Shown here one piece after another: positions 1-64,000 of a stretch of DNA of 64,000 nucleotides. A program made the translations under genes and the position numbers. Each line of letters begins with the position of its first letter. Position 1 is the stretch's first letter. Below the pieces are notes generated by a model, which saw only the letters and a program-made list of their open reading frames with translations, did not search any database and was not told the DNA's origin. The DNA is from Octopus vulgaris (taxonomy: Eukaryota), in assembly GCA_951406725.2 (NCBI GenBank), contig OX597815.1, positions 59,954,001 through 60,018,000 of the forward strand, in the 5' to 3' direction.

Positions 1-147
1 TTCTACTAAGTTCAGTATGTGGCAAAGTAATTTATTTTACTAAGCCCTAATTATATAATGTCATATTTTGAATTCGCCTTAAATGGTCCTTTTACATACT
101 GAACACTTGGTGAAATTGATTAATTAATTAATTTTACCCTCAATTGT

Positions 148-149
<2 letters not shown>

Positions 150-204
<55 letters not shown>

Positions 205-264
205 CGTATATATATATTTATACATATATATGTGTATATGTGTCTGTATATATGTATGTATATC

Positions 265-304
<40 letters not shown>

Positions 305-451
305 CGTATGTATGTTTGTCTGTATGCATATATACATATATACATACATACATATATAAATACACACATATATATATATATATATATATATGTATATGTG
401 TGTAAGTATATATATATATATATATATATACAAATATGTATATATGTATAA

Positions 452-498
<47 letters not shown>
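150..498. repeat. (TA)n / (TACA)n microsatellite tract
   Basis: Visible dinucleotide repeat; source of the YIYIYI pseudo-ORFs. Confidence 0.95.
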
Positions 499-499
<1 letters not shown>

Positions 500-664
500 T
501 AGCATTATGACCCGTCGTTGCCGGGTCATAGTGCTAGTGCATGTATTATGTGTATATATATGTGTACATATTACATGTACATCTATATATATACATCTAC
601 ACATAAAATACAAAATACAAAGTTATATCTTGATATCGCTAGTGATAACTATACTCAAAATATG

Positions 665-1500
665 TAACAGACTGGAATTGTAGGCCCGTCTCTTGCAATT
701 TCGATCAATTGTATCTTGTCCTCCCTCTTGTATAGAAGTGTGGCTACAATCCAGCCTACCTCTACTTCTGGGGGGATATTTTAAATTTTTATCCGGGACG
801 TCCCAGATATAAAGGTAAAAATAAAATATTTCCACTTTGCAAGGTTCGAGTCGAGTACTCCCTTGGCTCGAACCTTGCTTCTATTGTGGCCTCTGGTTAG
901 ATATCTTTCATAGTCGCACCAAGACACTTTTCGATGGTGCTTTCCTCCAGGTGTTCAAATCTTATTTTCTCTCTACATTGTATACTTAATAGACAATAGT
1001 CTTTTCTTTAATTTAATTTTTTATTTCGTTTGGTAGTGTTATCCTAGATTCACCGTCTTTGTCGGTGATCAATCCGAAATAAGTTTGTATTTCTTCCATT
1101 TTAATTTTAATGAGTTCGCGCGCCGACGGCTGCAGCGAAATTAATTTTTGGACTTTCTTCTATCGAAGGCATTCTAACAAAAATGCTTCCGTATAAACGG
1201 TGAAAATATTGTCAATTTCCCCAAACAGGGACACAATTCAATTTTTAAACAATAACCAAAGGTCCTTCCCCCAAAGGTGGAGGGTTACAGTTTACAATTA
1301 TTTAACAAATGCAACACAACAACGTTTCCCTTACGAGGAACCAACAAACGTGATAACAATAGTTAAACGGTAATAATAATAACAACAAACTTTACAGTGA
1401 ATCAAAAAGCAGTACGCAGTTGAAGCTATAGTCCTTTATGTATAAGAAATAAACCAACAGCAGTACTCAGTAGAAGCGGCTGTTCGAGAAAACAGACATT
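665..1500 (-). pseudogene. 5' fragment of a Tx1/L1-like LINE (5' UTR plus degenerate ORF1) inside the Helitron
   Basis: Minus-strand peptides HLEESTIEKCL..YLTRG..TIEARFE..ILFLPLYLGR..NIPPEVEVGWIVATLLYKRED align by eye with the ORF1 at 29230-29960 (VEEIEKVLE..TIDVRF..WILLPSYCGKR..QVPPELEEACLMTAIMYNMED). Confidence 0.6.
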
Positions 1501-1877
1501 ACATACAGCCAAACTTCATATAGATATTTAATGCTAGCCAATTAGCAGATAATCTAATATAAAAGCCGTGGTAAACGGTATGTGTACAGCTCCATCTGGA
1601 CTATTCCATTTCTGCAAACTAATTTTATTTTAAATTTATTCCCATTCATGTGAAACCACTTATTCAAGTTCAAGTCATTGACGCAATTTTATACCAATTG
1701 CTATTTTTACTTTTGTTATGTTACGATTATATTATATACTTTAGTTTGATTTTAATTATTACTTACTACATATAATTCAATTGTTATTATTATCTCTAAT
1801 TTTTATTGTTAAAGTGAAAGTATATGACATAAAATAGAGAAATGTTTTTGTTTCACTTTTAACACGTAATACGGAAA

Positions 1878-2166
1878 TAGTGGAAAAGATATGATATTGC
1901 TATGGGTTCGCCCAAGGCAAGAAGTTGAAAATTTTTTTGCCCATGAAACTACATGGACCCTAAGTAAGGCATGTGTAAAATTTGAATGAAATTGGTTGTG
2001 TAGTTCTCAAATTTTAGGGAATCGTAGTGGAGAAGATATGATATTGCTGTGGGCTCGCCCTAGGCAAAAAGTTCAAATTTTTTGCCGATGACACTCCCCG
2101 GATCCTAAGTAAGGCATGTGTAAAATTTGAATGAAATTGGATGTGTAGTTCTCAAGCTTTAGAGAA
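1878..2166. repeat. Tandem duplication of a ~148-bp unit within the Helitron
   Basis: gtggaaaagatatgatattgc...taagtaaggcatgtgtaaaatttgaatgaaattgg...gtagttctcaa occurs twice in a row. Confidence 0.9.
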
Positions 2167-2239
2167 ACACACAGACAGACATACAGACAGACACACATTC
2201 TCAGTTTTATATATAGAGAGATATACATCTGTATATGTA

Positions 2240-2248
2240 CCTACCTAC

Positions 2249-2338
<90 letters not shown>

Positions 2339-2340
2339 GT
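2240..2340. repeat. (TATC)n microsatellite
   Basis: Visible tetranucleotide array. Confidence 0.95.
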
Positions 2341-2903
2341 CTAAGCACATACGCAAAACACATACCCACACATATACACACACACATATAGTATGTATGT
2401 GTGTGTGTGTGTGTGCTTATGTTTATATCTGTGTCTGGGAATGAATAAGTAAATGTTTGTATGTTAGGATATGCGGGGCTGTTTGTCATCCCACACTGCT
2501 TATACCTACGACAACACATTCATTTTTGAGATATTCATAAATGTATTTATAAATATGTTTATGTGTATATATGTGTATATATAATATGTTCACGCACATA
2601 CATACACACATATATGCATATTGATATATACAAAATATGTGTTATATATATTTATTTATATAGACAAATGCACCCTTTTGACATATTTTATTGATATAAG
2701 TTTTTGTAGGCAAGCGATAAATGAATAAAGAAATAGATAAAGCAATAAAAATTTCCATCATTTTAATTTAACACCTTTTTTGCTCATATTTGGTGATAGG
2801 TTTTACTGATAATTTATAATTTTCTCTCTTTTTATATCTTTTTCGCTGTTTACTTTGTTTTGTTCTGTATATACATACATACATACATACATACATACAT
2901 ACA

Positions 2904-2949
<46 letters not shown>

Positions 2950-2969
2950 AATTTATAATTAATTATTAA

Positions 2970-3426
2970 TTATAAGTGAGGGTACACAAAGTACCAGCGT
3001 TGCTAGAAATAAGAGTCGAAAAATTCTCAAATAAGCCACAATTTCACTGAAAATACAACACGCTGACGAAAATCGAGGGACGAGCAAAATTAAACTTGCG
3101 GCTGAAAGTCGCAAATGTGGATCACAGATATCCCCATATCACGCGATTTCGAACTTTGAGATATTAGCCTAACAGCGAGACCTACTTTTGAGAACTAAGG
3201 GAAATATCTCAAAGTTCGAAACCACGTTGTATAGGAATAGCTGCATTTACCACGTTGTATAGGAATAGCTGCGATCTGCATTTGCGACTTTCAGCCGCAT
3301 GTTAAATTTTGCTCGTCCCTCGATTTTCGTCAGCCTATTGTATTTTCAGTGAAATGGTGGCTTATTCGAGTACTTTTCGACTCTTATTTCTAGCAACGCT
3401 GGTACTTTGTGTACCCTCAATTATAA
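2970..3426. mobile_element. Fold-back element (inverted arms ~200 bp), probably a PLE-derived inverted pseudo-LTR
   Basis: Arm 2970-3165 is an imperfect reverse complement of 3203-3426; a hammerhead-like fold lies at 3181-3235. Confidence 0.7.
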
Positions 3427-3684
3427 GTAACCAGCTGGACCCGTGAAAAACTCACGGAAAAAATATTGAAAAGTCTGTAAATTGTGTGCTGGTGCCATGA
3501 GAAATGTTTCTATATATTGACAGTTACAGAATATAGAAAGAAGTGTAGAACCGATAACTATATAATCCAACCAAAATATCTCAGTTACGCAAACGTAAAC
3601 ATTTACTATTTAGCTTCAAAATACATCGTATTTATTCAAAGAACCTTCTTGGTTTAATGGTACGGACAGTTCTTCTGATACTCA

Positions 3685-3895
3685 TTTATTCTTTTACTTG
3701 TTTCAATCATTTGACGGTGGCCATCCTGCAGCACCATCCTTTAGTCGAAGAAATCAACCGCTGGACTTATTCCCCGTAAGCCTGGTGCTTATTCTATGAG
3801 TTACTTCAGCCGAACAGCTAACATACGTGGACGCAAACACACCAACATCAGTTTTCAAACAACGTTGGGGGACAAACATGCACAAACACAAACAC
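3685..3895 (-). mobile_element. SINE 3' half
   Basis: Reverse complement of the tail ...atggccgcagtcaaatgactgaaacaagtaaaaga, shared with copies at 25730, 35515, 40780 and 55140. Confidence 0.75.
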
Positions 3896-3973
3896 ATAAA
3901 AGTATAATATATATATACATATATATGTACATACATATACATATGTATATATATACATACATATATATGTATA

Positions 3974-5591
3974 CAGTTGCGGCCAAAATGTTCCGAACGG
4001 CATTGTTTTCGTCAGTAAGTAGATATAAGTTTTTATCAAAGTTGTTTTATATTCTATAATTTTCACAGACAATAAATACAATATTTTTTGTTATTGTCTG
4101 AGATTTTGGTGTAATTTGAGAGGATAATAAAACAGTTATGGATGATTTAGTGAATTACTGCAAAACCCATGGCGGCCAAAACGGTTGCTTTTACTCCATG
4201 CTTTAGTATATTTAACCGTCGAACTCTAATGTTTTGAATTTGTTTACGTGACACTTCGTTTACTAAACAGTAGTAAGAATATCTGCAGTGTACTTTGTTA
4301 ATATAATGCCACTTACTCCGTTACCAATTCGTCAGCAGATTATTAAGCTTCGAAAGAAGGATAATTTAAGTATTAGGTCTATTGCAAAGATTGTTAACAA
4401 GTCAAAAAGTGTTGTTCACGGTATTATTAAGGTCTACGATGATTGTGGTTCGTGTGAAGCAAGACAGTCTACAGGTAGGCCAAGAAAAACGACCAAGACA
4501 GAAGATCGTGCTATGGTAAAGTTGGTTAAAAAGGACAGATTTAAAACTGCTGCTGCTGTTTTTCGGGAAATGAGCATTGTACTGAAGAAAACTTTATCTC
4601 GAAAAACTGTGTCTCGTCCTTTAGTTGAACATGACCTACAAGCAAGAGCACCTGCAGTGAAGCCACTGATCAGCTCCAAGAATAAAAAGTATCGTCTTAC
4701 CTTTGCAACCGAACAGGTGTTGTGGTCTCAAGAAAAATGGCAAACGGTGCATTTCAGTGATGAATCTAAGTCTATGTTATTTGGCTCAGATGGGAAAAAG
4801 GTACGTTCGTAGAAAAGTAGGTGAAAAATTGTCACCTAAATGCCTTAAGACTAGTGTTAAATTCGGTGGAGGAAGTGTCATGGTTTGGGGGATGATATCT
4901 GGAGATGTTGTGGGCCCTTTGGTGCGATTACATGGAAAGGTAAATGCAGGAGTTTATAAACAACTTGTAAAAGATCATGTCTTGCCTGTGCTGAGAAATT
5001 CAACTAAGCGACCACACATATTCATGCAGGACAATGCCCCATGTCACAAGGCTAAGGGGCTCATGAAATTCCTCAAGGCTGAAAAGGTTATTGTTATGGA
5101 TTGGCCTGCTCAAAGCCCAGACCTCAATCCTATTGAAAATGTGTGGAATATTCTAGGAGAACGTTTGAAAGCCAGAAATCCTAAAACAACCGAGCAATTA
5201 TGGAATGCCCTTCAGGAAGAATGGAATAAGATCACCTAGCAAGAAATTGAAAATTTAATTTCCCCATGCAGTCAAAAATGTCAAACTTTGATTGAAGCTA
5301 AAGGGCTTCACACTAAATATGAAATAATTCCAGCATTCTCTGTCACTTTTTGATTATTTTGTTATTTTTTCAACCGTTCTGATCATTTTGGCCACCATGG
5401 GTTTTGCAGTAAATCACTATATCATCCATAACTTTTGTATTATCCACTTAAATTACACCAAAATCTCAGACAATACCAATTACTATTGTATTTATTGTCT
5501 GTGAAAATTATAGAATATAAAACAATTTTAATAAAAACTTATACTTACTTTTCTGACGAAAACAATGCCGTTCTGAACATTTTGGCCGCAA

Positions 5592-5594
<3 letters not shown>
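3974..5594 (+). mobile_element. Tc1-family DNA transposon (DD34E) with ~210-bp IR/DR-type TIRs and TA target duplication
   Basis: TA|CAGTTGCGGCCAAAATGTT...AACATTTTTGGCCGCAACTG|TA; the GGCCAAAA motif is repeated at both ends of each TIR; transposase inside. Confidence 0.95.
4306..5322 (+). pseudogene. Tc1 transposase with a frameshift near 4800 and a premature stop at 5237
   Basis: HTH with GRPRKTT, FSDESK, MQDNAPCHK, WPAQSPDLNPIENVW; 34 residues between the second D and E. Confidence 0.93.
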
Positions 5595-5650
<56 letters not shown>

Positions 5651-5848
5651 TGAATGAATTATCCTATGTTTATCGTCACCATGGAAAATTCGATGAACCG
5701 ATACCAGGGTAGCAAATTCACGTCAGAAACACGGTTGAAGCGACCTGTCCAAGGGTAGAAACTCCGGGTTCATGTGCAGAAATTTGTGTGTTATAAATGA
5801 ATAAATAAAAGAATGGAGTCGAACGAAGATGTTAACAAAATTCCTTTA

Positions 5849-5930
5849 CTCTCGACATATGTTTCGAAGACAACATGGTTTCATTCCAAAGGAATAAAGG
5901 GTGAAAGATTCAATCTTCTCATCAGGAAAG
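5849..5930 (-). ncRNA. Type-I hammerhead ribozyme (canonical C3:G8 core), sense to the PLE
   Basis: CTTTC CTGATGA GAAGA-[long loop]-TCTTC GAAA CATATG TC GAGAG; palindromic stem III ACATATGT and GUC cleavage triplet. Confidence 0.8.
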
Positions 5931-6205
5931 AAAAGGAGCCTCTCTCAACACAAGACAAACAAAAATTTCGATGACTGTCTACATGGTAAACAAAACGATA
6001 ATATGTGTTTTAAAAAAACCGTTAGAAGAATTGACGTCAAAGTTAGATAGTAGGAAGAGAAGGGTTAAAGGAATAATAGGTAGGGAACAAGTGGAGAGGG
6101 AAGGGTACGTTGATTAAAAGAATGTTCAAATGCTTAGGAAAGAATTTCGCTATCGAAGTGGAGTGTACGTTAAGCTAATTGTTCAAACCACAATGACTAT
6201 CGTAA

Positions 6206-7765
6206 TCATTTATATGAGTAAAAAGTATGTTTCTGCCAGTGTTTACATTTGTACGATTTCTCTATGAGTGTGTTTACAAGGGGGTCCTTAGAGAAGAGAA
6301 TATGGAAGAGTTCAGAGTTGCAAATGTTACAAAATCTCCTGCCCTTATCAAAAGGAAAGGATACAGATAGTATGAACCAATCTAACTTAAAATCTTTATT
6401 ATTGTCTTTAAGACGCCAAACTAATTTACTTAGTCCTGTATTATGTCGTTTTTTACTATCCCTGAATGTTGAATAATGGTTTGAAATCCTCTTGGATAAC
6501 TGGGAAGTAGACGCTCCTATATGGAAGAAGACATCGGTACCGGAAGAGATTCTACACTGGTAAATTGAATTCTTAATCTTAGAATTACTAGACAAAAATT
6601 TAATTCTGTTGGGGTTGTCCTCCGAGATCGAAACGAAGTTTTTATTGCTATGATTGTTATTACTATTATTATTAGCGCCAACAACTACACTATTCCTATT
6701 ATTATTAGTATTATTAATGGTAATACAACCAATAATACCATCAACAACAATACCGTTATTGTTATTACCATTAACATTACCATTGTTATTAACACGACTA
6801 ATACTATTATTATCATCATTGTTAACACTATCACTACTACCATGGCTATTACTGAGTTCATAAGTACCAGTTACGCCTTGTTTGTCTCCTCTGTGTTTAG
6901 CCCCTTGTGGGTAGTAAAGAAATATTACTATTAATACTATTCCTATTATTATGATTGTATGATGGGTTGGAATTAGCAAGATTAATGCTGGAACTCCCGG
7001 GTGAAGAATCTTTATTTAGCAGCTTGGTATTGTGAGAAGATATAATTTGTGAAAGATTTCTAGTGTTAGAGAAAGCGATTCTAACTATGTGGGAATTGAT
7101 AATAGAATAATATCTAGAATTTTTGGGAAAGTTCCTAGCAACGGCTTCACGGAACTGCAAGGGAAGATTCGATTTAATTTGTTTTCCGAAAGGTATTACG
7201 AACCAGATACAGTTTTTAGTGACCTTTGAATTGTACGTAGTGTTATTTGTGAAAGTAAGGGGAAAATTTCTGGGTTGGAAATTTGAGGTTGAACGGCGCT
7301 TACCTCCCCTGGTCCGTAAGGAATTTATATTATATATAGGGCTGCTTGCACTATTAGAATTAAAATCACTATTCCTATTACAAGTAACTATTCTATCTGG
7401 AGAAGCAGATGTTGGTTTAGAATGAGCTGAATCGATGTATGATACTTTCTCCTTATAGCCGGCTTTTAACAAGGCGGCGTTATAGAAGTCTGCCTTTTGG
7501 TTAAAGATGTCAACATTGGCAGATAATTTAGACAGTCTCAGAGATATGTTTTTGACTAAATTATCGGTAACTGGCCTAGCATGATTACTGTAAAGGCTAA
7601 TATACTTAAGATTTGTGGAAGGTTTATGATAAGGGAAGTATAAGTTATTCTGTAAATTGAGGGTAATGTCTAAGAAGTTGGCTTTAATTAACTCATCGTC
7701 AAAAACGATGCGCAAGCCCATTCTACTAAAAAACCTAACTAATCTGTTCTTAACCTTCTGTATTT
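6206..7765 (-). pseudogene. Penelope RT thumb, Asn-rich linker and GIY-YIG endonuclease (interrupted)
   Basis: NFLDITLNL..PYHKPSTNLKYISLYSNH; WFVIPFGKQIKSNL; SIYQCRI..FHIGASTSQLSKRISNHYSTF..TGLSKLVWRLKD..CNICNSE..CKH. Confidence 0.88.
6860..6927 (+). mobile_element. Short SINE 3' fragment inserted in the Penelope ORF
   Basis: taagtaccagtt...ccttgtttgtc..tgtttagccccttgtgggta.taaagaaata matches the tail of the SINE at 38268-38490. Confidence 0.7.
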
Positions 7766-7968
7766 TTGATTTGAAATGTTTTAATCAACGTACCCTTCCC
7801 TCTCCACTTGTTCCCTACCTATTATTTCTTTAACCCTTCTCTTCCTACTATCTAACTTAGACGTCAATTCTTCTAACGCTTTTTTTAAAACACTTATTGT
7901 CGTTTTGTTTACTATGTAGGCAGTCATCGAAATTTTTGTTTGTCTTGTTGTTGAGAGAGGCTCCCTTT

Positions 7969-8050
7969 CTTTCCTGATGAGAAGATTGCATCTTGCACCC
8001 TTTATTCCTTTGGAATGAAACCATGTTGTCTTCGAAACATATGTCGAGAG
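7969..8050 (+). ncRNA. Type-I hammerhead ribozyme (inverted pLTR copy)
   Basis: CTTTC CTGATGA(7974-7980) GAAGA...TCTTC GAAA(8034-8037) CATATGTC GAGAG. Confidence 0.8.
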
Positions 8051-8096
8051 TAAGGAAGTTTGTTAACATCTTCGTTCGACTCGATTATTTTAGTTA

Positions 8097-8141
<45 letters not shown>

Positions 8142-8150
<9 letters not shown>

Positions 8151-9441
8151 TAAATGAAATAAAACATATGCATATATATAAACATATATGTACGTACCTA
8201 CCTCTACATGTACATATACACGCATATATGAGTACAGGACACCAAAGGGACGCCGAACACAAAGAGAAACGAAAACATAGACACAAACCAAAGGAACTGG
8301 ACATTTTTTTAAAAACAACAAAAAATGGAGTACAGGACAATTAACTCAAAGAAAAAACCCCTTCTTCAGTCGCTATGGTTTCATCTACTCTACGTTTCGA
8401 AGGATAAAAGCGAAACTTTCCTTCCTGCGAAAAGCAAATCAATTAAAATTCTGAGATCTTTTCGCAGAGGGGTAAAAAAATGGTAAAAAAATGGTAAAAA
8501 AACAGGACATTAACGACAGTACAAAAATATAAACAGTAAAAGACAGGACAGGGAAAAACAAGATAAGAAGGGCTGTTGACGCCGAACGAAAAAAGTATTG
8601 CAAACGCAGAATTTTTTGTGAACGACAGGGGAGCAGGAAGAATGTCGTCCAGTTACCTTGAAAGGCCAGGCCAGAAAGACAGTCAGAGCGGAAGTATCGT
8701 CGCGGGTGGACGACGGAAAGGGGAGAGGAGGAGCAAGAGGAAGGGAGAGAAGAAGGGGAATGGCTGCGAGGAAACCATGAAGAATGGTGAGGGGGAGAGA
8801 GAGAGTGAAGAATGAGAGAGGAGGAAGAGACAAGTTAAGTAGAGGAAAAAGAAAATCAAAGAATAGGGATGGGACAGAAAGGTGAAGAGTGCGCGTCAGA
8901 GTTAATATCAAGACCAAAACTTGATATACAGAAAAATCTTACTTAAGGGGGTGCGTGCGTTTAGTCATATAATATATTAATAAATGAAATAAAACATATG
9001 CATATATATAAACATATATGTACGTACCTACCTCTACATGTACATATACACGCATATATGAGTACAGGACACCAAAGGGACGTCGAACACAAAGAGAAAC
9101 GAAAACATAGAGACAAACCAAAGGAACTGGACATTTTTTTAAAAACAACAAAAAATGGAGTACAGGACAATTAACACAAAGAAAAAATCCCTTCTTCAGT
9201 CGCTATGGTTTCATCTACTCTACGTTTCGAAGGATAAAAGCGAAACTTTCCTTCCTGCGAAAAGCAAATCAATTAAAATTCTGAGATCTTTTCGCAGAGG
9301 GGTAAAAAATGGTAAAAAAACAGGACAGTAACGACAGTACAAAAATATAAACAGTAAAAGGACAGGGAAAAACAAGATAAGAAGGGCTGTTGACGCCGAA
9401 CGAAAAAAGTATTGCAAACGCAGAATTTTTTGTGAACGACA
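8142..9441. mobile_element. Non-coding element with ~470-485-bp direct terminal repeats (8142-8627 and 8972-9441) inserted in (TA)n; PLE pLTR-like
   Basis: Near-identical direct repeats around a purine-rich ~345-bp spacer; minus-strand TCCTTCGAAACGTAGAG and CTGAAGAAGGGG motifs. Confidence 0.65.
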
Positions 9442-9502
9442 TACATAAATATATACATGTATATATATATATACACACACACACATGCATACATATACAT
9501 AC

Positions 9503-9683
<181 letters not shown>

Positions 9684-10209
9684 TTTAAAGTATAGAGTTG
9701 AATTTCGTGTAGTCACCTGTTGGCAACTTTTCACACCTGCCCATTTTGTAGGGCTCTCATCCACCCATCTTTCTGGGCTCTTTTCACAACTATACTCCGT
9801 TCGAAATTTGCATTATTTTTTTTATGAAAAAGAAAAAAGATAAAATAAGGGATTTGGGGCTTGTTTGTAGTTTATAGAGAAAACGTTAAACGTGCCCGAT
9901 AAAAGAGACATGGTCTTTTCCCGCTAACTAAAAGACATGAAAAACTATGAAGGCGAATAAGTACCGGGGTGAAGGAAAGAAGAGAGAACTAACAGTCGAT
10001 CGGTCTAGAACTCCCAGAATAAGAACGTAAACATCTGAAAGACTCTCCTTCTATTCCTTACTAAATGGCCTTCCCTCTTCTTCATTGTTAAAAGTAAAGA
10101 AATTAGAAAAGATCGATCATATTTCAGTCTAATTGTCATTGTAAATGACTGAGGCTTTCCTTTCTCTGTCTCCATCACTTCACTCCTTTCCTCTACAGTT
10201 AAGAGAGTG

Positions 10210-10520
10210 AAGGAGCGTGGCTCAGTGGTTAGGCGTATTCGACACACTATCGTAAAGTCATGAGTACGATTCCCCGTGGCGCGCTGTGTTTTTGAGCAAA
10301 GTACTCTACTTTACCTTGCTGCAGTCCACTCAGCTGGCAAAACTGAGTTGTACCTGTAATTCAAAGGAGCCAGCCTTGTCACATTCTGTATGAGGCTGAA
10401 TCTCCCTGAGAACTAAATTATGGCATGCATGTCTGTGGAGTACTTGTGCGTTAATTTTACGAGCAGATTGTTCGTTGATCAGATAAACAGGAACCTCATC
10501 GTCGTAACCGATGGAGTGTC
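10210..10520 (+). mobile_element. tRNA-derived SINE
   Basis: A-box-like GTGGCTCAGTGGTTAG and B-box-like GTACGATTCCC; body repeated at 10825-10975 and, inverted, at 44175-44380. Confidence 0.8.
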
Positions 10521-10824
10521 ATTTTTTAAGTGAAAGAAAAAGAAAATTTCCATATCGTAAGGCAAAAATATCGTGTTTAGTATAAGCAGTGAAAGCTAAG
10601 ACGAAATAATTGCTATTCCGTCGTGTATTCGCCCCCGGATCACGCTCAGTTTGATAACAACAGCCTGTTGTTATCTGGAGGCTTGACCTCCAGATCTGTG
10701 AGACCCGCAAATGCCGCTGTTAGGACCATATTAACACCCATAGTGACCCTAACGGTTAAAAAGATTTTCCTGCCCCTATATAAGATCTTTTTTTCGTATT
10801 CTTCAAACTACTTGAAGGTTTATC

Positions 10825-10975
10825 TTGCTCCAGTCCACTCAGCTGGCCAAAATGAGTTGTAGCAGTAATTCAAAGGGACCAGCCTTGTCACATACTGTGT
10901 GAGGCTGAATCACTCTGAAAACTATGTCAATGATATGTATGTCTGTGGAGTACTCAGCACTTGCGAGTTAATTTT
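10825..10975 (+). mobile_element. SINE body fragment (family of 10210)
   Basis: cagtccactcagctggc...aattcaaagg.ccagccttgtcaca..ctgtggagtact is shared. Confidence 0.75.
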
Positions 10976-11229
10976 ATCCTCGTGTAGTAATGAAAAGTGA
11001 AAGTGACATTCAATATTTGTTGTGTTTATGTATCTATGTATCAACTTTTCTTTGGATTTATGTATCTACTGTCTCTCTCACTTTCTTTCTTGCTCTTTCA
11101 CTTTCCTTATGTCCCTCCTCTCTCCTGCTTTTAATTTTACAATGTCTGTATGTATCTATGTAACAACTTTTCTTTGGATCTATGTATCTACTTTTCTTGC
11201 GATGTGATAAACATTTCAAAACAGAAAAA

Positions 11230-11490
11230 GAACGCCGTCACTACTCACTGTCTCTTTCACACATGCACACTCTCTCTCTCACTTTCTCTCTTACTTTCGC
11301 TCTGAAACATTTAAAAACATAAAACGAATGCCGTCATCACTCACTGTCTCTTTCACTCTCTCTCTTTCTTTCCCACTCTCTCTCATTTTCTCTCACTCTC
11401 TCTCTTTCTCTCTTACTCTCTCTTTCTCCCTCACTCTCTCTTTCTCTCTCACTCTCTCTTTCTCCCTCACTCTCTCTTTTCCTCTCTGTC
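11230..11490. repeat. CT-rich ~18-bp minisatellite with a short local duplication
   Basis: Repeats of tctctctttctc(t/c)ctcac; aaacattt..aaaac..aaaa.gaa.gccgtca..actcactgtctctttcac occurs twice. Confidence 0.8.
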
Positions 11491-11680
11491 CTCTTCTCTC
11501 TCGCTTTGTCATTCACTTCTTTGAAGTAAGTGTGACACACACTACATGTACGGACAAATAGAACAAGTTGGTATGTTAATTTTATTGATAATTATAAATT
11601 TATAAATTTGCTTTTTTGGATTTAATGCTTGCTGTTATTATTATAGTTATTATTATTATTAATAATAATATCTTTATTTA

Positions 11681-12734
11681 CAGTGGCGCTATTTAATTTA
11701 AGAACGCTAGTATTCTAATGTTAAAATGGCATTTTTCATATATTCAAGTTGTAAATTGTGAATTAAGATGTATATCAAAAGAAAGAAAAAATTCACGAGC
11801 TTTAATATGGTATACAACTTTAGTGCGTAATACCAACATATTAATTGTAAATTAAAATAAACTTTACGTCGCCACTTAATTTAAGAACGATTTGCAAAAT
11901 TTCAGTTTTTTTTGTCTTATTGACTAATATAAAGGTAAGGTAATTTGCATGCTGTACAATTTTTAAGTTACTTAATAGTTGTGATGGGTAAGAGACAAAA
12001 GTTAACACCAAAAACCAGAGCGAGGACCGTTCAGCTTAGTAGGTTGAAATGGTCATATAAAGCTATTTCAAAACATCATTATACTATGCTTTAAAACATC
12101 CTTCTACAATGCTGTCCATCTTTATAAAGAAACTAATGATTATAAAGACCGCTCTCGACTGGGCAACCAAGAAAAACAACAACAAGAATGGATAGATACA
12201 TTAATAGACTGCCCACCCCCCCAAAAAAAAAACCGCCTGACCTAAATCCCATCGAAATCTTTGGGAATGGTTGGGTAGAGCTGTGCAAAGTAGTATGCCA
12301 GAGAATAAGATTGAGTTTTTTAACATTATTAGCCAAAATTGGGGAAAAATCTCAGGAACAGTGATAAATGATCAGAACAATTCTATGTTTTGCAGTATTA
12401 AATAATTTTGGATACCCAACCAAATACTGATTCTGTGAGTTTATTATTCTTTTTTCGTTGATTTCAGAATAAACTTTTTAAAGCAAAAACAAAAATGAAA
12501 TCTTAGAAATCGTTCCTAAATTAAATAGCGCTATAAATTACGATAATTAAGATTTATTTTTAATTTAAAATTAATGTGTTGACGTTACGCTGTAAAGTTG
12601 TGTACCATATTAAAGCTTGTAAGATTTTCTTTATTTGATATACATCTTAATTCACAATTTACAACTACAATATATAAAAAAAATGCCATTTTAACGTTAG
12701 TATACTAGCTTTCTTAAATTAAATGGCACCACTG
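11681..12734 (+). mobile_element. Internally deleted Tc1-family element with long IR/DR TIRs
   Basis: TA|CAGTGGCGCTATTTAATTTAAGAACGCTAG...CTAGCTTTCTTAAATTAAATGGCACCACTG|TA; residual transposase peptides STGQPRKTT, PDLNPIE and GYPTKY*. Confidence 0.88.
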
Positions 12735-13076
12735 TATTTATGTGTGTATATGTATATTTATAGATGGGCGCGCGCGTATGCGTGTGTATTCTTTTGTGAG
12801 TATTGTGTCCTTAGTGATTTTTTTCATCGAAGAAAGAGATGAATGCCGGATGAGACAAATGGTTAAAATGAAGCAATGGCCAGGAAAGGTGATACATAGA
12901 TAGACTAACAAACTGGCAGTAGACGGAGAAACATGCAAAAGCATGACGGAGAAATAAATAAATGGACAAACAAATAAACAAACACACACACGTACACAAT
13001 CTTTGGGTGAACACATTGGAGAAACAGCGTCAATGATTAATTACTTCAAATTTGTAAGGGAACACTCTACTGTGTA

Positions 13077-14313
13077 CCTGGTGCACCGTAAAGAATTCCC
13101 TATTAATTCTTAGCCAGAACTTCAAGTAAAAGGCATAAAAACACACGAACTCTTTAGGATTTAATTAAATATGGTCATGTAGCATATTAAGATATGTTTC
13201 ATTCACTATGTCTGCCTTTAGCCTTTACAATGGCTCGAAGACGACCGAGAACAGCGTCACACGAACGCCGGACAATTTCTTCACTTAAACGATCCCATGA
13301 CGCAACTAAGGTTTTCTTCTGAGCAGTGATATTTTTGTAGTATACTCTTGAAAAGTCACTTTCTAGAATGAACCAAATATAGATGTCCGTAGAATTGGCG
13401 TCTGGGCTGGAAGGGGCCTCACAGTTTTGTTCCAGAACCCGCAGAAATGGCTCCTGTACCACTGCTGTATCACACTGGTCGTATGAGAAGGATCGCCGTC
13501 TTGCGTGAACACGTAATTATCTCCAAATGCTTCGATCACCGAATTGGCTTTCGTCCCTTCTTTAATGGACACTGGAGGAGATTTTTCACCATCGGATGAC
13601 ACTGCCACCCAAACCATCACTCCGGAGGTTTTCATTCGGTGAAACACCTTACGGGCTGCTCGTGAACAATATCCAACATCGTGGTCAAGATCCCGTCATT
13701 CTGGGTGTTCGCTACAGCCTCCACGGTGAATATATTTACGTCTGACTAGATGAAGACATTGTCACCGGTGCTCTGAAACTTCTCCTCCATTTTCTTGCAC
13801 TTGTCTAGTCATTTTGTTTTGGAAGCGGCCGGAATTGGGTGTCGACGTTGCAATTTTAATAACTTACAACTTAAGTCTTCATGCATGACCCGTTGCCTGG
13901 TTTTCTGGGAGATATCGAGACTTTTAGAAATTTGCTTCATGCTCCGCCGTGAATTTCTCAACACTCTCTTTCGGATGACATTTACCGATTGTTTTATCAT
14001 TACGGATCGTTTTCGACCAGGAATGAGCTTGGTGTCGATTGAACCTGCCTCACTGTTGCGTTTCATGACAGTATAGACTACTTTGGGATCAACACTAACC
14101 TTTGAAGCTACGTCCTGCTTTTTTCAGAGTTTCAATCTCACTTGCTTGTAAGCTGCTATATTGAAACTTTTTACTTATCGAATGTAAACAATGGGATGTA
14201 TATGTACAATTGAATGTCGAGGAGCGCAATTTAATTATTTTTGTGCAATTTCAAACTAAATTTAATACAGTAAACTTATTTAAATAATCTGGAAATCTTT
14301 ACGGCGCACCTTG
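13077..14313 (-). mobile_element. Degenerate maT/DD37D-type mariner-like transposon
   Basis: ~23-bp TIRs (cctggtgcaccgtaaagaattcc / ggaaatctttacggcgcaccttg); peptides PGRKRSV, GVMVWVAVSSDGEKSP, YVFTQDGDPSHT, PSSPDANSTDIYIW, IVKAKGRHSE*. Confidence 0.85.
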
Positions 14314-14949
14314 TTGAAGTAACTCTATTCAAACTCAGCTGAACTGGGAACATCGCAATCCTCCTTACCATAAATCGAAACATCATCATGGACATGCGCC
14401 GAACTGTGCTCTTTGAATTTTGGTATCATCAGTGTAGGTGGGACACTTTCAGTTTGTTACATAGAAGCTGTTGAGACAAGGGATGTTTTCATTGGTTCTT
14501 TCTATAAGATTAAAAAAAGGATCTGTCGATTTAAGTGATGAATGGAGAATATAGGTAATATTCAAAGTCTTGCATTAATACATAAAAAACTGTGAACCGT
14601 TCTTTAAATTTTGTGTAGATGAATACAGGTTGTTACACATGAATGATTGAATTATATTGCAACAAGTACGAGAGTTTCATTAAGACAATGCGCGACTGAA
14701 AATGAAATATTTTAAATTATTACATTTAAGCATTCACGTGATATGATGTTTTTTTTTGCTGTGATTCTGGAAATGTTAACTTACGCTTTATTAATCATTA
14801 TCAAATATATTCCATGAACTCTTTTGTGGAGGACTGGTTGAGTTTAGCTAAATTTTGGCACACTATTTGCAATATTATTTTCTCCATTCACAACAAAGAT
14901 ACATAACACCAAGGAATATATTTGTTATACTAACTATGCAAATTAAATT

Positions 14950-17215
14950 CTCCGTGGGCTAGGAAAGCGAGTCTTCGAGTAGTGCAGGCTGGAGTGGTAA
15001 TTTTCAAGTGGATCTCCAGGCATATATAAATAGAAAGAAAATCTTTCTATTTATATAGTCACAAGCTCACTAAAATCTTTTCTCCACTATTGATTGAGCC
15101 CAACGTTCCGAACACCACTGGTATCACTTTTAGATTACCCTCTCGCATTCTATACATTCTTGCCATTTCCACTTTCAATTCGGAGTACTTGGTGATTTTT
15201 TCAACCTCTTTACTCACAACATTCCTGTCATTTAGTATGGCTACATCAATGATCTGACAGTATTTGTCTCTCTTATTCAATATGACAATATCCAGTCAAC
15301 GGTGTTCGATTACACGATCCGTCTGAAAAATCATAGTTCCAGAGTATTGTTACTTTTCAATCCTCCTGCATAACTTTACTTGATACATACTCATACCAGT
15401 TCTCTGTTACTTCGTATTTACGGCATAAGAGCCAATGAAGATACACACACACACTTTATCGTGGCGGCGCTTGTATTCTTTTTGTGCAAAGCTCTCACAG
15501 CCACTTATCAAGTGGATCTCATTTTCCACACTCTTTCCACAGAGTCTGCATTGCTGGGTACCAGAAGTTTTATAGATGTTATACTTCATTGAATTTGTAA
15601 CGAGAGCCTGGTCTTGTGCAGCAATGATCAGGCTTTCGGTGGTACGCTTCAAATCACCTTGCTCAAGCCATGCCCACGATGCTGTATTATTCTTAACGTC
15701 CTGTGTATTCCTTTCAAACTATCCATACATTCTCATTTCAAGAAGGTCTGCTTTTCTCTTCTAAGCTCATTGGTTAAACCCTCCGTTGCCCATCATTTCA
15801 TCTGCATTTACACCTATATATTTCGTGGCATATTGCAGCAGGTCTTCATCCCTATTTATAAAATACTCGGCAAGAGTTCTCCTTTCACTCCTTATACAAT
15901 GGTCTATACAAATTAGTCCTCTGCCACCATTCTTTCTTTTCATATACAGTCTGTTTACGTTTGCTATTGGGTGTAGCGTTCCACGCAGCCTCATCAACTT
16001 CCTCGTCCTTCTATCCAGTGTTGATATTTCATCCTTAGTCCATTACCGCAACTGTCCAGATATTCATTGCAGTAATAAAATTTTTGGTATTCAAGTTGGA
16101 TTTCAACACCAACTTCACCCTTTTTTGATACGCATCGTTGACCTTGACTTTCATTTCTCTGTGTAGAATGTCATCCAACTCCAAAATCCCTAAATATCTA
16201 TACCCACTACCGTCGGGTTCACCCATGGTCTCTCCTGATGGTAACCGCAATCCTTTGCAAGCTGCTTTCTTCCCTCTTTTCATATTAAGTACTGAGCATA
16301 TGGTAATCCCAAATTCCATACCGATATCCATACCACACTTCTGGACTGTTTTGGTTAAGGAATCTATCTGTTTTTCAGATTTCCTAAACAATTTTAGGTT
16401 ATCAACAAACAGAAGATGGTTCAATGATGGGCCTTCCCACATCGGTAACCCATCTTAACTTTCCGAAGTGTCATTTTCATGGGTATTAGTGCAATTACAA
16501 AATGTAAGGGATACATTACTTGAGTACAATTTGGTTTTCCACTCTTTCATGCTATGCATCAGAAAATTTGTGATGTTGTCAGCAACACCAAATATCTGCA
16601 GGCATTCAACGATCCAAGAATGAGGCATCGTATCATATGCCTTCTTAAAGTCATTCCAGGCTATAAACATGTTTATATGTTTGTATGATGTCTTTTTACA
16701 ATCCCTCAAAACTGAACCTCAGTACTCTGAGAACTCTTCCTACATCCTTTTTGTTCCCTGAGTAGTATTTCTTTCTGTGCCAGAAAAGTGTATGTCTTTG
16801 TCGCATATATTTCAGTAAGTATCTTCCAGATTATGTTTAGACATGCTATGGGACGGTAGCTTCCGGACAATATTCCCTTTCTATCTTTCATTATAAATGT
16901 TTTCCTCCCAGTCACCATCCACACGAGGACTGTACCTTTCTGGATACACTCATTCAATCGGGCTCCTATTCTTTCATGCACCGCGTGGTATCTCTTCAGT
17001 GAGAAGCCATGAATCCCATCTAGTCCTGGGGCTTTCCAGTTAGGCACTTTACCCACTTGTACTTTTACATCACCCATGCTTATGACAATATTCCTTTGTT
17101 TCTTTCCTCCTTGTAATTCTGTCTTGATAGTTCCTGTCCACATTGCATCCCTTTTATGCACCACATTGTTTCCCCATAATCTGCTCCAGAACTCCTTGGC
17201 TTGATTTATATCAAG
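14950..17215 (-). mobile_element. R4/Dong-clade non-LTR retrotransposon (RT, CCHC, restriction-like endonuclease), 5'-truncated and decayed
   Basis: NWKAPGLDGIHGF, YRPIACLNIIWK, EQKGCRK, HLLFVDNLKLF, YRYLGI, RLYMKRKNGGRGLI, ESLIIAAQDQAL, CRLC..HLISGC..YKRRHDKV, IIDVAI..EKITKY. Confidence 0.9.
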
Positions 17216-17694
17216 AGTATTATTATTACTATTATTGTAATTATTATAATTATTACTATTATTATTCGCATTAGTTGGACGTGCGTCGTATCGCCCGTAA
17301 GTTATCTGTTTATTTGTCTTCAAAAGTTGCTAATTATTTAATTTTGTTACAAATCGTTTGATGAAGCCACCCGAGCCTCATAGGAGTGGTTTGTTCGTCT
17401 GTTTGTGCCCATTTGGGGCTCAAATTCGAAAAAGAATAGAGGAGGAAGTCAGAGGTAGCTCTGATAGAGAGTTGCAATACATGTCAGAGTTCTCAAACTT
17501 CAAATGGAAAGGGTGGTTAACCAAGTTCAAAATGCAGAGGACCACATTACCATTATGGTAAGAAACAGCAGCAGGAGCAACAACAACAACAACAACCAAA
17601 GTAACAACACAGTACGAGAATATAATCGACTTCCTCCCGAAAATAGCGTAAATACCAGTCATCAACCAACGGTGACAACGACACTTCCATGAAC

Positions 17695-17849
17695 ACAGCC
17701 ACCACCACCACCACCACCACCACCACAACAACAACAACAACAACAACAACAGCAACGACAACAACAACAATAACAACAACAACAGCAACAACAATAATAA
17801 CAACAACAACAGCAGCAGCAGCAGCAGCAGCAACAACAACAACAACAGT

Positions 17850-17884
<35 letters not shown>

Positions 17885-17900
17885 CGATAACAACAACAAA
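17695..17900. repeat. Compound trinucleotide repeat (ACC)n(AAC)n(AGC)n
   Basis: Directly visible. Confidence 0.95.
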
Positions 17901-18122
17901 TATGACAAAAGGAAGAGACAAAAACAACAGTAACTATTGCAATATAGACGACAACAATAATTTCAACGTGAATGACAACAATAACAACAATACATTCGGA
18001 GTAACAGTTGTATAATATGGATATCTTACAAAAATGCATATGCCTGGCCTAATGGGTCAAACTGATCAAACTCGAAAAATTATGGGCTCACATAGCCATC
18101 CCCTCATCTTGGATGTTGGCAG

Positions 18123-18174
<52 letters not shown>

Positions 18175-19026
18175 CAGTAATATATAAATATGTTTCCATA
18201 ATCACAAAACGGTCGGAGACTGCGAGTCAGACATGTGTAGAAGGAGCGCTGAAAGAAATAATGCCTGACATACAGTAAGTATATCTTGAGGACCATGCAA
18301 TTTTCTGGCATCTCAGTGTTCTTCAAGATTGATGCTCTGACCTTTAACCATTCCGTGATTTCTTGTCGGAGCGATAAATAGGTTCTCCATCTATCATATT
18401 TACGAAAAGACGGTAAGAATGAAGACTACAGAGATTCCAACTGAGCTAAATATATGGTAGCTGTTGTTTTAGAGAGAAGTAACATCCTCCTGTTGGTGAA
18501 GCGAACCCTTCGTGAAAACTGACCTGGGATCAGTGTGGAGGTGCTACTCCACTTCAAACCAGATACTATACACAAGATCTCAGTCCTCATTCGCCTTCTG
18601 GGAGGTGAGGAGCTACGGTCGGCCTAGGTAGAATTCATTGGCAGGGCCAAAGATACTGGAAGCTGAATGTATCTTTCTTGGAGCGTTAAGCTTTCAGAGA
18701 CAGGATTAGCAAGTTAGTCTATTGGAAGCTGTCGAGTGCAATCGTCAACAACCGAAGGTCACGAACATTTATACAACTCATTCGTGTTTAGGAGCAGACA
18801 TTAGGAGAAGTGATGTGTGTGTGTGTTAGTGTAATGTGTGTACGTGCGCACATGTGTGCAAGAGTGTAAGTATAGTGGTGTTATCATTTGTTTGTGCATA
18901 TGTGTGTGTATGTCTGTAGGTTGTTGAGTAATGAGAAAGCATGTATTTTAGGAGTTGAGATCGGATGCAAGAGTGTGAAGGGGAAAACAGACTGGTGAAG
19001 CAAAGAGTAAAATGCGAGGTGTTATG

Positions 19027-19064
<38 letters not shown>

Positions 19065-19314
19065 AGGAAATTAATGTTTTCCTAAAAAATTATGCCTGCT
19101 TTATGAGTATATTATGAAATAATATTATTGGGCAGTGTTTTTTTTTTCTGTGAGACAAGGTTGTTCAATTGGATACGGAAAGCTATGATTGACTGTCTAG
19201 TTTATGCACTTTGTGCTTTGTGTTAGGGTTTTATGGATTTATTTTATGCTCCAGGAATTCGCCAGAACTTTTGCTTTTCAGATTTAAATAATTTCTGTCT
19301 CACATCTGGGTCCA

Positions 19315-19465
19315 AATTTCGAAAACCAAATTTATGAAAGCAAATTTATGAATCCAACGAAACCAAATTTACGAATCCTAATTTATGAATTCAATGAAAC
19401 CAAATTTATGAAATCAAGTTTATGAACCAAATTTATGAAACCAAATTTCTGAATCGAAATTTCTA
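19315..19465. repeat. ~15-bp minisatellite (aaaccaaatttatga)
   Basis: About 9 degenerate tandem units. Confidence 0.85.
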
Positions 19466-19899
19466 AACTGTATATATTTTACTTTTGTAAATATTTTGAC
19501 TGCACCTCTAGTGTAGCATTAATTTATTTGTTCCTATATATGTGTTTGTTTGTAGGTTGTTTGTGGATGCTGACGCTTAATTACTAATATTTAAAAAAAC
19601 TTCATTGTTAGTTCTATAGATTCGGGTTATGGCCACCAAGTCGTAACAGTGTGTGTGTGCAAGCTAGAGAGGGTGTTAGCAAGCCAAAGAGTGGCGGTTA
19701 GGCAGAGATGCCAAGTGGGAGATGGGGAAGAAAGGCGTGATTCACAGCTGTCAGTCGAAATAGGATTGCTGAAGTGTTGAAGAATGTGTGTGACTGAGTG
19801 CACGTGTATATGTGCGTGTATGCGCTTGTATGTGTGTGTGTGTATGTGTGTGTGTGACTCAAATGAATTCAAGTAGGCTTGTGGCCTTATTCCAACTCT

Positions 19900-20970
19900 G
19901 TTCAGTTTCATGTTTTCAGCCATGCCTTGAAAAATACAGACATAAGTATCGGCATTAAATACCGCACTGATGGCTTACTTTTTAATCTCAGGAAACCCCA
20001 AGCAAAATAAAACAAGGTTATGATAGATGCTATAAATGACTTCCTGTTTACTGATGACTGTGTCTTCAACTCTACCTTCGAAGCTGACATGCATCACAAT
20101 GTGTACTAGTTCTCTGAGGCTTGCAAAAATCTTCGGCCTCACACTCAGTACAAAGAAGATGGAAGAAATGTATCAGTCAACTCCTGGAAATCCTCACACT
20201 TAACCCACCATTATCGTCAATGGACAACGACTGTATGCAGTGGATAAGTTTACATACCTTGGGAGCACAATCTCCAGAAATATAGCAAGTGTTGCCTTTG
20301 GCATATCTATAAGAAAATGTGAAGCAGGAGCGGCATCACTATAGAAACAAAGATTAAAGTGTATTGGGCCCTAATTCTCACATCTCTACCCATTGACTGT
20401 AAAACGTGGACAGTCTAACACCATGCTAAAAAATTGACCCACTCCCACATAACCCGCGTTAGGAAACCTCTTGGCATAAAGTGGCGAGACAAATTCTAGA
20501 CACTGAGGTACTTACCTGTGCTATCATCCCAGCATCTACACCATCCTAATACAAGCTCAAGTTCGCTGAGTAGGTCATGTAGTTCACATGGCAGAACACC
20601 AACTCACAAAGAAACTGTTATGTGGCGAACTTCATTCAACAAGGCAAACATTTTCAGAAAGCCAGAAAAAGCTTTAAAAAATTATTTTAAAGCTTCCCCA
20701 AAAGCCTTTAGCGTCAGTCATGTATGTCTACACGGGAGCAGATAGCTTATGGCAGATGCAAGTGGCGAGCAGTTGTTCACATGTGAAACGAAAAGTATAG
20801 CTGTTCATCTGCGAAGCTAACTGGATTGCTGCAGCTGAGCAACTCAGAGAAGCCAGGAGAACCAGCGTCGTCAAATCTCCAACAATTACCATCTCTGCCT
20901 GTCCACACTATAAGAATAATTTTCCATGCGCGCTTGACCTGGATCAGTCAACAAAGCCAAACCCGACGAA
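19900..20970 (+). mobile_element. Decayed RTE/BovB-like LINE 3' part
   Basis: DGLLFNLRK, DFLFTDDC, FGLTLSTKK, VDKFTYLGSTISR; similar to 45770-47185. Confidence 0.8.
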
Positions 20971-22689
20971 TTAACATGTGTGTATGCATGTATAAATGAA
21001 GAGTGGGGGAACAGCCATGAGAATGGGAGTGCGTACATGTGCGCGCGCAAGTAAGTGCGTGTGAGTATGTATGTGTGTCCGCGAATCAAAGAGACAAGAT
21101 GGAGGGCGAATAGAATTATGTGCATGTGTATCTGCATGTGAACAAAGTAGTAGAGTGGTTATGTGTGTCTGCATGCCGATGAGTATGGTTATGTGTGTCA
21201 GCATGTCACTTTGCATGAGCGTGTCGAGACAACATGGAAGATAGATAGAGGTATTTGCGTGGATGTGTGTTTAAGAGAAAGATGAACGAATGAACGTGTG
21301 TGGAAGGGATAATGATAACAAAGGGTGAAATGTGGATTGTGGAGGGTAGCGGCAAAGCTATGACTGGCGGTGCAAAAGGATGCAGGAGTGAAGGTGAAGG
21401 GAATCAAGGGGAAGTGGTGTATAATTCTGGAGCAAGTGGGCGTAAAGTGCAATCTAGAAGTGAGGCGGTGAATTTGAATTAAAAGCTTGTACATTTGGAA
21501 TAAAAAGATGAGTTTTTGTTCACCCAAGAGGTGGGTGATAGTGGATCCGGTGTTAAAGGGTAAAACAAAGATTGAGATGTGTTGGGTGAAGTGATCAGTG
21601 GAGTGAAACTGTCGAGAGCTAGGTGATCCGCTGTCAAGTCAAGAACATTAGAGCGCATATATAAGGTTGTTTGAGGTGCATCGGAAAGAGTTCATAATGA
21701 AGAAGATACAGTGATTTGGTCCAGTGAAGATGGTATATATGTGTGTGTGGATTTAGGTTTACTAAGACGTTCTCTGTTGAACTCACGGGGATCTTATTAC
21801 TCTACACACATACAGGTGCATACACGTGCACACATATACATAAATACACACATACATATACTCGCGTGAATATGTGTGAATGTGTGTGTATGTGTGCATA
21901 TAGATGATAGATAGTCTTTCTCTGACGAAATTCTTAGAAGATTATAAATTAGTTCTATTGGTCCCCTTTGTTTAAGTTTAACAAGATATATTCCTACATG
22001 TGAAATTCACACATGCAAATGCACAAATACACACATCCACACGAACATACGCACGCACTTAATACACACACAACCACACACATTAATAGTATTGACAATG
22101 TTGTCAATGCTGGTGTTGATCACGTTATTGAGATAAAAATAATAAAAGGAAGAAAATTAAAGATTTATCAAAGGATAGGTAAGAAAGTGACTGGAATAGC
22201 GTTGAAGAGTATGGGATAAATATGTAGATGTCTGGAATTGGTAGTTTCAGTAATGGAAGCAATAGCGTTGAATATATCGAGAAATGCCTTCCAGTGATGT
22301 TGATAAATTCTTAAGTTGCATAAATAAACGACTGACAGCACCAATTAAATATTGCACTTGGAACAAAATCAACATTCTTGGAAATATCAACTTTTCAACA
22401 ACCTTGGAACCAAACCTTAAAGATGTCAATGTTATGTTTGGACGTCATCAAAGATATTCATAGAATCTGTACAAATGAAGGGAACTTATTGATAAAAGAG
22501 CGGTCTTTTATTTGTCTTCGATGCTGCACAGAAGAGGAGACTTGTGTCACATTCTGGTCAAATACTAACAGTAAAAATTGACTTAAAAATGACGAATTCT
22601 CAGGTCATTTTCATAATGTATTTCAGAAATATCTTAACAAGTAAACCTTCGTGAAAACCTTCTGAAATAGGATCAAATCAACCTGGAAT

Positions 22690-22865
22690 CAATTAAGACA
22701 ATTAATTAAAGACGTCTAACTAATTAAAGACATCTAGCTAATTAAAAACCACTAATTAAATCACCTAATTAATTAAAGACACTTAAGTAATGATACTCAT
22801 CTAATTAAAGATTTTAACTAATTAAAGGTAGCTAACTAATTAAAAACATCTTAAGAAAGACATCT
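22690..22865. repeat. ~18-bp minisatellite (aattaaagacatctaact)
   Basis: About 9 degenerate tandem units. Confidence 0.8.
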
Positions 22866-23399
22866 CAAAGGTCTTAGAATGGTCGGTGTTTAACTGGTAT
22901 GTATTGTTCCTGGTGAGGGGAAATGGCGTTTCAAATAGGCAAGGAACCGGTCACTCAATACTTTATCCACGTGAAGGTTATGCCTCTTCTAAAATAGTTC
23001 TCAATTTACTTTCACTTATCTTAATAGCTTTTTGACTTCAACGAAAAAAGTATATCTGAATAGTGCTGTTTTGTAGAATTATCCCCGTTGTAAGTCTGTG
23101 TCAGTCTGTTTCCTTTATCACAAACGTTAAACTGAGCATTTAAAACATTTTGGAAGTTTTATAAAAAATATCTCTTTCAGTTAAAATTAAATTCTTTAAT
23201 GTATACAAAACTTAAAAAAATTAAAACTTACATTTATTTAAAACCAAAATTGAATTCTTATTATAATGCAATCAACAATCTTGATAAGAAGAACTTTATT
23301 TATTTATAAGTTTTCCTGAACCTCCACAAATAAAAGTTCTTTGCAATTAAAAGTTCTTGATTTCATCTTTAATGACCTGACAAAAATATCCTGTTGATT

Positions 23400-24150
23400 T
23401 TACTGTGGAAGCTATCTAACCCAAGAAATTACTCGATTTCATAACGTGGGAAAACTATTTTGCTTAATCCGAATGAGTAGAATCTTCATTATGTTCGTAG
23501 CTTACCCTTGTGCTATTCCTCTGTGGCGAGTGCATATTCTACTTAGGAGATACCAACCCACACCAAGAAATTAAACTCAACGTTGAACATCACCTGTCAC
23601 CTGATCTCTGGTTGCATGGAACCCGCCTATGCAAACAACCTGCAGTTTCTTGCTGGCGTTTCCTTTGCGGACACCAGACAGGAAATGACCAGCTGAGTCG
23701 AGATAACAAAGTATTCTAATGATGAACGCCACCTTCTTCATGGGCGTCTACTGTTGGTCCGTCGACTGAAGTCAAGAAGAAAGTTCTTCACCCATGTTCA
23801 GCCTTTAAAAGTATCTCAGGAAGAAACCGAATTCCAACTCTGGACGAAAAAGCTTGAAAACTATCCTCCTCCAATCGACATAGAAAATTTCCCCCAACGA
23901 AAGATCTTCCTTCTGGCCCAGAAGCACTATGAATTCAGTGGAAGACACTCAAACATCTGAGAACGAGTACGGGAAGATCAACAAATGCTTTGGTCAGATG
24001 ACACCTCAAGACTGACCCAACCACCTGTAAATGTGGAGAAGGAGGCCATACTGGAGAACTGCCTTGTCTGCCCTCTTGTACCCAGCTCCTGTAGTTGAAA
24101 ATACCTACAGAGTTTACTAAAAACAAAAAGAACTGATCAAAGAAATGATA
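23400..24150 (+). mobile_element. Possible highly decayed LTR-retrotransposon (Gypsy-like) pol remnant
   Basis: Weak peptide hints only (YSNDERH; KLENYPPPIDIENF resembling AI.N.P.P.D.K.L). Confidence 0.3.
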
Positions 24151-24790
24151 GACTGTCATATAACATTACACTTTGAGCAATCTTGTCAGTTGGGACTCAG
24201 TAAGGCAAGGGTCTTTCTAAAATATCTTTATTATAATATCGAACTATGACAATTTCAAGAAGGATCAAAAACCTTGACCAATCCAAAACTTCTAATCCTT
24301 TATATCACTAATTTTGCTGGATTAAGTGATTTTTCTCTGAATATTTAATTTGGTCTTTCTGAAAAAATTATAGGGTCTATGTCGATGGGAGAGAAAACTT
24401 CGACACATATGTATAGATAACATTTTGGAAGTTACTCAGGAGTTTTTCTGTCGTGAGTTCAAGAAATTCTTTGTGACAGCAATGTTTGATTTCATAAATA
24501 AGCACTACAACAAATTCTGGAATCTTTTTGCGGTGTTCTAACTGCGTATCATTTCCCCATTGTTTATGAACAAATTCTTAACTAATTGACGGTCCTCTTT
24601 TTGCTAAGCGAAGCTAAGTTAGAGATTTGTTCCCGGTCACTTGAAGGCAGCATATTTACGATTGGAACCCTCTTGGTAAATGTTACCAGCTTTTATATCG
24701 AATTTGACGTATAAGGTTCCATATGTAATGCTGAACAAAATGTTCATTTTTTCTCTTCTTTATTTTTTAAATTTATTTTTTATCTTATAA

Positions 24791-25185
24791 CTAGCAGTAT
24801 CGCCCGGCGTTGCTCGGGTTTGTAAGGGAAATAATTATATAAGCATTTTTAGAGATGTAAAGTATAATAGCCATCTCAATATGGCTAACCACAAAGTGGG
24901 AGTGGTGTTACTGTAGCTTTTTACGTTCTGAGATTTAATAATAAATTTTAGAGAGTTACTTCCCTTATATATGTCAAAAATGGATTAAAAATGGGAAAAA
25001 TTGCTGGTAAATTTTTTTTTAAATCGTAGACTCATCGTAGACGCGCGCTAATACCCAGACGGTCTCGATATGAATCACGACTATAAGATACCCGGTTTTG
25101 GTTAAACTGCACCGCAAAATGTGGGAGTAGTTAGGAATCTAAATCGTAGGAGACAGACACACAACCTCACTTTTATATATAAAGA
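24791..25185 (-). mobile_element. Short Helitron (395 bp) forming the 3' module of the composite
   Basis: Own 5' end A|TCTTTATATATAAAAGTGAGG at 25185; 3' hairpin CCCGAGCAACGCCGGG then CTAG. Confidence 0.85.
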
Positions 25186-25248
25186 TTTCCTCTATTTACA
25201 TAATATTGAGGTCTCTTTCTTTCTTTTGTTATCTTACTGTTTTTACCA

Positions 25249-25285
<37 letters not shown>

Positions 25286-25292
25286 TATATAT

Positions 25293-25623
25293 AGTTACAG
25301 AGATGTACTTGCATAGCAAGTGACTTGATCGTGTGACTGAGATCGTGTGCTGGAACGAAAACAGTTGCAGCGTTGAAGGTGTTTATAAGCCATTTAAGAA
25401 ACACACAAAAACCGTTAGATTCACTTCAACATTTAAATTTAATTTGTCAAAATATTTTCGTCGCTTTGAGATCGCGACCTGTTAGCACGATATTTTTGTC
25501 AGTGAACAGGTCGCGGTCTGAAAGCGACGAAAATATTTTGGCAAATTAAATTTAAATGTTGAAGTGAATGTAACGGTTTTTGTGTGTTTCTTAAATGGCT
25601 TACAAACACCTTCCACGTTGCAA
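25293..25623. mobile_element. Fold-back hammerhead element (arms 25365-25483 and 25505-25623)
   Basis: ~120-bp inverted arms; a single-arm relative lies at 44413-44616. Confidence 0.8.
25495..25545 (+). ncRNA. Type-I hammerhead ribozyme with swapped G3:C8 core
   Basis: TTTGTCA GTGAACA G GTCGC-ggtctgaaa-GCGAC GAAA ATAT TT TGGCAAA: 7-bp stem I (one G-U), 5-bp stem II, palindromic stem III. Confidence 0.72.
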
Positions 25624-25645
25624 TATATATATACACACATATATA

Positions 25646-25681
<36 letters not shown>

Positions 25682-25724
25682 TGTATGTATGTATGTGTGT
25701 ATATGTGTATGCATGTATGTGTGT

Positions 25725-25950
25725 GTGTGCGTGTCTGTGCTTGTGATTGTCCTCCACCACTGCTTGACAACGAATGTTGGTTTGTTTACATCCCTGTCAC
25801 CTAGTGGTTTGACAAAGGAAACAGATAGAATAAGTACAATGCTTACAAAAATAAAACTGGAGTTGATTCATTAAACTACAATTCTTCAAGGCATTGCCCC
25901 AGCATGGCCACAGACCAATGGCTGGAAAAAGCAGAAGAATAAAAGAATAC
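25725..25950 (+). mobile_element. SINE 3' half
   Basis: gcttgacaac..gtttacatccc..gatagaataagtac..ccagcatggccacag tail. Confidence 0.75.
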
Positions 25951-26015
25951 ATTCTCTGCTTTGGTCTTATGTTCAAGGCATGAGAAAGCTTGAGTTTACA
26001 TGAGAAGGCCTAACA

Positions 26016-26282
26016 GACCTGGTAGAAACAGCAGCCAAATCTCCCTCAAATCACACCTTACTGTCTTATGTATGTATATATATATATGAGCCAATGAGGG
26101 GGACCTCTACATGGCAGCTAGACCTGGTAGAAATAGCAGCCAAATTTCCCCCAATTCACACCTTACTGTCTTATCTATGTATATATGTATGTATGAGCCT
26201 ATGAGGGAGACCCCTACATGGCAGCTAGACATGGTAGAAATAGCAGCCAAATCTCCCTCAAATCACACCTTACTGTCTTATC
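26016..26282. repeat. ~107-bp tandem repeat, 3 units (last partial)
   Basis: gacctggtagaaatagcagccaaat...cacaccttactgtctta repeated. Confidence 0.9.
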
Positions 26283-26319
26283 TTTCTGCTACTTGGATAT
26301 AGGTGTTATATTCGTCGTA

Positions 26320-26365
26320 AAAACTTTCCTGTCACACACTCACGCACACGCACACACACACACAC

Positions 26366-26421
<56 letters not shown>

Positions 26422-26844
26422 ACACGCACGTTAGCTTACAATTTTATTTATATATTTGCGTGTCTATGTGTGGAAAGAGGAAGTGGGAGGCAGAGTGAAA
26501 GAATCACTCACTACAGTAAGTGAATTACTTTCATTTTATTCGTTGCCCACTGTGTGTGTGCGTTTGCGTGCGGTGTAAACCAGACTAAGAAAAGCATTTG
26601 ACACACACACCAGAATGTGAGTTTTCTGTAAATTTTGCTTAATTGGAGTTAAAATTTAAAAAACTGGACCTGGCATGACGCGATGCATTGTACTCTTAAA
26701 AATGCAAGGTAAATTGTAATTGAAGAAATCCTATATTGTAGATTTGTATAACTCCCAAAGGGAGGCAGATTAAATCTGCCTTTTAAAAACTTTCCTGTCA
26801 CACACTCACGCACACGCACACACACACACACGCGCACACTCACA

Positions 26845-26875
<31 letters not shown>

Positions 26876-27245
26876 TCACACACACGCACGTTAGCTTACA
26901 ATTTTATTTATATATTTGCGTGTCTATGTGTGGAAAGAGGAAGTGGGAGGCAGAGTGAAAGAATCACTCACTACAGTAAGTGAATTACTTTCATTTTATT
27001 CGTTGCCCACTGTGTGTGTGCGTTTGCGTGTGGTGTAAACCAGACTAAGAAAAGCATTTGACACACACACCAGAATGTGAGTTTTCTGTAAATTTTGCTT
27101 AATTGGAGTTAAAATTTTAAAAACTGGACCTGGCATGACGCGATGCATTGTACTCTTAAAAATGCTAGGTAAATTGTAATTGAAGAAATCCTATATTGTA
27201 GATTTGTATAACTCCCAAAGGGAGGCAGATAAAATCTGCCTTTTA
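26320..27245. repeat. Tandem duplication of the ~465-bp Helitron 5' module
   Basis: aaactttcctgtcacacactcacgc...ggcagat.aaatctgcctttt occurs twice here but once in copy 2. Confidence 0.9.
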
Positions 27246-27284
27246 TAATAAGAGATAATCGTAACCCTGGATACAAGCAAGCAA

Positions 27285-27354
<70 letters not shown>

Positions 27355-27375
27355 ATTATTATTATTATTATTATT
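27285..27375. repeat. (CTA)n(ATT)n microsatellite
   Basis: Directly visible. Confidence 0.95.
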
Positions 27376-28063
27376 CATTCTTTTATTAGCCACAAGGGCT
27401 CACATAAAATAACATTAAAGGACATGTAACAACATAAAAGACAGAAACGGGACAATACAATGGGTTTTCCGCGTGTAAACAAAGCATAACAATAAAAGAT
27501 CAAACAAATTAAAATTTCCAATAGGGGAGGCGCTTTAAGGTCCTCGTTGAAAAATCCAGAAAAGCCACTGGTACCTGAACAACAGGGCGAGAGCCTTTCT
27601 CTTTTAATTCCTTTTTTTTTTTAAAGGTACACGCTCAGAATTGGCCCTTCCACACTGGCCATTCTTCTAACATTCACCCACCTTTCAAAACTTGGAATCA
27701 ATATATAAGGAGCGTATATGGTATATACACGCTGCATATTAGCTAATATACAAGGTGTATATAAGAGAGTTTCATCTTCCAACTCATTTCCTTCCTAGCA
27801 TGTAATGTCGTGTCCTTGAATATAATTCGTCAATAAATTGTAACATTGATAGTTCTGATATAAAAATTAAGAAGTTATTGTTTCTCGCATTGCATTTTCT
27901 GTTTTTTTTCTTCTTTTGTCGATTAGGGTGTCATGTGTGGCAAGGGTATGATGGTTTTTTGAAGAAAGACAAATTTTGGCACTTAGTGAAATAATTTCCT
28001 TCTTTATAATCATTCTCTGAGTAATAATTTTTCGATTCCACCTAAGTCTAACCACCTAATGGT

Positions 28064-28151
28064 ATTGACCAAAGTCCAGCGTACGATATAATTGGTCAGT
28101 TAAATTTAAATTTAACTGACCAATTATATCGTACGCTGGACTTTGGTCAAT
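28064..28151. repeat. Perfect 88-bp palindrome with no spacer
   Basis: attgaccaaagtccagcgtacgatataattggtcagttaaattt|aaatttaactgaccaattatatcgtacgctggactttggtcaat. Confidence 0.95.
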
Positions 28152-28827
28152 CCCATTACAGGTAATAGGTGGTTGGACTTTACAACATATCAGTAAGTAA
28201 ATAATTGAAATTAATTGTTGAGCACTTTATTATGATAAACTACTAATTATTACTATAAACATAATTATTAAGAAATATGATTACTTCAAAACGTTATGGC
28301 ACTCTCACTCCTCTTTGTCTAAACCTATTGGCGTATCCTGCTATTGTAAATTTTTAATTTTTACTTTTTTATTATTTATCCACTCTGTCACCCCTATAGA
28401 AAATTAATTAACCAATTAATATTTTAAGCCTTTAATCTTCCTCTCGAGGCTCTTCTTTTCTTTTCTTTTCTTTTATGTATATATTTTTCTTCACTCTGAT
28501 GAAGCTCCATGCTCCAGATCGGATGTATTACCAAATATGATGAATATTATTTTTTATATTTTCAGTGGCAATACCATATAACATTGTAAGTAGAAACAGG
28601 TGTTATATGGGATACAGTCTATTTCTTTTGTTGTTGATCAATGTTTCTCCATTTTCTGTTTATTTTAAATTTGATTCCTGATAAATTCATGTTTATCTTT
28701 GTCATTACCTGTAACCTATGAGCATAATATGCCTGCATATGTATGTTCAGGGTTAACATAGGTAATTATACTGGTAGTACAACGGATATTATCCCTTAGA
28801 CGGTTATTCCAACCTCTAACTCTACTA

Positions 28828-28920
<93 letters not shown>

Positions 28921-29089
28921 TCAGATTGAGTAAAAAGTAAGCAACGTTTTGAACCATGAAGAATTCGTACAGGATTTTTGTCGAGTTTTGAATTTAAACA
29001 TTTTTTGCAACTGCCTGATAATACAGCTATAGGCTTGCCCAAATGAATCAATAAATTAACATTGGTATTTTTTTCACTGTTGTTACAAT

Positions 29090-30750
29090 CAGCATTTTTG
29101 AAATTGAGTTGCTGAAGTTGAGTTGTATTTGTGAGTTGAAGTGAATTTATTGTTGATTACTGCTGTTGTTAATACCGTTGTTATTATCGTTTGTTATACC
29201 GTTAATTTTTGTGTTGTTAAACTATCACATTGAGGAAAATGGAGATGGCGCCAGCGGGCGGCCACTGCTATGCAGCCGTAACTGGAAGAAGAGCAGATAA
29301 GGAAGCATTAGAGACCTTTGAAATAAAGGTCGAGCCCAGGAAGATGAAGGCTAGTGAGAAGCTGCTGAAAAAGGAAGGCGAGAAGATAAAGTTGACGCCA
29401 CCAGAGGAACTAATGAACAGCGTTAGGAAGAAGACGGTGACCTACAAGACCATGAAGGTTTGCCATAAGAAGAATCGAGATAGCAACTGTGGAGGAGATT
29501 GAGAAGGTACTGGAAAGTATGAAAAATGTGATAACCTTCAGAGCAAGAGGCAGGAAATATGCCACTATAGATGTACGTTTCACATCGGAAGAGGAAGCTG
29601 TGAGGTATGCTACGGAGGCAATCCGCTCAGAAGAATGGATTCTTCTGCCATCCTATTGCGGCAAACGTGTGGCGAGAGTGCGGGTAGGCCAGGTGCCCCC
29701 GGAGCTGGAGGAGGCATGTCTAATGACGGCCATTATGTATAACATGGAAGACGGGGCCAGAATACTGAAGGCCACCAAAACAAACAAGTTGGACTACTGG
29801 GGCTATGGGTTGGAGTTAACAATCCAGGCAACATAATAACAGAGGAGATAGTGTTACCTGACGGGTTTTCACTAAGAATGAAGGTGGAGGGAAGACCGCC
29901 TGTGTGTTACGAATGTGGCGAAAAGGGACACATGAAGGCGAGATGCCCACGAAAAGAACAGTGAGAGACTAAAGAAAATGTCGAACAGGCAGTAACAGTT
30001 GAGAATAATGAGAAAACAGATGAAGAAGAATTCATGCTGGTGGAAAGAAAAAGAAGGAGGAGCGGTAGGGTAACCCTGCCGCCCACTAACCAAAAAAAGA
30101 AGAAAGAAGAGGTGGAAAAGAAAGAGGTGACGAGAAAGAAAGATGATAAAAGTGAGACGGAAAAGGAAAGTGAACAAATAATTAAGGTGTGTGACAATGA
30201 GTCAGAGAAGGAAGAAGCAAGTATGAGGATGACAGATGACTTGACGGAAGACTTAGGAACTTAACTACAAGAGGGTGAGATGGAGAAGCTGTTTACAGTG
30301 GAGACGGAGAAAGGGAAAGTACCAGACTCAGAGAAGAGTATAGAGGAGCTTCTGATAGGAAAGGTAGTAAAGGGAGAAAGGAGAAGACCGAAAGGAGGTA
30401 AGAACAATAGGAATTTTGTGACCTATTCTAAGAACAAGGAGGTGGATAGAAAAAATCGCAAAGTTCAAACACATCATAAGAGTAAAGTTACCCAACGACG
30501 TATACCCAGAGAGTGTGAAGGCTATGGTGGTCGACAGGGAAACCTATAAGAAACTTAGAGACATGTGCGGAAGTAGGATTGACCCAGCCGGAGCATTAGT
30601 GAGCTGCCATTGATTTGTTAGAACTTGAGCCATATATGAGACGTTAAAAGGAAAAAAATTAATTACTTGTTTTTTTTTTTTAAAAAAAAAGGGAAAAAAA
30701 GAAAGGAAAAAGTTTTTGATAAAAACGATAATTAAGAAAAAAAACAAAAG
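29090..30750 (+). mobile_element. Tx1/L1-like ORF1 (gag-like, CCHC knuckle) pseudogene with no ORF2
   Basis: Frameshifted ORF from ~29240; zinc knuckle PVCYECGEKGHMKARCP at ~29900-29950; E/K-rich tail; A-rich end ~30680-30750. Confidence 0.7.
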
Positions 30751-30999
30751 ATAGTGACTGTGTGTACAAACGTTCAAATGGTACTGCATGAGGAGTGGGG
30801 CCGATGCAGCCATTCATTTTCATTATTATATAATATTCATACTCATTCGTTTGTGTTTTTGCCCCCACTGTGGTGTTGTATCTGTCCTTGTAGTGTCCCC
30901 TCTGTGTTAGTGGCCTGAGTGCCAAAATAAAGAAAATGTTACAATCATCTGAACTGACTCGTTCGTGAATGTTGTTTGTGGCGTTGTTCGAAAAATTTG

Positions 31000-31630
31000 G
31001 GGTAAGTTGTAATATATTTGTGGTTAATTTGTTAGATTTGCACTGTTGAATTATTAATTTGTTGAACTTTTGTTGAGTGTTTTTTAAACACCCATTTTTC
31101 TGATTGTGGCAGTCCTTTGTTAACGTTTCTTCCCTTGTGGGAAGGGGTAAAATATTATTATAATTTCCGTGGCGCATTTAATTTCAGCTATGGATAAACC
31201 TCCAGTAAAAGGCAGGTCCAACGAGGAACCTGGTTCGAGCAAAAGTACCAAAAATACAGCCAACTTCGTAAATTGCGAAAGCAGTTCTGTTTTAAAAAGC
31301 ATGCCAACAGGCGATGAATTTATAAATGAAAAAAAAAACAAAACAAAAAACAACGAATTTTGCAGCAGTCGTAGGTGTAATACTAAAAAATCTAAAATGT
31401 GACCACGACGAATTAACGAAATACAAAGGAATGATAAAAAAGGGGAGTAGCAAAACTAAAATTACCTCTTGCATTGAGAAAACGCATAAAGCTCTTCGAT
31501 ATACCATAACTTTATAAATCGCTTTTGTTAAAAACTAAAAATTTGGGCATGGCCAGCAAAGAAGCAGTCGAGTTGTGTCTGAAATCAGTATGGAACGACG
31601 TGGAATACCTTACAAGAGTAAACAAGAGAG
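31000..31630 (+). mobile_element. 5' fragment of a related LINE ORF1
   Basis: LGMASKEAVELCLKSVWNDVEYLTRVNK resembles IATVEEIEKVLESMKNVITFRARG in the 29 kb ORF1. Confidence 0.45.
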
Positions 31631-31738
31631 ATAGTGACAGGCAGAAACAAGGAAAATGCCTCTTGTATTTGAATACTATGCAAATATTGTTTTAAAAAAC
31701 TTTTCTTTTAACTTTTCCAAAATGTAATTGTTTTCCAT

Positions 31739-31783
31739 ATTTACAGTTGAAAAAGACTCAATGACTGAAACCAGTCCTGAAAT
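31739..31783 (+). ncRNA. Hammerhead-like motif with U3:A8 core
   Basis: ATTT-A-CAG TTGAAAA AGAC-tcaat-GACT GAAA CCAG TC CTG-AAAT; one mismatch in stem II; GUC triplet. Confidence 0.55.
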
Positions 31784-31851
31784 TACTTTAGCTTTTTCTA
31801 CCTTGACTTTTTTCTCGTGTGTTCAACTCGTGTGTTCCTTTTCAACCTTGT

Positions 31852-31924
<73 letters not shown>

Positions 31925-31927
<3 letters not shown>

Positions 31928-32885
31928 TTCAATAACCGCACCTTGAGTTTTAGGCACTGGAACAAAAGAAAAGCGACAAAATTATCTAATCATATTTGGT
32001 CTTTAAAAGATAAAGGTGTCGATTATAACATCCATTGGAAGATTTTGGCCAAATGTAAGCCCTACACCAACGGCAGCGGAAAGTGCGGTCTATGCAACAT
32101 GGAGAGATGGCTTATCTGGAAAAGCAGCTTAGACCCTACTACACGTCTAAACTCAAGGACAGAACTTTTCGGATCATGCCTACATGTGACAAAATTGTTG
32201 TTACGTTTTTGGTCCCCTAAAGAAAACAGATAGAACTTGCTTTCTATATTATGTCCCAAAAAGTTTTTTTTATCGCATTATACCTTTTATTATTTCATAT
32301 ATTTTTATATTTTCACACATATTAATTTTTTCTGTACTTTTCTATCCTGCATTTTTTCCTGTGCCTATATAGACGTGTATATAGATTTATTTGTACACGT
32401 GTGTGAATATGTATGAGTGGGCAGTTTTAGATGTGTGCGTATGTGCGGGCATAAGAATGCATATATATAGATGTTTTTACTTAGTATTTTTCCATTTTTT
32501 AAGGTTTTTTTTTTTGGGGGGGGGGGCATATGTATATTCATTTTTCGTATCTGCGTGTGTATGTATGCGTATATAAACATGTGCGGGTATGTACATATAT
32601 GGGCGTGTGTGTGTATGAGTGCATAAGGGCATGTCCGTATATGAACGTGGTTTTTATGCTTTGTATACTTCCTTATGTTTTTTTTCTGTTACCTTTAACC
32701 ATGGTTTTTCTTGTGCTTGTGCGTATATAAACGTATGTATGAACTTTTACGGTACGCATGTGTGTGTGTATAAGTTTGTATATATATGCGTATATATTTG
32801 GCGAAAAATGCGAGTGAAGATGTGTACGTTTTCATAGTGACGTATAAGTATGCACGTGGGTCCGCGAGCGCACACGTGAGCGTAT
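31925..32885 (+). mobile_element. Penelope-like 3' fragment (GIY-YIG C-terminus to 32233 plus 3' non-coding region)
   Basis: SFRH..KATKLSNHIWSLKDKGVDYNIHWKILAKCKPYTNGSGKCGLCNMER..RLNSRTELFGSCLH. Confidence 0.85.
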
Positions 32886-33929
32886 GACTCTTTCCACTGC
32901 GAGGGAATTCTTCCCTCATCTAGATAGTGCGTAAATCGCTCAGCGAGGATTTTCCAGAGCTGCTCTCTGCCTGACTTTAGCACCTCCGATGTTATACCGT
33001 CTTTCCCTGGAGCCTTTCCATTTTTCATCGAGCCGATGGCTCTTTCAACCTCACTGACAAGGATAGGTGGCACGTTTTCTTCCTGTTGGAGTGGTAGTAA
33101 CGGCTGGACATTTCTGGTAGACTTAAAGAGCTTGGTGTAGAAGTCTTCGCAAACTTTTTCTATCTCGCTCTTCTCGTTGACCGGTATTCCATTTGTATTT
33201 TTCAGGGCCGTCACCTCCGATCTATATAGTACCATGTCCCTCTTGCATTTCTTGAGGCTCTTCTTTTCCTCTGCGGCCTTCAAGAGCTTCTCCATCCGGT
33301 ATGCCTCAAAGTCTTTCTTTAGTTGCTGACGAATCACTCTGTTGAGAATGGAATATTCAAGGTGATCTTCAATAGTCCTCTTCATATTTTTCCTCTTCTC
33401 GAGTAACTTCGTAGTTTCTTCCGAGATTCTTCCCTTCTTTTCTCTTGGGCATACTCCCTTAGCCTTCCTTAAACACTCCTTCAGTTTCCCTATCAGTGAG
33501 TTGTAGTCATCGTCTATGTCTCCTTGGCATCAGTCTTCCTGCATGATGGCTTCCTGCAGCTTTGCCTCGTTGTAGACTCGGACACGTTTTCACCTCGACG
33601 CCAAATACAGCGCCATCTTCTCCCTCTTCCCGTCGATGACGACCCTCGCCCTTACCAGACGATGATCGCTGCCGGTGTTGAATGGCGTCACGACGGAGGC
33701 GTCATGTAATATGTGTCGCTTATCAACCAGGATGTAGTCGATCTCGCTTCGGTGCTTAGAGTTCGGCGATATCCAGGTCCATCTCTTCCTCTCCCTCTTC
33801 CTGAATAGGCTGTTTCCGATGTAGAGCCGCCTCGCCTCTGCCATGGTAGCCAAACGTTCTCCTCTCTCGTTTCTCTCTCCCATGCCGAATCTCCCGACGT
33901 ACTCCTCTCCTTGTCATCCATGTCCAACC
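32886..33929 (-). mobile_element. RTE-clade LINE fragment (APE C-terminal half to RT start)
   Basis: GRFGMGERNERGERL, WTWISPN..EIDYILV, TGSDHRLVRA, MKNGKAPGKDGITSE, IPSQWKES. Confidence 0.9.
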
Positions 33930-34459
33930 TGCACGTCAATCGGGCCACTCCATGACGGCGAGTGCAACTCGAGCGACGAGAGGCTGCTAAGAATCACAGG
34001 TTCCCGAGGGCCGTCATGGAAGAGGACTAAACTTGCCATATACACCTACAATTGCAGGTCCATAACAGGGTGGCAAGAACTGAACCACCTAATGGAGGAG
34101 AGGAAGAAGATCAGGTGCGACGTTCTAGGGCTGTGCGAGACACGATGGAAGAAGGAAGCGAGTATACGATGGCAAGATGGATGCACTGTGAGATTAGGGA
34201 GAGCAGAATGTGCTAGATCGGTCGGAGGTATCGGATTCATCGTAAGTAAGGAATGGGCTTCGAGGGTCGCTTCTTGCCACTTCATATCATCACTGATTGG
34301 TATACTAAATGTGAACCTCTCAGGGAAGGCCACCCTCAAGATTGTCAAGACCTATGCTCCCACAAGTGCCAGCGACGACGACGAGGTGGAAGAATTCCAT
34401 CGACAACTAGACAAAGGGCTGGCTATAAAGTCCACTTACACTGTCGTGATAGGAGACTT

Positions 34460-34463
<4 letters not shown>
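33930..34463 (+). mobile_element. Inverted 5' part of the same RTE LINE (APE N-terminal half)
   Basis: IYTYNCRSI, DVLGLCETR, GGIGFIV, YAPTS, VVIGDFN. Confidence 0.9.
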
Positions 34464-34541
<78 letters not shown>

Positions 34542-35046
34542 TATATATATATATACATATATATATACTAATATATACATATATATATATACTAGCAGTA
34601 TCGCCCAGCGTTGCTCGGGTTTGTAAGGGAAATAATTATATAAGCATTTTTAGAGATGTAAAGTATAATAGCCATCTCAATATGGCTAACCACAAAGGGG
34701 GAGGGGTGTTACTGTAGCTTTTTACGTTCTGAGATTTAATAATAAATTTTAGAGAGTTACTTCCCTTATATATGTCAAAAATGGATTAAAAATGGGAAAA
34801 ATTGATGGTAAATTTTTTTTTTAATCGTAGACTCATCGTAGACGCGCGCTAATACCCAGACAGTCTCGATATGAATCACGACTATAAGATACCCGGTTTT
34901 GGTTAAACTGCACCGCAAAATGTGGGAGTAGTTAGGAATCTAAATCGTAGGAGACAGACACACAACCTCACTTTTATATATAAAGATTTCCTCTATTTAC
35001 ATAATATTGAGGTCTCTTTCTTTCTTTTGTTATCTTACTGTTTTTA

Positions 35047-35098
<52 letters not shown>

Positions 35099-35307
35099 TA
35101 TATATAGTTACAGAGATGTACTTGCATAGCAAGTGACTTGATCGTGTGACTGAGATCGTGTGCAAGAACGAAAACAGTTGCAGCGTTGAAGGTGTTTATA
35201 AGCCATTTAAGAAACACACAAAAACCGTTAGATTCACTTCAACATTTAAATTTAATTTGTGAAAATATTTTCGTCGCTTTGAGACCGCGACCTGTTAGCA
35301 CGATATT

Positions 35308-35358
35308 TTTGTCAGTGAACAGGTCGCGGTCTGAAAGCGACGAAAATATTTTGGCAAA
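35308..35358 (+). ncRNA. G3:C8 hammerhead, copy within Helitron copy 2
   Basis: Same sequence as 25495-25545. Confidence 0.72.
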
Positions 35359-35802
35359 TTAAATTTAAATGTTGAAGTGAATGTAACGGTTTTTGTGTGT
35401 TTCTTAAATGGCTTACAAACACCTTCCACGCTGCAATATATATATACACACATATATATATATGTATGTATGTATGTATGTGTGTATATGTGTATGCATG
35501 TATGTGTGTGTGTGTGCGTGTCTGTGCTTGTGATTGTCCTCCACCACTGCTTGACAACGAATGTTGGTTTGTTTACATCCCTGTCACCTAGTGGTTTGAC
35601 AAAGGAAACAGATAGAATAAGTACAATGCTTACAAAAATAAAACTGGAGTTGATTCATTAAACTACAATTCTTCAAGGCATTGCCCCAGCATGGCCACAG
35701 ACCAATGGCTGGAAAAAGCAGAAGAATAAAAGAATACATTCTCTGCTTTGGTCATATGTTGAAGGCATGAGAAAGCTTGAGTTTACATGAGAAGGCCTAA
35801 CA

Positions 35803-36280
35803 GACCTGGTAGAAACAGCAGCCAAATCTCCCTCAAATCACACCTTACTGTCTTATGTATGTATATATATATGAGCCAATGAGGGGGCCTCTACATGGTA
35901 GCTAGACCTGGTAGAAATAGCAGCCAAATTTCCCCTAAATCACACCTTACTGTCTTATCTATGTATATATGTATGTATGAGCCTATGAGGGAGACCCCTA
36001 CATGGCAGCTAGACCTGGTAGAAATAGCAGCCAAATTTCCCCCAAATCACACCTTACTGTCTTATCTATGTATATATGTATGTATGAGCCTATGAGGGAG
36101 ACCCCTACATGGCAGCTAGACCTGGTAGAAATAGCAGCCAAATTTCCCCCAAATCACACCTTACTGTCTTATCTATGTATATATGTATGTATGAGCCTAT
36201 GAGGGAGACCCCTACATGGCAGCTAGACATGGTAGAAATAGCAGCCAAATCTCCCTCAAATCACACCTTACTGTCTTATC
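35803..36280. repeat. ~107-bp tandem repeat, 5 units (last partial)
   Basis: Same unit as at 26016, with two more copies. Confidence 0.9.
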
Positions 36281-36963
36281 TTTCTGCTACTTGGATATAG
36301 GTGTTATATTCGTCGTAAAAAAACTTTCCTGTCACACACTCACGCACACGCACACACACACACACGCACCCTCACACACACACACACGCGCACACCCACA
36401 CACACCCACTCACACACACGCACGTTAGCTTACAATTTTATTTATATATTTGCGTGTCTGTGTGGAAAGAGGAAGTGGGAGGCAGAGTGAAAGAATCACT
36501 CACTACAGTAAGTCAATTACTTTCATTTTATTCGTTGCCCACTGTGTGTGTGCGTTTGCGTGTGCTGTAAACCAGACTAAGAAAAGCATTTGACACACAC
36601 ACCAGAATGTGAGTTTTCTGTAAATTTTGCTTAACTGGAGTTTAAATTTTAAAAACTGGACCTGGCATGACGCGATGCATTGTACTCTTAAAAATGCAAG
36701 GTAAATTGTAATTGAAGAAATCCTATATTGTAGATTTGTATAACTCCCAATATGGATGCAGATAAAATCTGCCTTTTATAATAAGAGATATATATTAATT
36801 GTTATCACCATATTAATATGGCAGTCTTATAGATATAAGACTAAAAGCTGTCGCTGATTAGCTCCATGAGGCCATCGCCTTAAGATAGCTATTTGACACA
36901 CAAACTGTGTCCATTATAACCTTCGAACAAGGGAGGTCAGCCACTTCACACTGCCAGCAGACA

Positions 36964-37006
36964 GCTACAGACGCGTTTCAGGGTATTTGCCCTTTGTCAA
37001 TGTAGC
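36964..37006 (-). ncRNA. Type-I hammerhead with U3:A8 core (left arm)
   Basis: Reverse complement of 37194-37236. Confidence 0.78.
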
Positions 37007-37193
37007 GTAGTCAGACCCAGCAGGTGTCACCACCGATCGTCTCTGTTCGAAGGTTTTATTTACCTAGTTTAGAGAGACTTAGTAATTTTAATATTTCTAT
37101 TATTGAAAACAAGTGGATGTATTCCACCGAAACTAGGTAAATAAAACCTTCGAACAGAGACGATCAGTGGCGACACCTGCTGGGTCTGACTAC

Positions 37194-37236
37194 GCTACAT
37201 TGACAAAGGGCAAATACCCTGAAACGCGTCTGTAGC
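37194..37236 (+). ncRNA. Type-I hammerhead with U3:A8 core (right arm)
   Basis: GCTACA TTGACAA AGGG-caaata-CCCT GAAA CGCG TC TGTAGC: perfect 6-bp stem I, 4-bp stem II, palindromic ACGCGT stem III, GUC triplet. Confidence 0.8.
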
Positions 37237-37465
37237 TGTCTGACTGGCAGTGTGAAGTGGCTGACCTCCCTTGTTCGAAGGTTATAATGGACACATTTTG
37301 TGTGTCAAATAGCTATCTTAAGGCGATGGCCTCATGGAGCTAATCAGCGACAGCTTTTAGTCTTATATCTATAAGACTGCCATATTAATATGGCGATAAC
37401 AATTAATTTCCAGTAACGCTGCCGTAATCTCTTTTAGAGAGACTTAGTAATTTTAATATTTCTAT

Positions 37466-37539
<74 letters not shown>

Positions 37540-37544
37540 GCATA

Positions 37545-38104
37545 TATGGGTACAGGGCGTCACCAACTGTGTAAACAACATGAAATACGAAAACGAACGA
37601 GTTAAATACGCAAACGACGAGAGAAAAAATGGAAAACGGGACAAGTAAACACAGAGAACGACCTTTCATCAATTGTCGGGTGTCTGTCAACTCGTTTCGA
37701 ACATTCAACGACAATAGTCTTCAAAGACAGTTGCGCTCATAAATTCCAAAATAAAATTTAGGATTTATGGAGGGTCAAAGTTGGGAGCAAAAGCAGGACA
37801 TTCGAGACATACAAGGAAATCGAACGAAAACAAACATGGAGGGTCGTTAGACTAGAGCGAGAGGAAAATAGTGAACGATGGGAGAAATATTTTTTAAAAA
37901 AAGAAAATACATAGAAGAGAGAAAGAAAACGACCGTGCAGGAAAAGAAAGATGGTCACGGGAGGAAAAGAAAGATGGACGGTGGTTACGTTTGAGCAACG
38001 AGAGAGAAAAAAGAAAGAGGGAGAGAGAGACAGATAGAAAATGGTGAAAGGGAGAAGAGGGGAATTAGGGAAGGATGGAGAAAGAAAAGAATAAAGAGTA
38101 GAGT
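37545..38104. mobile_element. Non-coding repeat with architecture like 8142-8970 (PLE pLTR-like)
   Basis: Minus-strand TTCGAAACGAGTTGACAG...TTGATGAAAGG motifs, with a purine-rich segment on the plus strand. Confidence 0.45.
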
Positions 38105-38263
38105 CACGACGGGCTTCTTTCACTTTCCGTCTACCAAATCTACTCACAAGGCTTTGGTCAACCCTAGGCTATTGTAGAAGACACTTGTCCAAGTTGCCAC
38201 GCAGTGGGACTGAACCCGGAACCATGTGGCTGGTAAGCAAACTATTTACCACAGAGTCACTCC
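38105..38263 (-). mobile_element. tRNA-derived SINE 5' half
   Basis: AGGAGTGACTCTGTGGTAAA (A box), GGTTCAGTCCC (B box), CTTGGACAAGTGTCTT body. Confidence 0.85.
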
Positions 38264-38267
38264 TGCG

Positions 38268-38490
38268 CATAGAATCGTTAGCACGCCGGGCGAAATGCTT
38301 AGCAGTATGTCGTCTGTCTTTACATTCTGAGTTCAAATTCCGCCGAGGCCGACTTTGTTTTTCATCCTTTCGGGGTCGATAAATTAAGTACCAGTTAGGC
38401 ACTAGGGGTCGATGTAATCGACTTAATCCCTTTGTCTGTCCTTGTTTGTCCCCTTTATGTTTAGCCCCTTGTGGGTAATAAAGAAATATA
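38268..38490 (+). mobile_element. tRNA-derived SINE (second family)
   Basis: gaatcgttagcacgccgggcgaaatgc...GAGTTCAAATTCC (B box)...ccccttgtgggtaataaagaaata; same family as 63123-63339. Confidence 0.85.
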
Positions 38491-38891
38491 TATATTTTTA
38501 ATAATATTTTTTCTCGTTGGCTACTGGCATGGCACATTCTATGCATACGCATTGTTTACCTGTTCTTATTGCATGGTTTCTGCTACAAGTTCTCTTTTTA
38601 GAATGTCTGCAATATCTTTCTTTGCACGCTGACCCATTTATGCACTATTCTATATTTTGTTTGTAAAACAAAACAACAAAAGATTTAAACGTTCATAAAC
38701 ACATGCCTGCATGTCTGCACCCAGTTATACACATGCACCGTGCACCACAATATTGAGTTGAGTTGTTTTCATTATATATGTGCCCGCTCAGCTCCTTTGC
38801 CTGACTCTATGAACATCGGATATCATTTCGTGCTTTCTGCGCCCTTGTCAGATACAACTAGCTTCTGTTAGACTCCAGGCTGGTCACGAAA

Positions 38892-38894
<3 letters not shown>

Positions 38895-38962
<68 letters not shown>
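38895..38962. repeat. (GA)n microsatellite
   Basis: Directly visible. Confidence 0.95.
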
Positions 38963-38965
<3 letters not shown>

Positions 38966-40106
38966 TGTCTGTCCCATGCAACGCGCCATCATGCCACACT
39001 GTCGTTCTTGCTAATGCGCCAGACACATTTCGCCTCTGCACTACTTTCAAGGCATTTCACACTGAATGCAATCCTGCATTAAAAATCTAACGCATATGGA
39101 TTGAGAATGTGCTTACTCACTCGCCTCAGATTATTTCAAAGTTGCCGGTCTCTCTCACTCATGTAAACACCCTTGTGCGCACGCTCACAGACTTCCCACT
39201 TCGCGCGCAATGCGACACCGCTATTTGAACCCACCCAAATAGATACATGTCCTGCATACATTCTCAGGATTCTCTCTCCTGATATGCGCAATTTTTCTCA
39301 GTTTTGCATCATATTCACCACCAACGAAATACCTTTCACAATTCTGTCTTGATGTGCATTTTTGGATGCATGCACTCCTTCCTTAGCTTGTTCGTTCTCT
39401 GTAGAACTCTCTGGGGGAAGGAGTAGTGTAGAATATCATTTTTGGCTGTCTAGCTTAAGATAGCAAACACGTGGCCTAAGACATTTTCGTGGTCGCTTAA
39501 AGGTCAGTCCTTTTTTTAGAACTTGACCTACATCCTAGCATAGTCTATATAACAGAGACCATTTCCCTTCTCGCCCTCTTCTGTGTCAGCCATGACCAGG
39601 AGCAACACTTCTCTTCGTCTTTCAGTCGCGATACGAAAAGCAATTCGACCGAAATAAAGGGACGATGTTAACATCCTTTCTTCCTTTCTTGCCAGCACCG
39701 TGCGTTCCCTTTCTCTACTAGCGGAACGCATCTTCCACACTACAGAGGGAACCCTTTGTCATGTAAACTATATACAGTTACTACTGTCTTACTTACTACT
39801 AACCACTTACCGGGCAAATGAAAGATGTAAATAATATCCCTTCGTTTTCGATGTTATTCTTCGATGTTCTTCACTGTTATCTCCGTCGCGAGAACCTCAC
39901 ATCAACATGTGTTACATACAAGAGTTACATGTACACGCTACATTTGGTAGACGGCTACATCTTATCGCTACACTGATAACACGACATGCAAAGAAAACCA
40001 TGGTTACAACGTATTTGGCTAATCTGCTAGAAATAGCAGTTAAATATTTCTCTCAATTATCCCGTTTTAAAGCATATCTATGAAGAAAATTGTTTCGTAT
40101 GTGTGT

Positions 40107-40143
<37 letters not shown>

Positions 40144-40400
40144 CGTGCGTGCGTGTATATATATAAAGTTAATCCAAACAAGAAAACAAAAAGACAACAA
40201 CGTAAGGATGTGGAACAAATGAAGTATTATTGGACGCTCAGGAATATATATATATATATATATATATAGGTAAACAGTAAAAATAATTACAGACATGGAC
40301 AAGAACATGAAACGCCACAGAGACGACACAAGAACCACAGGACGGGACATTCGAAGCCCTCAGTCATCAGTCAAGAACCAGATCATCTTAGCAATTTCGG

Positions 40401-40483
<83 letters not shown>

Positions 40484-40484
<1 letters not shown>

Positions 40485-40699
40485 GTTAAAGTTAATCCAA
40501 ACAAGAAAACACAGAAAAAAAACAGAGAAAAACACACCAACGCGAGGACGTAGAACAATTAAAGTATTATTTGACGCTCAGGAAAGAAGGGAAGGAGGGT
40601 TTAACGTTTCGAGCGGAGCTCTTCGTCGGAAACAAGAAGGAAAGATCCCGAGAAGGGAAGACAGAGGAAAAAAATATTTTTGCTGGTGGTGCTCAAGAG

Positions 40700-40702
<3 letters not shown>
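40484..40702 (-). mobile_element. Short non-autonomous hammerhead-bearing element in (TA)n; partial relatives at 40165-40245 and 62515-62615
   Basis: Shared aagttaatccaaacaagaaaac...gacgctcaggaa sequence; HHR at 40599-40633. Confidence 0.65.
40599..40633 (-). ncRNA. Minimal hammerhead with U4C core variant
   Basis: GTTT CCGACGA A GAGC-tcc-GCTC GAAA CG TT AAAC. Confidence 0.65.
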
Positions 40703-40749
<47 letters not shown>

Positions 40750-40779
40750 GTATGTGTGAATATATACGTCGTGTGTATC

Positions 40780-41205
40780 TTTTATCTTATGTTGTTTCAG
40801 TCATTAGACTGCGGCCATGCTGGGGCACTGCCTTAAAGCATTTTAATTAAGCGAATCGACCCCAGTGCTTGTTTTTTTACAGGTTGATAATCATTCTATC
40901 GGGCACTTTTGTCGAACCGCTAGGTTACGGAAACGTTAACCCACTGGTTGTCAAGCGGCGTTTTGAGGGCATGGAAACACAGACACGGACATACACACAC
41001 GTACACGCAATCACACATCCACATGTGTGTGTGTGTGTGTGTATGTTTTTGAGTCTTCTGTCAGTTTCCGTCAGCCAAATCTATTTACATGGCTTTGACC
41101 TACCCGATGCTATAGTAGAAAACACTTGCCCAAGGAGTCACGCAGTAAGACTGAACTCGGAACCATATGGTTGGGAAGCAAGCTTCTTAACACACAGCTA
41201 TACCC
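40780..41205 (-). mobile_element. Diverged full-length SINE (head, (TG)n/(CA)n middle, tail)
   Basis: Head matches 38105-38263; tail matches 3685-3895. Confidence 0.8.
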
Positions 41206-41316
41206 GCGCCTATATAAACACACAGATATATTCACATACATACATAGATACACATATACACACTCAATCATATATACACATACATACATACATACATACA
41301 TACATACATACATACA

Positions 41317-41352
<36 letters not shown>

Positions 41353-41510
41353 TGTTATATGTATATATATTAGAAGGTTTGGAGATGATGTACAGGTATT
41401 TTATATTAGAAGAAATGAGGTACTCAGAAATTCGCATGGTTTTATATTTACAGATATTTATTTGTATATTACATGTTTTTATACATCATATAACTTATAT
41501 CATATATCAT

Positions 41511-41551
41511 AACTTAGCGCTTTCGTCCATTCTGGTGGAGTTTTCAAATTG
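41511..41551 (-). ncRNA. Degenerate hammerhead-like motif with U3:A8 core
   Basis: TTGAAAA C TCCA-ccagaa-TGGA C GAAA GCGC TA AGTT; palindromic AGCGCT stem III; stem I and the stem II closing pair are imperfect. Confidence 0.45.
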
Positions 41552-42689
41552 AACTAAGTTCTTGTGGAAAAAACTTTGACCATTTTATAGTGTTATTGAG
41601 TGTGTAGTGGTGGGGAGGGATATAAGATAGTACAAGAGGGTGATGAATGGGGAGAAAGTGAGAGAGAGCATGTGTGTGTGCGTGCGTGTGTGTGTGTGTG
41701 CGTGTGTGTGTGTTTTTGTATCTGAAAGAATGTTAAAGAAAAAGAAGGAAAGGAAGAAAAGGGAGAGAAAGAAGACCATAAATTATATTTCCTTTCTATT
41801 ATTGTCTTGGGAGGGAGAGAGTGTGTGCGTGTGTGTTTATGTGCACGCGTGTGTGGTGCGTGTGTTTGTGTCTTTGTATCTGAAAGAAGTGTTAAGGAGG
41901 AATGGTCAAATTGTTAAGAGTAACCAGTCATTGGCTTTTAGCAATAGTCAAGAGTGCCACTTTTTTTTATATTTTTGCAACTGTAAATGATTTTTAGTTT
42001 TTAGAAATTGGCCATTTCAAAAAAGAATTGTCTGGATTTCTTTTTATTATTGTTTTGTGAAGGTGTGTGTGTGTATGTGTGTATGTGTGTGTGTGTGTGG
42101 GTGCCTGTGAATCTGGAAGGGGTGCGTTGGAGAAGGGAAGAAAGAAGAAAAAGAGGAAGAAAAAATAATTGTGTTGATATTTATACCACTATTCAGTTCT
42201 TTCAATCCATGTTTGATTCCTGTGCTTACATGGGATGGAAAATCTGGATTACAAAAACAGGTTTGTTTTATTCACATTTTAAAAGTCAACATGCTTTGGT
42301 GAGTAACAAGAGTAATATGCAGTGTACTAAATGCTACACTATGTTTGTTAAATTGTAAATTGAAAGATTTTTCCTTCAATGTATGATGAGCAAAATTTCA
42401 TAAGGTCCATATTTGGAAAAGAGACTTTTTTGTGTTGAAGTTACAGATGACAAAATACAAACCACTGAGTCTGTTGTCTGATCTTCAATTGATTTAGTCT
42501 AATATCTCACTGATTAACAGCTAAATAAATATCAAATTTTATCATACAGAAGCAACTGGTTCCACAAACTAAAGTAAAATGGTTTCATTCAAATATTAGA
42601 ATATCATTTGTTCCATGTTGCATTTTCAAAAACCAAAACATATGTGTAGAACTGTGTGTGTGTGTGCGTGTGTGTTTAATAGAATTTAC

Positions 42690-43270
42690 TTTACAAATTT
42701 GGTCCTTCATCTGGTACAGCTTATTATAGAGATATTTTCAGTCATTCAATTTGGGGGAGAACTTAGTTATGAAGTATTTTTCCCATATTCCTCCCGAAGG
42801 AGGTGTCATTCTTTGGACATTTGTAGAAGGGAAAGATCTTAAATTTTCCTTCTCCACATGAATCTAGGTGTTTAATCAGTGGTATCTTGCGCAGTTCTTC
42901 CTGTCGGACATGTTGACGGTGAATTCTGGCTCGTTGGCATAAAGAATTTCCAGTTTCACCTATGTAATCCTTCTTGCATGTGGGGCAGTTTATGCAGTAT
43001 ATTACGTTCTGCGTCTTGCAGTTCATATCTGCATTTGTTTTGAATATGTGACCACTTTTAAATTTCATTTCTTTGTCTCCTTCTATGTATTTGTAGGTGG
43101 GGTTGCTGCAGATCCCACATCTACCATCTCCGCACTCTTTTACATAAAATTCAGTTTTAGTTTCTGATGAGAATTTCGCTCTTGTTAGATGTTCCTTTAG
43201 GTTTTTGTCATGTCGTCTACTGCTTTTTATGCAATATTTGTTTAGTGTGTTTTCCATTTTGGGGCTTTGT
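42690..43270 (-). pseudogene. Penelope-like GIY-YIG endonuclease fragment
   Basis: NLKEHLTRAKF, CGDGRCGIC, NCKTQNVIYCINCPTCKKDYIGETG..RARIHRQH..HLDSC..FKIFPFY. Confidence 0.88.
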
Positions 43271-44110
43271 TTGTGTTGATGTTCTGGTTCATTTCGTTTT
43301 CCTCATTCTCATTTTCTTTGGTCTTGTTGTTGTCGTTCACGTGTTGTTGCTGTTGTTGTTGTTGTTGCTATTTCCCCCTAGTCATATATTTTAAATATTG
43401 TTCAATTATAAAAAATATTAAATTTCGTCCTTACAATTTTTAAATATTTATTTCAGTCTTGTTTCGTTTTTTTTTCATTCTAAAGCAGTTTATATATTTC
43501 ATATATTTTTTAAAACAGAAATATATTTTTTATCTCTTATTTTCCATCTTCACCACCAGATATTTTTTGTATCTTTTTATAATTTATTCCTGATTTTCTT
43601 TTATTTTTCTCTTATGTGCATATGTGCGTATGTGAGTGTGAGAGAGTGTGTGTGTATCAATTATATCTATATACAAGATATATATATATATATATATATG
43701 ATTCTCAGATTGCCACTGTTGTGCTGAGTGGCCTTGATGAGCCCCACCTTATCAACAAACTAAGACCAGCCATAAACGACAGAAAATAATTACACGAAAC
43801 AGATCGGTTACTATAGTAACACCAGTCAGTGTTTGTCACATCCTCACCAACACATCTGATCAACGACCTTTTTCTATTCGTCACTTTTCCGCATGTCCTG
43901 ATGAAGAAGTCATAGCCCCGAAATATAAAAATGTAAGGTACAACCACAACTTTGTTTTCGCTTTCTCTTCTTTTTATAGTTTACTTTCTACATTCTCGCA
44001 TCGTTTCGGCCCTACCAAAAATACTTTTTAACATAGAAATACACATCCTTCACAACAAATGAGTCCTTTCCTTCCTTTCCTTCTTGACACAAATATATAT
44101 ATATATATAT

Positions 44111-44148
<38 letters not shown>

Positions 44149-44174
44149 GATATGTGTGTGTATGTGTGTGAGTG

Positions 44175-44380
44175 TGGCACCCCGTCGGATCAACGGAACA
44201 GCCTGCTTGTGAAATTAACTTATAAACCGCTAAGCACTTCACAAACACGCGTACCCTTAACGTAGTTCTTCGGGAGATTCGGCGTGACACGGAATGTGAC
44301 AAGGCTAGCCCTATGATATTCAGGTACTACTCAGTTTTGCTAGCTAATTTGACTGGAGCAACGTGAAACAAAGTTTCACA
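44175..44380 (-). mobile_element. SINE body (family of 10210)
   Basis: Reverse complement of 10310-10500. Confidence 0.75.
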
Positions 44381-44554
44381 TTGCTCAAATATATATAAAT
44401 ATATATATATATATTACGGAGATGTACTCGCATAGCAAGTAATTTGATCTGAGATCGTGTGCTGAAACGAAAACAATTGCAGCGTGGAAGGTGTTTATAA
44501 GCCATTTAAGAAACACACAAAAGCCGTTCGATTCACTCCAACATTTAAGTTTAA

Positions 44555-44604
44555 TTTGTCAAAATATTTTCGTCGCTAAAATCCGCGACCTGTTCACTGA
44601 CAAA
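44555..44604 (-). ncRNA. G3:C8 hammerhead, independent copy outside the Helitron
   Basis: TTTGTCA GTGAACA G GTCGC-loop-GCGAC GAAA ATAT TT TGACAAA; perfect 7-bp stem I; loop II differs from 25495 while stems and core are conserved. Confidence 0.75.
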
Positions 44605-44612
44605 GTCCGTGC

Positions 44613-44681
<69 letters not shown>

Positions 44682-44699
44682 GAAAAATAGAAGTTGAAA

Positions 44700-45760
44700 A
44701 TGCACTGAAAATACTTAAAATATTTTTATTAATATATTTAAAGCTTTAACCGGTTTCACAGTTTACACAGATTTTCAAAATGCTCAAGTAGAAAAACCTG
44801 GCTGTCTTGCTTCTGACTAGTGCTTGAAGCTTGCCCTATTTTTATGGGGAGTTCATGGCTCAAATTAGTATATGTTTTGAATAGGACTTGATTGGTAGAA
44901 ATTTTTGTTTTGAAATTTTTTAGGTCCATGTGTTAGTATTAAGTGACAATGTTTAGTGTCGTAAATTAAGACTTACACGGTTCACTGAACAGTCCAAACA
45001 ATTAATGCTCTGAACGTTTTCTGTCAAGTGTTTGTAGAGAATGAACACATGATTAAGTTTATAACGTTTTGTACGTTTCCCGCTACGTTCGTGCATTAGT
45101 GTCACTAAAAAGAAAGCCGACACGGTTGAGAGAACGTGTTTAGTTATAATCAAGGAACTCCAAATTTAATCTGTCTGGTTGGAGAGAGGACAGGACCCAT
45201 TTTTATGTAGTCCAGTGGCTAAAGGTTAGGTTGTTAGCTGTGTAGCTTCCTCATGATAAATGGCAGAATGAATTTTGTGTGTGAATAGTTATTTGTGTGT
45301 GTACTCTGTTAAAGTTTAGTCTTGGTTTGTACTTTTGTATAAAAGTATTTTCTTTGTTTATCCGTGAACATCTGTGGTATTCGCTGAACATAGGTAGAGT
45401 GGGAAGACCTGGAATTTAGGGGACTTTTTTTGCACTTATGTCTAAGTGTCTACTCAGTGGAATCTATCTACTACTGGGGTCTCGTATTTGTTGTCGGTGA
45501 ATTTTCATTCTATTTCTCAGAGTAAGCTTTGTTTGACCTATGTAATCTTCATTACATCCTTGATATTTGATTGCGTATGTTAAATTCTTTGAAGAACATG
45601 TAAAGTAATTTTTTAAGGTAAAAGTCTGTCCTGATTTGAAGAGAGAGGGAAAACAAAGTTGTGATTGTACCTTACAGTTGATGCAGGTTCCGCAATTGGG
45701 ACGACCACACTTTTTGACTGTTGGCGTAGGAATTGTGTAGGAAGGTGTTTATTATTGGCT
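44700..45760 (-). mobile_element. Penelope-like 3' fragment (GIY-YIG at 45308-45750, 3' pLTR with decayed HHR at 44742-44784)
   Basis: VKKCGRPNCGTC, CSSKNLTYAIKYQGCNEDYIGQT..RMKIHRQQI, KENTFIQKYKPRLNF*; TTGAAAA...GAAACCGGTT motif downstream. Confidence 0.82.
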
Positions 45761-45769
45761 CCTTAAATT

Positions 45770-47185
45770 TTAAGCCCCCAATAGATGATGTAATGACATC
45801 AATAAGTAAATTTAATCTTGGTAGGGCACCTGGAAGCGATGGAATTTGTGCTGAGGTCGTGATTACATCATATAATCTTTTCATGAACTTATTAGTGCAG
45901 TCTGGAGGGATGGTGCAATGTCTAAGGACTGGAAGGATGCAATTATTCTTTCTCTCTATAAAGGAAAAGGAGCCAGAATAATGTGTGGCAACTACAGAGG
46001 TATTGCTCTACTATCAGCTGCTGGCAAGGTTCTGGCAAATATTCTTCTTACCCGCCTGAATAGGTGTCTCGTTAATGATGCCCTATCAATGTAGCTTCTG
46101 ATCTGGTTGAGGGACAATGGATATGATTTTCACAACAAGACAGATGCAGAATTGCTATGAACAGAATATGCCCTCCCTTATGCAGATGACTGTGACTTAG
46201 TCACTCATGCAGTGGATGACGTGTAAATACTTATGAATCGTATTTCTGCTTCTTGCAAGGCATTTGAACTCAGCATTAGCCTGGAAAAGACTGTTTTAAT
46301 GTTCCAGCCTGCACCATATGTGGAACCAACTATCTTGGTTGAAGGAACAATACTGAAATTGGTAGACAAGTTTGTCTACCTGGGCAGCACACTCAGCTGT
46401 TCTTGCTCCCTGGATGATGAAATATCTTTTAGGCTGCAGAGAGCAACTGATTCCTTCCGGTCTCTTCAGTCTCGTGTCTGGTCCCAGCATGGCATCACAA
46501 AGCAAACAAAAATTGCTGTGTACTGTGCATGTGTATTGACATCGCTCCTTTACTCATGTGAGACATGGACCATTTACAAACGTCATGTAAGGGCCTTTGA
46601 ATGCTTTCATCAGAGATGTCTCAGACACATTCTGAATGTTGGCTAGGCCTTGAAAACTCCAGAGACACAGGTCCTGAGGACAGCTGATATCTTGAGTATT
46701 GAGGCGATGGTGCACAAGCACCAGTTACGTTGGACTGGACACCTTATTAGAATGAAGGATAGCAGGATCCCTAAGCAGATGCCATATGAGGAATTTGTGA
46801 ATGGAAATAAATCCCAGTAGAAACCAAGGCTGCGATTTAAGGACTGTATCAAATCCTCATTAACGGCCTGGGATATGTAGGAGACTAACTGGGAGTGCAA
46901 TGCCTGTCATCGCCACAAATGGATGAAGCAGATTAAGGAGAGGGTTGACACTTTTGAGAGAGCACGAATTCTGTATGAAGAACTTAAGCGTGCTACTCAA
47001 AAGCGCACTGCTAATCTAGTGAATGGGGAAAGCTTGGTTTGCAATGTTTGCATTCCGTGTATGCTTGTCTAAAGCAGGGCTCATTAGCCACCAACGGAAC
47101 TGCAAATGCAAGAAGTTAGTCCTAGAGCGCACAATGTTCCTGAAGGTCAGCAATAGTCTTCCTTGATCATGAGTGGACGGCCATC
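45770..47185 (+). mobile_element. RTE/BovB-like LINE 3' part with an internal deletion
   Basis: GRAPGSDGICAE, CGNYRGIALLSAAGKVLA, YADDC, VDKFVYLGSTLS, LLYSCETWT, LRWTGHLIRM. Confidence 0.9.
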
Positions 47186-47441
47186 ATTTATATATATATA
47201 TATATATATACTCATTTATATAGATGTACATACTCATACACACATGTATATACATATTATATACACACATGTGCGTGCACACACAGAGACACGAATACGC
47301 GCACACGCACAAGTCAGTGTGTGATGAATATGTGAAGGTTCGAGAAATGAAACTGTTGCATCGGTTGTATTCGGCGTATGTGTGTGTGTGTGTGTGTGTG
47401 TGTATGTATGCTTGTGTGCGTGCGTATGTGTATGTGTGTTG

Positions 47442-47497
<56 letters not shown>

Positions 47498-47536
47498 CGT
47501 GTGTGTACACACACACACACACACACAGAGACACAG

Positions 47537-47593
<57 letters not shown>

Positions 47594-47754
47594 TATATCT
47601 CTGTGTATGTGTGTGTGTGTGCTTGCGTAAGTGTGTTTGTTATATATGTATGTAGGTAACGAGAATCTGAGAATAAAATGAAACAAAAATTTTTAAAAGA
47701 AAACTGAGAAAACCATTCAACATTGACTGACGAATGATGAAAACATTGGATAGA

Positions 47755-47916
47755 ATGAGGATGATGATAAGGATGATGTTTGTGATGGTGGTATTTGTGG
47801 TGATAGTGATGGTGGAGGTGGTGGAGGTGCTGCTGGTGATGAGAGTGATGGTGGTGGTGATGATGTTGGTGTTTATGATGATGATGATGACGGTGGTGGT
47901 GGTGGTCATGGTGATG
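47755..47916. repeat. (ATG/GTG)n degenerate trinucleotide repeat
   Basis: Directly visible; source of the His-rich pseudo-ORF. Confidence 0.9.
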
Positions 47917-48834
47917 CTTCAATCATATTGTATCGTAAAGTAGACACAATACCTTAAATATTGGGCCTGAAGTGCTGACTTGGTGCCCTGCTGTAGTTCT
48001 GAGCTCGCTGCTAGCAAATTGATTACAGATTAGAACCCGAAACCTTATTCGAGACGTCATCCAATCCCGTCAATATTTACTTCACTCTCCCTATTTCTGA
48101 GAATATTTACCTCCAGCATCAATCCACGGCTGCACATTGCAAGAGGAAAATGTTTAGGGTCTTCTTCTGAATGAAATGAACAGGAGAGGTGAACTGAAGG
48201 TTGACGGATGTGTTAACGGAACAACTTCAGCAACAATATCAGCAACACATCATCACATGTTGTACACAGAACACTGCCATAAACTGACAGTCACAACAGT
48301 AGAGGGGATAGAATACTAAACCTAAGGTTTTATTTGAGGGACAGCTTGGTGATGCAGCAAAGCTTCAACTTCCCCAATCTCTGTCATTGCATAAAACGCC
48401 ACCACCGTGCACCCGTACAGCACCATACCATATTGCTATAGCATTTTAAAGGATCTCCCCCCTCTCTCATTAAGCCCGAATAAACATAAGAAATACACAC
48501 ACACACACACAAACAATCAAGCAGAGAAATAATTGCAGCCTCAGTGGTTTCACGAAATATTAAAGAAAGGTGGTGTGGAGTATTTGACCGACAGAATCAT
48601 CTTAATACAGAAAGGACAAAGGCCATAATATAGTCGTCATATCTAATTCGACATTATCACATTTGATAATAGCAATCCTGGATAACATGTTATCTAGACC
48701 TACATTATCAAATGTGATAATGTAGTTTCTAGATAACTTGCCGTAAAATATAAAGACGGAATGGGTACGACTAGTGCGGCTTTGAAGATTACTGTTTAAA
48801 CAAGGCTAGCTTGGCGCTAAACAACAATGATTCC

Positions 48835-48860
48835 AAGCAGGAAAGCAAACAAGCAAGCAG

Positions 48861-48892
<32 letters not shown>

Positions 48893-49005
48893 GCAAGCAA
48901 GCAAACAGGCAAGCAAGCAAGCAGGCAAGCAAGCAAGCAAGCAAGGAAGCAGGCAAGCAAGAAGCAAGGAAGCAGGCAAGCAAGCAAGCGAGCAAGCAAG
49001 CAAGC
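48835..49005. repeat. (GCAA)n microsatellite
   Basis: Directly visible. Confidence 0.95.
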
Positions 49006-49637
49006 ACTACCACCACTACAAAAGGAGCATGTACGTGGTCGCTCAAAGAGCAGCCACAGAACCGTGGCATTAAATTTCACTACCTTAAACAAGGAAAAGA
49101 AGGGATAGTTACAGGTTGAATATTTTCCATCATAGATCAACTCAAAGAGGATAGATCTGGGGTCAAACAGCAACAACAACAACAATATCATGAACATTAA
49201 GCATAAGAAAAGAACTAAAAAAACACAAAAATAAAAGAAACAAAAGGCGATAACGTTGGCTTGTAACGTGTTAAATAAAGGGAGATAGCCGACATTGATC
49301 TGTGATAACTGTCGCCAGACGCCACCATCCTCCATTAAAGAAGGTGTCATATGATGTATGTTATAAGCGGCCTACAATATATGTTGTAGCTCATGATATA
49401 AATCTAGTCTCAAGTTTCGTAAAGTGCGAAGAAATATAGGAAAGAAAAACTGATGTTAATGTTCAAGCTGGTTTTATCGATTTTTCAAGTAACGTTTTAG
49501 CTGTTTTAATTTATTTTCGTAATGGCGACACTGCTGTGCCAACTACGACGCCAGCAATTCTTCTTTTGTATTTGCTTTTGGTTTCCCATTTTTCTTTCTT
49601 GTACTCATTCTTTACTTCAATATTTCTTTCGTTCTTC

Positions 49638-49676
<39 letters not shown>

Positions 49677-49959
49677 AAACGATATGGGGATAAATAGACG
49701 TACAATACCTGACACAATAATATTCAGGGTGAAGAGATGCAGCGAAGATATCGTTAAACAGCACAACAACGAATCTAGAGGCAGAATTAAATAATTTATT
49801 TCTGGCTAATGTTGGAAAGACGTACTCACACATACACACACACAAATGTGGCTGTGTATGAATAAATATACATATACATACATAATACAAGCATACATGC
49901 ATATACACACATACGCATATATATATATACACACACATATAACTACATACATATTCTTT

Positions 49960-51245
49960 ATCAAGAGTATTAGTGACAGTGACTTCGAAGTTTCGACCAG
50001 CTAAGATATCATCGGTCTGTGGTGCATTTGAGGTCATCTTGGCATAATATAGGCTCTGTTAAACTTTTCTGGTGTAAGTAGCTACACCAGAAAAGTTTAA
50101 TTTAACAGAGCCTATATTATGCCAAGATGACCTCAAATGGATATACTGAATGATAATTTGGTTATAGAATAGGTTATGAATGGAAAGGTATTTTAGAAGA
50201 TATTTATTGATTAATTTTGGACTTATGTTATTGTTCAGAATTCAGTCATACACGTAAAACTTTTTAATCAGGTGTGTCTATTCATGTGTGTCAGCTTCAG
50301 ATTTTGAAGTTGTTTTTTAAGGTTTCGGAAAAGAATGTAGGTTGGTGAAAAGGTTACTTGATCAGCAGATTTAACCTTTTGCTTTGGAAATGTGGTGGGT
50401 ATAGTTCAGAGCCGTGTTATGTCGTTTTTCTTGTTTGGGTTGCGAAAATTGTGTGTGTTGTATGTGTCGATTTTTGAACTAGTGTCTATATATGTGTATG
50501 CAGCAGCGCTGTAGTGTTCGGGGTTACAGTTGTCCTGTGGACAATATTACTTGTGAGACAGTTTCCGTTTAGAGGGCAAGGTAGAGAGGTTGTAAAGTTG
50601 CACTTGCTATGTGCGTGGTTTTGGCTTTCACTTTTAGAAAGTTTTAGGCTGGTGTAAATGGCTATAGTCTTTTCGAGTTATTAGTTGTGGAATATGACAT
50701 TTTTATGTCGTGTTTGTTAATTAGTTTATGATTCTTGTAGCTGGGGTGGGAGGGCTTTTTGGAGTATTCTGAAGAATTATTTAGCTACTGTACGTTGTAC
50801 GTTGAACTTTTCTTTTTTCTACTCATGGTTTTATTTGTTGTGGATGTGTTATTGTTTATATATCGTACTTTTTCCGTGTAACAGCCATTGTTGAGAGCTT
50901 CGTTATATGGAGTTGCTATTTTATTGAGTATTTTTCCATTGAAAGATAAAAAAGAAAGTCTTGGAAATATGCTCCTTATCAGCTCATTAGTTATATTTTT
51001 TTTAGTAGTTAGATTGACTACGTATATACTGGATTTTTTTTGCGTAGAGTTTATAAATAATGGATTCTAAGTAACGAGTAGCACAGAGAAAGCTGATTGA
51101 TTTGAGATATGTTTGTACAGTAATGGAGAATCCCATGTTTTTAAAAATGTAATGTAGTTCTTTCCTAAATTTGTCGGGATTTTCTGGGTTGTAGTTTCTT
51201 AGTAGATGAAGACCGTAAAAGGTCTTTCGCAGTAGGATGAGTTTG
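49960..51245 (-). mobile_element. Decayed Penelope-like element (RT thumb to GIY-YIG, 3' pLTR)
   Basis: DKFRKELHYIFKNMGFSITVQTYLKSISFL..IQYIRSQSNY; CPLNGNCLTSNIVHRTTVT. Confidence 0.75.
49976..50020 (-). ncRNA. Hammerhead-like motif (U4C) at the 3' end of a PLE
   Basis: ACAGA CCGATGA T ATC-ttagct-GGTC GAAA CTTCGAAG TC ACTGT; palindromic ACTTCGAAGT stem III, GUC triplet; stems I and II imperfect. Confidence 0.55.
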
Positions 51246-51249
51246 GTCA

Positions 51250-52440
51250 TTATCCAAATGCTGCTAAAAGGATTAGGAAAAGATAGACTCAAAATGACAA
51301 CATTACCCTGATTGAATGTTATTACAGAAGCGAGCCTACGAAAATAGGATGCAGGAAAAGGATATATAAAATACGGATCGAGAAAGACATGTTGGCTATC
51401 ACGGAACAAAGAATAATTGTGAAAAGGCATCTCCACAACAGTGAAAAATGAAGAACCAGAGTATGTAGAAGAGGAAATCAAACAAGAAATAGCAGAGAGT
51501 CCAATGAGTTCTCAGAAAAGAAATAACGGCCCGGATGAAGACAAATTTTTCATCGTGGAAAGAAAGGATGTTACAGAGAAGGAAGGAACTCACTACAATA
51601 CCTGGTTGAGACACGAACTCATGAAAGCAAGACTACCAACCTTGTGAGGAATCGAAAGAGGAAAACAAAATAAAGAATTAAAGAGCTGTTAACGAACATC
51701 TATGTTGAAGATATACGATTTCATATACTGCACATCATCTGTTGCCGTGGAAGTTCTTGGAGTTAAAAATAGCGAGGGACAAAGTCCCATGGTAGAAGCA
51801 AATGCAGAATTTGTTTGAAAGGAGACGAAATTATTAGCCATCTCTTGAGGCTCTTGAGGGAATGCAGTAAGCTAACACAAAAAGAGTATAAGTGCAGGCA
51901 TTAATGTGTAGGTAAAAGAGTGTATTGAGATTTTAACCGAGTTTGTGGATTCAAAGTAGTAGAAAAATCGTATGAATAAAAACTAGAAGCTGTTATAGAG
52001 AATAAGAATTACAGGGGCCTATGTGGTTTTCCCATAAAAACAGATCATATTATTGAAGCAAAGAAATTTAATATGATTACTGAGAACAAAATAAACAAAT
52101 AGTGTAAGTTCATAGACTCTGCAATTCCCTATAACACAGTCGACACCAAATAAATTTTTAAAAAATGAGAAATATCAGGAACAAGCCAGAGAGCTGAAGA
52201 GACTGTGGAAGACTAAAGCAAAAATTATTCCTGTGGTAATTGTTGTACTTGGCACAACACCCAAAATGCTACCTAAAAGACTGAAAGGGATTGGACTTGA
52301 GTCTCGTATTGTCGACTTGCAGAAATGTGGATTTATGTATTGTGCAAGAACCCTAAGAAAAATTCTTGATATTTGAGATTTGTTGTCACTGTACCTGAAC
52401 ACAACATTCCTGCTCACTAATATAGTGTGATAATTATAAC
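51250..52440 (+). mobile_element. R4/Dong-like LINE remnant ending in an RLE C-terminus
   Basis: IVDSAIPY..EKYQEQARELKRLWKTKAKIIPVVIVVLGTTPK..LQKC..ARTLRKILDI*; upstream part is heavily decayed. Confidence 0.65.
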
Positions 52441-52459
52441 AACATCAACAACATAAAGC

Positions 52460-55400
52460 TATTGATGACCCACAACAGCGAAGGAGATTAAAACGGACAA
52501 CAGAAAATAATAAACTGCTGTTTGAATGTTATATTAGGAATGAGCCAGAGAAAAGAGACTATAGAAAAAGGCTATCAGAACTCTGGAAAAAAATATCAAT
52601 ATGAAGAACGGAAGGATATGAATGAAAAAAATTAGCAGATCAGATTGAACAAATTAAGACCAAAATGTGGTTTTAGAAAAGATGGAATAAGAGAAGATTA
52701 TAAAGAAGGCGAGAAAGGCGCTGCAAAGGACTACTAGTCCTGAAGAAATACCCATAAAACAGGAGGATCCGCAAAGTTGAGACATGGAGAGAGGGAATCT
52801 ATAATATATAGAAAACATTAGTGTGCCTCCATCTAGAGAGATACTAGAAGAAATTAACCCAGAACCAGCTACTCTTCGCGACAGAATTCTGGAAATGATG
52901 TTCCTTGGGGAAAGGAAACGTTTACCGTTATTGAAGTTATATGATAGAAGAAAGCTAAGATCAGAACTTAAGAAAGTGAATGAAATTATCATGAGAATTC
53001 CAATTAAGGATATTATTGAGCTAAATTCCTTGATGTATGTCAATACTTATGTCATCATATAGAAGATGGGAATGTTTAGAAAAGAAAAAGTACAGAGAAA
53101 CAAAGAACCATTCTGGAAAAGGAGAATAAAAGAAAGCATCGATACAGAGTGGAAAATTTAAGTAAGATTGAGGAAGTAAGGAAAGGAAATAAGAGGCTCA
53201 ATGAAAGAAAACAGAACTACATGAATAACAAAAACTATCTGGCAGATATATTTATATCGGATATGTTAAAGCAAAAGATCAAAGCGAGTGGAGTTCAGAT
53301 TAAAAGATACGAAAGATGTCTATAGTTTAAACAAAATCAACTGTTTAGAATAAATCAGTTTCTCTACAAGACTCTGGGTAGAGAAGATATGAAAGATGGA
53401 GAGTTACCTGAACTCAAAGAAGCAGCGTCGTTTTGGAGCAAGATCTGGTCAGAGAGTATCAAACACGACAACAGGGCACTCTGGCTTCATGACATGGAGA
53501 TACAGGAGAACAATTCCAACACCTTGTAAGATATTCAAGCCGGAGTTGATAAGATGTTCAAGCCGGAAATCGGAAGGCAGCTGGTCCAAACCGAGTTCAT
53601 TCAAGGATTTTGGTTCAAGGTTTTGACGAATTTACATCCTAAGCTACAAAAATTCCTGGAAGGCTGTGCTCAAAAATTTGTACCAGAATGAATAGCCAAT
53701 TTGATTGATTCAGAAGGACCAAACCAAGGGTACCGTGGCCAGCAATTATCGTCCGATTTCTTGTTTACCTGTGAGGTAGAACCTTCTAACTGGGATAATG
53801 AGAAAGAAATTTTACGACTATCTTGAAAGAAATGAACTATTAGCGGGTGAAAAGAAAGGCTGCAAGAAAATATCACGAGGAACAAAGGATCAGTTGCTGA
53901 TTCATAAGGCAATTTTGAGGAACTACCGAAGAAGGTTGATAAGCTTATCAATGGCTTGGATTGAATATAAGAAGACATATGATATGGTTCCTTGCTCGTG
54001 GATTCTGAAATGCCTGGTGATGGTCGAGGCAGTAAAAAATATGACTAATTTGTTCAAAAACAGTATGAGAAACTGGAAGACACTTCTGACTGCAGGTGGA
54101 AGAGAATTTGGATAAGCCAGCATCAAGAAGGGAATCTTTGAATGTGACTCGGTGTTACCCTGGCTGTTTATTGTTTGTATGTTACCACTCTCCATTGTAC
54201 TGAGAAAGATGGGAGCTAGTTAAAAACTACAGAAAAACATAAGACCAATCAACCACCAGTTTTTATGGATGATTTGAAGCTTTACAAAGCTAACAAAGAT
54301 CAATTTGATACCCTTATGCAGACTGTACGAATTCTCTCTCAAGACATCTGACTGACATTTGGTACAAAAAAAGACACTGTTATTGAACTGAGGAGAGGAC
54401 GAAAAGTAGACAGCAGTAGAGTACAACTTTACAACTTCCAGATGATGAGCGGATGAGAGTAGTGAACGAAGAGGATTACAAATATCTTTGTATCTTACAA
54501 GTAGGCCAGATGATAAACACCAAGATGAAGGAGAAAATTTCTTCTGAATACACTAGAAGAGTTAAAAAGCTATGTAGATTTAAGCTAAATGGAAGGAACC
54601 CGATTAGGGGAGTCAACGCGTGGATTGTAAGTCTAATTTGTCACTACATAGGAGTTGCGGAATGGACAAAAGAAGAACTTGTCAACATGAATAAAAAACT
54701 AAGAAGGTAATGGCTATGCATGAGTGCCTTCATACTAGAAGTAATGTAGTAGGGCTTTACTTACCTAGGAAGGAAGGTGGAAGAGGATTGGTTGGAATAG
54801 AGGATAGTGTTGTGAAAGAGATCAAATCATTGCATACCTATCTGAGGAATAGTGATGAAAGAATGTTGCAGGCTGAACTGAGTGACAAAGTAATCAGTGA
54901 CAATGGTGAGACCTTCCAGGAGTACAATATGGGGACTAATAGAGAAAAAATTATCGACTAGAAAGAGAAAGTTCTACATAGTGGAGGTGCAATGGCCTAG
55001 TGGTTAGGGCAGCGGACTTGCGGTCGGAGGATCGCGGTTTCGATTCCCAGACCGGGCGTTGTGTGTGTTTATTGAGCGAAAACACCTAAAAGCTCCACGA
55101 GGCTCCGGCAGGAGGTGGTGATCCCTGCTGTACTCAAAAGGCGGTGCTCCAGCATGGCCGCAGTCAAATGACTGAAACAAGTACAAAAAAAAAAAAAAAA
55201 AAATAGGGAGTTTTTCCAACAATCATCGAATGAAGCTGATGAAGTATCCTGGAGATGGCTAGGATGTATTTTTTTTAAAGAAGGGAATAAAACTGATTCT
55301 TGCTGCTGAAGAACAAGTTTTACGTACAAAATCAATCAAATGTAGCATTGGTAAGGCAACAGCGTCATCTTTGTGTAGACTACGTGGAAAATTATCTGAC

Positions 55401-55880
55401 ACAAGCATATAATTAGTGGATTCTCAACATTAACCCAAAAGGAGTACAAAAACGCCATGACAAAGTGGCAGTGCGAATACATTGGCAGTTTTGCAAGAAG
55501 TATGGGCTAGAATGTTCCAACAAGTGGTAAGAGCATCAACCTTTGCCAGTAGAAAATGATCAAGTGGAACCCACATGGGATATGCCAATATATACTGATA
55601 AAAAGCCGTGAAGTATCAGGACTTAGCATTGGAAGTGAAACGAATCCATAGAACTTGATAAGTGAGTGTGGTTTCTATTGTGGTCGGTACACGTGGGACC
55701 ATCTCAAAGAGAGCAGTATTTTTGCATCAAAAGCTGCAAATACCAAACTTCAGAAGAAATGTTATTCTGTTGGCAGCAATACTTGGAACAGTTCATGTGT
55801 TGAAAATGTTGCGTCTTAAAGCTGCAGAAAGGAGCTGAGATGTGACATAGATAAATCAGAAGTTAAGAGAATGCAAAAAA
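52460..55880 (+). mobile_element. Near full-length decayed R4/Dong-clade retrotransposon
   Basis: EPFWKRRI, EKKGCKKISRGTKDQLLI, AWIEYKKTYDMVP, HQFFMDDLKLY, YKYLCIL, LYLPRKEGGRGLVGIED, YKRHDKV-like motif. Confidence 0.88.
54981..55203 (+). mobile_element. Young tRNA-derived SINE with poly(A) tail, nested in the R4/Dong element
   Basis: TGGCCTAGTGGTTAGGG (A box), GGTTTCGATTCCC (B box), shared tail atggccgcagtcaaatgactgaaacaagta, then an A-run. Confidence 0.88.
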
Positions 55881-56592
55881 ATTATAATCACTTTATTTCC
55901 CATTTCATATTATCACATCTGGCCTACTTCTCTTCTACTTCCGACACTATTTTTACTAGGGCATGTAATATCTATGATTAAACAAGTTTTTTAAAACTCT
56001 ATTCATATTCAGTATATCTAGCTTTCTTTGTTAATTTTCATGATCCCATTAGATCCTTACATCTTACAGTATCGTTAACTGTAGTCATTGAAGAATGTGA
56101 GTGTTATAACTGTTGGTGCTGGAGCTTTTGGGAAATATAAATACCAAGCTTACAAACTAAATTGTAAAGATAAGAGCAAATGTGAAGATAGGGCATCTAC
56201 AAAAACAGTATTGCGTGGAACTGCACGAATCTTCTGCAAAATTCTCGAAATCTGAATGAAAAGTGTTCACTACTTGTGAACAGCCGACACTTTGTTACAT
56301 ATCCCCGTACAAGGCCATAAATTTTTGAAGGGAGGAGATTAGTCAATGCCATCGACTCCGAAAGGATGAACAGTAGTTTTAATTTTGAACTCAGAATATT
56401 AACAGCTGAAACAAATACCACAAAGCATTTCACCGAAGTTATTATGATTATGCCTATCCACAAGCAGGTGGGATTTGCACTCAGAACCTAGAAGAAATAC
56501 CGTAAAGTATTTTAAAAAATCTTCCAGATCGTAGCCAAAGCTAGAGTGGGTGTAAGTTCTCAATTAGAAGAGAAGCAGACGGTTTAATATTA

Positions 56593-57781
56593 CGAGGGTC
56601 GGCTGAAAAGTTCATACGCTGACCAAATGCTCTCATGGAATGTCACGTTATGAGGTTCATTTTGCAATCTACGCTCTTCTTCCATAGGTGTAGCAGTGTT
56701 TGTATCCCATTGGTAAAGAAACTCACATCGTGTTGGTCAAAATAGTAATCAACAGCAATGACATCATCGCTGCGATGCTGGTTCTCAGCCAAATAATTTT
56801 TCATGTCGGGGAACAGATGATAATCAAATTGGGCCAAATCAGGAGAATATGGAGGGTGATCAACCAGTTCAAAGTCAGTCACGTACAGCAGCCATTGAAA
56901 CCAAGGACTTGTGTATAGGAGTACTATCCTGATGAAACGAAACACCTTTTGTTAGTTTTCCTGGGTGTTTGATCTTGATAAACTTTCGTAATTGCTTCAG
57001 CAAGTTGGCTTAATACTTTCTCTTGATGGTGTGGCCTTTTGAAGATAGTCAATACACAATGTCTTTTGCATCATTCCCGCCAAACTTGAGGCCGTCACCT
57101 TCCCTGCAAATGAAATGACATTGGCCTTCTTTGGAGTAGGTGAGGAGGGCTGTTTCCACTGCATGGATTGTCTCTTTGTCTCTAGCTCAAAGGGATGAAG
57201 CTAGCACTCGTCCTGGGTTACGAAGTGTTCTGGGAAACCAGCTGTATCTACTTCGATGTCAGATTTTCCTCTGCTGTAATCAGCCTGGTGCGCTTTTGAT
57301 CTAGTGTCAGAAAACGCGACACTCATAGAGCAGAAGCCATTATCATACCAAATTCGTTGTGCAGAATATCTCAACTCTCTCACGGAATATTTGATTTATA
57401 GTCAATCATCTGTCATCCATTACTATGTGGTGAACGCGATCAATGTTTTCCTAATGGCGTGCAGTGTCAGGACGTCCAAATTTCAAAACTCCCCTTTCCT
57501 CTCCTAAATTCAGCTATCCGCTTCTGAATTGTTGATAAAGCTGGAGCATCACTCCCTAATATAACAACTATGTCAGCATGAATGTTGTTGGAGGTCAAAC
57601 CCTCTTTTCTGCAGATACTTAATAACACCACGATGCCAAACTTTGCCGATTTTCAAGAGAAGTAGCTACTACTTACTTCTGAAAGAAACAATGCAGGTAT
57701 TAATAAGAAGGTTGAAATTGATGAAATTGACAGTTGTAGCATCACTCCTTCATAGCTTATGAACTTTTCAGCCCACCCTCG
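56593..57781 (-). mobile_element. Mariner (DD34D-type) transposon, decayed
   Basis: TA|CGAGGGTCGGCTGAAAAGTTCATA...TATGAACTTTTCAGCCCACCCTCG|TA; peptides FVTQDE and HPPYSPDLAQFDYHLFP. Confidence 0.9.
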
Positions 57782-58003
57782 TAGCCACAAAAGACCAAAT
57801 ACCAATTTAATTCTAGCTGCGCAATCTTTATCAAATTCGAGTATATTTAGACACAGGATCTGGTCGGTAGCTATGTCCACAAAGTAATATAGCTACTGAC
57901 ACTTCGACATGAAAACGGTTAAGCTTGTCGAAAGGAGCGCGTTTGTAAGTGTATGTCTATGTGTATGTGTGTGTGTGTGTGTGAGAGAGCGAGAGAGAGC
58001 GAG

Positions 58004-58060
<57 letters not shown>

Positions 58061-58619
58061 AACAGAGAGAGAGGATTGGCTAACTGAAATATTGTAGACA
58101 AGAGGTTGTGAGATCACGGGTATAGAACTTTTATCGAAACCAGACAGTCGTCTGCGTGGCAAAATAAACGTGTAAGTGGCAGTCGTTTGAGTTGTATGAA
58201 TATAGTTTTAAGAAAATTGTTATAATAAACAAATTGACTGACAAATAAACAAATTGACTGACAGCTATATAGCAACTTTTACAAATGTGTGTTTGTTTGT
58301 GTGTGTGCGTGCTAAAATACTGACAGACAGAGGCCAGACATATTGACTGGGTTAGATGGGAGACAAAATACAGACAAGTATCTTTTGAACACAACATCAG
58401 GGCTATGCAAGATTATTATAGGTGTTAAAATCCTGTGAAGGATTTTAACACCTATAAGCCCAAACCTAGGTGACATAGATGTAGGGGCCAAGACTAGGGT
58501 CTTCTGATGCACAGTTACAGGGTGGGGAGTAGGTGGGCGGCAACAAACAGCAATCACAAGAGAAACCAACACAATCAATCTAATTTCGTAAAGGAGTGAG
58601 ACATGTCGTCAGCGATCAC

Positions 58620-59000
58620 AAGAAGAACAATCTATAAGAAAATGTCTCATCATGGAATATGAAGGTAGACCTGGGAAGATGTTACAGATACAAGTTATCT
58701 AAAAAGTCTTGAGCCGAAGAAATCTGATCGTTCCGAAGAAAGCGTCATCAAGTCTTTGAATTGAAGAATACTATATAGCAGAATATTCTGCGAGATGGCA
58801 GGGGGAAAGGATGGTCATTTCAAGTCGAGGTTGGCTGTAGAGAATTCCTGGCGCACTTGGTTTGGAGAATGTTCAGAGCCATTGCCGCCTCCTATTATCA
58901 CCTCTTTCCACAACTGAAGAAACATTTCAAGAGAAAGAATTCACTCCAATTCGGAAGTGATCACTTCTACAGAGGCCTAATCTTCCGAGTTCTTTTTACA
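58620..59000 (+). mobile_element. Decayed 3' end of an RLE-type (HERO/NeSL-like) non-LTR element
   Basis: SSWNMKVDLG..; GKGWSFQVEVGCREFLAHLVWRMF resembles the EVGCRGF motif. Confidence 0.5.
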
Positions 59001-59473
59001 GAGCTTAGAAAAACTGAAGGACTGCTGCAATAAGGGATTGAAGTTGTTAAATAAAATCATAATTACCTGAGCCTCCTGTATTTCCTTTTACTTAATTACA
59101 ACAACTTTTCAGCACCACACTCGTAATAGACTGGATGCCCGTGATTGTTGTTATTGTTGTTGCAGTTGTTTGTGTAGCCGTATTTCTTATTGTCGTCGTT
59201 GTCGTTGCTACTGCTCAGCTCAACCTTAATTCTGAATATATTTAAGGCCTTATTCCCAGAAGGCAATACAACCATGGCAATCCAGTGTATATTGGAAAGT
59301 GCTGAAAGCAGTGCATATTTCATTATTTACACAAGCATTTGAAATTTATAGGATTCATATAAGATTTCAAGGATTCTGATTGCTACTTGTAGCAGGCAGT
59401 CTCGTTCGACTTCGAATAGGAGTTTTCAGGTGTCTTGTGAGAGTGTTTCTCACATTACTGGTCTTGGTACGCA

Positions 59474-59530
59474 ATCTATCTATCTATCTATTTATCTATC
59501 TATCTATTTGTCTATTTGTCTGTTTGTCTG

Positions 59531-59611
<81 letters not shown>

Positions 59612-59641
59612 TTATTTATCTATCTATTTATTTAATATATG

Positions 59642-59697
<56 letters not shown>

Positions 59698-59720
59698 CAT
59701 ATATATATATATACATATAC

Positions 59721-59819
<99 letters not shown>

Positions 59820-59824
59820 CATAT
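59474..59824. repeat. (TATC)n and (TA)n tract
   Basis: Directly visible. Confidence 0.95.
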
Positions 59825-60093
59825 CTGCGTGTATGCTTATGTGTGTGTATGAGCGTGCGTGTAAGTATCTGAATATTGATGTATGTTGGTGTCCTTGGTG
59901 CTTGGTGGTGCGTGTTTGGAGCGTGTTTGTGATTTTGGAGCGAATTTCGTGTCACGCTAACGAAACATTCCATCAAATTTCACAGCATGGAGTGAATTTT
60001 AACCTCTGCACACCCACCTACCGCTTTCCTTCTGATGTGTCTTTACACACGCGCGCGCAAACACACACATACACACTCAAACACGCACACACG

Positions 60094-60490
<397 letters not shown>

Positions 60491-61142
60491 TACATACATA
60501 CTTGCACACACGCACACATATCCTACTCTTTAAATAGTGAGATCAATACTATACTTACATGAAACGTACGCACGCAGATATAGATATTGCTGATATGCAT
60601 GTATACAGTTATGTATGTATGTAACGTATGTATGTATACAAAAATATATATATGCATATATGTACATTCACACACACACACGTATGTATTGACATAATGT
60701 GTGTGAGTGTATAAAATCGTTATATACATGTATACGAATTTCGATGTGTATGTGCATGTATAATTTAGTTTACACACACAAACACAAACACACACACACA
60801 CACATACACTCACACGAGCACACACATACACACACACAAGCACTCACAGACATACTTACATATCTTTTTTAGTTGTTCATGCTATAATCTCATTTGATGG
60901 AGGTCGATAAACATTTAGATAAGGATAGGTCCACCGCGTTTCAAAATCGGAATCGATAGTTTCACGTGAAAATGTCCCTACATGGCTGTACGCAAACATC
61001 TCCATATCTTTCTCTCTGTATGTGTGTATATGTACACGGTTATAATGTATAGAATGCATTGATGTATGTATGTTTATAGATGTGGAGCTCTGATAATATA
61101 TAGACATGATACATACACATACAAATACATATATTTATAGTC

Positions 61143-61193
<51 letters not shown>

Positions 61194-61323
61194 TGTGTGT
61201 ATGTGCATATTTCTGTGTAAGTTTTTATATGATTCATAGGAAGGAAGACATATTCATTGAAGTTTGACCACTATTACACATACACACATACACGCACACT
61301 GACCCACACGTGCCGCCCGTATG

Positions 61324-61364
<41 letters not shown>

Positions 61365-62137
61365 ATATGTATGTATGTATATATGTATGTATGTATGTAT
61401 TTATATATGTATGTATGTATGTATGTATATATCTCTCTGTCTGTATAATTATGCACGCGCGCGCACATCCACCCACACATATACAACACACACATGCGCA
61501 CGCACGAGTGCTCATCAAATGAATGTATCTGCGTCGCCATTGACGATTACTGTTCTAGTTGTTCAATCAACTGAACGACTTATTCATTGAATTACAGTAT
61601 AAATGGTCGAGTATTCCTCATACAGTTGTACTCTTAATATAATTGTTAGCCAGCGCCAGTGTGCCACAGTGAATTACAGGTTTCCACGCGGTTTTCGTCC
61701 AGACTCTTAAACTGATAAGGCTTGCATCAACCCCAGACTGTGGTAAAAGACTAAGCGGCAACGCAACAGAATCGAACCTCAGGCTTCATGACAACCAAAT
61801 GAACTTCTTAACCATTCGTCAGTACTTTAATCCTCAGTGTACGTACTCTCAACAAAAATAGCAGCAACAACAACAACAGCATACACACATGCACACATTC
61901 ACACACATGTCTACACACAATTAACCTGATTTATTTCTCACGTATCTTTACGTTTAAACTATACATACATGCAGACGTACACGAATACATGCACACACAC
62001 ACTCACATACATGCGTGCATATACATACATGATTCTGTATATGCATACATACAGAAATATATTTACATATATACATACATACAGAAATATACATATATAC
62101 ATACACACAGAAATACATATACTTATATACATACCTA

Positions 62138-62461
62138 CAGAAATATACATACATATATATAGAAGAATAATAAAGAGAAAGTTATTGGTTCAGTATTATA
62201 TATATTTGCAAGAATGAGTAGAGATGGATTTTTTAGGCAGACAAACATACAGAAATATACACACATATATATAGAAGAATAATAAAGAGAAAGTTCTTGG
62301 TTCAGTATTATATATATTTGCAAGAATGAGTAGAGATGGATTTTTTGAGGGGATAAATTTTATTTTAGTCTTGAGATTAAAATAAAAATGATCCCCTCCC
62401 CCCAAACCATCTCTACTCATTCTTTCAAATATATATAATACTGTACCAAGAACTTTTACTT

Positions 62462-62468
<7 letters not shown>
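62138..62468. repeat. ~113-bp direct duplication followed by an inverted partial copy
   Basis: agaagaataataaagagaaagtt.ttggttcagtattatatatatttgcaagaatgagtagagatgg occurs twice; reverse complement at 62408-62468. Confidence 0.85.
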
Positions 62469-62516
<48 letters not shown>

Positions 62517-62611
62517 CTCCTTCTTCCCTTTTTTCCTGAGCGCCTAATAATAATACTTTAATTGTTCCACCTCTTTGTGTTGTTGGCTTTTCTGTTTTCT
62601 TGTTTGGATTA

Positions 62612-62676
<65 letters not shown>

Positions 62677-62692
62677 TATAAATGTATATATA

Positions 62693-64000
62693 CAGAGTGC
62701 TGGGGATAAATTGTCGTCTAAATTACGCAAAAATGAAAGCAACACTAACATCTCATTTTAACAGATATATTTACCAAAATTACATAAAAATATGTCGAAA
62801 TGCTAAAGAGTATAGTTATTCATTAAAATCGCCATGGGCTCCAACTACGGTCTCCAGACGATTTCGGAATCCCCTGCAACTCTTCTTGACGGTCTCCTTG
62901 TTTAATTTGGTGAACGCTGCCATAATCCTTGCCTTCACTTCATCTTTGGTGTAACAAAGAGTTTTGTTGGTCTCTCGCTCAACTGCACACTACACAGAGT
63001 AATCAAGGGGGTGGAAGTCTGGGGAGTAAGGTGGTTAGATGTTAGGGGTGATGAGGTCGCAGAAATTGTCTGACAACTATCTATGGGTTCTCCTGCTTGT
63101 GTGGCATGGTCACAGTCCTGTTCTTATTTCTTTACTTCCCACAAAGGGCTAAAGACAGAAGGAACAGACAAGGACAGACAAACGGATTAAGTCGATTATA
63201 TCGACCTCAGTGCAACCCCGAAAGGATGAAAGGCAAAGTCGACCTCGGCGGAATTTGAACTCAGAACGTAGACGCAGACGAAATACCGCTAAGCATTTCG
63301 CCCGGCGTACTAACGTTTCTGCCAACTCGCCGCCTTTTGCACAGTCCTGTTGATAGACATAGGGTCTTCCAGCAACCACCCTCTTGACCCAGGGCAGCAC
63401 TTCCTCCTCCAGGCACTTCATGTAGGCAGTGTAAGAAGAGGAATGGAGGCATAACGTCGCCACCACCAGTGATCACTCCAAACCTCATGATGTTGATTAA
63501 TGTTTGATTTTTATCACTTTCGGTACATGTTTTGGAGAAACGGCAAGCCAACGATTGTTCTGTGTGCTCACCATCTGATTCTGGCAGAAATTTTTCTCGT
63601 CAGAGAAAGACCAAAGCATGTTCCGCTGGAAAGGATGTTTGAGTTTGTTCAAATGCTTCGTAGCGCGGTCTTTCCTCTTGTACAAGATGGCTTGGGATAA
63701 AAATTGGACCTTTCTCATCTTGTATGAGGAATACCGAATACCTTCATGCACTACCTACCTGATAAGAAACTCAGACACTCCCATGTCCCTGGCGATAGAC
63801 CGGATTGGCTTGTAGGGATCGTTGTTAATCAGGCCTGGATCCCACCAACAAATTCAGGAGTTATTTTGTTATCAGAACGATCAGAGTGAGTTTTCCGAAC
63901 TGCCCTACCTTTATAATCACCATTACATTCATTCAACTCTTTCCGAATCCTCTGCACTGTTCTCAGATTGACACCCAAACACTATGAAATGTTCGTATTG
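62693..64000 (-). mobile_element. maT/DD37D-type mariner-like transposon (runs off the window), decayed
   Basis: TA|CAGAGTGCTGGGGATAAATT end; WSFSDEKNF, FGVITGGGDVMPP, EEEVLPWV..RPYVYQQDC, SPDFHPLDYSV. Confidence 0.85.
63123..63339 (-). mobile_element. SINE inserted in the maT transposase with a 12-bp TSD
   Basis: TSD cacagtcctgtt at 63111-63122 and 63340-63351; head GGCGGCGAGTTGGCAGAAACGTTAG, B box GAGTTCAAATTCC. Confidence 0.92.

Follow-up and report, generated by a model that had tools for sequence, protein, structure and literature searches.

The window, a stretch of 64,000 nucleotides from Octopus vulgaris, carries two copies of a compound Helitron-like block separated by 7,336 bp. In a global alignment the copies at 24791-27255 (2,465 bp) and 34592-36788 (2,197 bp) are colinear and share the same orientation, and 20 of 1,585 aligned bases differ (1.26%, counted without microsatellites, extra 107-bp units and a 464-bp duplicate), which bears out the near-identity claimed by the initial annotation. 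Their unequal lengths are accounted for by microsatellites, a 107-bp array (2.5 versus 4.5 units) and a 464-bp tandem duplicate found in copy 1 only. Each block is made up of the following Helitron-related parts:

24791..27255, minus strand: compound Helitron-like block, copy 1, a possible donor locus (5′ TC at 27255, 3′ CTAG at 24791)
34592..36788, minus strand: compound Helitron-like block, copy 2, in a (TA)n run, with an endonuclease-gene fragment on one side and a U3:A8 hammerhead-bearing inverted repeat on the other
24791..25185, minus strand: inner complete 395-bp non-autonomous Helitron (element A), copy 1; it has an A|TC 5′ end of its own and provides the 3′ end of the block
34592..34986, minus strand: element A, copy 2, six substitutions from copy 1
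24803..24818, minus strand: subterminal 16-nt imperfect palindrome, copy 1, with 12 nt between it and the 3′ end (DNA fold predicted at -4.5 kcal/mol)
34604..34619, minus strand: subterminal palindrome, copy 2, one change relative to copy 1 (predicted -3.3 kcal/mol)
26785..27255, minus strand: 5′ segment of another Helitron-like element (B), copy 1, with a TC start, an AT-rich lead, a short hairpin and a (TG)n tract
36319..36788, minus strand: 5′ segment of element B, copy 2
26321..26784, minus strand: 464-bp tandem duplicate of segment B minus its first 11 bases, copy 1 only

Ends and cargo of the block

Read on the minus strand, both copies run from A|TC to a 16-nt imperfect palindrome, 8 nt and CTAG|T, with TC 5′ termini at 27255 and 36788. 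An A precedes and a T follows the block at the junctions of both copies, as had been claimed, and identity between the copies continues for only one base past the left end and two past the right end, so that homology does halt at the hairpin+CTAG and TC ends. The 3′ terminus, with its palindrome 12 nt from the end followed by CTAG, fits the Helitron definition, in which CTRR follows a hairpin of 16-20 bp located 10-15 bp from the terminus (PMC13286980). The initial annotation had also described unrelated flanks and no target site duplication. The first part stands, since the 1-kb flanks of the two copies align with scores of 27 and 25, no better than shuffled sequences (maxima 29 and 30, n=50). 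The second is less clean, as the block edges carry flank repeats of 3 bases in copy 1 and 6 bases in copy 2, the latter within the (TA)n run; given their unequal lengths and the AT-rich sites, we read these repeats as probable chance matches.

The A|TC at 25185 supports the earlier description of a complete 395-bp inner Helitron with its own 5′ TC. The inner TC, located at 25185 and 34986, is likewise preceded by A, and at 2221 there is a third Helitron-like 5′ end, also after an A, which the first 35 bp of element A match at 89%. Based on motif likeness, segment B would represent a Helitron 5′ end, and no terminator for element B was found inside either copy of the block. The minus strand contains 19 CTRR sites in copy 1 and 18 in copy 2, and hairpin+CTAG|T occurs only at the terminal one in each; upstream folds of -2.5 to -5.0 kcal/mol accompany four other CTRR sites in copy 1 and five in copy 2, none of them CTAG|T. 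By inspection, no Rep-helicase-like frame is apparent among 46 open reading frames. The 464-bp duplicate of segment B, which the initial annotation did not record, likely postdates the split of the two copies, because copy 2 stands apart from both units at 9 of 13 variable columns.

Between segment B and element A lies a cargo of repeats, one of which also occurs on its own elsewhere in the window:

25186..25293, unstranded: T-rich linker (25186-25248) and (TA)n run
25294..25623, unstranded: fold-back element, copy 1, composed of an inverted core-truncated copy (25294-25483) and a direct copy (25484-25623) of a ~200-bp repeat
35107..35436, unstranded: fold-back element, copy 2, with its hammerhead-like motif at 35308-35358
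25495..25545, plus strand: minimal type I hammerhead-like motif with a G3:C8 core, GUGAACA
25730..25945 (copy 2 at ~35517-35738), plus strand: old 3′ half of a repeat that we take to be SINE-like, sharing 67-77% identity with three further copies in the window
26015..26283, unstranded: 107-bp tandem repeat, copy 1, 2.5 units
35802..36281, unstranded: 107-bp tandem repeat, copy 2, 4.5 units
44414..44617, minus strand: solo copy of the G3:C8 repeat outside any Helitron, motif at 44555-44604, flanked left and right by (TA)n and diverged by ~7% from the cargo arms

To its left the fold-back element of copy 1 has a (TA)n run and to its right a (TA)/(TATG) microsatellite, and its arms differ at 7 of 119 bases. 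No tRNA gene was called in the SINE-like repeat. The extra 107-bp units of copy 2 appear to be recent, since they are just 0-1 substitutions apart. Judged by divergence, the cargo itself predates the block duplication, as the fold-back arms are 5-6%, the solo copy 7% and the SINE copies 23-33% apart, against 1.26% between the blocks.

Probable movement as a compound Helitron

We propose that the block is a non-autonomous compound Helitron which, in all likelihood, was duplicated in a single read-through event, with copy 1 the likelier donor and the hammerhead-like motif a likely passenger. Canonical Helitron ends at both breakpoints, divergence that is even over six block segments (chi2 p=0.42) and the lack of an earlier terminator (no internal hairpin+CTAG|T) argue for transposition as a unit, and thus favour rolling-circle transduction over segmental duplication, as the initial annotation had concluded. 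As in a compound Helitron, the 3′ end comes from a second, downstream Helitron, namely the complete 395-bp element A with its related 5′ end at 2221, and no usable terminator precedes the final 3′ end. Two other types of mobile element were rejected: retro-insertion with target duplication, as there is no tail, the flank repeats are unequal and the block ends in hairpin+CTAG, and a TIR transposon, as inspection of the alignment shows that the two ends are not inverted repeats.

In the proposed sequence of events, the SINE half, a short tandem repeat and the Penelope-type fold-back in its TA run would have come to lie between elements A (downstream) and B (upstream) on the same strand, and the hairpin+CTAG of B would have been lost, or may never have been present here. 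Transposition starting at the 5′ TC of B would then have displaced a single strand of ~2.2 kb and stopped at the hairpin+CTAG of A, after which the copy would have been inserted at an AT, probably via a circle. The Rep-helicase would come from elsewhere in the genome. Later, the 5′ segment would have been duplicated in copy 1 and the length of the 107-bp array altered.

This read-through mechanism is already in print, and the block is a further case of a known anatomy. The end-bypass model goes back to Feschotte and Wessler 2001 and Tempel 2007 (via PMC4224331, in excerpt). The compound Helitron HelibatN539 of vespertilionid bats likewise combines one Helitron's 5′ end with the 3′ end of another on the same strand and host DNA in between, moved as a unit (PMC4224331, in excerpt). 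The octopus block differs from HelibatN539 in carrying debris of repeats instead of part of a gene and in having a complete downstream element that has a 5′ TC of its own; two copies of the block are seen. Helraiser, with which this mode of end bypass has been demonstrated by experiment, shares the 5′-TC/CTAG-3′ ends, a hairpin ~11 nt from the end and the AT target, and its 3′ transduction, like the de novo 3′ ends of HelibatN541, HelibatN542 and HelibatN580, involves read-through where no terminator is present and use of a neighbouring Helitron's end (available text of PMC4778049); in contrast to Helraiser, the block encodes no transposase. A putative capture by FoHeli1 in Fusarium oxysporum C081 also features an upstream copy without a 3′ hairpin and a terminator supplied by a downstream copy. 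The available text of that study (PMC13342296) does not report a moved copy, whereas a duplicate is present here, and the two ends of the octopus block come from different families. A search of metagenome contigs with the 3′ end of element A returned 0 matches, which is uninformative for an animal repeat. The block would add an animal case to a model supported in bats and cell culture, leaving that model unchanged. With the duplicate and possibly the donor within one window, it is a clear instance from nature of capture by Helitron read-through. The locus could therefore serve to test end bypass and short-range re-insertion.

Origin and spacing of the two copies

We lean towards copy 1 as the donor locus and copy 2 as a single daughter 7.3 kb away. 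Copy 1 is favoured because T is unusually frequent next to its element A on either side, as would be expected if A had interrupted a single tract: the T fraction is 0.55 inside the block and 0.58 just outside (top 1.5% and 0.6% of 60-bp windows), compared with 0.38 at copy 2. It counts against this clue that it is compositional and that Helitrons favour AT-rich 3′ flanks in any case (PMC4778049, in excerpt). A continuity search across the side of segment B gave weak matches only. None of ten frames from the left flank of copy 1 had a Pfam match (17 frames were searched in all, with one junction frame and several others left out), and no homologue of this flank was found.

The spacing of 7.3 kb is the least explained point of this reading, given that no local hopping was seen with Helraiser. 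The initial annotation stated that local hopping is reported, which the literature we consulted did not support: there was no clustering in 701 Helraiser re-transpositions (available text of PMC4778049), the Fusarium work infers just a chromosome-scale 'local burst' (PMC13342296, in excerpt), and no statement on Helitron clustering was found in the available part of PMC8547701. Random insertion would place a neighbour within 10 kb with p of at most 0.001 per copy for families of up to ~180 copies, assuming a genome of 2.8 Gb.

The strongest competing explanation, which we consider possible but clearly less probable, keeps the same mechanism with another history. The composite would be an established dispersed family formed elsewhere, and the two copies independent insertions whose closeness reflects chance and the selection of the window. 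Such a family would fit the A|T junctions at both copies and the unclustered insertions of Helraiser (PMC4778049, in excerpt), and ~1,000 copies in 2.8 Gb would yield 3.6 close pairs genome-wide. Among the sequencing runs listed, 20 of 24 contain the block or part of it, 16 of them at least half of its words; the parts are repeats, so these counts do not imply the joined form. No RNA run is among those listed as containing it, which has no bearing on expression. However, the richness in T on either side of A in copy 1 hints at a native context, and in an annotation of O. vulgaris the recently active Helitron insertions number only 178, from 8 families (available text of PMC13282606).

It is rather unlikely that the cargo was acquired by insertion or gap repair (filler DNA) in an existing Helitron, with A nested at its 3′ end or replacing it. 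Like its solo copy, the fold-back element does lie within a TA run, insertion is possible at any time before the duplication, and both retroposition into Helitrons (PMC4224331, in excerpt) and filler-DNA capture (PMC6544945, in excerpt) are in print. Against this route, the cargo resembles one uninterrupted piece of old genomic debris, its SINE half differing from other copies by 23-33%, and the 3′ end consists of an entire second element that has a 5′ TC of its own, which matches the end-bypass prediction.

We consider it unlikely that repair-mediated segmental duplication or gene conversion between pre-existing Helitron ends produced the second copy without transposase action on the block as a whole. 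The two copies do lie near each other in the same orientation, tandem duplications within the block indicate local instability, and divergence is slightly higher at the ends (13/760, 1.7%) than in the cargo (7/825, 0.85%), but this difference is not significant (p=0.18; p=0.42 over segments). Moreover, both sites would have needed a 5′ end of type B and a 3′ end of type A beforehand, and we roughly estimate the chance of both random breakpoints landing on such Helitron ends at ~6e-5. An assembly artefact in which two haplotypes of one locus stand in tandem is most improbable: although a divergence of ~1.3% is a plausible allelic difference in an outbred invertebrate, both flanks are unrelated and the duplicate stops exactly at the element termini, where a false duplication would bring flanking sequence along.

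The G3:C8 hammerhead-like motif

The natural G3:C8 core is the most interesting part of the locus, and it is independent of the Helitron. A hammerhead descriptor matched strictly at five places in the window and nowhere in any of 10 shuffles. The motif at 25495-25545 comprises a 7-bp stem I, one extra G, a 5-bp stem II, GAAA, a palindromic AUAU and UU, with a predicted cut after 25538 in copy 1. In sequence it resembles a Penelope-type minimal hammerhead, since all of stem I, an additional nucleotide separating position 9 from 10.1, a stem II closed by G10.1-C11.1, GAAA, a short palindrome replacing stem III and a UH site are present, and both kinds of repeat have dispersed solo copies (PMC4209133, in excerpt). 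It differs in that the extra nucleotide is G rather than the A, C or U (H) of the Penelope-like consensus, and in its core pair, which is G3:C8 instead of the C3:G8 and U3:A8 of Penelope-like hammerheads (Cervera and De la Pena 2014; PMC4209133, in excerpt). The core reads GUGAACA in all three intact copies, and so is neither CUGANGA nor the U3:A8 variant, the 3-8 pair being kept but swapped. An engineered C3G/G8C double mutant has partial activity only (PMC11167929, PMC8495972). If it cleaves, the repeat, with its three intact copies, could widen the known natural core variants.

A role of the motif in mobility was rejected, as the solo copy has no Helitron ends; the motif is likely a passenger without a role in the movement of the block. 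Predicted pair probabilities of stems I and II are 0.75 and 0.80 for the isolated motif and 0.000 within the fold-back, which suggests that it is sequestered by its own inverted copy and inactive in this context. The initial annotation held that the block spreads a ribozyme, and this was not upheld: the putative motif gains just one extra copy in the window, the solo copy lies outside the block, the stem probabilities in the fold-back are ~0, and the monomer of such minimal hammerheads, most of which occur solo, showed no cleavage (available text of PMC4209133). We regard as very unlikely the combined proposition of a natural, active G3:C8 hammerhead family (the swapped pair being known as an engineered rescue mutant), a multi-copy compound Helitron carrying it and a local hop from donor to daughter.

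A focused Rfam scan gave no hammerhead among 33 matches for the G3:C8 motif; the U3:A8 motifs had none among 14 matches either, so the Rfam test is insensitive here. The 150 of 262 Rfam matches listed and those of two focused scans were all to microRNA-type hairpins below the gathering score, and were rejected as chance. The hammerhead pattern had 0 matches in metagenome and viral contigs, again uninformative for an animal repeat. No natural G3:C8 hammerhead family turned up in the literature searched, which covered a minority of subscription journals and PMC4209133 save for one supplementary file; within the same coverage, the titles and abstract openings of the papers listed mentioned no Helitron with a hammerhead inside it. 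No RT/GIY-YIG reading frame was found next to any of the three G3:C8 copies, so that, unlike in Penelope elements, no Penelope ORF is attached to the repeat. The adjacent inverted 5′-truncated copy and the (TA)n targets are indirect, Penelope-like traits (PMC8557442, in excerpt) and are both seen here.

Paired blocks and their ends

The two near-identical blocks reported in the initial annotation are real: global alignment places them as colinear and co-oriented copies with 7,336 bp between them, differing at 20 of 1,585 aligned bases (microsatellites, extra 107-bp units and a 464-bp duplicate excluded). Both are compound Helitron-like structures on the minus strand.

24791-27255, minus strand: copy 1
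34592-36788, minus strand: copy 2
24791-25185, minus strand: element A of copy 1, a complete 395-bp Helitron forming the 3'-most part of the block
26785-27255, minus strand: segment B of copy 1, a second Helitron-like 5' part that begins with TC, contains a short hairpin as well as a (TG)n tract and lacks its own 3' end

From the element's 5' end, B is followed by 107-bp tandem repeats (2.5 units in copy 1, 4.5 in copy 2), a SINE-like 3' half and a fold-back element; a TA run and then a 62-bp linker lead into A. The 3' half, which we take to be SINE-derived, shares 67-77% identity with three further copies in the window. This cargo between B and A predates the duplication, since the fold-back arms are 5-6% apart and a solo copy of the same repeat is 7% away. 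A 464-bp tandem duplicate of B is confined to copy 1 and is likely younger than the copy split, because 9 of 13 variable columns separate copy 2 from both B units of copy 1. Divergence is uniform over six segments of the block (p=0.42), with the ends slightly more diverged than the cargo (13/760 vs 7/825, p=0.18).

Identity overshoots the left end by one base and the right end by two, and alignment scores for the 1-kb flanks of both copies fall inside the range of 50 shuffles. On the minus strand, both copies start with TC preceded by A and finish with a 16-nt imperfect palindrome, 8 nt, CTAG and then T. The chance of both breakpoints falling on such ends is ~6e-5, a lenient estimate that admits 11 hairpin+CTAG/T sites in the window, any ATC and 2-base slack. 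Minus-strand CTRR sites number 19 in copy 1 and 18 in copy 2, and only the last one carries the hairpin and CTAG/T. The 5'-terminal 35 bases of A recur with 89% identity at an A/TC end at 2221, which independently supports 25185 as a real terminus. Flanking repeats of three bases at copy 1 and six at copy 2, whose target is a (TA)n run, are read as chance; the claimed absence of a target site duplication is thus likely, although not clean.

Probable movement, possible donor and estimated age

Transposition would start at the TC of B, find no terminator and halt at the hairpin+CTAG of A. The block layout matches what end bypass predicts and Helitron ends lie at the breakpoints, so that movement as one unit by Helitron read-through, as first proposed, is well supported and in our judgement likely. 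The mechanism itself is already in print, and this block adds one further example: in the text available from each source, end bypass was inferred for HelibatN539 (PMC4224331) and proposed for FoHeli1 (PMC13342296), and read-through was demonstrated for Helraiser when the hairpin was missing or bypassed (PMC4778049).

In copy 1, T makes up 0.55 and 0.58 of the sequence on the two sides of A, values that rank within the highest 1.5% and 0.6%, respectively, among 60-bp windows. This fits A having split one tract; the left flank of copy 2 is plain (TA)n. This compositional clue moderately favours copy 1 as donor and copy 2 as only daughter. B-side continuity and coding potential of the copy 1 flank, both searched as donor tests, yielded nothing. 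Helitrons prefer AT-rich 3' flanks, according to the accessible part of PMC4778049.

The short spacing is the weak point. If insertion were random, each member of a 178-copy family would have a neighbour within 10 kb with probability 0.001, and the same portion of PMC4778049 gives no local hopping among 701 Helraiser events. Two readings fit: Helitrons may be able to hop locally in this genome, or they form a large family and the window was chosen for its two copies. As excerpted, PMC13282606 counts 8 recently active Helitron families with 178 insertions in O. vulgaris, and its supplement 84 families overall (1.02% of the genome). The SINE-like repeat and the abundance of microsatellites resemble those of an octopus genome; if this attribution holds and the paper's calibration applies (distance 0.09 = 25 million years), the copies split ~1.8 million years ago (1.0-2.6). 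The stretch or part of it is contained in 20 of the 24 sequencing runs listed (10 studies); these matches do not show the joined form, because the block's parts are repeats. Scans for the hammerhead pattern in metagenome and viral contigs, and for the 3' end of A in metagenome contigs, gave 0 matches, which says little about an animal repeat.

Hammerhead-like motifs

A type I minimal hammerhead descriptor found 5 strict matches in the window and none in any of 10 shuffled versions.

25502, plus strand: G3:C8 motif, copy 1
35315, plus strand: G3:C8 motif, copy 2
44597, minus strand: G3:C8 motif, solo copy
37000, minus strand, and 37200, plus strand: a pair of U3:A8 motifs just beyond the right end of copy 2

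Rfam returned no hammerhead match for either variant, the known U3:A8 type included, so this test is insensitive here. Like the Penelope-type minimal hammerheads described in the consulted sections of PMC4209133, the G3:C8 motif has the stems and the palindrome, carries an additional nucleotide ahead of position 10.1 and shows G10.1-C11.1; it differs in that its core pair is swapped and the additional nucleotide is G. A natural U3:A8 core is in print (PMC3088659, in part); the literature searched yielded no natural G3:C8 core, and the G3:C8 cases in it were all engineered rescues with partial activity (PMC11167929, PMC8495972 and PMC3884650, as excerpted). The motif would thus work like a Penelope-type minimal hammerhead and probably descends from one; we do not class it as a member of that group. 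In the cargo, an inverted copy cut off at the core is joined to the 5' side of the motif repeat, a Penelope-like trait in the available text of PMC8557442, and animal retrozymes have been tied to Penelope elements (bioRxiv 10.64898/2026.07.22.740005, in part).

The two stems of the motif have predicted probabilities of 0.75 and 0.80 when it is folded alone and of 0.000 inside the fold-back, and the cargo motif is thus predicted to be shut. The one minimal hammerhead whose assay appears in the portion of PMC4209133 consulted showed no cleavage as a monomer. The claim that the Helitron spreads a ribozyme was overstated: as far as the window shows, the motif, predicted to be shut in the cargo, gained a single additional copy, and it also exists as a solo copy without a Helitron. 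The solo repeat (44414-44617, minus strand) has (TA)n on both sides and an altered stem II loop with the stems kept. Since it has this solo copy in a TA run, the G3:C8 repeat spreads without Helitrons. The solo copy lies outside any fold-back, which makes it the most suitable of the three for assaying cleavage.

Other elements in the window

499-537: 39-bp near-palindrome, adjoining a long TA run, that has CTAG/T at each end and whose central hairpin is similar to A's terminator
~1535-2221, minus strand: Helitron-like element owning the A/TC end at 2221, with a microsatellite-like tract and two 145-bp internal repeats
3917-5651: transposase remnant between ~265-bp inverted repeats, presumably Tc1-like from its translations
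5792-8106: remnant between 340-bp inverted repeats, from its translations presumably Penelope-like; protein searches on it gave no matches
28048-28180: near-perfect fold-back of ~130 bp, with no hammerhead core by descriptor scans
32747-34463: broken LINE-like element, which we take to be RTE-type; its endonuclease part lies on the plus strand, matches Pfam PF03372 weakly and faces the opposite way to a minus-strand RT-side part, and the element ends in the TA run where copy 2 sits
36794-37407: inverted repeat, 93% identical between its arms, adjoining copy 2 on the right, each arm bearing one of the U3:A8 motifs on opposite strands, with palindrome CGCG and a UC site, a variant type already known
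42763-43302, minus strand: reading frame that matches GIY-YIG weakly (E 0.002, short of the Pfam threshold); the solo G3:C8 repeat lies ~1.1 kb away, also on the minus strand
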